Origin: an uncultured Verrucomicrobiota bacterium
Lineage (GTDB): Bacteria > Verrucomicrobiota > Verrucomicrobiia > Limisphaerales > CAZKNW01
Reading direction: 5' to 3'
Length of the DNA: 42,437 nucleotides
Assembly: GCA_964554035.1 (NCBI GenBank)
Contig: CAZKNW010000001.1
Location: forward strand, 1 to 42,437
Every line of letters starts with the position of its first letter. Positions within the stretch are counted from its first letter, which is position 1. The position numbers were made by a program, and so were the translations under genes. The notes beneath the pieces are model-generated. The model was given only the letters and a program-made list of their open reading frames with translations. It was not told where the DNA came from and did not search any database. Of the stretch, positions 1-42,437 are shown in pieces.

Positions 1-58
1 CTCTTAAAACCTTCTCGTGGCCAGTTGGAACCTCTCGAACCATGATGCAAAGTCGTTC

Positions 59-94
59 ATTCTTTAATTTCTGTCTAGACAGAAATTAAAGAAT
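59..94. repeat. 36-bp perfect palindrome ATTCTTTAATTTCTGTCT/AGACAGAAATTAAAGAAT
   Basis: All 18 positions pair with their mirror positions (59 with 94 through 76 with 77). Each arm is about 78% A+T in an otherwise GC-rich window. It lies about 50 nt 3' of the minus-strand tRNA-Gln. Confidence 0.9.
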
Positions 95-143
95 CTTTGG
101 ATCCGGTCGGCCTTTTCTGGAGGGAAGGGATTCAGGGGAAGAA

Positions 144-217
144 TGGTTGTCCGACATGGATTCGAACCATGACTAAAGGCGTCAAAGGCCTCTGTGCTAC
201 CATTACACCATCGGACA
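144..217 (-). tRNA. tRNA-Gln (anticodon UUG), CCA encoded
   Basis: The reverse complement folds as a 74-nt cloverleaf. Acceptor stem is TGTCCGA/TCGGACA with U1-A72, typical of bacterial tRNA-Gln. D stem is GTGT/GCAC. Anticodon stem is GAGGC/GCCTT with loop CTTTGAC (anticodon TTG). T arm is CATGG-TTCGAAT-CCATG, followed by discriminator A and CCA. Confidence 0.9.
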
Positions 218-276
218 ACGGCGGACGGAAAGGTAATGGCAGACGCCGTTGCATCAAGCCTTTTTAGGACCGTATG

Positions 277-1410
277 CTACTTGTCATTCCCCAAGGATCC
301 GACGGGACGGGATCGACCTTCCTTGATGGATGACGACTTGAGTTCGAAGTAGCTGAACCATTGCTGCTTGAGGGCATTGGCGAAGTCTCCCTTCTTTTCG
401 GACAACTCCTTCACCGACTGGCCCCAATAGAAACTGGTCCAGCCTGCGACCATCCCCTTGGAACGCTCAATGAAGTCGTCCATCTCCCGAAGCGTGCACT
501 TCAGGGGAAACATCTCCTCGATCACGAGAGGCTTCCCGATTTCATAGGCCTTGAGCGCCTCGATCGCCTGATCCACCTCATTGTTCTTGGGATAGAAGTG
601 AACGCTGACAAAATCAAGGGAACCTGAGACCTCGGGGGAATAGAAGAGAGGCTTGGCCTTGGGAAAGACATGCGCCCAGGGAATCACCCCGACGGTAATC
701 AGGGTCTGCTCATCCACCTCGCGGATGGAGCGGGTCAACGTCTCGACCCATTTGCGGGCAACCTCCTTCTGGCTTCGGCCCCTGGCGTCGAGGGAAATGC
801 GCTGCACGAAGAACTTCCCGCCCAGCTCTCCACCCAGCCAGTCCTTCTCCACCTTCCTGCCGGGAGCGATCGGCTCGTTCATCAGGTCGTAGCAGAAGAT
901 GGCTGGATCTCCCTTGCAGGTTGACGCGATCGCCTTCCAGAAGCGTCCCTGGACCTGCCATCGATCCTCTTCCGACATGGTGTCATACCATGCGGGAACG
1001 TCCTTCCTGTGGTAGCATCCGAGGCCGGTAAGGTTCAGGTAGACGCCGGATTCGTGGGCGAGATGGATGAGGCCCTTGAGGCGCTTGAGCTGCTCCGGAT
1101 CAGCCTCCTCTGGAGATCTCATGAACTTCCCGAGCTGCAGGTGGACGCGGACGACATTGGCTCCCAGGTCGCGAATCTCCTGAAAGTCCTCGGAGACCTG
1201 TTTCCAATCAGTGGTCCAGTAATCCTCAATCAGTTGTCCATCCCGGTTGTGGTCGTAGTTGACGCCCCAGACCACGAAAGGCTTGTCAGCCCCCACCTGC
1301 TGAAAGGATTTCCCGTCGGAACCAATGGTGACGCGGGGCAAGGCTGCCTCTGTTGAAGGGAGTGGCAGGAGCAGTCCAATCAGGAGGACGACAAGAAGGC
1401 TTTGGGTCAT
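277..1410 (-). CDS. Secreted glycoside hydrolase family 5 (cellulase/mannanase-like)
   Basis: ORF 277..1686 trimmed to the ATG at 1408-1410, which gives the signal peptide MTQSLLVVLLIGLLLPLPSTEA. The longer ORF would overlap the upstream gene. GH5-type motifs are present: VVRVHLQL, LMNEP (acid/base Glu) and VIEEMF (candidate nucleophile). Confidence 0.8.
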   Translation of the reverse strand: MTQSLLVVLLIGLLLPLPSTEAALPRVTIGSDGKSFQQVGADKPFVVWGVNYDHNRDGQLIEDYWTTDWKQVSEDFQEIRDLGANVVRVHLQLGKFMRSPEEADPEQLKRLKGLIHLAHESGVYLNLTGLGCYHRKDVPAWYDTMSEEDRWQVQGRFWKAIASTCKGDPAIFCYDLMNEPIAPGRKVEKDWLGGELGGKFFVQRISLDARGRSQKEVARKWVETLTRSIREVDEQTLITVGVIPWAHVFPKAKPLFYSPEVSGSLDFVSVHFYPKNNEVDQAIEALKAYEIGKPLVIEEMFPLKCTLREMDDFIERSKGMVAGWTSFYWGQSVKELSEKKGDFANALKQQWFSYFELKSSSIKEGRSRPVGSLGNDK

Positions 1411-1460
1411 GGGAAGGGGATACCTTCCGGGGACCCTTTTCGTCCAGATCAACCTCGGAA

Positions 1461-1979
1461 TCAGGTCTGAGGGCGGCGTTTGGCCTCGAGGGAACGGCTG
1501 AGCCAGGGAGGCCCGTCCTTGTGCTCTCCGAAGTAGATCATCCTTCCGGAACCGTAGATGACCGCCACCTTGGGGGTGTCGCCTACTTCCCCGGGGAGGA
1601 TGTGGGAGGCTTCGGGTGCCAGCTTGGAACAAGCAAAACCGCGCAGCTTCAGGTTCTCTTCCCTTGAGTCGGACTGTCCCATCCAATAGACCGTTTCCGT
1701 GCCGGAAGGGAAGGCACCGCGATCGATGAGTGCCGTCACAAGTTGCTGGGAATCAGGTCCTTGTGATGGAATAAAGTGGATGATCATGATGGATCCACGC
1801 TTGAATCCACCGCGATACTCCAGATAGGAAGGCTCATCGGAACGGTTGAGCGCCGAGTGTGCCCGGGTAAGGGCGACGGTCCTGAAGACCAGTGGCGTCA
1901 GCGCTAGAAACAGGATGATGGAAAAGGTGGTCCGGTTCTTCTCCTGCCAGCGTTTGAGTGCGTCGCGTAAGGTAGCCAT
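1461..1979 (-). CDS. Hypothetical membrane-anchored protein (172 aa)
   Basis: ATG-initiated ORF with one N-terminal hydrophobic segment (TFSIILFLALTPLVF). It is co-oriented with, and 50 nt upstream of, the GH5 gene. I recognise no family. Confidence 0.55.
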   Translation of the reverse strand: MATLRDALKRWQEKNRTTFSIILFLALTPLVFRTVALTRAHSALNRSDEPSYLEYRGGFKRGSIMIIHFIPSQGPDSQQLVTALIDRGAFPSGTETVYWMGQSDSREENLKLRGFACSKLAPEASHILPGEVGDTPKVAVIYGSGRMIYFGEHKDGPPWLSRSLEAKRRPQT

Positions 1980-2111
1980 GCGGTTCGGGCGTTATTTGCC
2001 TCTGTGAGAAAAACGCGGTTTTGAGCCCAAGGAGGACATTAATTTTTTGTCATTTTTTAAGCCGGGTTTTCTTTGAATCCACTCGGCAGAAGGGGCGTCA
2101 GGACCTAGGTT

Positions 2112-2813
2112 ATGCCCATGGACCTTGAGGGAAGGCTCGAAAGGATTAATGCGAGGATTGAAGCGGCCTGCGACCGTTGTGGACGGTCCAGGGACGAAGT
2201 GACCCTGGTTGCCGTTTCCAAGACGCATGAAGCTTCCGCCATATCGGAGGCTGCCGACCTGGGGCTCACCGTCTTTGGCGAATCCAAGGTCCAGGAGCTC
2301 AAGGGGAAGATCGGACGCTGTCCCCAGCACCTGACCTGGCACCTGATCGGACATCTCCAATCGAACAAGGCACGGGATGCCGTCTTCCTTTTCAAGATGA
2401 TTCACAGCGTGGACAGCGTTTCGCTGGCGGTGGAACTCAACAAGCACGCAGAGAAACAGGCCCGGATGGTTCCGGTTCTCCTTCAGGTCAATGTTTCAGG
2501 CGAGGCCACCAAGTATGGGTTCCGCCCTGATGGATTTCAGGAGGCCTTCGACCAGATCGTGGAGCTGCCCCGGTTGGAGGTCCATGGCCTGATGACCATG
2601 GCGCCATGGACCCCTGAAGTGGAGAAGACCCGGCCCGCGTTTGCCAGGCTTCGGGAGATCCGTGATGAAATGGAAGAACACCTGGGGGCCCCGCTTCCCG
2701 AGCTCAGCATGGGAATGAGCAACGACTTCGAGATCGCCATCGAGGAAGGCGCCACCCTGGTGCGGGTTGGCAGCGATCTCTTTTGGAAACGCTCCTACGC
2801 AAAAAAGAAGTAG
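2112..2813 (+). CDS. yggS: YggS-family pyridoxal-phosphate homeostasis protein
   Basis: 233 aa with YggS hallmarks: VAVSKT (PLP lysine), HLIGHLQSNK, VNVSGEATKYGF, GLMTMAP and LSMGMSNDFEIAIEEGATLVRVGSDLF. Confidence 0.9.
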   Translation: MPMDLEGRLERINARIEAACDRCGRSRDEVTLVAVSKTHEASAISEAADLGLTVFGESKVQELKGKIGRCPQHLTWHLIGHLQSNKARDAVFLFKMIHSVDSVSLAVELNKHAEKQARMVPVLLQVNVSGEATKYGFRPDGFQEAFDQIVELPRLEVHGLMTMAPWTPEVEKTRPAFARLREIRDEMEEHLGAPLPELSMGMSNDFEIAIEEGATLVRVGSDLFWKRSYAKKK

Positions 2814-2895
2814 TCCGAATATTCAATCCCGAATTCTAATTGCAGAATTCTGAACAGACTCACGGCGAGTAGAGAAGCGTTCTAGGAAAAAAGGG

Positions 2896-3163
2896 TTCTC
2901 TTACTGAGCCACGGAGGAACACGGGGAGTTGAAATGCATGCATTTCAATGAAGGTCCTATCTCCCTGTCTCACCGAAGCCCATGCGAGGGCGGAAGAATC
3001 AAAGGGTAGGGCCCGTCGCTCCGCGCGGGCCGTTGTTGCGGACGGGGAGTCAGGATGTCCCTTTGCGATTGGATGCCATGCCCGGGCGCTCACGGAGTGA
3101 TCGCCCTACCTTGAGAGGTAAGATTCCAATCGGTGGCTTTTCTGAATCTGCGGGGAACCAATC
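2896..3163 (+). repeat. Structured intergenic repeat, copy A (H1 module lacking its right arm, complete R2 module, tail)
   Basis: Shares long near-identical blocks with 3209-3401, 7728-8049 and 22600-22966: gagccacggaggaacacggggagTTGAAATGCATGCATTTCAA, then gaagcccatgcga...aaagggtagggcccgtcgctccgcgcgggcc...cgggcgctcacggagtgatcgccctacc, then the tail gattccaatc...ggggaaccaatcc. Confidence 0.9.
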
Positions 3164-3208
3164 CCATTCGATCTCACGCCAAGACGCCGAGACGCAGAGG
3201 GGAGAGAA

Positions 3209-3401
3209 GTTTCTCTCACGGAGCCACGGAGGAACACGGGTGTTGAAATGCATGCATTTCAATAAATGGCCTCTCTCCGTGAATCACCGTGGCTCCGTGA
3301 GAGATATTCTTCCCTGTCTCACCGAAGCCCATGCGAAAGGGGAAGCCCCAAAGGGTAGGGCCCGTCGCTCCGCGCGGGCCGTTGTTGCGGACGGGGAGTC
3401 A
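3209..3401 (+). repeat. Structured intergenic repeat, copy B (complete H1 module, left half of R2 only)
   Basis: Directly follows copy A. It contains a perfect 18-bp inverted repeat, 3212-3229 tctctcacggagccacgg and 3287-3304 ccgtggctccgtgagaga. This encloses the 20-bp palindrome at 3243-3262. The R2 left arm (GTAG at 3355-3358) is present and the right arm is absent. Confidence 0.9.
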
Positions 3402-3437
3402 GAACGCCCCTCATCTGAAATGTGAGATTTGAAATCG

Positions 3438-4964
3438 CTACTCCGCCTTTTTCCTCGCCGCCACCAGGTCGGGATACTTTTCATCGGTATCGCCAATCCT
3501 CTTCTTCAGGTCATCCAGTTGCTTGAGGAGCTTCTTCTGGATCTTGGCGTATTTGGCTGAGCCGAAGACGTTGTTCATCTCATGGGGATCGTTCTGCAGG
3601 TCGTAGAGTTCGAAGTAGGGAGGTGTGGGATCCTTCTTGGCTCCAGGGGCATCCAGTCCGAGGCCATAAAAGAAGATGAGTTTGTGCGTCTTGGTCCGGA
3701 TGCCGTAGTGCGCGGGGTTGTCGTGGTGGGCCATGTGCATCCAGTAGCGGTAATAGGTTGCCTGTGGCCAGTCGGCCGGAGTGTTGCCCTTGAGGTTGGG
3801 CACGAAGCTGCGGCCCTGGAACTGGGAAGGAAAACTTGATCCAGCCACTCCGGCCAGGTCCAGCAGTGTGGGGGCGAAGTCGACGTTGTTGACGATGTCA
3901 TCGAGGACCTTCCCCTTCGGCAGCGAGGCCGGGTGGCGGATGATGAAGGGCATCCGCATGGATTCCTCATACATCCAACGCTTGTCGATGTAGTCGTGCT
4001 CTCCCAGCATGAACCCCTGGTCGGCCGTGTAGATGATGATGGTGTTCTCAAGCTGCCCGGTTTTCTCCAGATGTTCCAGGAGGCGACCTATGTTGTCATC
4101 GACACCCTTCACACAGCGGAGGAACTTCTTCAGGTAGCGCTGGTAGGCGGTGCGGGTGTAGGCCTCGTTGGACAGGGACTCATCCACGAACATGTGATGT
4201 CCCATGTTGCGACGGGTGTTGCGCTTGGAAACGGAGGTGCCGAAGCGGGGAAGGTTTTGTGGGCCGTGGTTGCCCCGCTTCCAGAGGCTTTCGGGTTCGG
4301 GGATGTCGACATCCTCGTAGAGGAAATCATAGCGCTCCGCGTTTTCAAAGTTGTCGTGGGGCGCCTTGAAGTGATGCATCAGGAAGAAGGGCTTGTCCGA
4401 TTTCCTCTGCTTAAGCCACCTCAGTGAGATGTCGGTGATGGCATCCGAGGAATGCGTGTTGTCATAGCCAGCGACCCGGATCGTGTTGTTCGGCCACTTT
4501 TCCTTTCCCCGGACACGAAAGATGGGGTTGAAGTAGGATCCCTGTCCCGGAAGCACCGTGTAGAAGTCAAAGGCGGCGGGTTCCTCCTTGAGGTGCCATT
4601 TGCCGACCATGGCGGTTTCGTAGCCAGCCTTCCTCATCTCAATGGCGACGGTCTGCCTCTCGGGTGGGATCTTTCCGTTGAGCGTGGTGACTCCGTTGGC
4701 GTGGCTGTACTGGCCCGTCATGATGCTGGCGCGACTGGGGGTGCAGATCGAGTTGGAGACAAAGCAGTTTGCGAGGCGGACGCCTTCCCTGGCCAGCCGG
4801 TCGATGTTGGGAGTGGGATTCAAAACCGCCAGCCTGCTGCCATAGGCGCCGATTCCATGGGCCGCATGGTCGTCGGACATGATGTAGAGGATGTTGGGCT
4901 TCCCGGCGGCGTGAACCGAGTTCACCAGCGTCAGGATTGCCGTTAAGAGAAGGCGTTGAATCAT
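3438..4964 (-). CDS. Secreted Cys-type sulfatase (paralog of 6028..7629)
   Basis: ORF trimmed to the ATG at 4962-4964 (MIQRLLLTAILTLVNSVHA signal peptide). It has the metal site SDDH and the formylglycine motif SICTPSRASIMTG. Strong block similarity to the 6028 gene (NPTPNID, YLK.FLRCVKGVD, DKRWMYEES, HYGIRT). Confidence 0.9.
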   Translation of the reverse strand: MIQRLLLTAILTLVNSVHAAGKPNILYIMSDDHAAHGIGAYGSRLAVLNPTPNIDRLAREGVRLANCFVSNSICTPSRASIMTGQYSHANGVTTLNGKIPPERQTVAIEMRKAGYETAMVGKWHLKEEPAAFDFYTVLPGQGSYFNPIFRVRGKEKWPNNTIRVAGYDNTHSSDAITDISLRWLKQRKSDKPFFLMHHFKAPHDNFENAERYDFLYEDVDIPEPESLWKRGNHGPQNLPRFGTSVSKRNTRRNMGHHMFVDESLSNEAYTRTAYQRYLKKFLRCVKGVDDNIGRLLEHLEKTGQLENTIIIYTADQGFMLGEHDYIDKRWMYEESMRMPFIIRHPASLPKGKVLDDIVNNVDFAPTLLDLAGVAGSSFPSQFQGRSFVPNLKGNTPADWPQATYYRYWMHMAHHDNPAHYGIRTKTHKLIFFYGLGLDAPGAKKDPTPPYFELYDLQNDPHEMNNVFGSAKYAKIQKKLLKQLDDLKKRIGDTDEKYPDLVAARKKAE

Positions 4965-5088
4965 TCCGAATTCTGCCGTTCTCGCGCTCGATGGGTCTAG
5001 TAAAGAACAGTCATGCCATTTTGAAATCGTGACATGGAGTGTTAAAAAAGGGTTCGACATCCCATGGCCTTTTATTGAAAAAAAGCAC

Positions 5089-5853
5089 ATGAAGACACCC
5101 CGAGAGGCAACCGTCATCCAGCAGGAGTTTTTCCGGCGCATGGATGGCATCCAGCAGGTGAAACTGCTGTTTGATCATTTGCCAGGGCTTCATTTTTTCA
5201 TCAAGGACGAGAACAGCCGCATGATCAGCGTCAGTCGCGAGATCCTGGAGCGCCTTGGAGTGGACGAGGAGTATGAGATCGTCGGGAAGACCGACTATGA
5301 TTTCTTCCCTCAGGAAATCGCTGACAATTTCGTTCGGGATGATGTCGGCGTGTTAAAAACCGGTCAGCCTCTCATTAACCGGGTGGAGATCTGGTACAAC
5401 GAGCAACGGGTCCTCGACTGGTTTGTCACCACCAAGCTCCCTATCCGGGATCCCGATGGAAACATCATTGGGATCATGGGAACCACGCAGACTTATGAGG
5501 GCAAGCGCAGGGCGCTCATGCCATTTTCCAGTGTGGGCAAGGCGGTGGAACTGATCCGCACGGACCTTCACCGCAACATCTCTGCCCAGGAGATGGCGCG
5601 GGTGGCCGGGTTGTCGGTTCGGCAGCTGTCGCGCAAGTTTCGTGAGGTCTTTGGGATGTCGCCCCATGAGTTTGCGCTGCGGACCCGGATTCAGGGTGCC
5701 TGCGACGAACTGGCCCGCACCGAGAAACCCATCATCCAGATCGCACTGGACTTCGGCTTCTGCGATCAGAGCGCCTTCACCGTCCAGTTCCGCAAGTTCA
5801 CCGGCGTGACGCCCCGGCTTTTCCGGGAGCGTTACCGTCCGCATCGGGTCTAA
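5089..5853 (+). CDS. PAS-domain AraC/XylS-family transcriptional regulator
   Basis: The C-terminal AraC helix-turn-helix pair is visible (ISAQEMARVAGLSVRQLSRKFREVFGMSPHEF ... IALDFGFCDQSAFTVQFRKFTGVTPRLFR). The N-terminal part is PAS-like (FFIKDENSRMISVS ... GKTDYDFFP). Start placed at the ATG at 5089; a GTG at 5029 is the alternative. Confidence 0.85.
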   Translation: MKTPREATVIQQEFFRRMDGIQQVKLLFDHLPGLHFFIKDENSRMISVSREILERLGVDEEYEIVGKTDYDFFPQEIADNFVRDDVGVLKTGQPLINRVEIWYNEQRVLDWFVTTKLPIRDPDGNIIGIMGTTQTYEGKRRALMPFSSVGKAVELIRTDLHRNISAQEMARVAGLSVRQLSRKFREVFGMSPHEFALRTRIQGACDELARTEKPIIQIALDFGFCDQSAFTVQFRKFTGVTPRLFRERYRPHRV

Positions 5854-5855
5854 TC

Positions 5856-5882
5856 CGCAGATGGCGCAGATGAACGCAGATG
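5856..5882 (+). promoter_or_regulatory. Three phased direct repeats CGCAGATG (5856, 5865, 5875)
   Basis: The exact 8-mer occurs three times with 9- and 10-bp spacing. It starts just 3' of the AraC stop codon and lies about 150 bp upstream of the sulfatase start at 6028. A binding function is inferred, not shown. Confidence 0.35.
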
Positions 5883-6027
5883 GTGGGAAGAAGGAGGCTG
5901 CAGATCTTCTTCTCATGGTCCTTCATGCCCTTCATGGTTCCAAATGAATGCGGCCGGAGCTGATGGCGTCTTGTTCTGGACTCCCGGGATTGGATTGATA
6001 CCTTCTCCGTCCACCTCAATTGGATCT

Positions 6028-7629
6028 ATGAAACTGCGTATTGTTACCATTCTGACCGTCTTGCTGTTCTGGTCGGCCTCGCTCTGGGCCAAGGATCAGC
6101 GTCCGAACATCCTCTTCATCTTCACCGACGACCATGCACCTCATGCCATTGGTGCCTATGACGGCTGGTTGAAATCAGTCAACCCGACCCCGAACATCGA
6201 CAAGCTGGCCGGGCAGGGAATGCTTTTCCGGAAGAGCTTCTGTTCCAACTCCATCTGTGGTCCCAGCCGTGCCGTCATCCAGACCGGCAAGCATAGCCAC
6301 AAGAACGGGTTCATGAACAACGGCAACAGCTTTGACTGGAACCAGCAGACCTTTCCCAAGCTCCTCCAGAAGGCCGGATACCAGACCGCCATCTACGGAA
6401 AGAGCCACCTCAAGGGACAGCCGCAGGGTTATGATGACTGGGCCGTCCTCCCCGGGCAGGGGCTCTACTACAACCCCGACATGATCTTCGCGGACGGAAA
6501 GAAGAAGATCGATGGCTACTGTACCGACGTGGTGACTGATCTGGCGGTGGATTACCTGAAGAACAAGCGACAGGCCGACAAGCCCTTCATGGTGATGGTC
6601 CAGCACAAGGCACCTCACCGCAACTGGATGCCCGCTCTGCGTCACCTGCACCTCTATGACGACATCGAGATCCCTGAGCCTGCGACCCTCTTCGACAAGT
6701 GGGAGGACAATGCGCCGCCTGCACGCCATCAGGAACTGGAGATCGATCGTCACATGGATCTCAACTACGACCTTTTCGTCGATCTGACCCCGGAGTTCAA
6801 CCAGCCTGCTTCCCAGAAGCGCCAGGATCGTTCTGCCTGGAACAACATGAAGCGCATGACGCCTGAGCAGCTCAAGGCCTGGCGTGATGCCTACGGTCCC
6901 AAGGATGAGGCCTTCCACAAGGCCAACCTTTCCGGCAAGGACCTCGTGCGTTGGAAGTATCAGCGCTATGCCAAGAACTACCTTCGCTGTGTCAAGGGCG
7001 TGGACGAGAGCGTGGGTCGTCTTCGTGACACGCTCAAGGAGCTGGGCTTGGATGAGAACACCATCGTGATCTACAGCTCCGACCAAGGCTTCTACATCGG
7101 AGACCATGGCTGGTATGACAAGCGCTGGATGTATGAGGAATCCCTGATGATGCCCTTCATCGCCTACTGGCCCGGTGTGACCAAGGCGGGTTCCAAGGAC
7201 AACCACTTGATCCAGAACCTGGATTATGCCGAGACCTTCCTCGACATCGCTGGGGCTCCTATTCCTGGCGACATGCAGGGACGCTCGCTGGTGCCGCTGT
7301 TGAAGGGCAAGAATCCCAAGGACTGGCGCAAGAGCATCTACTATCACTACTACGAGTATCCCAGCGTTCACATGGTGCCCCGTCACTACGGCATCCGGAC
7401 CGAGCGTTACAAGCTGATGCACTTCTATCAGTTTGGAAACGAGTGGGAACTCTACGATCTGAAGAACGATCCGGACGAGCTGACCAACATCTATGGGCAG
7501 CCCAAGCACGCCAAGCTGACCCAACGTCTCAAGAACCAGCTCAAGAAGCTGCAGAAGGATTACGAGGACGACAGCGACATCTCCGAGAAGCCGGAGAGCT
7601 GGCAGAAGGAAGTCCGTCCGCTTGAGTAG
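6028..7629 (+). CDS. Secreted Cys-type sulfatase (paralog of 3438..4964)
   Basis: ORF trimmed to the ATG at 6028 (MKLRIVTILTVLLFWSASLWA signal peptide). It has FTDDH and the motif SICGPSRAVIQTG, and ends at a TAG stop. Confidence 0.9.
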   Translation: MKLRIVTILTVLLFWSASLWAKDQRPNILFIFTDDHAPHAIGAYDGWLKSVNPTPNIDKLAGQGMLFRKSFCSNSICGPSRAVIQTGKHSHKNGFMNNGNSFDWNQQTFPKLLQKAGYQTAIYGKSHLKGQPQGYDDWAVLPGQGLYYNPDMIFADGKKKIDGYCTDVVTDLAVDYLKNKRQADKPFMVMVQHKAPHRNWMPALRHLHLYDDIEIPEPATLFDKWEDNAPPARHQELEIDRHMDLNYDLFVDLTPEFNQPASQKRQDRSAWNNMKRMTPEQLKAWRDAYGPKDEAFHKANLSGKDLVRWKYQRYAKNYLRCVKGVDESVGRLRDTLKELGLDENTIVIYSSDQGFYIGDHGWYDKRWMYEESLMMPFIAYWPGVTKAGSKDNHLIQNLDYAETFLDIAGAPIPGDMQGRSLVPLLKGKNPKDWRKSIYYHYYEYPSVHMVPRHYGIRTERYKLMHFYQFGNEWELYDLKNDPDELTNIYGQPKHAKLTQRLKNQLKKLQKDYEDDSDISEKPESWQKEVRPLE

Positions 7630-7661
7630 GCAGGATCCTAGATCCCAGTGATTTCAGAAAA

Positions 7662-7692
7662 GGCCGCTCCCGAAAGGGCGCGGCCTTTTTAT
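7662..7692 (+). terminator. Rho-independent terminator after the sulfatase 6028..7629
   Basis: GGCCGCTCCC-GAAA-GGGCGCGGCC forms a 10-bp stem with one mismatch and a GAAA tetraloop. It is followed directly by TTTTTATT, 33 nt after the stop codon. Confidence 0.75.
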
Positions 7693-7727
7693 TGCCCCCA
7701 CGCGGAGGCGCAGTGGCGCGGAGGAAT

Positions 7728-8049
7728 AAGACAATACCGTTTCTCTCACGGAGCCACGGAGGAACACGGGGAGTTGAAATGCATGCATTTCGACAAATGT
7801 CCTCTCTCCGTGAATCCCCGTGCCTCAGTGAGAGATATTCCTTCTCCTTTAGGATTCGGAAAATAGCTCATGCGAAAATGGAAGCCCCAAAGGGTAGGGC
7901 CCGTCGCTCCGCGCGGGCTTTTGTTGCGGACGGGGATTCAGGATGTTCCTTTGCGATTGGATGCCAAGCTCGGGCGCTCACGGAGTGATCGCCCTACCTT
8001 TGTGAGGCATGCCTCGATCCTCGGATTCCAATCTGCGGGGAACCAATCC
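7728..8049 (+). repeat. Structured intergenic repeat, copy C (H1, R2, short tail)
   Basis: H1 carries the palindrome variant TTGAAATGCATGCATTTCGA at 7774-7793. R2 is bounded by GTAG 7894-7897 and CTAC 7994-7997. The tail lacks the 17-nt segment ggtggcttttctgaatc seen in copies A and D. Confidence 0.9.
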
Positions 8050-8054
8050 TTTCC

Positions 8055-8750
8055 CTACGGAATTCGAATTACAAAATCATCGTAGTGGACCTCGCGGTCC
8101 ACGGTGGTGATGTTCATGTTGGACTTGGTGGTGTGGGCGATGCCTTCGGACTTGAGGGTGCCCACCAGCTTGTCGTCGATCCATATCTTGAGGACGTCGC
8201 CTTCGATGCGGATGCGCAGGCGGTGCCAGGCCTTGGGATCGATGTCGATCTTGTTGTTGACGGACTTGGTTTTGAGCATGTCCTGGGTGGCCTTGTCGAG
8301 TTTCTCTCCCGCCTTCCTCCTGTCGCGAATCTCCTTCACGAAGATGCCGGTCTTTCCGTCATAAAGAGTGATCGCGTCCTGGCCCACGCCCACGTGGCAG
8401 ATGTGCCCGGCATGGGAGCCCTTGTAGCCGAGGTCGCGGAACATGACACTGAAGCGCTTGGAACCCTCGAACTTGAAGGAGATCTCGACCTCCATGTCGC
8501 TCAGGGGAGGGAGTTCGATGGAGTTGACCGACGGGTGATCGGCGGTCTTGGGGGTGATGCCGACCATGACGCCGTCCTTGACGATGGTTTCGCTCTTCCA
8601 TGACCCCCACTGCTTCTTGAGTGCGCTACCCGAGAAGTCATCCTCGAAGAAGACCTTCTTGAAGGGACCTGCCTGAAGCTGGTTGGAGAGGAGGGTGCTG
8701 AGGGAGAGAACTCCTGCTAGGAGTGTCCTGTGGATGCAGTTTCTGTTCAT
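8055..8750 (-). CDS. Secreted LamG/concanavalin-like (DUF1080-type) protein
   Basis: ORF trimmed to the ATG at 8748-8750 (MNRNCIHRTLLAGVLSLSTLLSNQLQA signal peptide). The pattern FEDDF ... W ... VKDG ... EISFKF ... WHRLRIRIEGDVLKIWIDDKLV is typical of the LamG jelly-roll family. It starts 14 nt after the upstream sulfatase stop. Confidence 0.6.
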   Translation of the reverse strand: MNRNCIHRTLLAGVLSLSTLLSNQLQAGPFKKVFFEDDFSGSALKKQWGSWKSETIVKDGVMVGITPKTADHPSVNSIELPPLSDMEVEISFKFEGSKRFSVMFRDLGYKGSHAGHICHVGVGQDAITLYDGKTGIFVKEIRDRRKAGEKLDKATQDMLKTKSVNNKIDIDPKAWHRLRIRIEGDVLKIWIDDKLVGTLKSEGIAHTTKSNMNITTVDREVHYDDFVIRIP

Positions 8751-8764
8751 GGTTGAATGAGAAA

Positions 8765-10057
8765 TCACGGACGATCGATGGATGCCTCCCATTCATCGAG
8801 AAGGGTGGTGAGCCGGGCAACCCTGTCTGGATGATGAAAGCAGAGGTTGGTGGACTCCGAGACGTCCGAGCTGATGTGAAACAGGTGGGTCGTGCCGTTC
8901 TCCATCTGCAGGAGCTTCCAGTCGCCCTGCCGGACAGCCCTTCCCGGGTTGATGACCTTTCGCTTTGGGCCTGATTTCCTGCGCCAGAACATCGTGCGCC
9001 TTGCAGCGAGATCCGGGGATTCCAATAGCTTGAAGACGTCCCCTCCATCCCCTGCAGCGACGTCCTGTCCGATCAGGTTCCGAAACGTGGCGCTCCAGTC
9101 CATGGTGTTGACCGGTGCCGAGGAAATACTGCCTTCCTTGAACCTGCCGGGCCAACGGGCGATGCAGGGGACGCGGATGCCGCCTTCCCAGAGGGTGGCC
9201 TTGTCCCCGCCCATGGGACGGTTGTCGGAATAGGTGTGGCCTCCGTTGTCGGAACAGAAGACGACCAGGGTGTTTCCCCGAAGGTCGAGGTCATCGATGA
9301 GTTTAAGGACCCTGCCGATTCCTGCGTCCATGGACTCCACCATCGCTCGATAGGTCTCGCGATCTCCGATCTGCCAGGACTTGTGCTTGGGGCGGATGTC
9401 CTTCCCCTGGTCGCCGGGACCCTGCCAGGGGAAGTGGGGAGCGGCGTGGGACAGGTAGAGGAAGAAGGGATTCTTCTGATTGTTGCGGATGAACCCCAGT
9501 GCATCCTCCGTGATCAGGTCGGTGCTGTAACCCCTTCGCTTCACAGGTTCCGTGTTTAGCCAGAGGTCATGGACTCCAATGCGGTCCATGTGCTGGAAGT
9601 AATGATGGTTGCCGCCAAGCAGCCCGAAAAAGTGATTGAATCCCTGGTGGTTGGGCTGACGTTCCGTGTCGTATCCGAGGTGCCACTTGCCCGAAAGTCC
9701 GGTGGTGTAACCGGCGGCCTGGAAACTGTGGGCAAGGGTGCGCCCTTCTGGATCGATCCCGCGTCCCATTTCCTGGTAGTAGAGCGCATTGTCCATCCCG
9801 ATCCGTTGCGGATAGCGTCCGGTCAGGAAACCGGCGCGGGTGGGTGAACAGGTCGGGCCGGTGGCGTAGTAATCGGTGAAGCGTATGCCTTCCTTCGCAA
9901 GTTGATCAAGGTGGGGTGTCCTGATGTCAGGGCTTCCGTAGCACCCCAGGTCTCCGTAGCCGAGGTCATCGGCCATGATGAAGACCACGTTGGGTGGGGA
10001 AGCGGCCTGGAGACCGAGGCAGGTGATAATGAGCAGGGCAGTGAGACGAAATGCCAT
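8765..10057 (-). CDS. Secreted Cys-type arylsulfatase
   Basis: Signal peptide MAFRLTALLIITCLGLQA, then ADDLGYGDLGCYG and the motif TCSPTRAGFLTG. 430 aa. Confidence 0.9.
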   Translation of the reverse strand: MAFRLTALLIITCLGLQAASPPNVVFIMADDLGYGDLGCYGSPDIRTPHLDQLAKEGIRFTDYYATGPTCSPTRAGFLTGRYPQRIGMDNALYYQEMGRGIDPEGRTLAHSFQAAGYTTGLSGKWHLGYDTERQPNHQGFNHFFGLLGGNHHYFQHMDRIGVHDLWLNTEPVKRRGYSTDLITEDALGFIRNNQKNPFFLYLSHAAPHFPWQGPGDQGKDIRPKHKSWQIGDRETYRAMVESMDAGIGRVLKLIDDLDLRGNTLVVFCSDNGGHTYSDNRPMGGDKATLWEGGIRVPCIARWPGRFKEGSISSAPVNTMDWSATFRNLIGQDVAAGDGGDVFKLLESPDLAARRTMFWRRKSGPKRKVINPGRAVRQGDWKLLQMENGTTHLFHISSDVSESTNLCFHHPDRVARLTTLLDEWEASIDRP

Positions 10058-10061
10058 CGGA

Positions 10062-11441
10062 TCACTCCGGGAAATTGAAGTTCTTGATTGGACTCGTGGT
10101 TCTGGCCTCCCTGAAGAGCCTCTCTGCCTTCTTCACAAGGTCCGGCTTCTGGGTGGCGAGGTCTTCCGATTCGTCGAGGTCCTTCCTCACGTCGTAGACC
10201 TCGATGGGTTTGGGCTTCTTCATCAGGTTGTACTGGACGATCTTGTAGTCCCCGATGCGCAGGGCACGTCGTCCGCCTTTCTCGAAGAATTCCCAGTAAA
10301 GGTAGTCGTGCTTTTTCTGGTCCTTTCGTCCCAGCAGCGTGGGGACAAAGCTGATGCCGTCGATTCCCTCGGGTGCCTCGGTGCCCACAAGTTCACAGGC
10401 AGTCGGCATGAAGTCCCAGAAGGCCCCCACATGGTGACTGGTGCTTCCCGCCTTCACGGTTCCGGGCCATCTCAAAATGAAGGGAGACCGAATGCCGCCT
10501 TCATACATTTCGCGTTTCTCGCCACGGAGAGGTCCGGATGAGTTGAAGTCGCCCTCCCTGTGGCCTCCTGCCGAATGGGCGCCATTGTCTGAGGCAAACA
10601 TGACCACCGTGTTCTCGGACAGCCCCAGTTCATCCAGCTTCTTCAGGAGTTGGCCCACCTCCCAGTCGAGCCTGCTGACCATCCCTGCGAAGGTGGCATT
10701 GGGTTCATCCGTGCCGCGATAATGACCCTGTTTGACCACGCGTTCAGGGCCTACCTGGCCGCGGTATGGGGCGACCCATTCCTCGGGAGCATAGAGTGAG
10801 GCATGTGGAATTAGTGAGGAATAGAGTAGGAAAAAGGGATTGTTCTTCTGCTGTTCCATCCATGCAGTGGCTTCACCCAGTAGGAGATCGTGTATGTAGT
10901 GGTCCCCCTCGTGCTCCTTGTTGTTGGGGAAGTCGATGGTCTTCCCGTTGCGATACATCCTTGGAGGAAAGTAATGGTGTGCCTCGACATGGCTCAGGAC
11001 CCCGAAGAAGTGGTCGAAGCCCTTGCGGTTGGGTTGGGACGGATCGGAGGTGACATTGCCGATGGTGCAGGACTTGCCGATCATCGCGGTGGCGTAGCCG
11101 GCATTGCGAAGGACCGTCCCCACGGTCAGGTCCAAAGGATCCGGGCGGAGCATGTGGCTCCCGTTGCCGCGAAGGTAGGTGTGGCCGGTATGCAGGCCCG
11201 TCATCAGGGTGGATCGGGATGGGGCACAGACGGTGGATCCGGAATGGAAATCCGTGAAACGCATGCCCTCCTTTGCCATCTGGTCCAGGTTTGGTGTCCT
11301 GATGGTTTTCTGGCCGTAGCATCCGAGATCCCCATAACCGAGGTCGTCGGCAAGGATGAAGATGATGTTGGGACTGGAAGCCGCGATGGAAGCGGTCCCC
11401 AGAAAGCCGATGAGGGCGATGAGCAAGAATCGCAGGAACAT
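10062..11441 (-). CDS. Secreted Cys-type arylsulfatase
   Basis: ORF trimmed to the ATG at 11439-11441 (MFLRFLLIALIGFLGTASIAA). It has ADDLGYGDLGCYG and the motif VCAPSRSTLMTG. Its stop lies 4 nt upstream of the next sulfatase start. Confidence 0.9.
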   Translation of the reverse strand: MFLRFLLIALIGFLGTASIAASSPNIIFILADDLGYGDLGCYGQKTIRTPNLDQMAKEGMRFTDFHSGSTVCAPSRSTLMTGLHTGHTYLRGNGSHMLRPDPLDLTVGTVLRNAGYATAMIGKSCTIGNVTSDPSQPNRKGFDHFFGVLSHVEAHHYFPPRMYRNGKTIDFPNNKEHEGDHYIHDLLLGEATAWMEQQKNNPFFLLYSSLIPHASLYAPEEWVAPYRGQVGPERVVKQGHYRGTDEPNATFAGMVSRLDWEVGQLLKKLDELGLSENTVVMFASDNGAHSAGGHREGDFNSSGPLRGEKREMYEGGIRSPFILRWPGTVKAGSTSHHVGAFWDFMPTACELVGTEAPEGIDGISFVPTLLGRKDQKKHDYLYWEFFEKGGRRALRIGDYKIVQYNLMKKPKPIEVYDVRKDLDESEDLATQKPDLVKKAERLFREARTTSPIKNFNFPE

Positions 11442-11531
11442 AGAGACAGACTGCCTTCTGACCGTTGAAAGGGCAACGGTCGGCTTCAAACCAAAATGGT
11501 ATTTCAGGTCGATTTCTGACTTACTTGGGTC

Positions 11532-12413
11532 ATGCGCTTTCCAATCCTTTTGTCCCTGATCCTGCTGGTGTCGCCCGTGGCATCAAACCTCGCTGCGCCA
11601 TCCGTAGCCGGTCTCTTTGAGCGGGACAACCTCGTTGCCTGGTGTGTTGTTCCCTTTGATGGCAAGAAGCGTGGGCCTGAGGCGAGGGCGGAGATGCTGG
11701 CAAAGCTGGGATTGAGGAAATGTGCCTACGACTGGCGTGCCCAGCACGTGGCCGAGTTCGAGGAGGAGATCCTTCAATACAAGAAGCATGGCATCGAGTA
11801 TTTCGCGTTCTGGAGCACGCACCCCAAGGCCTTTGAGCTGTTCAGGAAACATGGCCTTTCGCCTCAGATCTGGAAGACCGCTCCCTCTCCCAAGGGCGAC
11901 ACCCAGGAGGAGCGGATCCGGAAGGCCGCGGAAGCCATGCTGCCTTTCGCCAAACAGGCCCGCGGGATCGGGAGCCGGTTTGGTCTCTACAACCATGGTG
12001 GATGGGGCGGGGAACCGGAGAACCTCGTGGCGGTCTGCCAATACCTGAGGGAACACCACCAGATGGAGAATGTGGGAATCGTCTACAACTTCCACCATGC
12101 CCACGAGCATATCGCTGATTTCAAGAAGTCGCTCGAAGTGATGAAGCCGTACCTTCTCTGCCTGAATCTCAATGGCATGAACGAGGGCGCCCAACCGAAG
12201 ATCCTGCAACTGGGCCAGGGGCAACATGAGCTCAAGATGATGAGGACGATTGTCGCATCAGGCTACGATGGCCCCATTGGAATCATCGGGCACACCCAGG
12301 ATGACGTGGAGGAAAGGTTGAAGGACAACCTGGACGGGCTGGATTGGCTGGTCCCGCAGTTGAAGGGGAAGAAGGCTGGGGCCAAGCCTCAGCCACGGAC
12401 GGCCGGGAAGTAG
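11532..12413 (+). CDS. Secreted xylose-isomerase-like TIM-barrel protein (sugar phosphate isomerase/epimerase family)
   Basis: 293 aa with a signal peptide. The blocks GLYNHGG, YNFHHAHEH and IGIIGH resemble the PVC-type TIM-barrel family. Called from memory of the family only. Confidence 0.6.
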   Translation: MRFPILLSLILLVSPVASNLAAPSVAGLFERDNLVAWCVVPFDGKKRGPEARAEMLAKLGLRKCAYDWRAQHVAEFEEEILQYKKHGIEYFAFWSTHPKAFELFRKHGLSPQIWKTAPSPKGDTQEERIRKAAEAMLPFAKQARGIGSRFGLYNHGGWGGEPENLVAVCQYLREHHQMENVGIVYNFHHAHEHIADFKKSLEVMKPYLLCLNLNGMNEGAQPKILQLGQGQHELKMMRTIVASGYDGPIGIIGHTQDDVEERLKDNLDGLDWLVPQLKGKKAGAKPQPRTAGK

Positions 12414-12414
12414 C

Positions 12415-15051
12415 CTACTTGGTCCGGAAGGTCTCGCTGGCGATCAGGTCGAGGAGGAGGTCCTGAAAGCCCTTTCCTTCCTTGAGGTTCGCCTGGACGA
12501 TCGTTTTGATTTCCTTCCTTTCCACGTAATTGGGAACGCGGCCTGTTGCATAGGTCATCAGTTTCTCTGAAAGGCATTCCGCGAACTGGTCCACATTTTC
12601 CACGAGCCACGACTTGAGATCGGTGATGTCCCGGATGGGGGTTCCGTCCGGCAGGCTTCCTGAGGAATCAATCGCCGGGCCATCGGAGGCTTGGAGGCGT
12701 CCCTTCTTGTCGGCCTTGTAGATGGGGTAGTGCGTGCGCCAGCGGCCGACGGCATCGAAGTTTTCCAGTGCGAATCCGATAGGATCAATCTTTCGGTGAC
12801 ATCCTGCGCACCGGCTGTCGGAAGCATGGGCGTTGAGCAGGTCCCTGGGTGTCTTGGCGCCCGTGGTGTCCGGGGTGATGGCAGGCACCGCCATGGGAGG
12901 CGGTGGAGGGGGATTGCCGATGATGTTCTCAAGCACCCAGACGCCGCGAAGCACGGGTTGGGTGTCCACGCCATTGGCGGTGGCCATGAGGATGGCGGCC
13001 TGACCAAGTAAACCGCCATAGCGGCCACCTCTTTCCATGCTGATGCGCTGGAGCGACTTCTTCTTGGCGTTGTAACCCTTGTTGATGCCGTAGATCTTCT
13101 TCGCGATGGAGGGGCTGGTGTAGGTGAAGTCGGGATCAATGAAGTCCGTGAGGGGACGGTTCTTCTCCAGCATTTCATGGAAGAAGGTCTCGACCTCAAG
13201 TCTGGCGTTCTTCTGGTCATCCTGGCTGAACTTGAGCCTTGGGTCCGGCATGATTTCAGCCAGAAGGCGTGTATCCAGCCACTGGCCGGTGAAGCTTTCA
13301 ATGAAGGGGTCATTGGCCTTCCTGGGCAACAGGGCCGCTGCCTGCCTCTTCAACACATCGGGTTGCGACAGCCGACCCTTGGCTGCCGTGTTTCTCAGGC
13401 TGAGGGTGGGTGGCTTGCCCTTGAGGAAATAGGAGAGACGTGATGCGAGGTCGAAGTCGTCCAGCCTGCCCGGAGTCAGGCTTCGGTAGAGGAACCTGGG
13501 TGAGATCAGGGCTGTGCGGATGGCCAGGTGGAATCCCTCCTCAAAGCTGTGACCGTCCTTCCAGTGGGCCTCCACGAGGCCTGCATAGGCTTCGACGGTC
13601 TTGTCGTCCACCGGTCTCCGAAAGGCTTCCTGCAGGAAACGATTGAGAATCTCCCTTGTCCAACTGGCATCGGATCTCTGGTTGCGAGCACCAAGGAATG
13701 AGTTGGCGAGTTGTTTCCTGTTCAGGTCCTTGGGGCCTTCGATGATCGATTTCGGGCCTGAGATTGAGCAATGGTGAACATTGATGGCCGGGCCGTTTTC
13801 AAAATGGTCGTAGGCGATGGTTTCCGTGAACAGGACCGGGTTGCCGCGGATCCTCTTGAGCAGGGTCTCGGTTTCCGTGGAATCCATTGTGGCCTCGGTA
13901 AGGTCCAGGTTCGCATCTGCCATCAATGCCTTGACCCTTTCCCAGCCGACACCCCCTCGGAATCCCTGGTCGCTGCTCTTGACCATCTGTTGCCAGGCAG
14001 CGAGGTATCGCGGATCGGACTGGAACTTGGCACTGAAGACATCAGCCAGTTCCTCCCGCGCATCCCGGTCACTCACGAGAGGGGCATTGGCATAGTAGAA
14101 GACCACAGTCTGTCCTTCGAAAAGAGGAGCTTCAAAGCGCACCTTCCGGGGCGTTGCCGAATCAATGGGGATCTCCTTGAGGACCCGCAGCGACCCGACG
14201 CTGAGTCCGTCGGTACTGGACACATCGCGGGCAAGCACCTTGAGGATCAGGGGGGATTCACCGTTTCTTTCGAATTCGGAGACGGTCACTTCGATGTCAT
14301 AGATGCCGGATGCCTTGACCTCCACCTTGCTGGGCCAGGTGCAGCTGCGCATCATGCTGTCACATCGTGAGACGATCCTCATGGCTCCGTCCCGAATGCT
14401 TCCCGAGGAATAGCTGATGACCATGTCGTTGGCGGGGATCTCGTAGGTCGCGGGTTCGGCAGGCGGGCGCTCAGGTGGGAAGAGCTGGTCGGCCACAAGG
14501 CTGGCGGCTTCCGCATAGGCGCTCAAGAGTGGAGGGGAAAGATTGAGCGCTTCACCGATGTTGTCGAAGCCATGACTCTCGGTGTCGGCGGGAAAGCCTG
14601 GAGGGAGTTCGAACCTGAACCCGAACAGGGATTTGATGGTGTTGCGGTATTCATCCCGGCTTAGCCTTCTTGCAACGGTGCCTCCAATCCTTGTGTTGGT
14701 GGTCAGTGATTGGTCGATCCAATCCACGAATGCCTTGCGTTCTTCAGCCGTAGGCTGGTTGCGCTTCTTGGGGGGAGGCATCTCTCCGGCTGAAACTGCC
14801 TTGAAAACCCTTTCCCAGTGGGCGTTGGCATCGTGTGATCCCCAGACCACCTGTTCGGACTCGAGAAGGATCTCGCCCTTCATCGTCTCCTTGTCATGGC
14901 AGTCGAGACAGTAGTCATTGAGGAAGCGGAGCTGCGAATCGGGAATCCGGATGGTATCTGAACCGGGACAAGGCAGCGCAAGGATCCAGGCAGCGATAAG
15001 GAAGGTGGCACTCCGGACGAACCCGGATGACGATGAACGACGATGATGCAT
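12415..15051 (-). CDS. DUF1592/DUF1588/DUF1585-type protein with cytochrome-c-like CXXCH motifs
   Basis: 878 aa with an N-terminal anchor. It has CLDCHD near the N-terminus and CAGCHRKIDPIGFALENFD near the C-terminus. ARRLSRDEYRNTIKSLFG is typical of the PVC PSCyt/PSD multi-DUF family. Its start overlaps the upstream stop (TGATG at 15049-15053). Confidence 0.8.
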   Translation of the reverse strand: MHHRRSSSSGFVRSATFLIAAWILALPCPGSDTIRIPDSQLRFLNDYCLDCHDKETMKGEILLESEQVVWGSHDANAHWERVFKAVSAGEMPPPKKRNQPTAEERKAFVDWIDQSLTTNTRIGGTVARRLSRDEYRNTIKSLFGFRFELPPGFPADTESHGFDNIGEALNLSPPLLSAYAEAASLVADQLFPPERPPAEPATYEIPANDMVISYSSGSIRDGAMRIVSRCDSMMRSCTWPSKVEVKASGIYDIEVTVSEFERNGESPLILKVLARDVSSTDGLSVGSLRVLKEIPIDSATPRKVRFEAPLFEGQTVVFYYANAPLVSDRDAREELADVFSAKFQSDPRYLAAWQQMVKSSDQGFRGGVGWERVKALMADANLDLTEATMDSTETETLLKRIRGNPVLFTETIAYDHFENGPAINVHHCSISGPKSIIEGPKDLNRKQLANSFLGARNQRSDASWTREILNRFLQEAFRRPVDDKTVEAYAGLVEAHWKDGHSFEEGFHLAIRTALISPRFLYRSLTPGRLDDFDLASRLSYFLKGKPPTLSLRNTAAKGRLSQPDVLKRQAAALLPRKANDPFIESFTGQWLDTRLLAEIMPDPRLKFSQDDQKNARLEVETFFHEMLEKNRPLTDFIDPDFTYTSPSIAKKIYGINKGYNAKKKSLQRISMERGGRYGGLLGQAAILMATANGVDTQPVLRGVWVLENIIGNPPPPPPMAVPAITPDTTGAKTPRDLLNAHASDSRCAGCHRKIDPIGFALENFDAVGRWRTHYPIYKADKKGRLQASDGPAIDSSGSLPDGTPIRDITDLKSWLVENVDQFAECLSEKLMTYATGRVPNYVERKEIKTIVQANLKEGKGFQDLLLDLIASETFRTK

Positions 15052-16322
15052 CAGCTGAAGAGCTGGTTCATGTTGCGGCTGGCATTGGAGAAGGAATCCG
15101 CCTCCAGGCCGAGTTGCTGCATCAGGGTGATGTAAAGGTCGCCAAGCAACGGGGCGTCAGCCTGGTTTCGATCGGTGGCTATGTGGCGCCCGTGTTGGAA
15201 ACCGCCGCCGGCGACAATGGTGGGAAGGTCATTGTTGGCGTGCCGGCTGGCATCACCCATGCCGGTGCCCATTAGAACGATCGTGGAATCGAGCAGGGGG
15301 GTGCCGGTCTCGTCGGTCTTGGTCTTGAGCTGGTCAAGGAACCGGCTGAAGCGACGCATGTGCTCCTTTTCCACCATCACGAGTTCACGGATCTTGTCAG
15401 GATCGTTTCCATGGTGGGAAAGCGCATGATAGCCGGCTTGAAGCGTCTTGCCATTGATCGTGAAAACCTGACCCAGTCCTGCAAGGAACATGGTGGCCAC
15501 CCGCGTTGAATCCGTCTCGAGGGCGAGGGCCATGAGGTCATACATCAGTGTTTCGGCCTCAAGCATCAGGTTGGGTGCGATCGGGTCGTAGTCAGGAAGC
15601 TGGTAGTCGGTTTCTGGAATCGGTTCATCGAGGCCGTTCAGCTGACGGGTCATCTTCTTTTCGACGTCGCGGAGGGATTGGAAGTATTCCTCGAGCTTCT
15701 GCCGATCACCATGGGTGACCTTTGCCTGGAGGCTTTTCGCTTCATCAAGAACCAGATCCAGCGAGCTGCGACCACTCTTGAGCAGGTATTCCGTGCGGGC
15801 CCTGTCTTCGGCTGAAGCAAAGAGCCGACTGTAAAGGACACTCGGTCTCTGGATCATCGGCAGGGCGATTCCCTGTCGCGTGTAGTTCATGGACCTGCTC
15901 GCCTTGCCGGCCGTCAGTTGGAGGGAGGGGAATCGGGATTCCTGTCCGATCTTCTCGGCAACCACCTGGTCGAGCGAAACGGAACCGACCTGCTGGCCGC
16001 AGAGGTAGTTCCCCCAGTTGCTGTGCCCATTGGCCGCCCGATGATCGAGTCCGGAGAAAAGGGTGAATTCCTTGCGGTGTCTTGAAAGCGGCTCGAGAAG
16101 CGGGGTCTGCTCGTAGTCGCTTCCTGTATTATTGGGATAAATGGAGGATTGATGGAATCCAAGATAGCCACCGATGCAGACCAGACGCTTGGCCTTCTTC
16201 GGTGCAGTGGCGGATTCGGCGCTCGCGAGTGTCTCCAGCATGGGGAGAGCGAGGCAGACACCTGAGGCCTTGAGGAAGGTTCTCCTTGAGGGCGTAACTG
16301 GATAGGCCGTACCGGTGCTCAT
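15051..16322 (-). CDS. DUF1552-family protein with a twin-arginine signal
   Basis: 423 aa. It has the Tat-like SRRTFLKASGVCLALP and the family motif HALSHHG. It is translationally coupled to the DUF1592 gene. Confidence 0.8.
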   Translation of the reverse strand: MSTGTAYPVTPSRRTFLKASGVCLALPMLETLASAESATAPKKAKRLVCIGGYLGFHQSSIYPNNTGSDYEQTPLLEPLSRHRKEFTLFSGLDHRAANGHSNWGNYLCGQQVGSVSLDQVVAEKIGQESRFPSLQLTAGKASRSMNYTRQGIALPMIQRPSVLYSRLFASAEDRARTEYLLKSGRSSLDLVLDEAKSLQAKVTHGDRQKLEEYFQSLRDVEKKMTRQLNGLDEPIPETDYQLPDYDPIAPNLMLEAETLMYDLMALALETDSTRVATMFLAGLGQVFTINGKTLQAGYHALSHHGNDPDKIRELVMVEKEHMRRFSRFLDQLKTKTDETGTPLLDSTIVLMGTGMGDASRHANNDLPTIVAGGGFQHGRHIATDRNQADAPLLGDLYITLMQQLGLEADSFSNASRNMNQLFS

Positions 16323-16388
16323 TCACGGATCATGCATCAGCACCCTGTTCCGGTTCAATGGCCTAATTCAGACCTTGAGACTCTGGTC

Positions 16389-17435
16389 CTAGAGAAATCT
16401 CAGAAGTCTCTGGTCCTCCATGCCGTGGCCATCGATCCAGCGCTTCACGTGATCCACCTTCTCGGGCTTTCCTGCGGCGTGAGCTGCTTCGATGACGAGA
16501 AGGGTGTCTATGGGAAGCTTCTGGAACTCCCAGTTCCTGATGGCGAGAGCGAGGGCGTCACCCGGGTTGCGTTCCACGTGTAGTGCGAGGTAGGCCCTTT
16601 CCCGCTCGCTGGCGTGAACACCAAAGCCCCTGAGGAACTGCGCCTGCAGATTGCCGGATGGATTCCGCGACAGGGAAGATTTCAAGGATCTCAGTATGGG
16701 ATTCAGGCGAGGATGGTCCGGGCTGGTCGTACGGTAGGATTTGGCAAGGCGAAGCTGAAGGCCCGTGGACTCGGGACCGGTGGCCACGAACTGCCTCAAG
16801 GTCTCATGTCTACCCTGGTCCAGGAGAAGATCGGCATACTGGCAGCGGACTTCCTCCGTCTTTTCACCCAGGTTGAGGGCGTAGAGGAAGAGTTGTTCGG
16901 CCTCGTCCTTCATGCCGAGGCGAACGGCAATCTCACCCAGGATGGAGGCAGCCTGCCTCTTCTGCGCGATCGAGGAATGGGTGTCCTGATCCAACCGTGC
17001 CTTGAGGGCGTGAAAGCTGCCATTGGCTTGTCCACGAAGGCTCGCCACACCGAGATGGGCGGTCGCTGCCACAAGGGGTGGGAGGGTCGAGCGGAGGCTG
17101 ATGCTTTCCCGGGCGGCCTCGTTCAGTCGGCCGAGGGATTTCAAAACCTCGATCAGTGTCAGCCTGGCACCGTTGTGGTCCGGAAATTTTTCCAGGATTT
17201 CCCGAAGATCCTCCAGAGCCTCGTGGTAATCGCGGAGTCTTTGTCGAACGTGGGCCCTGGCAAGAAGGATGTCGGGAGGAGCCGAGGGTTTGTTCCACCA
17301 TTGACCAATCAAACCCGCCGCGTCCGAAATGTCCGCACTGCATGTGGTTTGGCGGCTGCGGTCGATGAGCCTTTCCGCCATTCCAACCGTAAGTTCTCTT
17401 GAAACGTCTCGAGATAAGTCAGTTTCGCACTGCAT
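16389..17435 (-). CDS. TPR-repeat protein with no signal peptide
   Basis: TPR-like helical repeats are visible (YHEALEDLREILEKFPDHNGARLTLIEVLKSLGRLNEA and MKDEAEQLFLYALNL). The start is uncertain: ATG at 17435, 17381 or 17573. Confidence 0.6.
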   Translation of the reverse strand: MQCETDLSRDVSRELTVGMAERLIDRSRQTTCSADISDAAGLIGQWWNKPSAPPDILLARAHVRQRLRDYHEALEDLREILEKFPDHNGARLTLIEVLKSLGRLNEAARESISLRSTLPPLVAATAHLGVASLRGQANGSFHALKARLDQDTHSSIAQKRQAASILGEIAVRLGMKDEAEQLFLYALNLGEKTEEVRCQYADLLLDQGRHETLRQFVATGPESTGLQLRLAKSYRTTSPDHPRLNPILRSLKSSLSRNPSGNLQAQFLRGFGVHASERERAYLALHVERNPGDALALAIRNWEFQKLPIDTLLVIEAAHAAGKPEKVDHVKRWIDGHGMEDQRLLRFL

Positions 17436-17957
17436 GTGTCTATTGTGGGGATTGTCTGTCCAATTCAGTCCTGTTTTGGGTCGGCGGCCTTCACGCAGTT
17501 GAATCAGGGTTGATAGAACAGGATTTCTGCCATCGGCAAATATGAGATTGGAGTGAGGTTCTGGTGATCTCATTGCACAGGACCCGTGCGGGGAATGGGA
17601 ATTGCGTCAGGGGAAACAAAAAGGTGAAGAATGAAAACGGTGGTGGACTCCAACGGAGCGCGCGAACGGTATTTGGGGTTGATGTCAGAACCCACCGTCC
17701 TTCACCGAGAGGGTGAGGGAGGCGATCTGGAGACCGTCGGCCTCGTGATCGAACCGTTTCCATTCAACAGGTGATACGAGCGGGACTGACAGGTCGGATG
17801 CATCGATCGTTGTTTTTTTTTGGATTGGATGGCGTGTTCCTGCATCTGGAGAAGAGTTCTCCACGTATGATGGTTGACCACTGGAACTGCCTTGGGTTTC
17901 CGGCTTCTGGTTTGGAAGGGTTTCAGGCACGCTGTTTGCCGTTGGCTGCCATGTTCA

Positions 17958-18554
17958 ATGAAGCAGGATCTAGATCAGGCAAAGATTCTTGAGGAAGACC
18001 AGGAACTCATCCGCAGGATTGAGCAGTCTGAAGGTGGCGCCTTGTCGAAACTTTACGATCGCTACGCCAACACCGTGTACTCCGTCGCTCTCGCCATCAC
18101 GAAGAGTCCTGAAACCGCCTCGGAGGTGGTGCAGGATGTCTTTTCCAAGGTTTGGAAGAATGCATCGGTGTATGACAGGAGATTGGGCAAGCCTTCCACC
18201 TGGATCATCACCTTGGCGCGGAATCAGTCCATTGATCGCCTGCGTTCTGAAGTGCGCCGGACCGAGGTCATGGAGGCGGTTGGGGAAGAGGCTGATAAGG
18301 ATGAACAAACCTTCGGCGATCCATCGTCGGATGCCGAGGTTCGGGAGCGTGCCGAGATGGTTCGGGACTCGCTGAAACTCCTTCCGGAGGAGCAGCGTAT
18401 CTGCATTCGTCTGGCATTCCTCGTGGGGCTTTCCCATCCGGAGATCTCTGAACGGCTGGGGGTCCCGCTTGGAACGGTCAAGGCGAGGATTCGGCGAGGG
18501 CTGGAAAGGCTCCGCAGCCTGTTGGAGCAGGCCGATCAGGATGCCGGTGTTTGA
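17958..18554 (+). CDS. ECF (group IV) sigma-70 factor
   Basis: Region 2 is YDRYANTVYSVALAITKSPETASEVVQDVFSKVW. Region 4 is LPEEQRICIRLAFLVGLSHPEISERLGVPLGTVKARIRRGLERLR. Start placed at the ATG at 17958 (198 aa); the ORF extends to a TTG at 17874. Confidence 0.9.
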   Translation: MKQDLDQAKILEEDQELIRRIEQSEGGALSKLYDRYANTVYSVALAITKSPETASEVVQDVFSKVWKNASVYDRRLGKPSTWIITLARNQSIDRLRSEVRRTEVMEAVGEEADKDEQTFGDPSSDAEVRERAEMVRDSLKLLPEEQRICIRLAFLVGLSHPEISERLGVPLGTVKARIRRGLERLRSLLEQADQDAGV

Positions 18555-18565
18555 GAACTGACAAG

Positions 18566-19189
18566 ATGTCCAGAGAGTTCAACAAAGACGAGATCAGGCA
18601 GTGGGCCGCCATTCATTTGGCGGGTTCCACAGGTGAGGTCTCTTCGGAGGATCTGGAACGTCTCCTGGCGGGGGAATTCTCCCCTGAAGTTGAGGAGATG
18701 GCCGATCTGGCGGATCTTGTCGCTGAGGTGATTGCGGCTGAGTCTCCCATGGCCGTGGCCCCGGATGGGATCAAGGAGAAGCTGATGGCTGACCTGGGCA
18801 TCCAACCTGATCCCGACCAGATGCCTTCAATTGCCGAGGGATTCAGCTTTGTCCAGGCTGGTGACGAGAAGGACTGGACGCCGCTTCCGGTGGCGGGTGC
18901 CTTCTTCAAGCTCTTGTCCATGGACCAGTCGAGGGGATATGCGGTGGTGCTTGGAAAGCTTGAACCGGGGACACGCTATCCGGCGCATGACCACATCGGG
19001 CCTGAGTCGATTCTTGTGCTGTCGGGAGATCTCTGGATCGGGGACCGGGAGATGACGGCAGGCGATTTTCACAGCGCGGCTGCCGGGACACGTCATGATG
19101 TGAATTCATCGAGGCAAGGTTGTACCATCCTTGCGGTGCTCACGATCGAGGACCTTCAGGCACAGATGTCCCAATTCTCCGATTCCTAG
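18566..19189 (+). CDS. Cytoplasmic ChrR-like anti-sigma factor with a C-terminal cupin domain
   Basis: It starts 12 nt after the sigma gene. It has an exact cupin motif 1, GTRYPAHDHIGPESILVLSG = G(X)5HXH(X)3E(X)6G, and a motif-2-like GDFHSAAAGTRHDVN. No transmembrane segment, and no Cys in the N-terminal 100 aa. Confidence 0.75.
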   Translation: MSREFNKDEIRQWAAIHLAGSTGEVSSEDLERLLAGEFSPEVEEMADLADLVAEVIAAESPMAVAPDGIKEKLMADLGIQPDPDQMPSIAEGFSFVQAGDEKDWTPLPVAGAFFKLLSMDQSRGYAVVLGKLEPGTRYPAHDHIGPESILVLSGDLWIGDREMTAGDFHSAAAGTRHDVNSSRQGCTILAVLTIEDLQAQMSQFSDS

Positions 19190-19198
19190 AGACGGGTT

Positions 19199-20563
19199 CT
19201 AGTCTTTCCCGGGGTTGCCGCGGTCCCAATGGTTCTGTCCGAGCGCCTCCTTCTTGTAGAACTTCTCGTAAAAGTCCGTGTCCAGTCGGCATGCCTGGAA
19301 TCCCATGACGGTGGTGTAGGGGGGCTTGGTGGCCGGAAAGCGGCCGTAGGTCTCAAAGACATAGTTGCAGTAGGCAATCGTGGTTTCGATCGCCCTTTCA
19401 CTCACTTCAGTGATTCCGTTCATCACCGACCTGGAATCGGTCCAAGCAGAGGGTTTTTCATTGCAACGAAAGGCCCCCTTTTCTCCGAACTTGAGCTCGG
19501 CAACGGCACGTACCGCGTCTTCCATCGATTCATGGTAGGGCGGGCAATAGGGTTTCAGGAGGGTCTTGCCATTGGCCTCCAGGCCCAACGGAAACTCCAC
19601 TTCAAAGTCCTTGCCCAGAAGCTTCATTCCCAGTCGCTCAAGCCAGCGCGTGCCAAGGTAGCGACTGGCGTCCATCGTGTGCATGCGAAAACCGAGTGAT
19701 TGGAACCATGCGAACTCATGGTTGGCGAAATTGGGATAGCCACCGAGCGCGAGGGCCTCGGTCATCAGGGCAAGGTTCTGGAGCATCATGCCCTGTTCGA
19801 TGGTGGCGAATTCGCTGACCATCACCTCGACCTGCCTGATGGTGGCCACTTTCAGCTTTGAGGCATCATCCTCGAGATGACCTCCCTTGCTGCGGGCATA
19901 CCTGCCAACGCCTGCAGGGCGGAATCCGGCCCGCTCGTCCATGACAAAAACCCCATTGTACTCGTTGAAGATCTCGAGCAGGCCATTGATGTAGAGAAGG
20001 GTCAGGTCGTTGATGGGTAGAAAATAGGTGGAGCCTGGCGCGAAAAGGGCCCAGCGGTTGATGGGCAGGTTGGTGATCGGTGTGAGGGGAACGGCGCAAC
20101 GGCCTTCGGATACCTTGACCCTGGTCTTTCGGTAGATCTCCTCGAGTTCGCCCTTTTCCGCCAGAGCCAGCACGTCATGAATCTCTCCGGTTTCCATGTC
20201 GTGGGGACGACGCACAAGCCAGGTTCCGGTATCGTCGGTGACCACGAGGGCAACGCTCTGGATGGCATCGCCACTGGCGATGGTCCGCCCGACACGTCCG
20301 GCCAGGATGTTGCCTCCTCCATCCTTACCGTAGGCCAGGTCCGCAAGAGTGGGACCGGTGATGCCGGAGGCAGCGAAGGCCAAGGCCGCCTTTTCAGCCT
20401 CGTTCAGAGGATCGGCCGCGTGTTTGCTCTGGTAGGCAAGCGGACCCGAGGGAATCCTCATGCCTTTGCCGAATCGTCGTGAACGACGTTGTCGAAGGGC
20501 CCTGAAGAAGGAGAAGTTCCCGAATGTTGGTGGGGCTTGCTCGGAGTTGGGCATGTGATTCAT
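19199..20563 (-). CDS. Large nitroreductase-superfamily-like protein (SagB/ThcOx-like features)
   Basis: 454 aa. Motifs are RQRRSRRFGKG (an RRSxRxF-like motif), GRTIASGDAIQSVALVV and QNLALMTEALALGG. It is longer than classical nitroreductases, so the assignment is tentative. Confidence 0.5.
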   Translation of the reverse strand: MNHMPNSEQAPPTFGNFSFFRALRQRRSRRFGKGMRIPSGPLAYQSKHAADPLNEAEKAALAFAASGITGPTLADLAYGKDGGGNILAGRVGRTIASGDAIQSVALVVTDDTGTWLVRRPHDMETGEIHDVLALAEKGELEEIYRKTRVKVSEGRCAVPLTPITNLPINRWALFAPGSTYFLPINDLTLLYINGLLEIFNEYNGVFVMDERAGFRPAGVGRYARSKGGHLEDDASKLKVATIRQVEVMVSEFATIEQGMMLQNLALMTEALALGGYPNFANHEFAWFQSLGFRMHTMDASRYLGTRWLERLGMKLLGKDFEVEFPLGLEANGKTLLKPYCPPYHESMEDAVRAVAELKFGEKGAFRCNEKPSAWTDSRSVMNGITEVSERAIETTIAYCNYVFETYGRFPATKPPYTTVMGFQACRLDTDFYEKFYKKEALGQNHWDRGNPGKD

Positions 20564-20727
20564 TTAGGAACAGGACCGTCGCGCGACAACGATTCAGGCT
20601 ATCGTAATTGTGCGCAAGCGCAAGAAACGTACCTCTCAACTTCGCCTCCCTTTCGGATACCGATTCCTCCTTCATCTGATCCAAAGAAACACTGGTAAGC
20701 GACATGGGTATGATGGAACCTCTTTGA

Positions 20728-22560
20728 GTGATTTCCATAAGCGCCTTCATTTCGAGGAGTCCTGTATGTGCTTTGCTGGGGCTTTTCGTCCTTTCATCCT
20801 TCTCGAAAGCCGTTGCGACCCTTCCCTCGAAGCCAAACGTCATTGTGGTCTACACGGATGATCATGGTTGGCCCGATGTGGGCAGCGTGGGTGTGTATCC
20901 GGACCTGAAAACCCCCAACATCGATCGCCTCGCAAAGGGAGGGCTGAGGGCCGTCAGCGGATACAGCACGGCCCCGCAGTGTGTGCCGTCGCGGGCGGGA
21001 CTCCTTTCTGGGCGTTCCCAGAACCGCTTCGGTGTTGAGTCCAATGGTGAATCGCTGGAGGGTTTCGACCGGCAGTTCACGATTGCCGAGCGGTTGAAGA
21101 AGGTGGGCTATGCGACGGGGCAGATCGGGAAGTGGCATCTGGGGCCGGTGAATGCCATCACCTCGCATGGGTTCGATGATGTATACGCCAAGAATGCGAA
21201 CCGTCCTGGATGGGCCAACTACACGCTCGATGGCAAGACGGTTCCCGGAGGACAGGAAAACTCCAGGCTTTATCACCTGGATGCCTGCAGTGAGGCGGCA
21301 AGGGCCTTTATTGAACGCCATGAAAAGGAACCCTTCTTCCTGTATCTCGCCTACCGTGCCCCTCATGTTCCACTCGATGCGCCCGCGAAATACCTGAATC
21401 GGTTTCCGGGTGAGATGCCCGAGCGAAGACGGCAGGCGCTGGCCATGATATCAGCCATGGATGACGGGCTGGGACTTATCCATCAAACGCTTCAGGAAAA
21501 GGGGCTGCTGGAAAAGACCCTGATCTTCGTCATCGCCGACAACGGGGCGCCTCTCAAGATCCACAAGTTGGATGCCCCGGGCGGTGGCCCTGGCTGGGAT
21601 GGGTCGCTCAATGAACCCATGAACGGGGAAAAGGGCATGTTGAGCGAAGGCGGCATGCGTGTGCCCTTCATTGTCAGTTGGCCCGGCATCATCCCTGGGG
21701 GGCAGGTGTATGAACATCCGATCTGGACCCTGGATGTGGCAGCCACGGCAGTCACCCTGGCGGGGCTCCCCATGGATGGTTCGCTTGATGGAGTGAACCT
21801 GATCCCCTACCTGAGCGGAGAGAAGAAGGAGGCTCCTCATGGGCAGCTTTTTTGGCGCTGGATTTCCCAGTCGGCTGTTCGCGAAGGGAAGTGGAAGTTT
21901 CTGAAGGGAGGAGACCGGGAGTATCTCTTCAACCTGGACCAGGACAAGGAGGAGAAGCACGACCTCAAGAAGGAACATCCCCAGGTGGCGGCCCGTCTCA
22001 AGGCATCGCTGTCCAAGTGGGCAGGCGAACTGGACCCGCCCGGGCTGGTCACGAAGCCGATGTCCCAGACATGGGAGGATTATTTTGACCACTACCTCGA
22101 TGGAAAACCTCCGGCTCCCCTTCGTTCCAAGTTCGTTCCCAAGGAGAATGGGCAGACGACTGATCTGCAGGGATGGGTGGTGCGCAATGGCGTTGCCAAG
22201 ACCGGTAAAGATGGATTGAAGGTGGCTCCTGAAGTGAAGAAGGGGCGTCGCCTTTACATGGCCAGGGCGAAGATCAAGCATGCCTCGCCGGTGAAGGTGC
22301 GCATCAGCCTTCAGGCTGCAAAGGGAGACAAGGTGGGAGTCTCGTGGCGTGAGGAAGGTCAGAAGGATTTTGTAGCAGGGCAGACGGTTTCTTCTGCAAT
22401 TCAGGATGGCACGGGCCATCAGGAGGCCTTGGTTTCCATTCCCAACAAGGCCGAAGTCATCCACATCAGGGTTCACCTGCCGGATGGAGAGACGGTCCTG
22501 GAAAGCATCGAAGTGGTTGGCAGGGGTGGTTCCAGGGACGTTTGGAGATTCAGGGAGTGA
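20728..22560 (+). CDS. Secreted Cys-type sulfatase with a C-terminal extension of about 150 aa
   Basis: GTG start at 20728 (no in-frame ATG upstream of the signal peptide). It has YTDDHGWPD and the motif QCVPSRAGLLSG. The C-terminal part, from about LRSKFVPKENG to the end, lies outside the sulfatase fold. Confidence 0.85.
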   Translation: MISISAFISRSPVCALLGLFVLSSFSKAVATLPSKPNVIVVYTDDHGWPDVGSVGVYPDLKTPNIDRLAKGGLRAVSGYSTAPQCVPSRAGLLSGRSQNRFGVESNGESLEGFDRQFTIAERLKKVGYATGQIGKWHLGPVNAITSHGFDDVYAKNANRPGWANYTLDGKTVPGGQENSRLYHLDACSEAARAFIERHEKEPFFLYLAYRAPHVPLDAPAKYLNRFPGEMPERRRQALAMISAMDDGLGLIHQTLQEKGLLEKTLIFVIADNGAPLKIHKLDAPGGGPGWDGSLNEPMNGEKGMLSEGGMRVPFIVSWPGIIPGGQVYEHPIWTLDVAATAVTLAGLPMDGSLDGVNLIPYLSGEKKEAPHGQLFWRWISQSAVREGKWKFLKGGDREYLFNLDQDKEEKHDLKKEHPQVAARLKASLSKWAGELDPPGLVTKPMSQTWEDYFDHYLDGKPPAPLRSKFVPKENGQTTDLQGWVVRNGVAKTGKDGLKVAPEVKKGRRLYMARAKIKHASPVKVRISLQAAKGDKVGVSWREEGQKDFVAGQTVSSAIQDGTGHQEALVSIPNKAEVIHIRVHLPDGETVLESIEVVGRGGSRDVWRFRE

Positions 22561-22599
22561 GCGAATGGGAGTCAGGCTCACGCTGAGACGCTGAGGAAC

Positions 22600-22966
22600 A
22601 AGACAATGCCGTTTCTCTCGCTGAGCCACGGAGGAACACGGGGAGTTGAAATGCATGCATTTCAACAAATGTCCTTTCTCCGTGAATCACCGTGCCTCTG
22701 TGAGAGATATTCTTCCTCTTTCAGAATCTGGAAGATAGCTCATGACGAGACGCCGCTTGTCCTGCCGAAGCCCATGCGAAGGGGGAAGACCCAAAGGTAG
22801 GGCCCGTCGCTCCGCGCGGGCCTTTGCTGCGAACGGGGATTCAGACGCCTTCATGCGATTGGATACCAGGCCCGGGCGCTCACGGAGTGATCGCCCTACC
22901 TTTGTGAGGCATGCCTCGATCCTCGGATTCCAATCTGTGGCTTTTCTGAATCCTCGGGAAATCAAT
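22600..22966 (+). repeat. Structured intergenic repeat, copy D (H1, junction carrying both linker variants, R2, long tail)
   Basis: Palindrome at 22646-22665. R2 is bounded by GTAG 22797-22800 and CTAC 22896-22899. The linker carries both the agctcatg junction of copy C and the ccgaagcccatgcgaa junction of copies A and B. Confidence 0.9.
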
Positions 22967-22977
22967 TCAATGAGAAA

Positions 22978-23658
22978 TCAACGATTTGCTGCCCAGACCT
23001 CGAAGTTTCGGATGGCTCCTCCTGCCTTGCCGGGATTGAGACCGATCTTGTTCTTGGTGGTGGCAAGGGCCGGATGGCGACCCTCCACAGTGACATCGCC
23101 GACCGTGACACGTGCCAGGTCATCGACGAGCTCCAGTCGCATATGGTGCCACTTTCCCGGCTTGAGGTTCACGTCGACAGGACCAAAGCGCTTCTCCTCC
23201 TTCACCTTCTTGTCCTTGTCCTTGGGGTTGTGGAGCAGGGTAAGTCCAAGGGGCTGGAACGTGGTTGAGAAATTGGCCCATGCCGCGATTGTATGGCCGG
23301 TATAGTCAGGATGATCCAGGAAGATCCGGAAATGCCGGTCAGGACCTTCCTTTTCAGGAAGCTTGAACTCACACTCGATGATGACGTTGTCGATGGGAGC
23401 CAGATAGGTCAGAACAGGTCCGTGACCGTCACTTGGGACGTTGACCGCCTTGAGTCCGCCCTCCTTGAGTACGGACCAGTCACCAAAGCTGAGGCGCTGG
23501 TCCCATCCTTCAGCAACATTCACCTTCTTCTTTTTCAGGGCTGGAGCTTTCCTGAAGTCATCCTTGAAGAGGAGGCGGCCCTTTTCTGCAGATTGGCTGG
23601 TAAAGCAGAAAAGGAGTGAAAGCAGGAGTGCTGCAAGAATCCTTGAGGTTGTTTTCAT
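22978..23658 (-). CDS. Secreted LamG/concanavalin-like (DUF1080-type) protein
   Basis: Signal peptide MKTTSRILAALLLSLLFCFTSQSA. The pattern FKDDF ... W ... ECEFKL ... WHHMRLELVDDLARVTVGD matches the LamG type. It starts 3 nt after the upstream sulfatase stop. Confidence 0.6.
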   Translation of the reverse strand: MKTTSRILAALLLSLLFCFTSQSAEKGRLLFKDDFRKAPALKKKKVNVAEGWDQRLSFGDWSVLKEGGLKAVNVPSDGHGPVLTYLAPIDNVIIECEFKLPEKEGPDRHFRIFLDHPDYTGHTIAAWANFSTTFQPLGLTLLHNPKDKDKKVKEEKRFGPVDVNLKPGKWHHMRLELVDDLARVTVGDVTVEGRHPALATTKNKIGLNPGKAGGAIRNFEVWAANR

Positions 23659-23661
23659 GGT

Positions 23662-25878
23662 CTAGAGCGCATTGAGGTATACGGCGTCCGCCTCGTAGGA
23701 GATCTTGTATTTCCTGCCTTCGGGGGAGGTCACGATGTTCTCAGGGTTGTCGAATTGTCCCAGGATTTCCTTGGCGGACACGAGTTTTCGACGGGATTCC
23801 TTCACGGTGCCCGAGATGGCCAGGCGGCCTGAAAGCCGGAGGCTTCCCTTGACCTGGAGCTGGGCTTGCGGGGCTTCATCAAGGAGGAATGCCAATTGCC
23901 CCTCGGGGGACTGGTGGAAGTCAGCCCCAATGGTCATGTTGCCCTTGAGCTTGATGGCTCCCGATGTGTAGACCGTTGCATCGATGCGGCCTGATCCGAG
24001 AATGGAGGCGCCTTCGCGCACTTCGATCCAGCGAAGGGAGGACAGGCTGCCGTCTTTGAGATGAATCGTACCTTTCATGCCAACTCGAATCTCGTTGCGT
24101 CCATGGACATCGCGTTCGTCATCAACAAGCAGGATCTGCCATGCCTTGTCGCCAGAGACTTCAAGTCCGAGAAATTCCAGGTCCTTGTCGACGAGGACGT
24201 ATCGGTCCTCCTCGAGCTTGTTGTTGATGGTCGCTGTCCATGATGAGCGTGGTGCACCCTTGTCCGTCGTGTAGGTGATGCCTTCATTGGCATAGGTGTA
24301 GTCCGACCAGTTCTCCGGATCGGAGGCCTTTCCTCCATTGGGCCCGGTCCACCGGTGATAGGTGTTTGCAAAACCCTTCGGCTCCGTGGCCCGTTCTCCG
24401 ATGAGCAGCTTCTCGAGCCTTGCCACTTCTTCCGGCATATCATTGGCGAGATCGTTCTTCTCGGATGAATCCGCCTTCAGGTTATAGAGCGAGAGGTTCT
24501 TGCCTGTTTTCACCAGCTTGGTGTTGCCTTCGATGATGGATTGGCTCCTTCCCGCCTCATGGATGAGGAATGCGCGGTGGCGTTGCTGTCCCTGTCCGGT
24601 GATCGTGGGGGCAATGGAGACACCATCAATGCTCAGCGGAGCAGGGATGTCAGCAAGTTCGCAGAAGGTGGGAAGGAGATCACTGACGTCGAGGACGATG
24701 TCGGTGCTGGTGCCTGGCTTGAGTTGGGATTTGTCCGTAAGGACGCCTGGCCACCGCATCAGGGTGGGGATGCGGATGCCTCCCTCATGGATCTGGCCCT
24801 TCTGCCCGCGCAATCCGCCGTTGGCCGCGAATTCCTCACGTGCCTTGTGCTGGGGACCACCGTTGTCGGACTGGAAGATGACGAGTGTGTTACTGGCAAT
24901 GGAGTCATCCTTGTTTCCATCCCCATCTGGATCTTCCAGGGCGTTCAGCAGGTTGCCGATGTGTCCATCGATGCGGGTGACCATGGCGGCCCATTGTTTC
25001 GACTGGTCGTTCAGCTGCGAGAAGAAGGGGAGGTCCCGGTAGGCCTTGTCCCACTCGGGCAGTTGCTCGATCTCTCCGAAGGGCGCATGGGGAACCTGGA
25101 CGGCGAGAAGGCCGAAGAAGGGCTTTCCCGAGTCGCGGTAGGTCTTGGCTCCCTTGCGGACGAAATCGAGGGCTGCGAAGGCATAGACGTCGTCGCAGTA
25201 GGCGGTCTTCGGGTAGCGCGGGTCGTTTTGCAGGGCAGGTTCTTCCGGGTAGGTCTGGTTGCCCTGGATCGGCTTGAGTGAGTTGGGGATCAGATACATG
25301 CCGCCCTTCGATCCTTTGGGAGCGGGGGCTGCCCAGAGCGTTGGCTGAAAGAAGGTGTGAGCCCGTACGTGATGGAGCTCTGCCGCGACGTGTTGATAGC
25401 CATGTGAGGTGGGAAGGGTCTGGACATTCTCAATGACCGGGTTGGGCTGGCTCTTGGAGCCTCCGTAACCCCACTTGCCCCAGTAACCAGTCGTGTAGCC
25501 TGCCTTGGAAAGCGCGTCGCCCATCAGGACGTCGTCGGCGCGCATGGCCTTCTTGGCGTTGTCGGGATCATTGCGGTCGGCAAAGGTGTGCCCCTGATGA
25601 AAGCCCGATTGTTGGGAGGAGCGGGCAGGGGAGCAGACGGTGCAGCCGTAGGAGCGGGTGAAGTTGACTCCTTCCCTTGCCAGCCGGTCGAGATTGGGGG
25701 TGATCAGATGAGGAAGGCCTTTTTCCTTTCGCTCCCATTGCCCGTTGGGACCGATGGATCCCCAGCCCATGTCGTCAACATAGATGTAGAGAATGTTGGG
25801 TCTGGGCGCCTCTGAGCCGAAAACATCGGGGAGGGCGACGCAGATGAGAATGAGTGCAAATAAAATTCGATCAACCAT
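23662..25878 (-). CDS. Secreted Cys-type sulfatase with a C-terminal beta-rich extension of about 230 aa
   Basis: ORF trimmed to the ATG at 25876-25878 (MVDRILFALILICVALPDVFG). It has YVDDMGWGS and the motif VCSPARSSQQSG. The C-terminal region (TYHRWTGPNGG ... KISYEADAVYLNAL) lies outside the catalytic fold. Confidence 0.85.
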   Translation of the reverse strand: MVDRILFALILICVALPDVFGSEAPRPNILYIYVDDMGWGSIGPNGQWERKEKGLPHLITPNLDRLAREGVNFTRSYGCTVCSPARSSQQSGFHQGHTFADRNDPDNAKKAMRADDVLMGDALSKAGYTTGYWGKWGYGGSKSQPNPVIENVQTLPTSHGYQHVAAELHHVRAHTFFQPTLWAAPAPKGSKGGMYLIPNSLKPIQGNQTYPEEPALQNDPRYPKTAYCDDVYAFAALDFVRKGAKTYRDSGKPFFGLLAVQVPHAPFGEIEQLPEWDKAYRDLPFFSQLNDQSKQWAAMVTRIDGHIGNLLNALEDPDGDGNKDDSIASNTLVIFQSDNGGPQHKAREEFAANGGLRGQKGQIHEGGIRIPTLMRWPGVLTDKSQLKPGTSTDIVLDVSDLLPTFCELADIPAPLSIDGVSIAPTITGQGQQRHRAFLIHEAGRSQSIIEGNTKLVKTGKNLSLYNLKADSSEKNDLANDMPEEVARLEKLLIGERATEPKGFANTYHRWTGPNGGKASDPENWSDYTYANEGITYTTDKGAPRSSWTATINNKLEEDRYVLVDKDLEFLGLEVSGDKAWQILLVDDERDVHGRNEIRVGMKGTIHLKDGSLSSLRWIEVREGASILGSGRIDATVYTSGAIKLKGNMTIGADFHQSPEGQLAFLLDEAPQAQLQVKGSLRLSGRLAISGTVKESRRKLVSAKEILGQFDNPENIVTSPEGRKYKISYEADAVYLNAL

Positions 25879-26032
25879 GGTGTCAGGGATTCCATTGGGG
25901 ATAGGACGAGATCCCTTTCCTGTCACTGAATTTGTGTTTCCGGGTTTCCGGGCTGGCCTTGTGTGCCTTCGTGAATCCGGGCGTGACCTTGGGAGGCGTT
26001 TGGGAGATCTTTGAACAATCCCGTTCAGTTTC

Positions 26033-27151
26033 ATGATAAAAAATCCACGCCCCCGTTTCTCATTCGTTTTCCTGTTACTTGGCCTGTTGTCCGTTGGAGC
26101 CAGTTCTGGCGCGGACAAGGCCGTTACCACGGGAGACTTTGACAGGGTGGTGTTGGCTGAGCTCGAACGCCAGGAGACCGTTGGTGTGGCGGTTGGCGTC
26201 ATCATCGACAACCGGATTGTTTATTTGAACGGCTACGGCTGGGCGGACCGTGAAAGGGAGATTCCGGTCGACACCCAGACGCTCTTTCGCTGGGCGTCCA
26301 TCTCCAAGCCCTTGACCGCCCTCGCGGCCATGCAGTTGAGTGAACAGGGCAGGCTCGACATCGATGCGGACGTGAGGACCTACCTGCCGGAGTTTCCCGA
26401 CAAGGAGGCGAAGATCACCAGCCGTCAGTTGATGGGGCATCTGGGTGGGATTGTTCACTATTCGAATGGGCCTGTGGTCAGGACCAAACGGGACTATGAT
26501 AACGAGCATCCCTTCAAGGATGTGGTGCTGGCCCTGGATACCTTCAAGGAATCGCCGCTGGTGTATCCACCGGGTGAGAAATATTCCTACACCACGCATG
26601 GATTCATCCTGTTGAGTGCCGTCGTGCAAAGGGCGGGAGGTGAGCCTTTCGATCTCCAGGTCCAGAAGCGGATTGCGGATCCCCTGGGCATGGACACCCT
26701 GCAACCCGACTACCAGTGGAAGGACATTCCCAACCGGGCCAGGGGATACATGCGTGTCGCCGGAGTGGTGGTACCCTCCACCAACACCGATGTCAGCTGG
26801 AAGCTGGGTGGCGGTGGGTATCTGTCCAATGTCGGGGACCTGGCCCGACTGGCGGAAGGACTGCTGCAGGGAAAACTGATCTCAGAGGAGACCCGCAAGC
26901 TCATGTGGACGCGACAGAAAACGAACTCAGGCAAACGGATTGGTTATGGCATGGGCTTCAATGTCTCCGGTGAGGGAAGTGACCTGAAGGTTTCCCACGG
27001 CGGATCACAGGAAAAGGTGAAGACCCGGATGGAGATCCATCCGGGCAAGGGAACGGGAGTCGTGGTCATGTGCAATGCCCGGCACGCGAATCCCACGAAG
27101 TTTTCCGAGTTGATCTTTGAACTGATCGAACCCGGTAAGGAAGAAAAGTAG
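26033..27151 (+). CDS. Secreted serine hydrolase, beta-lactamase/class C-like family
   Basis: Signal peptide present. It has the S-x-x-K motif (SISKPLT), the Y-x-N motif (HYSNGP) and an HGG box in place of KTG. Confidence 0.8.
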   Translation: MIKNPRPRFSFVFLLLGLLSVGASSGADKAVTTGDFDRVVLAELERQETVGVAVGVIIDNRIVYLNGYGWADREREIPVDTQTLFRWASISKPLTALAAMQLSEQGRLDIDADVRTYLPEFPDKEAKITSRQLMGHLGGIVHYSNGPVVRTKRDYDNEHPFKDVVLALDTFKESPLVYPPGEKYSYTTHGFILLSAVVQRAGGEPFDLQVQKRIADPLGMDTLQPDYQWKDIPNRARGYMRVAGVVVPSTNTDVSWKLGGGGYLSNVGDLARLAEGLLQGKLISEETRKLMWTRQKTNSGKRIGYGMGFNVSGEGSDLKVSHGGSQEKVKTRMEIHPGKGTGVVVMCNARHANPTKFSELIFELIEPGKEEK

Positions 27152-27186
27152 AATCGGATGTCATTCCGATCACTTCAGATTGTGTC

Positions 27187-27208
27187 GCCCCTCCGGGGCT
27201 TTAGGTTT
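27187..27208 (+). terminator. Possible weak intrinsic terminator after the serine hydrolase gene
   Basis: GCCCC-TCC-GGGGC (5-bp stem) is followed by TTTAGGTTT. The stem is short and the T tract is interrupted. Confidence 0.3.
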
Positions 27209-27277
27209 GAGGGTGGGCTTTGATTCCGGTGGCTGACGCGCACCGGCTACCCTCTGTCGGCCCTCCGGGCCTCTGAA

Positions 27278-28546
27278 TTAGCGTCCGGCGTGTTTGATGA
27301 CTGCCTTGAGGAAGGCGTCCTTGATGTGGGCCGGTGCCGCATGTGCCATGGCGGGTTCGTTCAATACGGTCTTGGGTCCCTTGAGCTGATTGTAGGCGGC
27401 ATAACATGAGGTTGGAGGACAGACCGGATCGATGAATCCCACGCTCATGATGGCTTCTGCCTTGCAGCGATTGGCGAAGTTGACGGCGTCGATGTAGCGG
27501 GTTGCCTCGAGGACCTTTGGGTCGGGTTTCCCGTCCACCATGGGAACGATCTTGGGCCAGCCACTGATCCGGTCGGCTGCGTTGCCTGAGTGATCGCAAC
27601 CGGCGGGAACTCCCGAACCGATGAAGGTGACCCGCGGATCAATTCCCCCTGCCACCAGCGCCTGCAGCCCACCCTGGCTGTGCCCGATCACGGCCACGGT
27701 CCTGCCATCCCATTCGGGCAGGGAGGTCAGGTAGTCGATGGCTCGGACCAGCCTGAGGAACATGCCGTTGAAGTAAATTGTTTCGCGATCTTCGCGGCCA
27801 TCATGCCGGTAGGTCTTCAATTCTCCCTTGCTCAGGTCCTGGTAGAACTTGCCCGGCTTTCCGTTGGGGATGCCATGGGCGTTGATGTCCATGGAGATCA
27901 TGCCGTTCCTGGCGCCCTGGACCGCATTGCCCAGGCTGGAGCTGCGGACGCCCGCACCGTGGACCCAGAGAATGATCGGATGCCCCTTGGCCTTGGCGTT
28001 CTTCGGCAGGGCGAGGTAGCCGGAAACGGGTTTGCCAAGACAGGTGATCTGCGTGTCGAAACAATCGGCATCCTTGCTGGTCACCGCCGTCCGTGTGGCC
28101 TTCATCGGAATTCCGGCCAGCCTTTGCTTCTGCTTCGCCCAGAATTCATCGAAGTCGTCGGGCACGGGCAGGCTTGCCTTGATCTGAAGAGGCGAAATTG
28201 CGGCGGCGCCAACCGCCGTCAACGTCTTGCCTTGGGCGGGCTTGTAGGATGCGACGCAGCGCAGGAACCCGGGCTTGCCCATGGAACCCTCAATCGTGGC
28301 GGTGCCATCCTTGAGATGAACCTTTCCCTTCTTGAGTTCGTTGAACCCGTCTTCGGAAAGGACAAAGTTGACCGATCCGCCTGGATCCTCAGAGTCGGAC
28401 AACCGGACATGGAACACGACGGTGTCTCCGGTCTTGTAGGTGGCATCCTCCTGGTTCGTCTGGACCTTCAGGGACGGGGCGGATAGGAGGGGTGAGGCAC
28501 TGAGAATAAGCAGCAGTGCCGCAAGGTAGGATAGGTGCTTCTTCAT
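27278..28546 (-). CDS. Secreted acetyl-xylan-esterase-like (AXE1/CE7-like) alpha/beta hydrolase
   Basis: Signal peptide, an N-terminal beta-rich domain, and the nucleophile elbow VIGHSQGG (GxSQGG). Other CE7 signatures are not clearly seen. Confidence 0.7.
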   Translation of the reverse strand: MKKHLSYLAALLLILSASPLLSAPSLKVQTNQEDATYKTGDTVVFHVRLSDSEDPGGSVNFVLSEDGFNELKKGKVHLKDGTATIEGSMGKPGFLRCVASYKPAQGKTLTAVGAAAISPLQIKASLPVPDDFDEFWAKQKQRLAGIPMKATRTAVTSKDADCFDTQITCLGKPVSGYLALPKNAKAKGHPIILWVHGAGVRSSSLGNAVQGARNGMISMDINAHGIPNGKPGKFYQDLSKGELKTYRHDGREDRETIYFNGMFLRLVRAIDYLTSLPEWDGRTVAVIGHSQGGLQALVAGGIDPRVTFIGSGVPAGCDHSGNAADRISGWPKIVPMVDGKPDPKVLEATRYIDAVNFANRCKAEAIMSVGFIDPVCPPTSCYAAYNQLKGPKTVLNEPAMAHAAPAHIKDAFLKAVIKHAGR

Positions 28547-28568
28547 GTCGTTCGTATTACTTTTGAAA

Positions 28569-30047
28569 CTAGAAAATCTGGTTCTTCCTGTTGATCTTCT
28601 GGGCTTTTCTGGGGCCGTAGGTCCGGGTCATGACCTCATCGACCCTGCTCCGGTCATGGCGGTTCTGAAAGGCTTCCAGCATGGGGTCGTCCGTCTTCCT
28701 CATCTGGGCTTCAAGGCGGTTGCGAAGTTCATTGAGGATGTCGGACTGCTCCGGTTGGTCGATCAGGTTGCGCAGGCAGTCTGGATCCTTCTCGAGGTTG
28801 TAGAGTTCCTCCGGGACCCGGTAACGAAAGAGTCGGATCCGTGCAGCAATGGCGGGATCCGAGGAAGCGGCGTCGTTCATGGCTGCCATGGTCTTTCCCT
28901 CGTTGTTGTTCTTGTACCAGTATTTGCCGTCGCTGAACGGATTGTAGATGTAGCCATAGTTTGCGTCCTGAACGGCCCGCATTGGGACATACTGGCCGCC
29001 GGCCTTGGAATCGATCTGGGTGAAGACGTGCAATCGTCCCTCCTGTTTCCGACCCTTCAGCAGAGGAACGAAGGAGCGGCCATCCAGGCCATCAGGACCT
29101 TGGACGCCGGTGGCTTCCAGGAAAGTGGGGAACAGATCGACCACCGAGACGAAATGTTGCTTGTCCTTCGAACCCGGCTTCACGACGCCGGGCCATCGAA
29201 CCAGAAGTGGCGAGTGGGTGCTGTGGAACCAGGCATTGCACTTGGCAAAGGGAACGGCGATCCCATTGTCGGTGATGAAAAGGACGAGTGTTTCCTCGGC
29301 AAGCCCAGATTCCCCAAGTGCCTTCATGACCGCTCCGAAGGTGTCGTCGAGCCGGCGTGTGGAATTAAGGTAATGGGCCAGTTCCTGACGCACGCCGGGG
29401 AGATCGGGAAGGAAGCCGGGAACATCCACCTCTTCGGGTTCGTAGGTCCGGGAGGGCATGGCCGCTCCCCTCGTTAATTTGGCGGGGTTGCAGTAGGGGC
29501 GGTGTGGGTCATGGGAATTGACCATGAAGTAGAAGGGCTTGCCGGCGTCCTTGCACTGCTTGAAAAAGACTTCACAGCGTTTGGCGTAGATCCCGGGATT
29601 GCGTCCGTTTCCCAGTTCCTTCTGGTCGAAGGCATAGTCCCATTTCATGGACTTCTTGGGGGTGGAATGGCCGACCTTTCCAAGGATGCCGGTATGGTAG
29701 CCGCTTTTTTTCAGTGTGGTGACGATGTCAGGGACATCCTCACGTGCCGGCATGAATCCCATGGCCCCGGATCGATGGCTGTAGCGTCCCGTGGCAATGA
29801 TGGCCCGGCAGGGTGCACAGATGGCCGCATTCACATGGGCGCGCTGAAACAGCATTCCCTCGCCGGCGAAGGCATCCAGGTTCGGTGTCAGGTCCTTCAC
29901 CTTTCCGCCGTAGATGCCAAGCGATTCGGCATGAAGATCATCCGCGGTGAAGAGGAGGATATTGGTGCGCCCGGCAGCGTGGAGGGACAGACAGGCCAGG
30001 AAAAGGACCGAAGCCACGGTGAGGAACCTCGAAAGGACAGGGAACAT
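28569..30047 (-). CDS. Secreted Cys-type sulfatase
   Basis: Signal peptide MFPVLSRFLTVASVLFLACLSLHA, then FTADDLH and the motif ICAPCRAIIATG. Confidence 0.9.
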   Translation of the reverse strand: MFPVLSRFLTVASVLFLACLSLHAAGRTNILLFTADDLHAESLGIYGGKVKDLTPNLDAFAGEGMLFQRAHVNAAICAPCRAIIATGRYSHRSGAMGFMPAREDVPDIVTTLKKSGYHTGILGKVGHSTPKKSMKWDYAFDQKELGNGRNPGIYAKRCEVFFKQCKDAGKPFYFMVNSHDPHRPYCNPAKLTRGAAMPSRTYEPEEVDVPGFLPDLPGVRQELAHYLNSTRRLDDTFGAVMKALGESGLAEETLVLFITDNGIAVPFAKCNAWFHSTHSPLLVRWPGVVKPGSKDKQHFVSVVDLFPTFLEATGVQGPDGLDGRSFVPLLKGRKQEGRLHVFTQIDSKAGGQYVPMRAVQDANYGYIYNPFSDGKYWYKNNNEGKTMAAMNDAASSDPAIAARIRLFRYRVPEELYNLEKDPDCLRNLIDQPEQSDILNELRNRLEAQMRKTDDPMLEAFQNRHDRSRVDEVMTRTYGPRKAQKINRKNQIF

Positions 30048-30229
30048 GGGAGGGATGATGAATGGGATCCGGAGGCATTTCCACCGGAAATATCCAGGAA
30101 CCCATCTCAGGAATCGAAATCCATCTCACGCCAAGGGATGCCATTGATGAAATGGGCACCTGATGGAATCGTGTTTTGGACCGTGCCAAATCACGGACTT
30201 GGCCCTACGCTTCCAAGACACTCAAGACC

Positions 30230-30862
30230 ATGAATACAGTTTCCTGTTCCCGTTCCTCCGCTTTCCGGTATTCCCTCCTCCTGACAGCCTTTTTCCTCCT
30301 CGGGGGATTGCATACCTGGGCGGATGGTTTGGTGGATGATTTCGGAAGTGCCAAGCACCCCACCCGTCAGGCGCTGCGTGGCGACTGGAAGTTTGAAGGC
30401 GGTGTGGCGAGCTGCGTGGCGGATCCCGAGCTGTACAAGAAATACAAGGACCACGGTCCGATCCTACGCTGGCCGGTTGAATTCACGGATGGGACGGTGA
30501 CCTTCGAGATGAAGCCAAAGGACTGTCAGCGCATCGTCGTGACCCTCAACGAAGCAGGGCATGTCTTCCGTTGTTCGCTGGCAGCGGATGGGCGTTCGCG
30601 GATCTTCGGCTGGTCGGGCCCTTCGAAGGAGAACAAGCCGACTCCCATCGCCAGCGACGGTGTTCCATCAGCCAAGCAGCTGGAAGACAAGTGGACGCCT
30701 TGTGAGATCAGCATCAAGGGGGGAAAGGGGGAGATCCGGATCGGTGATTTTGAGGGGCGTTTCGAGCATGCCTGTTTCTCCCGAAAGAAGGGTGAGTTCA
30801 CCATCAGTTTCGCCTTTGGAGATCTGGCGGTCAGGAAGGTTCGCGTGACCCCGGCAGACTGA
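30230..30862 (+). CDS. Secreted LamG/concanavalin-like (DUF1080-type) protein
   Basis: ORF trimmed to the ATG at 30230. Hydrophobic leader, then VDDFGS ... WKFEGG ... TFEMKP ... EISIKGGKGEIRIGD. First gene of a five-gene plus-strand cluster. Confidence 0.55.
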   Translation: MNTVSCSRSSAFRYSLLLTAFFLLGGLHTWADGLVDDFGSAKHPTRQALRGDWKFEGGVASCVADPELYKKYKDHGPILRWPVEFTDGTVTFEMKPKDCQRIVVTLNEAGHVFRCSLAADGRSRIFGWSGPSKENKPTPIASDGVPSAKQLEDKWTPCEISIKGGKGEIRIGDFEGRFEHACFSRKKGEFTISFAFGDLAVRKVRVTPAD

Positions 30863-30887
30863 AGTGTCATCCTTCGCCCAGAACCTC

Positions 30888-31286
30888 ATGACCCTTGTGC
30901 GATTGCGAAACCTGCTTCCGCTGCTTTGCCTGGTCTTGCTCGCAGGATGCGGGCCCCGAAAGACCAGCCGGCTTCCTGCCCTTGTGACCCACATGAAACA
31001 GGGTGGCATCCATGGCAAGATCTCGGGAGGTGCGGGGCTTTGCCGTGATTCCGTGGACCACGTGACACTGACGCTTTCCATGCACGAAGGAGGCTTCAAG
31101 ATCGTTGCCATCGACGAGTGCCCGAGTGCGGATGCCGCAAAAGCCTGCCTTGAGGGGCTGGATGCCGGAACCTTCGATGCGGTCGCGAGTCATGGCCCCT
31201 TTGTGATGGCCTGCAACTTCCTTCCTGACAACACGGGCGAGGCAGGAGAGGTGATCAAGGTCTTCAAGAGTTTTCCATTGCCATGA
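30888..31286 (+). CDS. Small lipoprotein of unknown function
   Basis: Lipobox LLAGC follows a hydrophobic leader (MTLVRLRNLLPLLCLVLLAGC). A GTG at 30864 is an alternative start. Its stop overlaps the next start (ATGA at 31283-31286). Confidence 0.55.
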   Translation: MTLVRLRNLLPLLCLVLLAGCGPRKTSRLPALVTHMKQGGIHGKISGGAGLCRDSVDHVTLTLSMHEGGFKIVAIDECPSADAAKACLEGLDAGTFDAVASHGPFVMACNFLPDNTGEAGEVIKVFKSFPLP

Positions 31287-32833
31287 AACGAATTCGAAAC
31301 GGTTTGGTGTGCCTGCTCCTGGCGGTCGTCAGTATTGGAGCCAGTGCGGAGGATTGGCCCCAAGGTGCGGGAGCGGTGGGTGATTTTCGTGCCGGGCAGC
31401 CTGCACCCACTTCATGGAGTGTGACGCAGGACCGGAACATTGCCTGGAAGCTGACCCTGCCTGAGACGGGGCAGAGCACACCGGTGATCGCCAAGGGGCG
31501 TGTCTTCTTCACCACCATGAAACCGGTTGAGAAGGATTCCGAACTGGGCAAGGACATCGTGGCGTGGTGCGTCGATGCCTCCACCGGCAAGGTCCTCTGG
31601 AAGCGTGATATTGAGGGCAAGCATCCCCTGCGTCTTTCGGGGTGCTTCAGCGACAGTAGTGCACCTCCTGCGGCCTGTGATGGGGAACGCGTTGTTTTCG
31701 CCAATGCCTCTGGCGGCATCGCCTGCTTTGACCTCGAGGGCAATCCCATCTGGAGCAGGGACTACCTCACTGTGGGGCGCACGCTTCCCTTCCTGCATGA
31801 CGGCAAATGGGTGTTTACACGGCAGATATACCCCCCGGATCCGGACGGCAACTTTCCCCACAAGTACAAGGACTCCCCCCTTGAGATGTGGACCCAGCTC
31901 CAGGCCTTGGACCTGACGAGCGGGGAGGTCGTGTGGACCACGAAATGCGGCGTGAACATGGGGTGCGCCATCCTGCCTGCAAGGACAAGGGATGGACGTC
32001 CAGTTGCGGTCGTGGGGCGCGGCGGTGGGCACGGTCCGCCTGAAAAGCCGGAAGGGATCTCGATGGTGGACCTGGACAACGGTGAAACCCTATGGACCCT
32101 CCCCTTGGAGGGGTTCATGGGAACCATGAGTTACCGGCTCTTTGGCGGCAGGGTCCACATCTTTCACAAGGGGGAGCATCTTTCCATCAGCGAGAAGGAT
32201 GGCTCGATCGTGAAGCGGATCAACATCCTTGAGGATGTTCCCGTGAGGGCACGTGGTCCAAAGGGGTTGGAGTTGCGTCGTGAGACGATCAAGGACACGG
32301 GCAAGAACCGGATGATCACCCAGACATCGAATCTCCTTGTGGGGCGTTGGCATTATTTCCGCAGCTACACCATGCCCTATCTTGGCCGTGTGGATGTGGA
32401 TGCAGGGACGGTCGAATACATCGAGCTTCCCCTTCAGCTCAGGAGGGAGAAGGGTGCCAAGGATGATTACCTCTGGTATGCCGCGCCGCGGTCCAAGCAG
32501 GACAGGCAGATGAAGGACCAGACCTTTGTACCCAATGACATGAAGAATTCGCGGGGCCTTGTGGTGTATGGAGACAAGCGTTCCATGGGCAGCGGCTTTG
32601 GCCACATTGCCGCAGCGACCCCATCCGTGGCAGGCGGAAACCTCTACGTCCCTGTCATGAACGGGACGGTCTATGTCATCCGCTGGAATGCGGCGGAACT
32701 TCTTGAGAATGCCGTCGTGGGAATCAACGACCTCGGCCCTGTCGGGCAGTCCTATCATCGTGCGAGCCTGTCCTTTGCCGATGGGAGGATCTATGCCCAC
32801 ACCATCCGGGAGCTGATCTGCATCGGGGAATGA
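31283..32833 (+). CDS. Secreted PQQ-like/BamB-like beta-propeller repeat protein
   Basis: Signal peptide present. There are repeated strand-turn motifs of the type TPVIAKGRVFFTT, GKVLWKRD, GEVVWTT, GNLYVPVMNGTVYV and DGRIYAHT. Confidence 0.6.
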   Translation: MKRIRNGLVCLLLAVVSIGASAEDWPQGAGAVGDFRAGQPAPTSWSVTQDRNIAWKLTLPETGQSTPVIAKGRVFFTTMKPVEKDSELGKDIVAWCVDASTGKVLWKRDIEGKHPLRLSGCFSDSSAPPAACDGERVVFANASGGIACFDLEGNPIWSRDYLTVGRTLPFLHDGKWVFTRQIYPPDPDGNFPHKYKDSPLEMWTQLQALDLTSGEVVWTTKCGVNMGCAILPARTRDGRPVAVVGRGGGHGPPEKPEGISMVDLDNGETLWTLPLEGFMGTMSYRLFGGRVHIFHKGEHLSISEKDGSIVKRINILEDVPVRARGPKGLELRRETIKDTGKNRMITQTSNLLVGRWHYFRSYTMPYLGRVDVDAGTVEYIELPLQLRREKGAKDDYLWYAAPRSKQDRQMKDQTFVPNDMKNSRGLVVYGDKRSMGSGFGHIAAATPSVAGGNLYVPVMNGTVYVIRWNAAELLENAVVGINDLGPVGQSYHRASLSFADGRIYAHTIRELICIGE

Positions 32834-32887
32834 GGCTGGTGGCAATCGGCTTGTGACAAATCGGAAGGCCTGCTCTACGCTTCCTGT

Positions 32888-34258
32888 ATGCCCCCTAGAC
32901 GCCTCGTGATCCGCTTCGTCCTGATGCTACTTCTCTCAGGACTGTATTCCCTTTCCACGGTTGCAGCGACGAAGAAGCCCAACGTGCTGCTCATCATGGC
33001 CGATGATGTCGGTTTTGAATGTTACAGCAGCTATGGGAGCGAGTTCTACAAGACGCCGAACATCGACTCCCTGGCCACGGGAGGTACGCGTTTCACCCAG
33101 GCCTATTCCCAGCCGATCTGCACGCCTTCACGGGTGAAGATCATGACCGGGAAATACAACTTCCGGAACTACATGCATTTCGGTGAGCTCGACCTGACGC
33201 AACCCACCTTTGCGAAGGAAGCGAAGAAGGAGGGCTACAGGACGGTGATCGCGGGCAAATGGCAGTTGTCTCCCGAGAACCTCAATGGACCTCATCAGGC
33301 CGGTTTCGATGAATATTACCTCTGGCATTTTCAGGGGCTCGATCCCAAGCAGGCTCCGGAGGAGTTCAAGAACAAGGGTTCACGCTTCAAGTCACCCAAG
33401 CTCTACGACAATGGAAAACTCGTGGAGGGCACCGAGGGCAAGTATGGCCCGGACATGGTTTCCGACTACCTCTGCGACTTCTTCAAGCGCAACAAGGAGC
33501 AACCCTTCGTCGCCTATTACCCGATGATTCTCGTCCACAATCCCTTCGATCCCACACCCGACAGCCCAGACTGGGAGAAGATGGACAAGAAACGGGGGAG
33601 CCTCGAACACTTCCGGGACATGGTCCACTACATGGACAAGGTGGTAGGGAAGCTGGTCGCCTCCCTTGAAGAGAATGGTCTCAGGGAGAACACCCTGGTC
33701 ATCGTGACGGGGGACAACGGAACCAATCAGGGCATCACCTCGCCCTTTCCGGGGCGTGGCGGGATCAAGGGTGGCAAGGGCAAGACAACCGATGCCGGAA
33801 ACCGGGTGGCCTTTGTGGCGAACTGGCCGGGTGTCATCCCGGCGGAGCAGGAGATTGATACACCCATCGATTTTGCGGACCTCCTGCCCACCATTGTCGA
33901 CACCGTGGGAGGAAGCATCCCGGACTATGCGGATGGCCAGAGTCTTCTTCCCATCATGAAGGGCGATTCAAGCCGCGCACGGGGCTGGGTCTTCCAGAGC
34001 TACAACCGGGGTTCCGATGGTCCCTACGTGAGCTTCGTCAGGGATGCCGAGTGGAAGCTCTATGCCGATGGAAGGCTGTTCCATGTTCCTGCGGACTGGC
34101 TCGAGGAGCATCCGGTGGAGGGGAAGGTCGGACAGATGCACCGCAAGCGGCTGGGTATCATCCTTTCCGGAATCCTCGACTCGGCTCCCGATGAGAAATT
34201 CGTGACCACTGTCCGTGCCAGGAAGGCGGGACAGGGCGGTGGAAAGAAGAAAAAGTAG
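32888..34258 (+). CDS. Secreted Cys-type sulfatase
   Basis: Signal peptide present, with MADDVG and the motif ICTPSRVKIMTG. Confidence 0.9.
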   Translation: MPPRRLVIRFVLMLLLSGLYSLSTVAATKKPNVLLIMADDVGFECYSSYGSEFYKTPNIDSLATGGTRFTQAYSQPICTPSRVKIMTGKYNFRNYMHFGELDLTQPTFAKEAKKEGYRTVIAGKWQLSPENLNGPHQAGFDEYYLWHFQGLDPKQAPEEFKNKGSRFKSPKLYDNGKLVEGTEGKYGPDMVSDYLCDFFKRNKEQPFVAYYPMILVHNPFDPTPDSPDWEKMDKKRGSLEHFRDMVHYMDKVVGKLVASLEENGLRENTLVIVTGDNGTNQGITSPFPGRGGIKGGKGKTTDAGNRVAFVANWPGVIPAEQEIDTPIDFADLLPTIVDTVGGSIPDYADGQSLLPIMKGDSSRARGWVFQSYNRGSDGPYVSFVRDAEWKLYADGRLFHVPADWLEEHPVEGKVGQMHRKRLGIILSGILDSAPDEKFVTTVRARKAGQGGGKKKK

Positions 34259-34266
34259 GTCGGATC

Positions 34267-35835
34267 ATGCGCTCGATTCTTTCAATCCTCTTACTCACCC
34301 TGTCCCTGCAGCTGAATGCCGCCGGGCGCCCCAACATCGTCCTGATTGTCTCGGATGACATGGGATACTCGGACCTTGGCTGTTACGGAGGTGAGATCGA
34401 GACCCCAACCCTCGATGGGCTGGCCTGGATGGGGCTGCGCTTCACGAACTTTTACGTGAACAACATGTGCTGGCCCACGCGAGCCAGTCTCATGACAGGC
34501 CTCTATCCCAGGACGGCCCTGCCCAGGAAAGGCTCTGCCGATGGTGGGCTGCACCCACGTTCCTCCACGCTTCCCCAGCTTCTCAAGTCAAAGGGCTACA
34601 CCACCCTGATGTCCGGGAAATGGCACCTTTCCAGCGCGAATGAACCCGATGGACCCAACGCGCCCCATCATCGTGGTTTCGATCATTTCTACGGCACCAT
34701 CCACGGTGCTTCGGATTTTTTCGCACCGGCGGATCTTCAACTGGACGGCAAGGACATGACCCACGAGTGGAAGGACAATCCCGACTACTACTACACCGAT
34801 GCCCTGACCGATCATGCATTGGGCTTTCTCAAGGATGTTCCGGGCGAGACACCCTTTTTCCTCTACCTGACCTACACGGCGGCGCATTGGCCCCTCCATG
34901 CACGACCTGCGGACATTGAGCACTACAAGGGTCGTTATGAAATGGGGTGGGATGAGTTGCGCCTTCAACGACATGCGCGCATGAAGAGGATGGGCATCGT
35001 GGATCCAACCTGGAGGCTTTCACCGCGCAATGAAGAGGTTCCTGCATGGAAGGATGCCGATCACAAGGAGTGGCAGCAGCGCCGCATGGAGGTCTATGCC
35101 GCCCAGGTCACGAGCATGGACCGCAATATCGGAAGGGTCGTGGAATACCTCAAGTCGGTCGGACGTTTTGAGGACACCCTCATCCTGTTTCATCACGACA
35201 ACGGCGGATGCCATGTGGAATACGGTGAGAAGCGGACCGGATCCTGGACTCGTCAATTCACCACGGATGGGAAGAAGCGTCCGATCCGTCCCGGCAACAT
35301 TCCCGGCCTGATGCCGGGGGACCAGAGCACCTTCCAGTCCTATGGTCATGGGTGGGCCAATGCCTCCAATACACCTTTCCGGCTTTTCAAGCAGTATGAC
35401 CATGAGGGCGGAACGCGATCACCGCTGATCGTGTCATGGCCAGATGGTATTGGTCATGACATTGCCGGTGGGTTGGTCCACCAGGTCAGTCATGCTGTTG
35501 ATGTGATGCCTTCGCTCCTGGAAGCGGCTGAAGTGACCCAGCCTGAGCAGAAGCCCCTGCCGATGGAGGGACAGTCCTTCCTGAAACATCTCAAGACCCA
35601 TGGCGTGGAAGCCAGCGATCGCACCCTTTTCTGGGCGCACAACAAGGGACGTGCCGTGCGGCAGGGTGACTGGAAACTGGTGAGCGCCGGCAAGAAGGAG
35701 GCATGGGAACTTTACAACCTTGCCGAGGATGGGACGGAACTGGACAACCTGGCGGACCAACATCCCGAAAAGGTGAAACAGCTGCTGAAACGGTTCACCG
35801 CCTGGGAAAAGCGGACAGATCCAGGGAAGAACTAA
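34267..35835 (+). CDS. Secreted Cys-type arylsulfatase
   Basis: Signal peptide MRSILSILLLTLSLQLNA, then SDDMGYSDLGCYG and the motif MCWPTRASLMTG. It starts 8 nt after the preceding sulfatase. Confidence 0.9.
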   Translation: MRSILSILLLTLSLQLNAAGRPNIVLIVSDDMGYSDLGCYGGEIETPTLDGLAWMGLRFTNFYVNNMCWPTRASLMTGLYPRTALPRKGSADGGLHPRSSTLPQLLKSKGYTTLMSGKWHLSSANEPDGPNAPHHRGFDHFYGTIHGASDFFAPADLQLDGKDMTHEWKDNPDYYYTDALTDHALGFLKDVPGETPFFLYLTYTAAHWPLHARPADIEHYKGRYEMGWDELRLQRHARMKRMGIVDPTWRLSPRNEEVPAWKDADHKEWQQRRMEVYAAQVTSMDRNIGRVVEYLKSVGRFEDTLILFHHDNGGCHVEYGEKRTGSWTRQFTTDGKKRPIRPGNIPGLMPGDQSTFQSYGHGWANASNTPFRLFKQYDHEGGTRSPLIVSWPDGIGHDIAGGLVHQVSHAVDVMPSLLEAAEVTQPEQKPLPMEGQSFLKHLKTHGVEASDRTLFWAHNKGRAVRQGDWKLVSAGKKEAWELYNLAEDGTELDNLADQHPEKVKQLLKRFTAWEKRTDPGKN

Positions 35836-35909
35836 CCTGCCGTGACACCGCACTGGTTGTCGTCCGATCTGCCTTTCTTCTGGCCGGCGATGGAATCGTC
35901 GGGAACGCG

Positions 35910-37313
35910 CTAGGTCCGGTTGGTGAGGGCAAACTTCATCAGATGGCTTGCGGTCGTCCAGGCTGGCCCGGGAAACTTGTGGCATTCTGCCAGAACACTT
36001 TCGAAGGATCCGATGAAATGATCCACGTCCTCTTCCGTGATGGTCAGGGGAGGCAGGATCTTGATGACATCCATGTTGTGGCCAGCCACCTGGGTGAGGA
36101 TGTGATGCTGATCGAGGAGTGGCATGATGATGGCCTGGGGAAAGAGCCCTCCGTCGGCCGCATGGATCAGCTTCCACGCTGACTTCATGGCGAACGTCTT
36201 TGGAGCTCCCAGTTCAATTCCGATGATCAGCCCCTTGCCTCGGACCTCCTTCAAGAGTTCATACCTGGGTATCAGGTCCTGGAGTCCGGTGATGAGACGT
36301 TCCCCCATCCGTGCGCCGTTCTCGATCAGTTTCTCTGACTCAAGGATATCCAGTGTGGCGAGTCCACATGCCATGGCGAGGCCTCCCTGGCAAAAGGTTG
36401 AGGAATGGACGACACATCGGTCCATGCTCGAGAAGACCTTCCTGTAGATGTCCTCCTTCATCAGCACGGCTCCAACGGGTACCATGCCTCCGGAAAGTGA
36501 TTTGGACACGAGGAGAAGATCCGGTTCCAAGCCGGGCACGTGCTGGTAGGCAAAGAGCTTGCCGGTCCTTCCCATTCCCGTCTGTACTTCATCGAGCACG
36601 AGTTTTGTGCCGTATTTCCTGCACAGCCTCTGGGCCGAAAGGAGATACTCGTCCTCTGCCGGATAGACCCCTTTTCCCTGTACGGGTTCGATGAACAATC
36701 CGGCCACGTCCGACTTGGACAGGGCTGCCTCCAGCGCTTCGAGGTTTCCAAAAGGGATGTTGCTCAGGCCTGGAAGAAAGCTGACAAACCCGTCGCGGAA
36801 ACTAGGGCAGCCGTTCATGGAAAGGGCACCGTAGGTGAGGCCGTGAAAGGCGCGGTCGCAGAAGAGCACCTTCTCGCGCCGGGTGGCGCAGCGGACGAAC
36901 TTCAAGGCAGCCTCGTTGCATTCGGCACCTGAGTTCGCGAACTGGACCTTCTGGAGGTGAGGTGCGTGGCTGAGCAGTTTCTCGGCGAGTAGCCCGGGCA
37001 GGAGGGTGGCTCCCATCTGGATCTTCCATGGGTCGTCCAGGTCCAGGTAGTCACGAATGGTCTGCTTGATGACTGGATGGTTCCTGCCGATGTTGAACAT
37101 GCCGTAGCCCGACAGGAAGTCGAGGTAGCGCTTCCCTGATTCATCGTAGAGATAGGAACCTTCCCCTCGTACATAGTTTCGGTCGAAGCCTATGGTCTTT
37201 AGGACCTGGGTGAGTTTTGGGTTCACGTTGTCCCCAAAAACCTGAAACATCTCGGACCGACGGTCATTGACGAGTTTCTTCAGGTCGAATCTGGATGTGG
37301 CTTGCTGGTCCAT
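35910..37313 (-). CDS. Class III pyridoxal-phosphate aminotransferase
   Basis: ORF trimmed to the ATG at 37311-37313. Family blocks are DFLSGYGMFNIGRNHP, NSGAECNEAALK, LDEVQTGMGRTG and SKSLSGG (PLP lysine). Confidence 0.85.
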   Translation of the reverse strand: MDQQATSRFDLKKLVNDRRSEMFQVFGDNVNPKLTQVLKTIGFDRNYVRGEGSYLYDESGKRYLDFLSGYGMFNIGRNHPVIKQTIRDYLDLDDPWKIQMGATLLPGLLAEKLLSHAPHLQKVQFANSGAECNEAALKFVRCATRREKVLFCDRAFHGLTYGALSMNGCPSFRDGFVSFLPGLSNIPFGNLEALEAALSKSDVAGLFIEPVQGKGVYPAEDEYLLSAQRLCRKYGTKLVLDEVQTGMGRTGKLFAYQHVPGLEPDLLLVSKSLSGGMVPVGAVLMKEDIYRKVFSSMDRCVVHSSTFCQGGLAMACGLATLDILESEKLIENGARMGERLITGLQDLIPRYELLKEVRGKGLIIGIELGAPKTFAMKSAWKLIHAADGGLFPQAIIMPLLDQHHILTQVAGHNMDVIKILPPLTITEEDVDHFIGSFESVLAECHKFPGPAWTTASHLMKFALTNRT

Positions 37314-37439
37314 AGTGAAGGGTTTATCGGTTTCAGAAACGCCTCCGACCCGGAAATCGTCGCCAATGCCTGATAGCAGGGACCACAGAAACGTTGTCCG
37401 AAGCAAATCAATTCGGGCGAATCAACCGTCTTTTTTCTC

Positions 37440-38543
37440 ATGCCAACTCTGATGCATCCGCTCATGGGCGGAAATTTTTCCACCCTTCTGCGGGCCTTGC
37501 GTCGACAGGGAGGGGTTCCCTTGAAGACAGTCCCTCACATGTTGGCCTTCCTGGGCGCGGCGGCGGTCCGGCTTCCGGCCACGCTGCTTGAACGGGCCAT
37601 GATGGGAGAGGTGCCTGTCGGTCCGGATTATGATTCGGAGCCGGTTTTTGTGGTTGGACACTGGCGGTCGGGGACCACCCACCTCCACAACCTGCTGGGT
37701 TGTTCCTCGAGGTTTGGCATCATTACCCCCCTGGCCAGCGGGCTTCCCTGGGAACTGCTCACGCTGGCATCCTGGTTCCGGCCCTTTCTTGAAAAGGGTC
37801 TCCCGGAAGACAGGGGAGTCGACCAGGTCGCAGTGACGCCCCAGTCTCCCCAGGAGGATGAGATCCCCATGGCCAACATGCAGATGCTTTCCGTGTTTCA
37901 TGCGGTCTACTTTCCGGCATCCTTTCAGAGGAACTTTGATGAAGGTGTGTTTTTCGAAGGTGTCACTGAAGAGGAGGTTGCCGAGTGGGAACGTCGGATC
38001 CTTTATTTCTACAGGAAGGTCTCCAGGCATCAGGACGGGAAACGGCTCCTCATCAAGAACCCGGTTTACACCGCCAGAATGTCACGACTTCTGAAGCTGT
38101 GGCCCAAAGCGAAGTTCATTCATATCCATCGCAATCCTTTCGTCGTCTACTCCTCCACAGTGCACTACTATCGGAAGTTGCTTCCAGAACTGGCGCTGCA
38201 GTCCTTTGACCACCTTGACGTGGAGGAGATGGTTCTCACCAACTATCCGAAGCTGATGGATACCCTGGACCAGGATCGAAGGCAGTTGAGGGACGACCAG
38301 TTCGCCGAGATTGCCTTTGAAGACCTCGAGAATGATCCATTGGCCGTCCTGAAAGGCATCCACGAACGACTCGGAATCTCCGGGTGGCAGGATGCTGAGG
38401 TTTCCACGCAGCGCTATCTGGCTTCCCTGAAAAGCTATCAGAAGAACCGATTCTCCCTGGAGGAGGAGGACGAGTTGCGCGTTCGCCAGCGGTGGGCGAA
38501 ATGGATTGATCGGTGGGGCTACGCGGTGCCAGGCGCAAGGTAG
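37440..38543 (+). CDS. Sulfotransferase-family protein
   Basis: It has a PAPS 5'-phosphosulfate loop-like GHWRSGTTHLHNLL and a 3'-phosphate motif-like IHIHRNPFVVYSS. No signal peptide. Confidence 0.75.
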   Translation: MPTLMHPLMGGNFSTLLRALRRQGGVPLKTVPHMLAFLGAAAVRLPATLLERAMMGEVPVGPDYDSEPVFVVGHWRSGTTHLHNLLGCSSRFGIITPLASGLPWELLTLASWFRPFLEKGLPEDRGVDQVAVTPQSPQEDEIPMANMQMLSVFHAVYFPASFQRNFDEGVFFEGVTEEEVAEWERRILYFYRKVSRHQDGKRLLIKNPVYTARMSRLLKLWPKAKFIHIHRNPFVVYSSTVHYYRKLLPELALQSFDHLDVEEMVLTNYPKLMDTLDQDRRQLRDDQFAEIAFEDLENDPLAVLKGIHERLGISGWQDAEVSTQRYLASLKSYQKNRFSLEEEDELRVRQRWAKWIDRWGYAVPGAR

Positions 38544-38553
38544 CTGCTCCTGG

Positions 38554-39636
38554 CTACCTCTGATCCTTCAGGCATTCCGGATCCATCGGGCTGGTCCGGC
38601 CCACCTTGTCGACAGGATGGGTGAACATGTATTCCCAGACCGGTTCATAGAGGAACTCCCCTTTGGCATTCTTGGGGGAACTGCTTCCTGGTTGAACTGC
38701 TGAATGGGCCTTCTTGGCGTCGTTCTTCACATCAGCCGCGGTGATCAGTCGACGTGAGAACTGGTAGGGTGGTTCTTCGCCGTCGACTACCACAATGGGT
38801 CCGTAGCGGTGTAGACCGAGCAGTTCCCATGAACGGCAGTAGTGATCGGCCGTCCAACCACCATCCAGCACGTGGCTGAAGCCGAAATAGCGGTTGGCAG
38901 GGGTGGCGGAGGGTAGCTTCTGCCAGACCTGAAGTTGGTCGCGCGGTCCGCAAAGCATCACCACCCGGCTGACCTTCTGGTGCTTGGCAAAGCGGGCTGC
39001 CGTCGTGGAACCATGCGAACTGCCGGCCACGATGACGTCCTCCCAGCGAAGGCCCTTTCCATCCTTGGTCAGGAAGTAGTCCCAGCGTCCTTCCGGATTC
39101 TCCGAGGAAAGCCATTTCACGAACTGAAGCGCACGTTCCATCATGCCATCCGGCTTCTGAATGTCTGCTGAATCACTGAAGTCCTCACCAGTGGCGGCTT
39201 CCAGTCGCATATCACCACGACAGTTTTCGCCCACCGGATTCTCCTTGCAGACCTTGGAGAACCATTTGTTGGCATAGTGGGGCTGGATGGCATGGATGCC
39301 ATAGCTGTTGATCCGTTCGAAGAGACGCTCGTTGTGGCTCATGAGCCAGATGACCAGCTTGCCGCGAGGCTTCACACGCGTGTCCACCGAGGCATTCTCC
39401 CAGTCCTGTGCCTTGCCGCCCTTTTCAAAGACGAAGTCGATGTTGGGATACTCCTTGCAGCGGGGATCAATCTGGCTCGCCCGCGCCTTCAGCTTGTAGG
39501 TCTTGGGGGACGGGTCGTTGAATTGAAGGGTGGAATCCGCCGCGATGGATACAAATCCTCTAGACGAGAGGAGGAGCAGGGCGAAGACCAATAAGGAAAG
39601 GTGCTTGCGAAAAGTTGGAAACACGTCGCAAATCAT
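38554..39636 (-). CDS. Secreted hypothetical protein with an alpha/beta-hydrolase-like GxSxG elbow
   Basis: Hydrophobic leader LSLLVFALLLLSS. VIVAGSSHGSTTAA contains G-S-S-H-G-S. I recognise no family. It lies 37 nt downstream of the kinase gene on the same strand. Confidence 0.5.
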   Translation of the reverse strand: MICDVFPTFRKHLSLLVFALLLLSSRGFVSIAADSTLQFNDPSPKTYKLKARASQIDPRCKEYPNIDFVFEKGGKAQDWENASVDTRVKPRGKLVIWLMSHNERLFERINSYGIHAIQPHYANKWFSKVCKENPVGENCRGDMRLEAATGEDFSDSADIQKPDGMMERALQFVKWLSSENPEGRWDYFLTKDGKGLRWEDVIVAGSSHGSTTAARFAKHQKVSRVVMLCGPRDQLQVWQKLPSATPANRYFGFSHVLDGGWTADHYCRSWELLGLHRYGPIVVVDGEEPPYQFSRRLITAADVKNDAKKAHSAVQPGSSSPKNAKGEFLYEPVWEYMFTHPVDKVGRTSPMDPECLKDQR

Positions 39637-39673
39637 TCAATGGAGCCCCATCGTTTGACAAGGCGGGATTGAG

Positions 39674-42295
39674 TCATTCACGGGCCGTTCGAGCAGAAAA
39701 AGGCTCCGATGGTCGGTGGTGGTCTTCCGATAATTTCCAGACCCGGCAGACGCCGGCACTTCCCACGGCCGCGAAACGATCCCCGGGAGGGCTGTAGTTG
39801 AGGTGGTGCGAAGGGCGGGGTTGACCGGCGAATTCGCGAATCAACCGGAAATCGGTCGGGTCCCAGAAGCGAATCGTCAGGTCCAATGAAGAAGTGGCGA
39901 TCTCCCTGCCATCCGGGCTCCACACCGTTGAGAGCAATTCCTGGTCGTGGGTCCGTATGGATTTCTTCAATTCAAGTGTGTCCGGGTCGTAGAGGCGGAG
40001 CCTGTAGTCGGAGCAGGCGGCTGCCAGCAGGGATTTGTCCGGCGACAGATCCAATTTGGTGATGCTGAAGCTGTTGGTGTGGAGATGAGTCCATCGAGAG
40101 GTGTCCAGATCCCAGATTCCAAGGTGTTCCGTGCTCCCGGGCATGGCGCGAAGCGCATTTCCAATGAAGCTTACAGCCAGCCTGTCGCCGGGAAGAAAGA
40201 CCGCTTCAAAGGGCCTGATCATCTCGTCCGCCTGGATCACATGTCGTGATTTTCCGCCCTGCAGATCGAGCACCGTGAAAGGCCTGCCGATCAGCGCCAG
40301 GCGATCCGCTTCCGGGGACAGGCGAAGCTGGTGCGTGTTCCCGCCTGAGGGGATTGATTGGATCTTCTGCAGACTTGCGTCCTCCCCCCATGAGAACAGC
40401 TCGGTCCGGTTGGCTGTCTGACTGGGCATGACGACGAGCCTTTCCTGATTCCGGCTGGAGGCGAGGAGGGCGGACTTCACAGGCAGATCAATCCGTTTTC
40501 TGGTCACGCTTCCATCATCGGCCAGACGAACGAGTTCCATGGCGCGATCGTTTTTCGAGGAAAGGACCACGTTGCCGTCCGGAGAGAAGACCACCTGGTG
40601 ACCCTTGCCCTGGAAAGTCCATTCCCAGTCGGGTTTGATGGTGGGAAGGCGCCAGATCTTGCCCCGGATTCCCGTGGTGGCAAGATAGCTTCCAGAGGCG
40701 TCGATGCAGATTTGATCCGAGTCCGGCATGGGGCCCAGAAAACTCCTCGAAACCGTGGTAAGGGGAATGTTGATCAGGTGGATGATGGGGCGTATCTCCT
40801 TCACCACGCCAAAGTTGTTTTTGCTCAGTGCCAGAAGATCGGACTCGTTGTTGGGAAAGGCGAAATCCATTACTGGACCCGTTGAAACGGAGAGCCTTCG
40901 ACGATTGCCGATTCTTCCTTCACGAATGATGGCGGTGTCCTTGATGATGATGTTGCCATTTCGATCCCCAAGCACCAGAAGCCTCCCATCGGGGCTGACC
41001 TCCATGCAGAAGGGATGATGTTGCTCCGCCTGAAGGGGAATACTGCAGATCCGTTTGCCATCGGAGGTGGAGTAGAGACGGATCTGGGTGCCTGCCGTGT
41101 AAAGAACCTCCGATCTCGGATCCAGGCTGAAGCTTGTCTGATCGCTGTCGTTGATCGTGATCCGGGGTCTTTTTCTGGTGGGGTCAACGACTTCAACGAT
41201 ATTGTTCTGCCTGATGATCACGAGTCTGCCGTCGTGGGATGCATCGATCTGCCTGAATGGGTTTGCCGAATAGGAAAGTGAACTCTGGAAGGCAAGTGAT
41301 TCGAGATCGAACAGGTTGATTCTGCCCTCCACGGCCGACGAAACCGCGATGAAACCGGCGCCTGCTGAGATTGCGAGGTGGGAAGCCTTGTCGAACCGTG
41401 TGGCGACGAGGGCCTGCAGACCCTCTTCCACATTGAAGAGTCCCAGTTCCGCCATCTCTGTCAGGTAGCAGAAGGTTCCCGGTGACCCGGGAACAGCTTC
41501 CATCGTCCTGTGCGCGTTGTTCGCTTGGGAAAGGGGAAGTTGAAGCAGGGAGGAGTCCACCGTTTTTCGGACATAATGCCACTCCTGATCCCTGAGATCC
41601 TTTGGAACGCCCTCAAGATGCTTCATCGCATCGCTGGCCCGGTGCCCGACTACGTCATCGGTGGCCAGGGCCACTTCGGCGCGGGCAAGGGCGCGTCGAC
41701 TCCTTTCGGCCTCCTTTCTGGCCGTCAGCTCGGACTTCTTGGCAAGCAGTGCCTCGTCGGTGGCCCTTTCGGCGGAAGTACGTGCTCGTCTCTCACTTTC
41801 AATGACCTTTCCCAGGAAGAGGGTGGATGCCATCAGAAGGACAAGAATGGAAATACTCAGCGAGCGGTGGCGCTTGGCCATCAGCCACAAAAGGCCGAGC
41901 GTGCTGACGGTCTCGGCCGAGGTGGCGTAACCCCGCCGGTGGGCCTCGATGTCTTCGGCCAGTCCGGTTGCTGTTGGGTATCGCTCTTCGGGGTCCCGCG
42001 AAAGCGCCTTCATGGTGATCGCCGAAAGGCCACTTGGAATCCTGCCGTAGCGGAGGGGAAGCGGCTTCCTCGGTGGAGCATTTCCCTTACCTGGTCTACC
42101 TGCCTGGGAGCTGTTCGACATGGAAGAAGGTGGAGTGATGTCGCCCGACCGGATCTTCTCCAGCACTTCATCGACGGAATCCCCGCTCACGGGTGGCTGA
42201 AGCGTGAGGATCTCATAGAGGATTGCACCCAGAGAGTAGATGTCAGAGCGCTCGTCAATCGATGAAAGCTCTCCTCGTGCCTGTTCGGGCGGCAT
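39674..42295 (-). CDS. Ser/Thr protein kinase C-terminal part: end of catalytic domain, TM helix, coiled coil, WD40-like beta-propeller
   Basis: It begins at the conserved Met of the kinase P+1 loop (FMPPEQ) and includes subdomain IX (DIYSLGAILYEILT). A TM segment follows (LSISILVLLMASTLFLGKVI), then an Arg/Glu/Ala-rich coiled coil. Repeated SPDG-type blades follow (VSPDGRLLVLGD, FSPDGNVVLSS, WSPDGREIATSS ... IRFWD, VCRVWK). The reading frame continues upstream through a TAG codon. Confidence 0.85.
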   Translation of the reverse strand: MPPEQARGELSSIDERSDIYSLGAILYEILTLQPPVSGDSVDEVLEKIRSGDITPPSSMSNSSQAGRPGKGNAPPRKPLPLRYGRIPSGLSAITMKALSRDPEERYPTATGLAEDIEAHRRGYATSAETVSTLGLLWLMAKRHRSLSISILVLLMASTLFLGKVIESERRARTSAERATDEALLAKKSELTARKEAERSRRALARAEVALATDDVVGHRASDAMKHLEGVPKDLRDQEWHYVRKTVDSSLLQLPLSQANNAHRTMEAVPGSPGTFCYLTEMAELGLFNVEEGLQALVATRFDKASHLAISAGAGFIAVSSAVEGRINLFDLESLAFQSSLSYSANPFRQIDASHDGRLVIIRQNNIVEVVDPTRKRPRITINDSDQTSFSLDPRSEVLYTAGTQIRLYSTSDGKRICSIPLQAEQHHPFCMEVSPDGRLLVLGDRNGNIIIKDTAIIREGRIGNRRRLSVSTGPVMDFAFPNNESDLLALSKNNFGVVKEIRPIIHLINIPLTTVSRSFLGPMPDSDQICIDASGSYLATTGIRGKIWRLPTIKPDWEWTFQGKGHQVVFSPDGNVVLSSKNDRAMELVRLADDGSVTRKRIDLPVKSALLASSRNQERLVVMPSQTANRTELFSWGEDASLQKIQSIPSGGNTHQLRLSPEADRLALIGRPFTVLDLQGGKSRHVIQADEMIRPFEAVFLPGDRLAVSFIGNALRAMPGSTEHLGIWDLDTSRWTHLHTNSFSITKLDLSPDKSLLAAACSDYRLRLYDPDTLELKKSIRTHDQELLSTVWSPDGREIATSSLDLTIRFWDPTDFRLIREFAGQPRPSHHLNYSPPGDRFAAVGSAGVCRVWKLSEDHHRPSEPFSARTARE

Positions 42296-42301
42296 GAACT
42301 A

Positions 42302-42437
42302 GGGGGTGCCGATGATGGACCCTTCGTGGGTGAGATCGATGGCTCGCGTTTCAGCGGATGCCGGAGCCGTTTCGTCCTGGGTATATGAGGGCTCCTGCTC
42401 TTCGCCGAGGAATTTGGCCAGTCCCCAGTCCATCAGC
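42302..42437 (-). pseudogene. Upstream catalytic-domain fragment of the same kinase (5' end beyond the window), separated by an in-frame TAG
   Basis: In the same frame as 39674..42295 it translates to LMDWGLAKFLGEEQEPSYTQDETAPASAETRAIDLTHEGSIIGTP. This is a DFG-equivalent DWG, an activation loop, and GTP. The next codon, 42299-42301, is TAG. Confidence 0.7.

Follow-up and report, generated by a model that had tools for sequence, protein, structure and literature searches.

Probable BIME-like mosaic repeats built on a heterodimeric GTAG-tagged REP doublet in convergent gene gaps of an uncultured Verrucomicrobiota bacterium

The stretch analyzed here, referred to below as the window, comprises 42,437 nucleotides of contig CAZKNW010000001.1 from an uncultured Verrucomicrobiota bacterium and has a G+C content of 58%. 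Its map holds 28 genes and 27 gaps, 7 of which are convergent; gene contexts in the window and in the metagenome loci are heuristic calls made with our own codon-bias gene caller. Three of the convergent gaps are filled by repeats. In the first, a yggS-like gene (2112-2813, plus strand) faces a sulfatase gene (3438-5150, minus strand). In the second, a sulfatase gene (5944-7629, plus strand) faces a 3-keto-disaccharide-hydrolase/LamG-like gene (8055-8792, minus strand), and genes of the same two kinds (20728-22560, plus strand; 22978-23658, minus strand) face each other in the third. All three element-bearing gaps (3/3) are thus convergent, with a P value of about 0.012.

An earlier reading based on the sequence only had reported four copies on the plus strand, and all were found at or close to where it had placed them: copies A (2896-3163) and B (3209-3401) share the first gap, and copies C (about 7709-8049) and D (about 22581-22966) occupy the other two. 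Their common order is leader, H1, linker, R2, and tail (Table 1). The succession from H1 to the tail had been recognized correctly. The start had not, as a conserved leader of about 35 to 40 nt precedes H1 in copies B, C, and D, and the unit therefore begins further upstream than had been proposed. Copies C and D share 80.8% identity across 364 nt, with blocks of up to 88 to 95%, and a sensitive blastn search (word size 7) detected no further copy in the window. The motif GGTAGGGC occurs 8 times in the window against an expectation of 0.66, with 7 of the 8 occurrences inside elements, and CTCACGGAG occurs 6 times against 0.61 expected, in every case inside an element. The tails end close to the stop codons of the minus-strand genes, as had been noted, with distances of 36, 5, and 11 nt for A/B, C, and D, respectively, and the canonical terminator described upstream of copy C was recovered both from the sequence and by a terminator scan.

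Table 1. Modules of the four repeat copies and the neighboring terminator in the window
Feature	Coordinates	Strand	Basis
Copy A, partial H1 (left arm and central palindrome)	2896-2960	+	Alignments; DNA fold -12.8 kcal/mol, z = -2.7
Copy A linker (..TGTCTCACCGAAGCCCATGCGAGGGCGGAAGAATCAAAG)	2961-3004	+	Repeat family D6; alignment
Copy A R2: REP-a 3005-3031, spacer, REP-b 3084-3110	3005-3110	+	Repeat comparison, folds
Copy A tail (to about 3163) and copy B leader (about 3164-3208), forming the inter-unit spacer of the tandem array	3111-3208	+	Families D5, D12; alignment
Copy B full H1 palindrome, arms 3212-3239 / 3277-3304	3212-3304	+	Inverted repeat I15, 86% complementary; fold -33.4 kcal/mol, z = -8.5
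Copy B linker, REP-a (3354-3380), and first part of spacer; REP-b and tail absent	3305-3403	+	Repeat comparison, alignment
Intrinsic terminator of upstream sulfatase gene, outside the repeat, 5' neighbor of copy C	7661-7690	+	Sequence; terminator scan
Copy C leader, a degenerate duplicate of the left arm of H1	7709-7741	+	Family D4; alignments
Copy C H1 palindrome	7742-7835	+	DNA fold -27.6 kcal/mol, z = -6.3; alignments
Copy C linker	7836-7892	+	Alignments
Copy C R2: REP-a 7893-7919, REP-b 7972-7998	7893-7998	+	Repeat comparison, folds
Copy C tail, ending 5 nt from the stop codon of minus-strand gene 8055-8792	7999-8049	+	Family D5
Copy D leader	22581-22613	+	Family D4; alignment
Copy D H1 palindrome	22614-22707	+	DNA fold -25.9 kcal/mol, z = -5.8
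Copy D long linker, with second leader-like stretch CTCATGACGAGACGCCGCT	22708-22795	+	Alignment
Copy D R2: REP-a 22796-22822, REP-b 22874-22900	22796-22900	+	Folds; identical in contigs L079-L081
Copy D tail, ending 11 nt from the stop codon of minus-strand gene 22978-23658	22901-22966	+	Families D5, D12

Alignment confirmed the reciprocal truncations that had been suggested for the first gap, with copy A lacking the right arm of H1 and copy B lacking REP-b. The truncation of copy A corresponds to a 37-nt deletion that is absent from a 96.8%-identical strain variant (L003, the yggS locus of the window in a variant strain), where the full H1 is kept. A 1-nt indel is present within the most conserved block of copy B. 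Tandem arrays were observed for A and B and in loci L010 and L027, and the alignments also contain arrays of linker, R2, and tail that are devoid of H1. As R2 occurs without H1 and such H1-less arrays exist, the repeats do not constitute a single inseparable element.

R2 is a unit of 100 to 107 nt (85 nt in one unit) that runs from GGTAGGGC to GCCCTACC; outside these boundaries, the flanking sequences of different places are unrelated. Its ends are two different 27-nt imperfect palindromes, REP-a, which reads GGTAG-GGCCCGTCGCTCCGCGCGGGCC, and REP-b, whose reverse complement reads GGTAG-GGCGATCACTCCGTGAGCGCC; the GGTAG tags point outward, and the spacer between the palindromes is variable and about 50 nt long. 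As DNA hairpins, REP-a and REP-b fold with -9.2 and -8.0 kcal/mol, respectively; in each, a loop of 3 nt closes a stem interrupted by one bulge or mismatch, and the GGTAG tail stays unpaired. GGTAG is the start of each of the 7 REPs in the window. When 25 distinct R2 units were aligned, both 27-nt ends were near-invariant and the spacer of about 50 nt was variable, with GGTAG present at both ends in 25/25 units; the invariance of REP-a is in part an ascertainment artifact, since an exact REP-a 25-mer served to retrieve the metagenome loci. The predicted consensus fold of R2 is a long hairpin between REP-a and REP-b of 26 pairs with GU pairs and gaps. The minimum free energy of this whole-R2 hairpin is only slightly better than that of shuffled sequences (z values of -0.6 to -2.4), and small separate hairpins compete with it. 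No covariation was found in the consensus fold, whose paired columns hardly vary, a pattern that points to conserved termini and not to a structured RNA. REP-a and REP-b display the features of GTAG-tagged REPs, namely, a G+C-rich imperfect palindrome of 20 to 40 nt with an unpaired GTAG at one end. Likewise, R2 has the inverted REPs, short spacer, and sharp outer boundaries of a REPIN or head-head dimer, and the two REP types in opposite orientation, the conserved linker, tail, and leader, and the tandem arrays are those of a BIME. The R2 unit is REPIN- or BIME-like, with two GTAG-tagged REPs paired head-head as a heterodimer.

A non-exhaustive pattern scan of metagenome contigs placed REP-a or R2 at 25 distinct genomic places, consisting of 3 in the window, the composite locus L024, and 21 more, all of them intergenic according to the heuristic gene calls. 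H1 is missing from 20 of the 21 further places, with L003 counted together with the yggS locus of the window, and R2 is independent of H1. The tetranucleotide composition of the other R2-bearing contigs, except L033, correlates with that of the window at 0.8 to 0.97. The population is represented in the marsh samples ERZ27313062/074/169/171 and Ga0181593. By the same heuristic calls, the gap types of R2 are about 7 convergent, about 11 co-directional, and 1 divergent. The description of the repeats as restricted to convergent gaps and to one orientation therefore holds within the window and fails across the 25 places, where co-directional gaps hold R2 in either orientation and a single divergent gap also carries it; the pattern is a feature of a small sample and no rule for the family. 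The REP-a 25-mer had no match in a scan of GTDB genomes, indicating that the source genome is not represented there. Exact-protein look-ups showed locus D to be identical in three more contigs (L079-L081) and returned no record for the gene adjoining locus C; no empty site or insertion polymorphism was seen in this search for alternative alleles.

REP hairpins are palindromic DNA mobilized by RAYT transposases. A search of GTDB with the REP-b pattern gave 29 matches in 27 loci, of which 25 were in Verrucomicrobiota MAGs (14 of these in one MAG), and an exact 26-nt REP is common to the window and distant Verrucomicrobiota MAGs. In two loci, L048 and L055, the exact REP-b core is situated 120 to 220 nt from a RAYT gene. 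The genes score 80.7 and 83 bits on NCBIfam NF047646, 'REP-associated tyrosine transposase' (REP_Tyr_transpos), only just above its cut-off of 80, and a Pfam search of these RAYT-like ORFs gave no match. Their homologues with E <= 1e-10 number 1529, many of which are named RayT by JGI. At two further homologue sites, represented by three contigs (L064-L066), GGTAGGGC-tagged REPs of two stem types likewise border the gene, and the stems of these REP variants differ with complementarity kept. In Verrucomicrobiae MAGs and contigs, RAYT genes are bordered by REPs of the REP-b type. A tblastn search of the window and all loci with three RAYT sequences, one of them an E. coli sequence used as a lead only, identified RAYT genes in L048 and L055 alone, with none in the window and none in L001-L036, the 36 metagenome loci from the same population. 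With the source genome also outside the GTDB representatives, the mobility of the repeats is a property that we infer.

The REPINs of Pseudomonas fluorescens, attributed to Bertels and Rainey in 2011, reportedly consist of inverted REPs with a spacer, forming a hairpin-capable replicating unit of about 100 nt that is associated with a single-copy RAYT. R2 resembles them in its two inverted REPs, its spacer, and its length of about 100 nt, but REPINs are as a rule near-homodimers, and the two REPs joined in R2 differ in their stems. The Y and Z REPs of E. coli have no sequence similarity to REP-a and REP-b. E. coli BIMEs (PMC2817692) are nevertheless alike in that two REP types alternate, non-REP linkers are conserved, and the units occur singly or in tandem at the 3' ends of genes. 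The linkers of the repeats examined here are much longer than theirs and include the H1 palindrome of about 95 nt. The E. coli transposase TnpA-REP requires a bulged imperfect palindrome preceded by a conserved motif (PMC8266576).

The sequence-only reading could assign the repeats to no named family. They fit the superfamily of GTAG-tagged REPs as described by Di Nocera, De Gregorio & Rocco 2013 (PMC3733652), and the claim of novelty consequently falls, since that reading had itself named a match to a described element as an outcome that counts against it. That study reports GTAG-tagged REPs with head-head dimers, heterodimers, spacers of 20 to 100 nt, and nesting in longer palindromes, a bias toward convergent and unidirectional gaps, and an abundance of GTAG repeats in Opitutus terrae (Verrucomicrobia). 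The GTAG-REP heterodimers described there (PMC3733652) share with R2 an imperfect palindrome of 27 nt that is rich in G+C and carries an unpaired GTAG tail, the pairing of two REP types with GTAG outward and a spacer within 20 to 100 nt, extragenic sites that are mainly convergent or unidirectional gaps, the company of other palindromic repeats, and a link to RAYTs; REP-a and REP-b are likened to these families by description and not by consensus sequence. The GTAG dimers of O. terrae reportedly differ in having spacers of 1 to 2 nt instead of about 50 nt, and R2 differs from GTAG dimers in being embedded in a multimodule unit of about 330 to 390 nt. A REP doublet accompanied by a second, longer palindrome is also described for GTAG-15 of Anabaena variabilis and CGTC-1 of Halothiobacillus neapolitanus (PMC3733652), where the long palindrome lies around the REP dimer, whereas H1 of the window lies beside R2. 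The combination of a REP doublet with a longer palindromic repeat was likewise found in a type-II composite (L009, L012, and others) and in MAG ESF1.bin.58.

H1 is a near-perfect palindrome of about 95 nt with arms of 28 to 32 nt and without a GTAG tag, and its DNA folds in copies B, C, and D are far more stable than those of shuffled sequences (Table 1). It adjoins R2, 45 to 90 nt upstream, in the window and was never seen apart from R2. The left arm and the 22-nt palindrome at the center hardly differ from copy to copy, and the arms contain three CACGGAG-like heptamers with a spacing of 9 to 10 nt. A scan of IMG/VR viral contigs with the central palindrome gave 0 matches, and one with a 17-mer of the left arm gave only 12 chance coding matches. 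The common hairpin origin that had been suggested for H1 and R2 is not demonstrated by the single 9-mer they share. H1 is a module separate from R2, and the REP/RAYT model does not account for it. One could imagine H1 as a new non-autonomous element or a putative protein-binding platform that pairs with the REP doublet, the full series from leader to tail being a selected module that marks the ends of convergent polysaccharide-utilization genes. We consider this rather improbable; H1 is nonetheless the sole part of the repeats that might open something new.

The repeats might alternatively act mainly in cis as an RNA or transcription signal, selected as a hairpin block in the 3' UTR or as a terminator or insulator working in both directions for convergent polysaccharide-utilization genes, in which case repetition would reflect function and not mobility. 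This would agree with the position within 5 to 36 nt of a minus-strand stop codon at 3/3 window loci and at the L024 composite, with the folding of the whole element as RNA better than shuffled sequences on both strands (z = -3.8 and -4.5), and with the participation of REPs in mRNA stabilization and termination reported in PMC3733652. However, the search for compensatory changes that the sequence-only reading had proposed found none in R2 or H1, where the tests are uninformative because paired columns hardly vary, and the H1 arms of copies C and D accumulate uncompensated mismatches. The only Rfam match at the gathering score over the window is a tRNA at 147-217, and at an E-value threshold H1 matched only subthreshold models of generic miRNA-precursor hairpins. 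A scan found no T-tract terminator inside the element, and copy C follows a normal terminator of the upstream sulfatase gene. Together with the occurrence of R2 in either orientation within co-directional gaps and in a single divergent gap, and with the persistence of truncated copies, this makes a primary role as an RNA signal unlikely.

MITEs, small intergenic elements with inverted-repeat ends and multiple copies, resemble the repeats in these respects, and the composite, or at least H1, could be a deletion derivative of a DDE-type IS with terminal inverted repeats, moved by the transposase of that IS, with R2 as its passenger or target. The long arms of H1 would suit such an origin, the H1-less arrays of linker, R2, and tail are consistent with insertion of H1, and copy D has leader-like direct repeats on either side of H1. 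Those flanking repeats are long and imperfect, however, and constitute no clean target-site duplication; R2 is not flanked by direct repeats, and neither a transposase nor an IS with matching ends was present in 378 kb of related sequence. GTAG-tagged hairpin ends such as those of R2 are typical of Y1/HUH substrates. Solo H1 was never seen, the IMG/VR scans included, and R2 has sharply bounded copies of its own, so that we regard a MITE as very unlikely. Leftovers of a segmental duplication of sulfatase/LamG-like cassettes might be suspected from the same kinds of gene around copies C and D, but the flanking proteins are 26 to 27% identical against 81 to 95% for the repeats, which speaks against gene duplication, and the left neighbors differ elsewhere (yggS at A/B and a rhodanese-type gene at L024). 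Remnants of a degraded coding gene, an outcome also considered beforehand, find no counterpart in the data: repeat-crossing ORFs have no Pfam match, six-frame peptide queries gave 0 matches at E <= 0.001 among 5.8 billion proteins, and the most conserved block is interrupted by the indel in copy B. Both duplication and gene decay are effectively refuted. On anatomical grounds, we also rejected integron attC sites (neither GTTRRRY ends nor cassettes), CRISPR arrays (spacing not regular), and remnants of retrons or omega-RNAs (RT, TnpB, and IscB absent nearby; no Rfam match).

We therefore favor, with a probability of roughly three in four, the explanation that the repeats are BIME-like mosaics built on a REP doublet that is probably mobilized in trans by a RAYT. 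The guess of a REP/BIME- or MITE-like element was right in its first half for R2, a GTAG-REP heterodimer whose REP-b type flanks RAYT genes, and very probably wrong in its second, with neither a target-site duplication nor a parent IS found. By analogy with known REP systems, a folded single-stranded REP with its GTAG would be recognized, cut, and rejoined in trans by an HUH/Y1 tyrosine RAYT encoded elsewhere in the genome, after which the doublet would multiply non-autonomously and leave no target-site duplications. Copies may survive where they are least harmful, mainly downstream of the 3' ends of genes, which would explain the convergent gaps. Under the BIME-like reading, leader, H1, linker, and tail would be accessory repeat modules that travel with or became joined to the doublet, the A+B array could have arisen by tandem duplication, and truncated and variant copies could reflect slippage deletions between short direct repeats. 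Effects on transcripts, such as a 3' hairpin block to exonucleases or weak bidirectional termination, would probably be secondary side effects.

The element is a further member of the well-known REP class and no new class of system. To our knowledge, the biology of REPs, REPINs, and BIMEs has been worked out almost wholly in Proteobacteria. The repeats provide a clean case of a verrucomicrobial type, with a heterodimeric GTAG-REP doublet, a REP shared with distant MAGs, and RAYT genes flanked by the REP, and should be useful for following RAYT-REP coevolution outside Proteobacteria. Metagenome assemblies are broken by repeats of this kind, which can also give rise to spurious ORFs; recognizing them is of use in annotation. 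They may also serve in strain tracking, as indel polymorphisms are already visible between strains.

A modular repeat is present in the window in four copies, all on one strand (see the table) and in the module order that the sequence-only reading had claimed for them (H1, linker, R2, tail), to which we add a conserved leader of ~35 to 40 nt upstream of H1 in copies B, C, and D. By its sequence, this leader looks like a degenerate H1 left arm. Copies C and D align with 80.8% identity over 364 nt, with blocks reaching 88 to 95%, and a sensitive blastn search of the window revealed no further copies within the 42 kb. The diagnostic words GGTAGGGC (8 observed versus 0.66 expected, 7 of the 8 inside elements) and CTCACGGAG (6 versus 0.61) are enriched far above chance. 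The reciprocal truncations reported for copies A and B were confirmed, A being devoid of the H1 right arm and B of the second half of R2. Differences among the copies look like the products of deletions between short direct repeats; the loss in copy A, a 37-nt deletion between TCTCC and TCTTCC, shows this best, and a 96.8%-identical strain (metagenome contig L003, 1848-1975, versus window 2882-2975) has this H1 complete.

Positions of the repeat copies, neighboring genes, and related loci (window coordinates unless a contig is named)
Feature	Position	Strand	Basis
Copy A	2896-3163	+	
Copy B	3209-3401	+	
Copy C	about 7709-8049	+	
Copy D	about 22581-22966	+	
YggS-type PLP enzyme	2112-2813	+	Pfam
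Sulfatase	3438-5150	-	Pfam
Sulfatase	5944-7629	+	Pfam
Sulfatase	20728-22560	+	Pfam
3-Keto-disaccharide-hydrolase/LamG-like protein	8055-8792	-	Pfam
3-Keto-disaccharide-hydrolase/LamG-like protein	22978-23658	-	Pfam
Canonical intrinsic terminator ahead of copy C	7661-7690		
Second composite type	L009:1740-2030, L009:3080-3400; also L012, L021, L026, L029		
Nested doublets of ESF1.bin.58	L037, L038, L042, L044, L045, L054, L056		
REP-b-like hairpins outside Verrucomicrobiota	L051:3085-3150 (Pirellulaceae MAG); L040, L061 (Acidobacteriota MAG); L050 (Bryobacteraceae)		
RAYT orthologue	L048:1749-2213	-	
RAYT orthologue	L055:5760-6224	-	

R2 is a head-head heterodimer of GTAG-tagged repetitive extragenic palindromes (REPs) in the terminology of Di Nocera et al. 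(PMC3733652). With the exact REP-a 25-mer as the query, 33 metagenome contigs were retrieved, mostly from Ga01815xx samples, and in these R2 is a sharp-edged unit of 100 to 107 nt (85 nt in one variant) that runs from GGTAGGGC to GCCCTACC, the flanking DNA being unrelated from place to place. When 25 distinct units were aligned, both 27-nt ends proved near-invariant and the ~50-nt center variable. At each end, a G+C-rich imperfect palindrome folds with a loop of 3 nt and a single bulge or mismatch, leaving a GGTAG tail unpaired; the stems of REP-a (GGTAGGGCCCGTCGCTCCGCGCGGGCC) and REP-b (GGGCGCTCACGGAGTGATCGCCCTACC) are unlike, and their tags point outward. This anatomy matches that of the substrate of E. 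coli TnpA-REP, which is known to require a bulged imperfect palindrome with the conserved motif ahead of it (PMC8266576). The RNAalifold consensus of the R2 units is a single long hairpin in which REP-a pairs with REP-b, and no covariation was detected in the alignment because the ends do not vary; the whole-R2 fold is hardly better than that of shuffled sequence (z = -0.6 to -2.4). Constant termini with a free-running center mark a transposase substrate rather than a structured RNA.

R2 is dispersed, independent of H1. Clustering by flanks gave 25 distinct genomic places (three in the window, an additional composite locus adjoining a rhodanese-type gene in L024, and 21 others), a lower bound because the pattern scan was not exhaustive: the JGI contig Ga0181593_10029964 (L081) carries copy D and the exact REP-a 25-mer, yet was missed. 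Four contigs (L001, L002, L015, and L016) are >99.8% identical to the window, L001 with a single-base change in REP-a (GGGCTCG). The other Ga01815xx contigs probably stem from the window's own genome or from close relatives, since their tetranucleotide correlations with the window are 0.8 to 0.97, versus 0.4 to 0.65 for MAGs of other Verrucomicrobiota. Among the R2 contigs, H1 is confined to the window's own loci, the strain variant L003, and L024, and two contigs (L010 and L027) harbor tandem linker-R2-tail arrays without H1. Contigs with the yggS locus (L001 to L003) end inside the repeats, e.g., 319 and 564 nt past the yggS stop codon, as do contigs at many other R2 loci; thus, these elements fragment short-read assemblies. 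The same metagenomes contain a second composite type, in which an R2 subfamily with a spacer sequence of its own lies within an outer palindrome, CCGCCTGAACAGGCTGTGTGAAAAC[R2]TGATATGGGTGATG...T-run...GTTTTCACACAGCCTG..GGCGG.

The copies had been described as occurring only between convergent genes and in one orientation, and this holds for the three loci of the window but not for the R2 places as a whole. Heuristic gene calls placed R2 in ~7 convergent, ~11 co-directional, and 1 divergent gap, with orientations evenly divided among the co-directional ones, so the pattern is a trait of the small window sample; this gap bias has been described for REPs generally (PMC3733652). In the codon-bias gene map of the window (28 genes, 27 gaps), 7 gaps are convergent, and the 4 element-free ones span just 1 to 74 nt. 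By our own arithmetic, chance would place all three element loci in convergent gaps with P of ~0.012; the shared strand is not significant (P of ~0.25), as the four copies make up only three independent loci. The distances from the element ends to the stop codons of the minus-strand genes are 36, 5, and 11 nt, as short as claimed, and the terminator noted upstream of copy C is present.

The REP-a 25-mer had no match in GTDB representative genomes. With a degenerate REP-b pattern, 29 matches were obtained at 27 loci; 25 of these matches are in Verrucomicrobiota MAGs (Udaeobacter, Opitutaceae, Opitutus, and uncultured Verrucomicrobiae; 14 from the single MAG ESF1.bin.58, JBEHYR01), with a few in Acidobacteriota and one in Pirellulaceae. 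At most loci the motif makes up the right-hand part of a GGTAGGGC...CCCTACC doublet whose left REP is of another kind, and in ESF1.bin.58 a complete head-head doublet lies inside outer inverted repeats (CTAGAGGCTGTCATGAACTTT...AAAGTTCATGACAGCCTCTAG) at at least 7 loci. The hairpins outside Verrucomicrobiota share an xCAC-GGA-GTGx tip and a CTACC tag, and that of L051 adjoins a second GTAG-tagged palindrome, GTAGCCTGCACACTCCGTGTGCAGGC.

At two loci (L048 and L055), the exact REP-b core lies 120 to 220 nt from a 154-aa-type ORF with an HUH motif (..PDHLHAI..); it matches NCBIfam NF047646, "REP-associated tyrosine transposase" (RAYT; cutoff, 80), at 80.7 and 83 bits and has no Pfam match. This protein has 1,529 homologues at an E value of ≤1e-10, many called RayT by JGI, and at two more homologue sites (three contigs, L064 to L066) REPs with the GGTAGGGC tag, again of two stem types, lie on both sides of the gene; their stems differ among variants with complementarity kept. 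The L048 and L055 proteins are 86% identical and differ at ..EEKTS[H/Y]ILMNPV.., which may be the catalytic tyrosine motif; the L048 enzyme could be inactive, since His replaces Tyr there. Neither the window nor the metagenome set L001 to L036 yielded a RAYT gene. We infer that a RAYT of the source genome mobilizes R2.

The main guess of the sequence-only reading, a REP/BIME-like mobile noncoding repeat, was right; the data show the anatomy and dispersal of R2 and, in related bacteria, the association of the same REP type with RAYT. The repeats display all the testable sequence hallmarks that define GTAG-tagged REPs, head-head dimers (REPINs), and BIME-type mosaics, leaving aside the folding of the doublet into one long hairpin, genome-wide copy number, and a cognate RAYT in the same genome. 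The supposed novelty did not survive: GTAG REPs have been reported from Verrucomicrobia (PMC3733652), and these repeats therefore belong to an already known class. No Rfam family matched them. The alternative of a MITE-like element would call for a target-site duplication and a parent IS, neither of which was found in the sequences searched. Gene duplication was rejected as the source, the proteins flanking C and D being just 26 to 27% identical. A degraded coding gene was likewise rejected: ORFs across the repeats have no Pfam match, a six-frame peptide query from the element found nothing among 5.8 billion proteins, and copy B has a 1-nt indel within the best-conserved block.

H1 is the remaining curiosity of these repeats. 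It is a ~95-nt palindrome without a GTAG tag, its arms of 28 to 32 nt enclose a shorter, perfect palindrome of 22 nt at the center (GTTGAAATGCATGCATTTCAAC), and its DNA fold is highly stable (z = -5.8 to -8.5). Direct reading of the sequence places three CACGGAG-like heptamers in each arm at 9- to 10-nt spacing. The left arm and center are nearly invariant across copies, the right arm has uncompensated mismatches in C and D, and no conserved ORF crosses the module. IMG/VR scans gave no match to the central palindrome and chance matches only to an arm 17-mer. H1 may be an insertion into a linker-R2-tail unit, a MITE, or a putative binding site.

Elsewhere in the window, the divergent sulfatase genes at 3438-5150 and 5944-7629 are paralogues with 69- to 109-nt stretches of 75 to 78% complementarity (inverted repeat families I1, I3, and I4), and further short repeats (D7 to D9, I2, I8, and I9) suggest several more sulfatase-like paralogues across the window, consistent with a polysaccharide utilization region. 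A tRNA gene at 147-217 (minus strand) is the sole Rfam match of the window at the gathering score. The ~1 kb at 26211-27278 is gene-free in the codon-bias map and is spanned by a 372-aa ORF at 26033-27151 (plus strand).

Follow-up and report, generated by a model that had tools for sequence, protein, structure and literature searches.

H1, a heptad-armed hairpin repeat with a conserved palindromic tip in a Verrucomicrobiota genome

The window analyzed here is a 42,437-nucleotide stretch of DNA from an uncultured Verrucomicrobiota bacterium. At 3209-3307 it holds two inverted repeats, one enclosed by the other, and related copies recur elsewhere in the window. A reading made from the sequence alone described the locus as an 18-bp perfect stem around a perfect 20-bp palindrome, a hairpin within a hairpin, and suggested that the palindrome is recognized by sequence, for example by a dimeric protein. 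The locus raises the question of what keeps such a palindrome: its use as a duplex DNA site, a role in RNA, passive duplication, or recognition as the tip of a folded structure. The element, termed H1, was followed through the assembly that contains the window as contig C1 (855 contigs, 4.72 Mb, 58% G+C, 82.6% complete) and through other genomes.

Anatomy and predicted fold of H1

In copy B, nucleotides 3212-3229 (tctctcacggagccacgg) are the exact reverse complement of 3287-3304, which bears out the 18-bp perfect outer stem in both coordinates and complementarity. A repeat search extends these arms to 28 nt at 86% complementarity, and the self-complementary 20-mer TTGAAATGCATGCATTTCAA lies between them at 3243-3262. 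Folding as RNA and as DNA, the check proposed along with the original description, predicts very stable structures for 3205-3310. The RNA fold has an energy of -57 kcal/mol (z = -9.7) and the DNA fold -33.7 kcal/mol (z = -9.2), and 0 of 200 shuffles are as good in either case. The predicted structure is a single coaxial hairpin composed of the outer arms, small internal loops, a bulge on the 3' side and an apical stem. The 20-mer forms this apical stem, which is 8-10 bp long, ends in a CAUG tetraloop and is flanked on its 3' side by an 11-nt bulge. Both palindromes are therefore real, but there is no separate inner hairpin: the structure is one continuous hairpin and the 20-mer is its tip. Covariance model R1 matches copy B with 97.9 bits (E = 6.7e-19). 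The features of the window are as follows.

2896..2975, + strand: H1 copy A; 5' arm, apex and bulge kept, 3' arm lost, runs into linker; R1 score 55.9 bits
3209..3307, + strand: H1 copy B, full hairpin with 5' arm, apical palindrome, 11-nt bulge and 3' arm
3212..3239, + strand: copy B 5' arm; terminus TCTCTCAC, then phased heptads CACGGAG, CACGGAG and CACGGGT
3243..3262, no strand: copy B apical palindrome; near-invariant 14-mer at 3246-3259, predicted tetraloop CATG at 3251-3254
3263..3273, + strand: copy B asymmetric bulge TAAATGGCCTC, 11 nt; unpaired in the fold, gives the element its polarity
3277..3304, + strand: copy B 3' arm; three CNCNGTG heptads, then terminus GTGAGAGA
7659..7695, + strand: canonical intrinsic terminator, GGCCGC...GCGGCC then TTTTT, between the sulfatase stop codon at 7629 and copy C
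7743..7834, + strand: H1 copy C; apex with one substitution (TTTCGA), 3 uncompensated arm mismatches
22615..22706, + strand: H1 copy D; exact apex, 4 arm mismatches, one of them a G-T wobble

The 20-mer is exact at 2929, 3243 and 22646 and has one mismatch at 7774, as first reported for copies A, B, D and C; these 4 occurrences compare with 0 expected, since none of 100 dinucleotide-preserving shuffles gave any match. Direct reading also agrees with the reported uncompensated mismatches in the arms of C (3 positions) and D (4 positions). At 2949-2975 of copy A, ...CTATCTCC is joined directly to CTGTCTCACCGAAGCCC, the linker 3' of the intact hairpin in copy B, as though about 35 nt had been deleted between short TCC repeats. 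Six copies (window A-D and two on contig C287) are parts of a larger composite unit with a REP doublet, R2. Copies A, B and D are identical because they belong to one young composite subfamily and not because of selection. The R2 module GGTAGGGCGATCACTCCGTGAGCGCCCGAGC is found in the window at 3064-3112, 7952-8000 and 22854-22902 and in more than 60 places genome-wide, and the 9-mer CTCCGTGAG is common to R2 and the H1 arm terminus.

Copies, conservation and distribution

In the whole assembly, the 20-mer occurs 7 times exactly and 17 times when up to three mismatches are allowed, and at least 23 elements combine core and arms. A covariance model made from 12 of the copies returns this set plus two divergent matches, one with another loop (C57:9512-9578) and one of a divergent CACAGAG type (C749). 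Hairpins located by their arms alone have the apex core in 16 of 18 cases, so the association of core and arms is not an artefact of a core-based search. H1 is about 95-115 bp long, non-coding and without an ORF. Copies occur in both orientations, with the polarity set by the asymmetric bulge (8-12 nt), and most are solitary and unattached to R2.

Several other features were seen near or among these copies. A 180-codon ORF with fairly high GC3 (0.65) at C17:6938-7480 spans the H1 copy at C17:7363-7456. In a related family, the arm heptads are of the CACAGAG type (e.g. CACAGAGGGCACAGAGAGACACAGAG) and the interiors differ from those of H1 (C749:1135-1246, C14:18154, C226:579, C350:4627, C387:4250, C52:13395, C536:1571, C586:552, C614:729 and C847:622). 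A small hairpin module, CCCGCRGTGGCGGGACAGG, of which there are 35 copies, lies between the first and second arm word (for example C17:10270-10290, C292:4750-4770 and C434:137-157). It is found in either arm, always pointing inward, in both the CACGGAG and the CGCAGAT word families, and resembles either a side-branch common to the two or a nested insertion whose target is fixed.

Conservation was measured as identity per column over 21 full H1 copies. The tip AAATGCATGCATTT has 90-100% identity in each column, the next pair outward (G/C) 86%, and the outermost TT/AA of the 20-mer 57-86%. In the arms, the termini CTCTCAC/GTGAGAG and the heptad skeleton CAC.G.G / C.C.GTG reach 88-100% (16-17 arms), and heptad positions 4 and 6 and the spacers 35-65%. 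The 3' bulge, at 38-70%, is poorly kept between subfamilies. The claim that the inner palindrome is more strictly conserved than the outer stem is thus only half true: it holds for the tip, but the arm skeleton is conserved equally well. Similarly, once many copies are aligned, the central 14-16 nt are better kept than their flanks but the full 20-mer is not. The conserved unit is 14-16 nt rather than the 20-mer, and the outer pairs vary in a compensated manner.

These outer pairs of the 20-mer vary on both sides together (TGGAAA/TTTCCA, CTGAAA/TTTCAG, TGAAAA/TTTTCA and GAGGAA/TTCCTC). Changes in the core fall mainly in the predicted tetraloop (CACG three times, CCTG once) or yield G-U pairs. 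All 21 full copies fold as the same long hairpin with an apical tetraloop. In the 12-copy alignment, 94.7% of cells pair, compared with 30-53% for slid partners. The covariation score lies above all 500 shuffles, with double changes in 3 of 8 apical-stem pairs and in one arm pair; the H1 copies are paralogues, so the shuffle control overstates significance and the slid controls are safer. Alignment of many copies supports a stronger contiguous constraint on the tip than on its surroundings. Part of the apparent conservation of the tip could reflect concerted evolution or hairpin-templated self-correction instead of selection. An invariant skeleton and an invariant tip with saturated, co-varying positions between them are characteristic of an element for which both pairing and certain bases are required. 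Under-representation of the palindrome's cores elsewhere in the genome, raised as a possibility in the sequence-only reading, was not found: the observed/expected ratios of ATGCAT (0.83) and GCATGC (0.98) are unremarkable among palindromes. Together with CATG (0.96), these ratios led to rejection of restriction-site avoidance.

The palindromic tip is confined to this genus. A pattern of the core with its adjacent heptad has no match in a collection of 185,579 species genomes. It occurs in 16 metagenome contigs, each 99-100% identical to the assembly and thus from the same population. These contigs differ from the assembly's H1 copies by one arm SNP only, and none of the 16 has a presence/absence polymorphism of H1. 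The SNP lies in contig L021 relative to C351:1116-1209 and restores a G-C pair in the metagenome variant; the same comparison has a 16-nt indel (C351, 575-634) about 500 nt from the SNP. Two H1 copies are present in the sister species (G001; 94% complete, 40 contigs). One has the apex CAGATGCATGCATCTG, with the central decamer ATGCATGCAT unchanged and both partners of three flanking pairs different (CAG/CTG). The other is at a contig end (G001:C12:7270-7327) that stops at the center of the apex palindrome, and many contig ends of the assembly are alike, so the hairpins probably break short-read assemblies and the copy numbers are lower bounds. Searches of 199 further genomes of the order and 400 of the phylum gave nothing beyond chance singletons. 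The presence of H1 in the sister species means that the family predates the species split and that its copy number then rose about tenfold in the present lineage, with 2 copies in the sister species and at least 23 here.

Comparison with mobile elements and the heptad-arm class

H1 lacks features expected of a MITE or a REP element. It has the terminal inverted repeats of a MITE, but no target-site duplication: the best direct repeat averages 1.9 nt compared with 2.15 ± 0.29 with shuffled partners. A search for a parent insertion sequence with the same ends gave only solo arms and no long element in this 82.6%-complete assembly, where multi-copy insertion sequences are usually unassembled. Correia elements of Neisseria and ERIC elements of enterobacteria are comparable to H1, being about 100-130 bp long, with terminal inverted repeats that form one hairpin, and intergenic, often transcribed and lineage-expanded. 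H1 differs from MITEs, Correia and ERIC elements in its lack of a target-site duplication and in its arms, which consist of internally repetitive heptads common to many phyla. A search of Rfam 15 gave only sub-threshold chance matches to microRNA hairpin models.

REP, REPIN and BIME elements, which are moved by RAYT proteins, resemble H1 as short extragenic palindromes in many copies without target-site duplications. They share its bias toward gene 3' ends and its mosaics, six H1 composites adjoining the R2 doublet. Unlike them, H1 has no GTAG head, its termini being TCTCTCAC / GTGAGAGA, and it is three times longer. No RAYT gene is flanked by H1. The only Y1/RAYT-like gene found (C524:2091-2429, minus strand, PF01797, E = 5e-26) is enclosed, within C524:1775-2740, by a direct repeat of about 215 nt, both copies of which contain GTAG-headed hairpins of a third kind (GTAGCCGG...) unlike H1 and R2. 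In view of these other repeats around the sole Y1 transposase gene, a link of H1 to RAYT was rejected.

Comparison with the sister species gave no alignable empty site for H1; downstream of the orthologous yggS and sulfatase genes, the two genomes are no longer syntenic. The species share a tRNA gene at 99% identity (C115:700-810 and G001:C37:65716-65846), but the DNA downstream of it is unrelated. It holds a REP doublet here and, in the sister species, a copy of H1 together with an additional gene, which indicates rapid repeat turnover at that place.

The H1 arm consists of three tandem units of the word CTCCGTG with 1-3 nt spacers. Arms paired on opposite strands form 18 pairs with interiors of 10-60 nt, many copies being present and mostly intergenic; solo arms and arms with other interiors also occur in this genome. 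The cyanobacterial STRR heptamer repeats are comparable inverted pairs of tandem heptamer arrays. The closest arm type is found in Geobacter metallireducens, where "class 2 global regulator binding sites" comprise 21 opposite-strand pairs at variable distance, each site having three tandem TCTCCGTS[Y] repeats, in many copies mostly between genes (2009, PMC2700814, Additional file 8). Aklujkar et al. guessed that IHF/HU binds these sites (PMC2700814). H1 has the same arm word (CTCCGTG plus 1-3 nt) and adds an invariant tip and an asymmetric bulge; a conserved palindromic center is not described for the Geobacter sites. In Xanthomonas, GGGAATC arrays consist of tandem 7-nt words in convergent opposite-strand pairs able to form stem-loops (Rehm et al. 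2015, PMC4692102). Like H1, they are dispersed, mostly intergenic and different between close relatives (PMC4692102). Unlike H1, they have another word, longer arrays of variable length and a proposed G-quadruplex, and they lack a fixed three-unit arm, conserved termini and a conserved tip (PMC4692102). A literature search by sequence found no paper in the collection searched that prints a double heptad.

The arms were sought more widely with the pattern CTCACGGAG-N-CACNGNG-N2-4-CACGGAG, whose 21 fixed bases mean that less than one chance match is expected. At least 118 stretches match in distant phyla, including Planctomycetota, Spirochaetota (complete chromosomes included), Bacteroidota, Proteobacteria (Neisseriaceae, Gammaproteobacteria), Lentisphaerae, Verrucomicrobiota and others. 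Most are ORF-less hairpins with short unrelated loops. This strict three-heptad pattern matches 0 of 200 genomes of the order, which is not evidence that the class is absent, since a relaxed two-heptad pattern detects it in at least one of them (G003, 32 matches compared with 8 in the control).

Among the matches listed, the PF13366 (PDDEXK_3) genes of the cross-phylum loci are hemmed in by CACGGAG-type hairpins in 5 of 5 cases. H1 resembles PF13366 and PF05635 cassettes in its kind of word arms and, in other phyla, in the CACGGAG word itself. It differs from them in having no ORF, and the cassettes of this genome use other words. This genome has 4-5 genes each of PF13366 and PF05635 (23S rRNA intervening-sequence protein), flanked by inverted arrays of words that differ per gene (for example GATTAAG, GGAGT, CATGAAG or CGCAGAT), and CACGGAG flanks none of them (C118:6721-7026 and 9017-9325, C140:5295-5600, C736:381-665, C26:8645-8989, C195:5751-6074 and C200:1409-2137). 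CGCAGAT is also the word in the "tail" of the composite repeat of the window (e.g. 8020-8049). In the cross-phylum PF13366 loci, comparison of the cassette interiors with the H1 tip gave no sequence link. An origin of the tip as a remnant of a cassette gene start was rejected; the start AAATGCATGAG is present in 1 of 5 PDDEXK_3 genes (L100) and absent from the other four.

Gene context and readings of the conserved tip

H1 is biased toward convergent gene ends. Crude gene calls resolve 16 distinct gaps with H1, of which 11 are convergent and one is divergent, compared with a genome-wide share of convergent gaps of 18% by count (p about 1e-5) and 23% by length (p about 1e-4). In several copies (C7:8935, C418:722 and C86:565), H1 fills the whole gap, 3-30 nt past both stop codons, and these hairpins must be transcribed at least partly.

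The explanation that best fits these data, with a probability of roughly 0.55, is that H1 is a self-propagating, non-coding hairpin repeat whose tip is recognized in its folded form; both the self-propagation and the folded-form recognition are what we infer from the pattern of sequences. H1 would belong to a class of heptad-array hairpins, with three phased CACNGNG / CNCNGTG units closed by its characteristic termini. When single-stranded or extruded, it would form one long hairpin with the 20-mer as an A/T-rich apical stem-loop. An A/T-rich, perfectly palindromic center favors nucleation of a hairpin or cruciform, and in H1 this center may serve as both the nucleation point and the recognition tip. 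The element appears to have multiplied within the genus, and its copies may survive mainly where they are harmless, between convergent gene ends. It would require pairing together with particular bases, namely the heptad skeleton and AAATGCATGCATTT, and the most likely reason is that a structure- and sequence-specific factor handles the folded element during copying or processing. The combination of skeleton, tip and co-varying positions with lineage expansion and harmless locations fits a self-propagating hairpin repeat. Evidence of movement would be expected and did not appear: no empty site aligns, target-site duplications are absent, and the 16 metagenome contigs all agree in presence of H1. 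It also counts against this reading that neither the Y1/RAYT gene nor the PF13366 and PF05635 genes of this genome, an assembly in 855 contigs and 82.6% complete, have H1-type flanks.

A doubtful alternative is that H1 acts as RNA, its predicted long transcript hairpin serving as a two-way 3'-end structure for convergent genes. Such a structure might be a terminator-like block, an exonuclease barrier or a substrate of RNase III like the stems of 23S rRNA intervening sequences. The enrichment in convergent gaps, the copies that fill a gap after both stop codons, the very stable RNA fold with its use of G-U pairs, and the PF05635 (23S_rRNA_IVP) genes flanked here by arrays of other short words are all consistent with this role. 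Termination itself is less easily reconciled with the context, since copy C and C17:13978 are downstream of canonical terminators, C17:10313 follows a weaker candidate, and the sulfatase orthologue of the sister species ends with an ordinary terminator and no H1. H1 itself lacks the features of an intrinsic terminator: no U-tract follows the stem, which is flanked by T before and A after and is followed by A-rich, then C/T-rich sequence on both strands, and a terminator scan makes no call. The folding energy has no strand preference, the orientation relative to tandem genes is not consistent, and terminator function leaves the invariant 14-mer of the tip unexplained. A strand-specific RNA was rejected, both strands folding equally well (12 compared with 8).

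It is unlikely that the palindrome serves as duplex DNA to which a dimeric protein binds sequence-specifically, whether a regulator or an IHF/HU-like nucleoid protein, in which case the heptad arms might be extra binding units. The contiguous, near-invariant, dyad-symmetric 14-16-mer has the form of such a site, its A/T-rich center lies within G+C-rich arms, and the heptads are phased 8-10 nt apart, about one helical turn. IHF/HU binding has also been proposed for the same type of arm (PMC2700814). An operator would be expected as dyad sites in the promoter regions of a set of genes, but the exact palindrome never occurs outside the H1 hairpins, no copy lies in an obvious promoter, and convergent gaps predominate over the single divergent one. 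Further, the outer pairs change on both sides at once, including the CAG/CTG replacement in the sister species, which is demanded by base pairing and not by a protein reading fixed half-sites, and symmetry-breaking changes of the four central bases are tolerated in 4 copies. The difference between 2 copies and at least 23 in sister species is also unlike a regulon. The original suggestion of sequence-specific recognition therefore survives in the constraint on the tip beyond its surroundings, but a dimeric protein on duplex DNA is not supported, since the copies lie mostly at convergent gene ends and not at promoters and dyad-breaking changes in the loop are tolerated. Recognition of the folded tip fits this pattern better and is more probable than a duplex operator.

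A functionless tip is quite improbable. The family would then be a passively duplicated by-product, for example carried along with neighboring REP doublets, as the six composite copies with R2 might suggest. The tip would look conserved as unique sequence kept palindromic by hairpin-templated repair, while the repetitive arms scramble fast by slippage and exchange with other arms. Palindromes do self-correct by template switching, and the solo arms and arms with other interiors are possible exchange donors. The adjacent bulge and spacers, unique sequence like the tip, have an identity of only 38-70%, which argues that time and mutation sufficed to change the tip. In addition, most copies are solitary without R2, and the central decamer was kept across the species split while its flanking pairs changed.

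Recognition of the folded tip of a self-propagating repeat is consequently the preferred reading, and it allows a more specific proposal that we regard as speculative and improbable. CACGGAG-armed hairpins may be non-coding members of an undescribed type of mobile element that is moved via folded DNA, as a cruciform or hairpin, by a structure-specific nuclease, such as the PDDEXK_3 proteins whose genes they enclose in other phyla, and the ATGCATGCAT tip may be a genus-specific recognition or cleavage site.

Heptad-armed hairpins fill the intergenic DNA of many phyla and have so far been listed but never explained. The arm-type repeat is already on record, though barely described, and what is new is the genus-specific invariant tip. 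H1 provides a handle on this class because it combines a single genus, an expansion from 2 to 23-plus copies between sister species, and an invariant 14-mer at its tip. If the tip is not a recognition site, H1 would be an ordinary lineage-specific repeat, relevant for annotation and for why assemblies break at such places. If the tip is the recognition site of a hairpin-handling enzyme, H1 would offer a route to the mechanism of the whole class.

Follow-up and report, generated by a model that had tools for sequence, protein, structure and literature searches.

A probable REPIN family in the intergenic DNA of an uncultured salt-marsh Verrucomicrobiota bacterium

The R2 repeat and its setting in the window

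The window analysed here, meaning the whole stretch of 42,437 nt, carries four copies of a short repeat, R2, all of them in gaps between convergent genes. The flanking genes are a YggS-like gene and a sulfatase gene, a sulfatase gene and a 3-keto-disaccharide-hydrolase-like gene, and a sulfatase gene and a gene of unknown product. Three of the copies are whole doublets of two inverted units, and one is a half copy. The left unit, GTAGGGCCCGTCGCTCCGCGCGGGC, has four exact plus-strand matches in the window (at 3006, 3355, 7894 and 22797), and the right unit, GTAGGGCGATCACTCCGTGAGCGCCC, has three exact minus-strand matches (3084-3109, 7972-7997 and 22874-22899). For the exact left unit no match is expected by chance, and dinucleotide shuffles gave 0 matches for either unit. 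These exact matches confirm the original prediction, made from the letters of the window, that two inverted GTAG-headed hairpins lie at 7894-7997, 3006-3109 and 22797-22899. All three doublets that it listed are present, but the half copy, whose left unit spans 3355-3380, had been omitted. The R2 features of the window are as follows.

3005 to 3110, plus strand: R2 copy A, a whole doublet (left unit 3006-3031, right unit 3084-3109)
3355 to 3403, plus strand: R2 copy B, a half copy (left unit 3355-3380 and the start of the spacer, without a right unit)
7893 to 7998, plus strand: R2 copy C, a whole doublet of 106 nt from GGTAG to CTACC, its limits marked by loose contig ends
7894 to 7919, plus strand: left REP unit of copy C, with a GTAG head, a 9-bp stem, a bulged T and a TCC loop
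7920 to 7971, no strand assigned: spacer of copy C, 52 nt, variable between copies except for the blocks adjoining the hairpins
7972 to 7997, minus strand: right REP unit of copy C, inverted, with a GTAG head, a 9-bp stem, an A-G mismatch and a TCC loop
22796 to 22900, plus strand: R2 copy D, a whole doublet (left unit 22797-22822, right unit 22874-22899)

In copy B, the start of the spacer is followed by unrelated sequence.

The two units are both 26 nt long and are related and non-identical, with arms only ~75% alike. The left-unit hairpin is GGCCCG(t)CGC-TCC-GCGCGGGCC. In copy C it is as originally described, except that the last base of the stem is T (7919), hence a G-T closing pair. The right-unit hairpin is GGCG(a)TCAC-TCC-GTGA(g)CGCC with an outer G-C pair. 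Here the GTAG-headed hairpin stands as predicted, with the correction that the outermost G of the stem is itself the final base of GTAG, a one-base overlap between head and stem. The termini of R2 are perfect 8-bp inverted repeats, GGTAGGGC and GCCCTACC. The units of copy C lie 52 nt apart (7920-7971) rather than the ~48 nt first given. Two spacer blocks that adjoin the hairpins, TGCTGCGGAC and CCArGCyC, are kept among copies. Within the spacer, the block TGCTGCGGACGGGG (window 7925-7936; alignment columns 35-44) is at least 90% conserved and is near-complementary to the 5' arm of the left hairpin, CCCGTCGC; this block could be what is left of a third REP, or could serve an alternative pairing. 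Pairing between outer flanks aaagg and ccttt, which had been thought to extend the structure, is no feature of the family: across 20 aligned copies only GGTAG and CTACC are kept, and the 3' flanks are unrelated.

All four copies in the window lie inside a larger mosaic made up of a palindrome (R1), a linker, R2 and a tail. R1 is a palindrome of ~95 nt with a perfect GTTGAAATGCATGCATTTCAAC core, and it occurs at 7742-7835, 2897-2990, 3212-3304 and 22614-22707. Its depth in metagenome runs reaches up to 10 times that of the flanks. Since most R2 sites elsewhere lack R1, the palindrome is a repeat family in its own right. The description of R2 as fused to another hairpin module is thus accurate for this window, while most copies elsewhere stand alone.

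A terminator-like hairpin (AAAAGGCCGCTCCC/GGGCGCGGCCTTTT) occupies positions 7658-7689, directly 3' of the sulfatase gene (5944-7629) and before R1 and R2. Metatranscriptome contigs of this sulfatase gene stop before the hairpin, and coverage is thin over copy C. When the window was compared with Rfam, only a tRNA passed, and nothing was found on R2 at E ≤1. Weak microRNA-like matches fell on R1, not on R2, and lay far below the gathering score.

Abundance, arrangement and folding of R2 copies

The window is present in about 14 salt-marsh metagenome DNA runs. We aligned the contigs of four of these runs to positions 7300-8500 and computed word depth, which is summed over the whole community and is not a per-genome copy number. 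Depth was 3.7-6.4 in the single-copy flanks, 4-54 in the R1 core, 36-170 in the left unit and 124-563 in the right unit. Relative to the single-copy flanks, this amounts to 10-30 times for the left unit and 33-101 times for the right unit, the maximum of the region. Loose contig ends with mutually different continuations stack at 7888/7889 and at 7998-8002, and these stacks show where the repeated unit ends on either side. The same picture of depth and edges came from a seawater run and from the region of copies A and B. R2 has sharp edges and greatly exceeds R1 in abundance, its right unit most of all. In every DNA run, the right unit (7956-7996) had 2-4 times the summed depth of the left unit (7874-7914). 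Given this excess, many right units must occur without a canonical left partner.

We then searched JGI metagenome contigs with the exact 26-mer of the right unit. The search matched 28 contigs, 27 of which come from one salt-marsh sample series (loci outside the window are designated by L numbers). Together with the window, these contigs hold 30 doublets in at least 17 distinct flank contexts, and most R2 sites elsewhere lack both R1 and the linker. R2 is a discrete unit, independent of R1. In every doublet the order is left(+) then right(-), with a spacer of ~52 nt, and no left-left or right-right pair was seen among the 30. Other arrangements include right-unit singlets (L012, L015/L025 and L030) and a right and a left unit that abut with their heads inward (L018). 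Doublets of a single spacer type are found in unrelated flanks, for example in window copy C, L006 and L017b. At L022, L024, L029 and window copies A/B, copies share their flanks and look like local tandem segmental duplications, not transpositions.

Twenty copies were aligned, and doublet length was 99-105 nt in 19 of them, the other being L029a with 91 nt. Mean pairwise identity was 92% for the GGTAG head and 93% for the left hairpin, compared with 63% for the spacer, 51% for the 5' flank and 30% for the 3' flank. The 98% found for the right hairpin is uninformative, as the copies were picked by an exact match to the right unit; the left unit was not used for selection. The GTAG head, whose absence from other copies had been named beforehand as a possible refutation, is kept: 17 of 20 left units have GGTAG and 18 of 20 right units have CTACC. 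The 5' flank is commonly A-rich across the aligned copies. No target-site duplication was found in any of the 20, the 4-nt flanks of the two sides being unrelated. L006 (600-616) and L027 (1588-1604), which are otherwise unrelated, have a common 5' flank, CAGGCTGTrTGAAAACG, directly before GGTAGGG; this flank may be another small module or a preferred target.

All copies in the window and the metagenome contigs are intergenic. The ORFs on either side are convergent at eight sites, tandem at two and divergent at one, and most of the other sites lie 3' of a gene at the end of a contig.

To assess structure, we folded the units as single-stranded DNA. Each unit gave one dominant hairpin, of -11.0 kcal/mol for the left unit and -10.0 kcal/mol for the right, with z scores against shuffled sequences of -2.6 and -4.0, respectively. 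The whole 121-nt region folded no better than its shuffles (z = -1.06), and the 52-nt spacer had no fold of its own (z = +0.72). The structure of R2 resides in two local hairpins. When this two-hairpin model was applied to the 20 aligned copies, 98.6% of cells were paired, versus 33-51% when the partners were slid; the stem pairs of the left unit alone are kept in 98.9% of cells. Two stem changes are both-sided: C-G is replaced by A-U in both copies of L029, and by U-A in both copies of L022. Each of these compensated changes is probably one event, so there are probably two events in total. A further compensated stem variant, GGGTCCG...CGGACC, occurs in L039. RNAalifold preferred a long hairpin that pairs the left arm with the right, a structure for which we found 0 compensated pairs and which the observed substitutions break. 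Because the compensated changes fit the individual REP hairpins and disrupt the long one, this small body of evidence favours the individual hairpins as the selected structure. Separate REP hairpins are what a hairpin-reading enzyme would require.

We also looked for variation in the presence of R2 at given sites. No empty-site allele was seen at copies A/B, at copy C or at L027 (4-8 runs each), in Logan contigs, from which rare variants are lost and which break off at repeats. In the runs of other studies, the right unit adjoins a diverged version of the orthologous flank at the same place, which points to vertical persistence. At L027 (1153-1698), a 547-nt contig of run X2 has an identical left flank and a spacer that differs by 11 substitutions and 5 indels; gene conversion is a less likely explanation of this contig than a k-mer walk by which the assembly passed into another copy.

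RAYT genes in related genomes

Species-representative genomes were scanned with a 20-mer of the left unit. Of the two genomes matched in this collection, to which the window's own genome evidently does not belong, one is a chance match (Streptomyces) and the other is a 6.0-Mb metagenome-assembled genome of an uncultured member of the Verrucomicrobiae (L002). The match in L002 agrees with the left unit at 25 of 26 bases and lies ~150 nt from the 3' end of a RAYT-like ORF (3346-3843, minus strand), with two more GTAG-headed hairpins between match and gene, the last of which overlaps the stop codon. The ORF has the motifs PDHVHAL (HUH) and YILHNPV (YxxNP), and it matches the NCBIfam model of the REP-associated tyrosine transposase (NF047646, REP_Tyr_transpos) with E = 1e-19 and 70.8 bits, below the 80-bit cutoff. 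Its score falls short because ~30 N-terminal residues of the family, including the YFITIN strand, are missing, and the stretch in their place weakly resembles a second HUH region. The L002 ORF may be a rearranged pseudogene.

The L002 ORF has at least 600 homologues at E ≤1e-5, mostly of ~157 aa, and many of them are named RayT by JGI. All five tested against NF047646 (P0002, P0005, P0006, P0028 and P0103) score above its cutoff of 80, at 80.7-97.2 bits. P0002, at 88.7 bits, is the closest intact relative of the L002 ORF (83% identity), and it aligns to the structure of E. coli TnpA-REP, 4ER8, across the HUH and Tyr (YIxxNP) motifs with E = 3e-9.

We then looked at the sequences that flank RAYT genes of this family at ten distinct loci (L002, L031, L032, L035, L036, L037, L038, L040, L044 and L045). 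In all ten, GC-rich hairpins headed by GGTAGGG stand beside the gene with their heads outward and with loops of 3-4 nt. Nine of the loci have doublets, with spacers of ~0 to ~110 nt, and L036 has one unit on each side. At L035, the locus of P0002, doublets of GGTAGGGCCCGTCGC-GCT-GCGCGGGCC flank the intact RAYT gene on both sides; this REP has the same stem as the left unit of R2, and only the 3-nt loop differs. The outer stem at L036 is that of R2. Beside more distant RAYTs (~70% identity), the head is the same and the stems are others. Judged by these sequences, the R2 architecture matches the cognate repeat type of a verrucomicrobial RAYT family, with the closest REPs accompanying the closest RAYTs. 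No right unit was seen beside a RAYT gene at the loci sampled.

The original prediction had stated that the window holds no RAYT gene, and tblastn with six RAYTs indeed finds none there. The same search found none in the 159 kb formed by the window and the 28 metagenome loci. RAYT genes are single-copy, and their absence from 159 kb therefore carries little weight. In four salt-marsh runs, the L002 RAYT gene was unmatched at ≥80% likeness, though its REP was matched; nucleotide divergence could explain this. Three further RAYTs that we traced to their samples (P0143, P0003 and P0039) all come from samples other than the salt marsh.

At several loci, REPs reach into coding sequence. At 4 of the 10 RAYT loci, the RAYT reading frame is terminated by the TAG within the GTAG head of the downstream REP (...TGG TAG GG...), as listed here.

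L002, 3346-3349: overlap of RAYT stop codon and REP head
L031, 3044-3046: overlap of RAYT stop codon and REP head
L038, 1996-1998: overlap of RAYT stop codon and REP head
L045, 2173-2175: overlap of RAYT stop codon and REP head

Degenerate forms of this overlap are found at L035 and L037. At L031 (2610-2659, P0103) and L038 (1568-1617, P0046), REP doublets lie in frame within the RAYT genes and add ~24 residues after the INCRER motif; at both loci the transposase gene appears to carry its own substrate as an insert. A viral contig, L039 (IMGVR_UViG_3300037420_002072), has an exact R2 left unit in frame in an ORF of 764 aa for the large subunit of terminase (Terminase_6N/6C). The unit is translated as ...GERPARSDGPYLG... 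within the ATPase domain of the terminase. The GGGTCCG...CGGACC variant occupies an upstream part of this reading frame that precedes the terminase domains.

L039, 2568-2593 and 2926-2951: sites of the R2 left unit and of the GGGTCCG...CGGACC variant

Origin of R2 and its relation to known systems

We consider it highly probable that R2 is a REP doublet, or REPIN: two GTAG-tagged REPs, inverted with their heads outward, of the type moved by RAYTs. That reading had been put forward from the window alone, and it is now supported by the anatomy of the element, by its dispersal, by the lack of target-site duplications and by REPs of the same head and stem that flank the RAYTs of relatives. RAYTs are single-domain HUH/Y1 transposases related to the TnpA of IS200/IS605. 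According to the proposed mechanism, each unit would form a hairpin on single-stranded DNA, with a GC stem of 9 bp that has one irregularity and with TCC as the loop. A RAYT would recognise this hairpin together with its 5' GTAG, cut the DNA and rejoin it. The ~106-nt doublet would thereby reach intergenic DNA as a whole, by copying or by movement, and no target-site duplication would arise. We infer that this genome has a RAYT, that both units are its substrates and that R2 has kept its mobility. Should R2 affect the 3' ends of transcripts, that would be a by-product of the sites at which its copies survive.

The serious alternative is that R2 is a fossil REPIN population, spread by an ancestral RAYT that is now lost or inactive, and that its copies persist by descent, by local duplication and perhaps by host use. 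Several observations are consistent with this: three loci show no insertion polymorphism, in the runs of other studies the right unit still adjoins the orthologous flanks at an unchanged position, tandem segmental duplicates are frequent, the related RAYT of L002 is apparently truncated, and no RAYT came from the salt-marsh data examined. However, plain neutral decay would not leave heads and hairpins at 93-98% identity next to spacers at 63%, and doublets of one spacer type stand in unrelated flanks. The absence of a RAYT from 159 kb, moreover, says little in the case of a single-copy gene. On balance we regard a fossil population as unlikely.

Two further explanations dispense with a RAYT altogether. 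R2 could be a host-selected 3'-end element (a bidirectional terminator, an mRNA-stabilising hairpin pair or a protein-binding site) that was spread by recombination without a transposase. Its copies do lie mostly between convergent genes or 3' of genes, about 8 of the 20 are preceded by an A-run and followed by a T-run (L029b and L027 among them), and one metatranscriptome contig contains an R2 copy from another locus. Yet most copies have a weak T-run or none, the sequence 3' of CTACC has only 30% identity, R2 has no Rfam match, and copy C is preceded by a separate terminator-like hairpin (7658-7689). Recombination also leaves unexplained the conserved GTAG head and the hairpins that flank RAYTs, and a phage terminase gene contains an exact left unit in frame. 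These data make a 3'-end element very improbable. The perfect 8-bp inverted repeats at the termini (GGTAGGGC/GCCCTACC), the length of ~106 nt and the multiple copies would also suit a conventional MITE, i.e. an internally deleted DDE-type insertion sequence, but target-site duplications are present at 0 of 20 copies, each end is a conserved hairpin with compensated changes, and single units occur alone. The same ends, moreover, flank transposase genes of the Y1/HUH type and not of the DDE type, and we see next to no chance that R2 is such an element.

To our knowledge, REP/REPIN-RAYT systems have been studied almost only in Proteobacteria, and the Verrucomicrobia are covered by essentially one survey, which concerns Opitutus terrae. 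Taken as a REPIN, R2 is a new sequence family in an uncultured lineage and belongs to a kind of element that is already known; the families of O. terrae were compared with it by their description. The passages of Di Nocera, De Gregorio & Rocco 2013 on which we draw (PMC3733652) report GTAG-tagged REPs in eight phyla including the PVC group, with O. terrae 'highly enriched'. They give head-head dimers with GTAG outside as the commonest, and describe heterodimers, spacers of 20-100 bp, intragenic copies and RAYT genes flanked by GTAG REPs. In the terms of those authors R2 is a head-head heterodimer (PMC3733652), whereas REPIN is the term of Bertels & Rainey 2011 (PMC3116915).

R2 resembles the REPs described in those passages, including those of O. 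terrae, in having GTAG at one end of a GC-rich stem-loop with a stem of 6-9 bp. It likewise resembles the dimers described there in its outward GTAG heads, its differing partner stems, its spacer within 20-100 bp and its association with RAYTs, and its copies are mostly extragenic with an occasional in-frame intragenic one (PMC3733652). Unlike those families, R2 has stems and loops that are the lineage's own, GGCCCGtCGC-TCC and GGCGaTCAC-TCC, the comparison with O. terrae being one of descriptions, and in this window it is embedded in a mosaic with the unrelated palindrome R1.

As in the REPINs of Pseudomonas fluorescens SBW25, two inverted REPs with a short spacer act as one intergenic unit, singlets resemble remnants of doublets, and REPs of the same head and stem flank a single-domain RAYT (PMC3116915). 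R2 departs from the SBW25 elements in that its arms are only ~75% alike and selection appears to act on local hairpins rather than on one long hairpin. The cognate RAYT of R2, furthermore, is seen only in relatives, and excision or insertion polymorphism is known from no R2 locus here. With the BIMEs of E. coli, R2 shares inverted pairs of two different REP types (PMC3479197). The DNA recognised by E. coli TnpA-REP (4ER8; Messing et al. 2012, PMC3479197) is likewise a hairpin with a 5' GTAG, and the verrucomicrobial P0002 aligns with this protein over the HUH motif and the catalytic Tyr, at low similarity (E = 3e-9). In contrast to R2, the dimers of E. coli are, in the passages of the survey cited above, mostly tail-tail and have loops of different lengths (PMC3733652); the R2 lineage is known from sequence alone.

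A broader reading sees the REPIN as the mobile core of the R1-linker-R2-tail mosaic, which would have been block-copied into the 3' gaps of sulfatase loci, with single units also entering coding DNA in frame (the ATPase domain of a phage terminase, RAYT genes). We hold this to be quite unlikely. If true, it would mean that a RAYT system shapes composite elements and protein sequences in marine Verrucomicrobiota.

R2 leaves the understanding of the REP/REPIN class unchanged. What it adds is a REPIN family of defined sequence from uncultured PVC bacteria of the salt marsh, together with a RAYT family of ~157 aa that has at least 600 members and GGTAGGG-headed hairpins at all 10 of the loci sampled. 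It also adds a case in which compensated changes fit local hairpins and not a long hairpin. For annotation, it matters that repeats of the R2 type break assemblies and could pass for regulatory RNAs. They are also useful for strain typing and for the comparative study of how REPIN populations persist.
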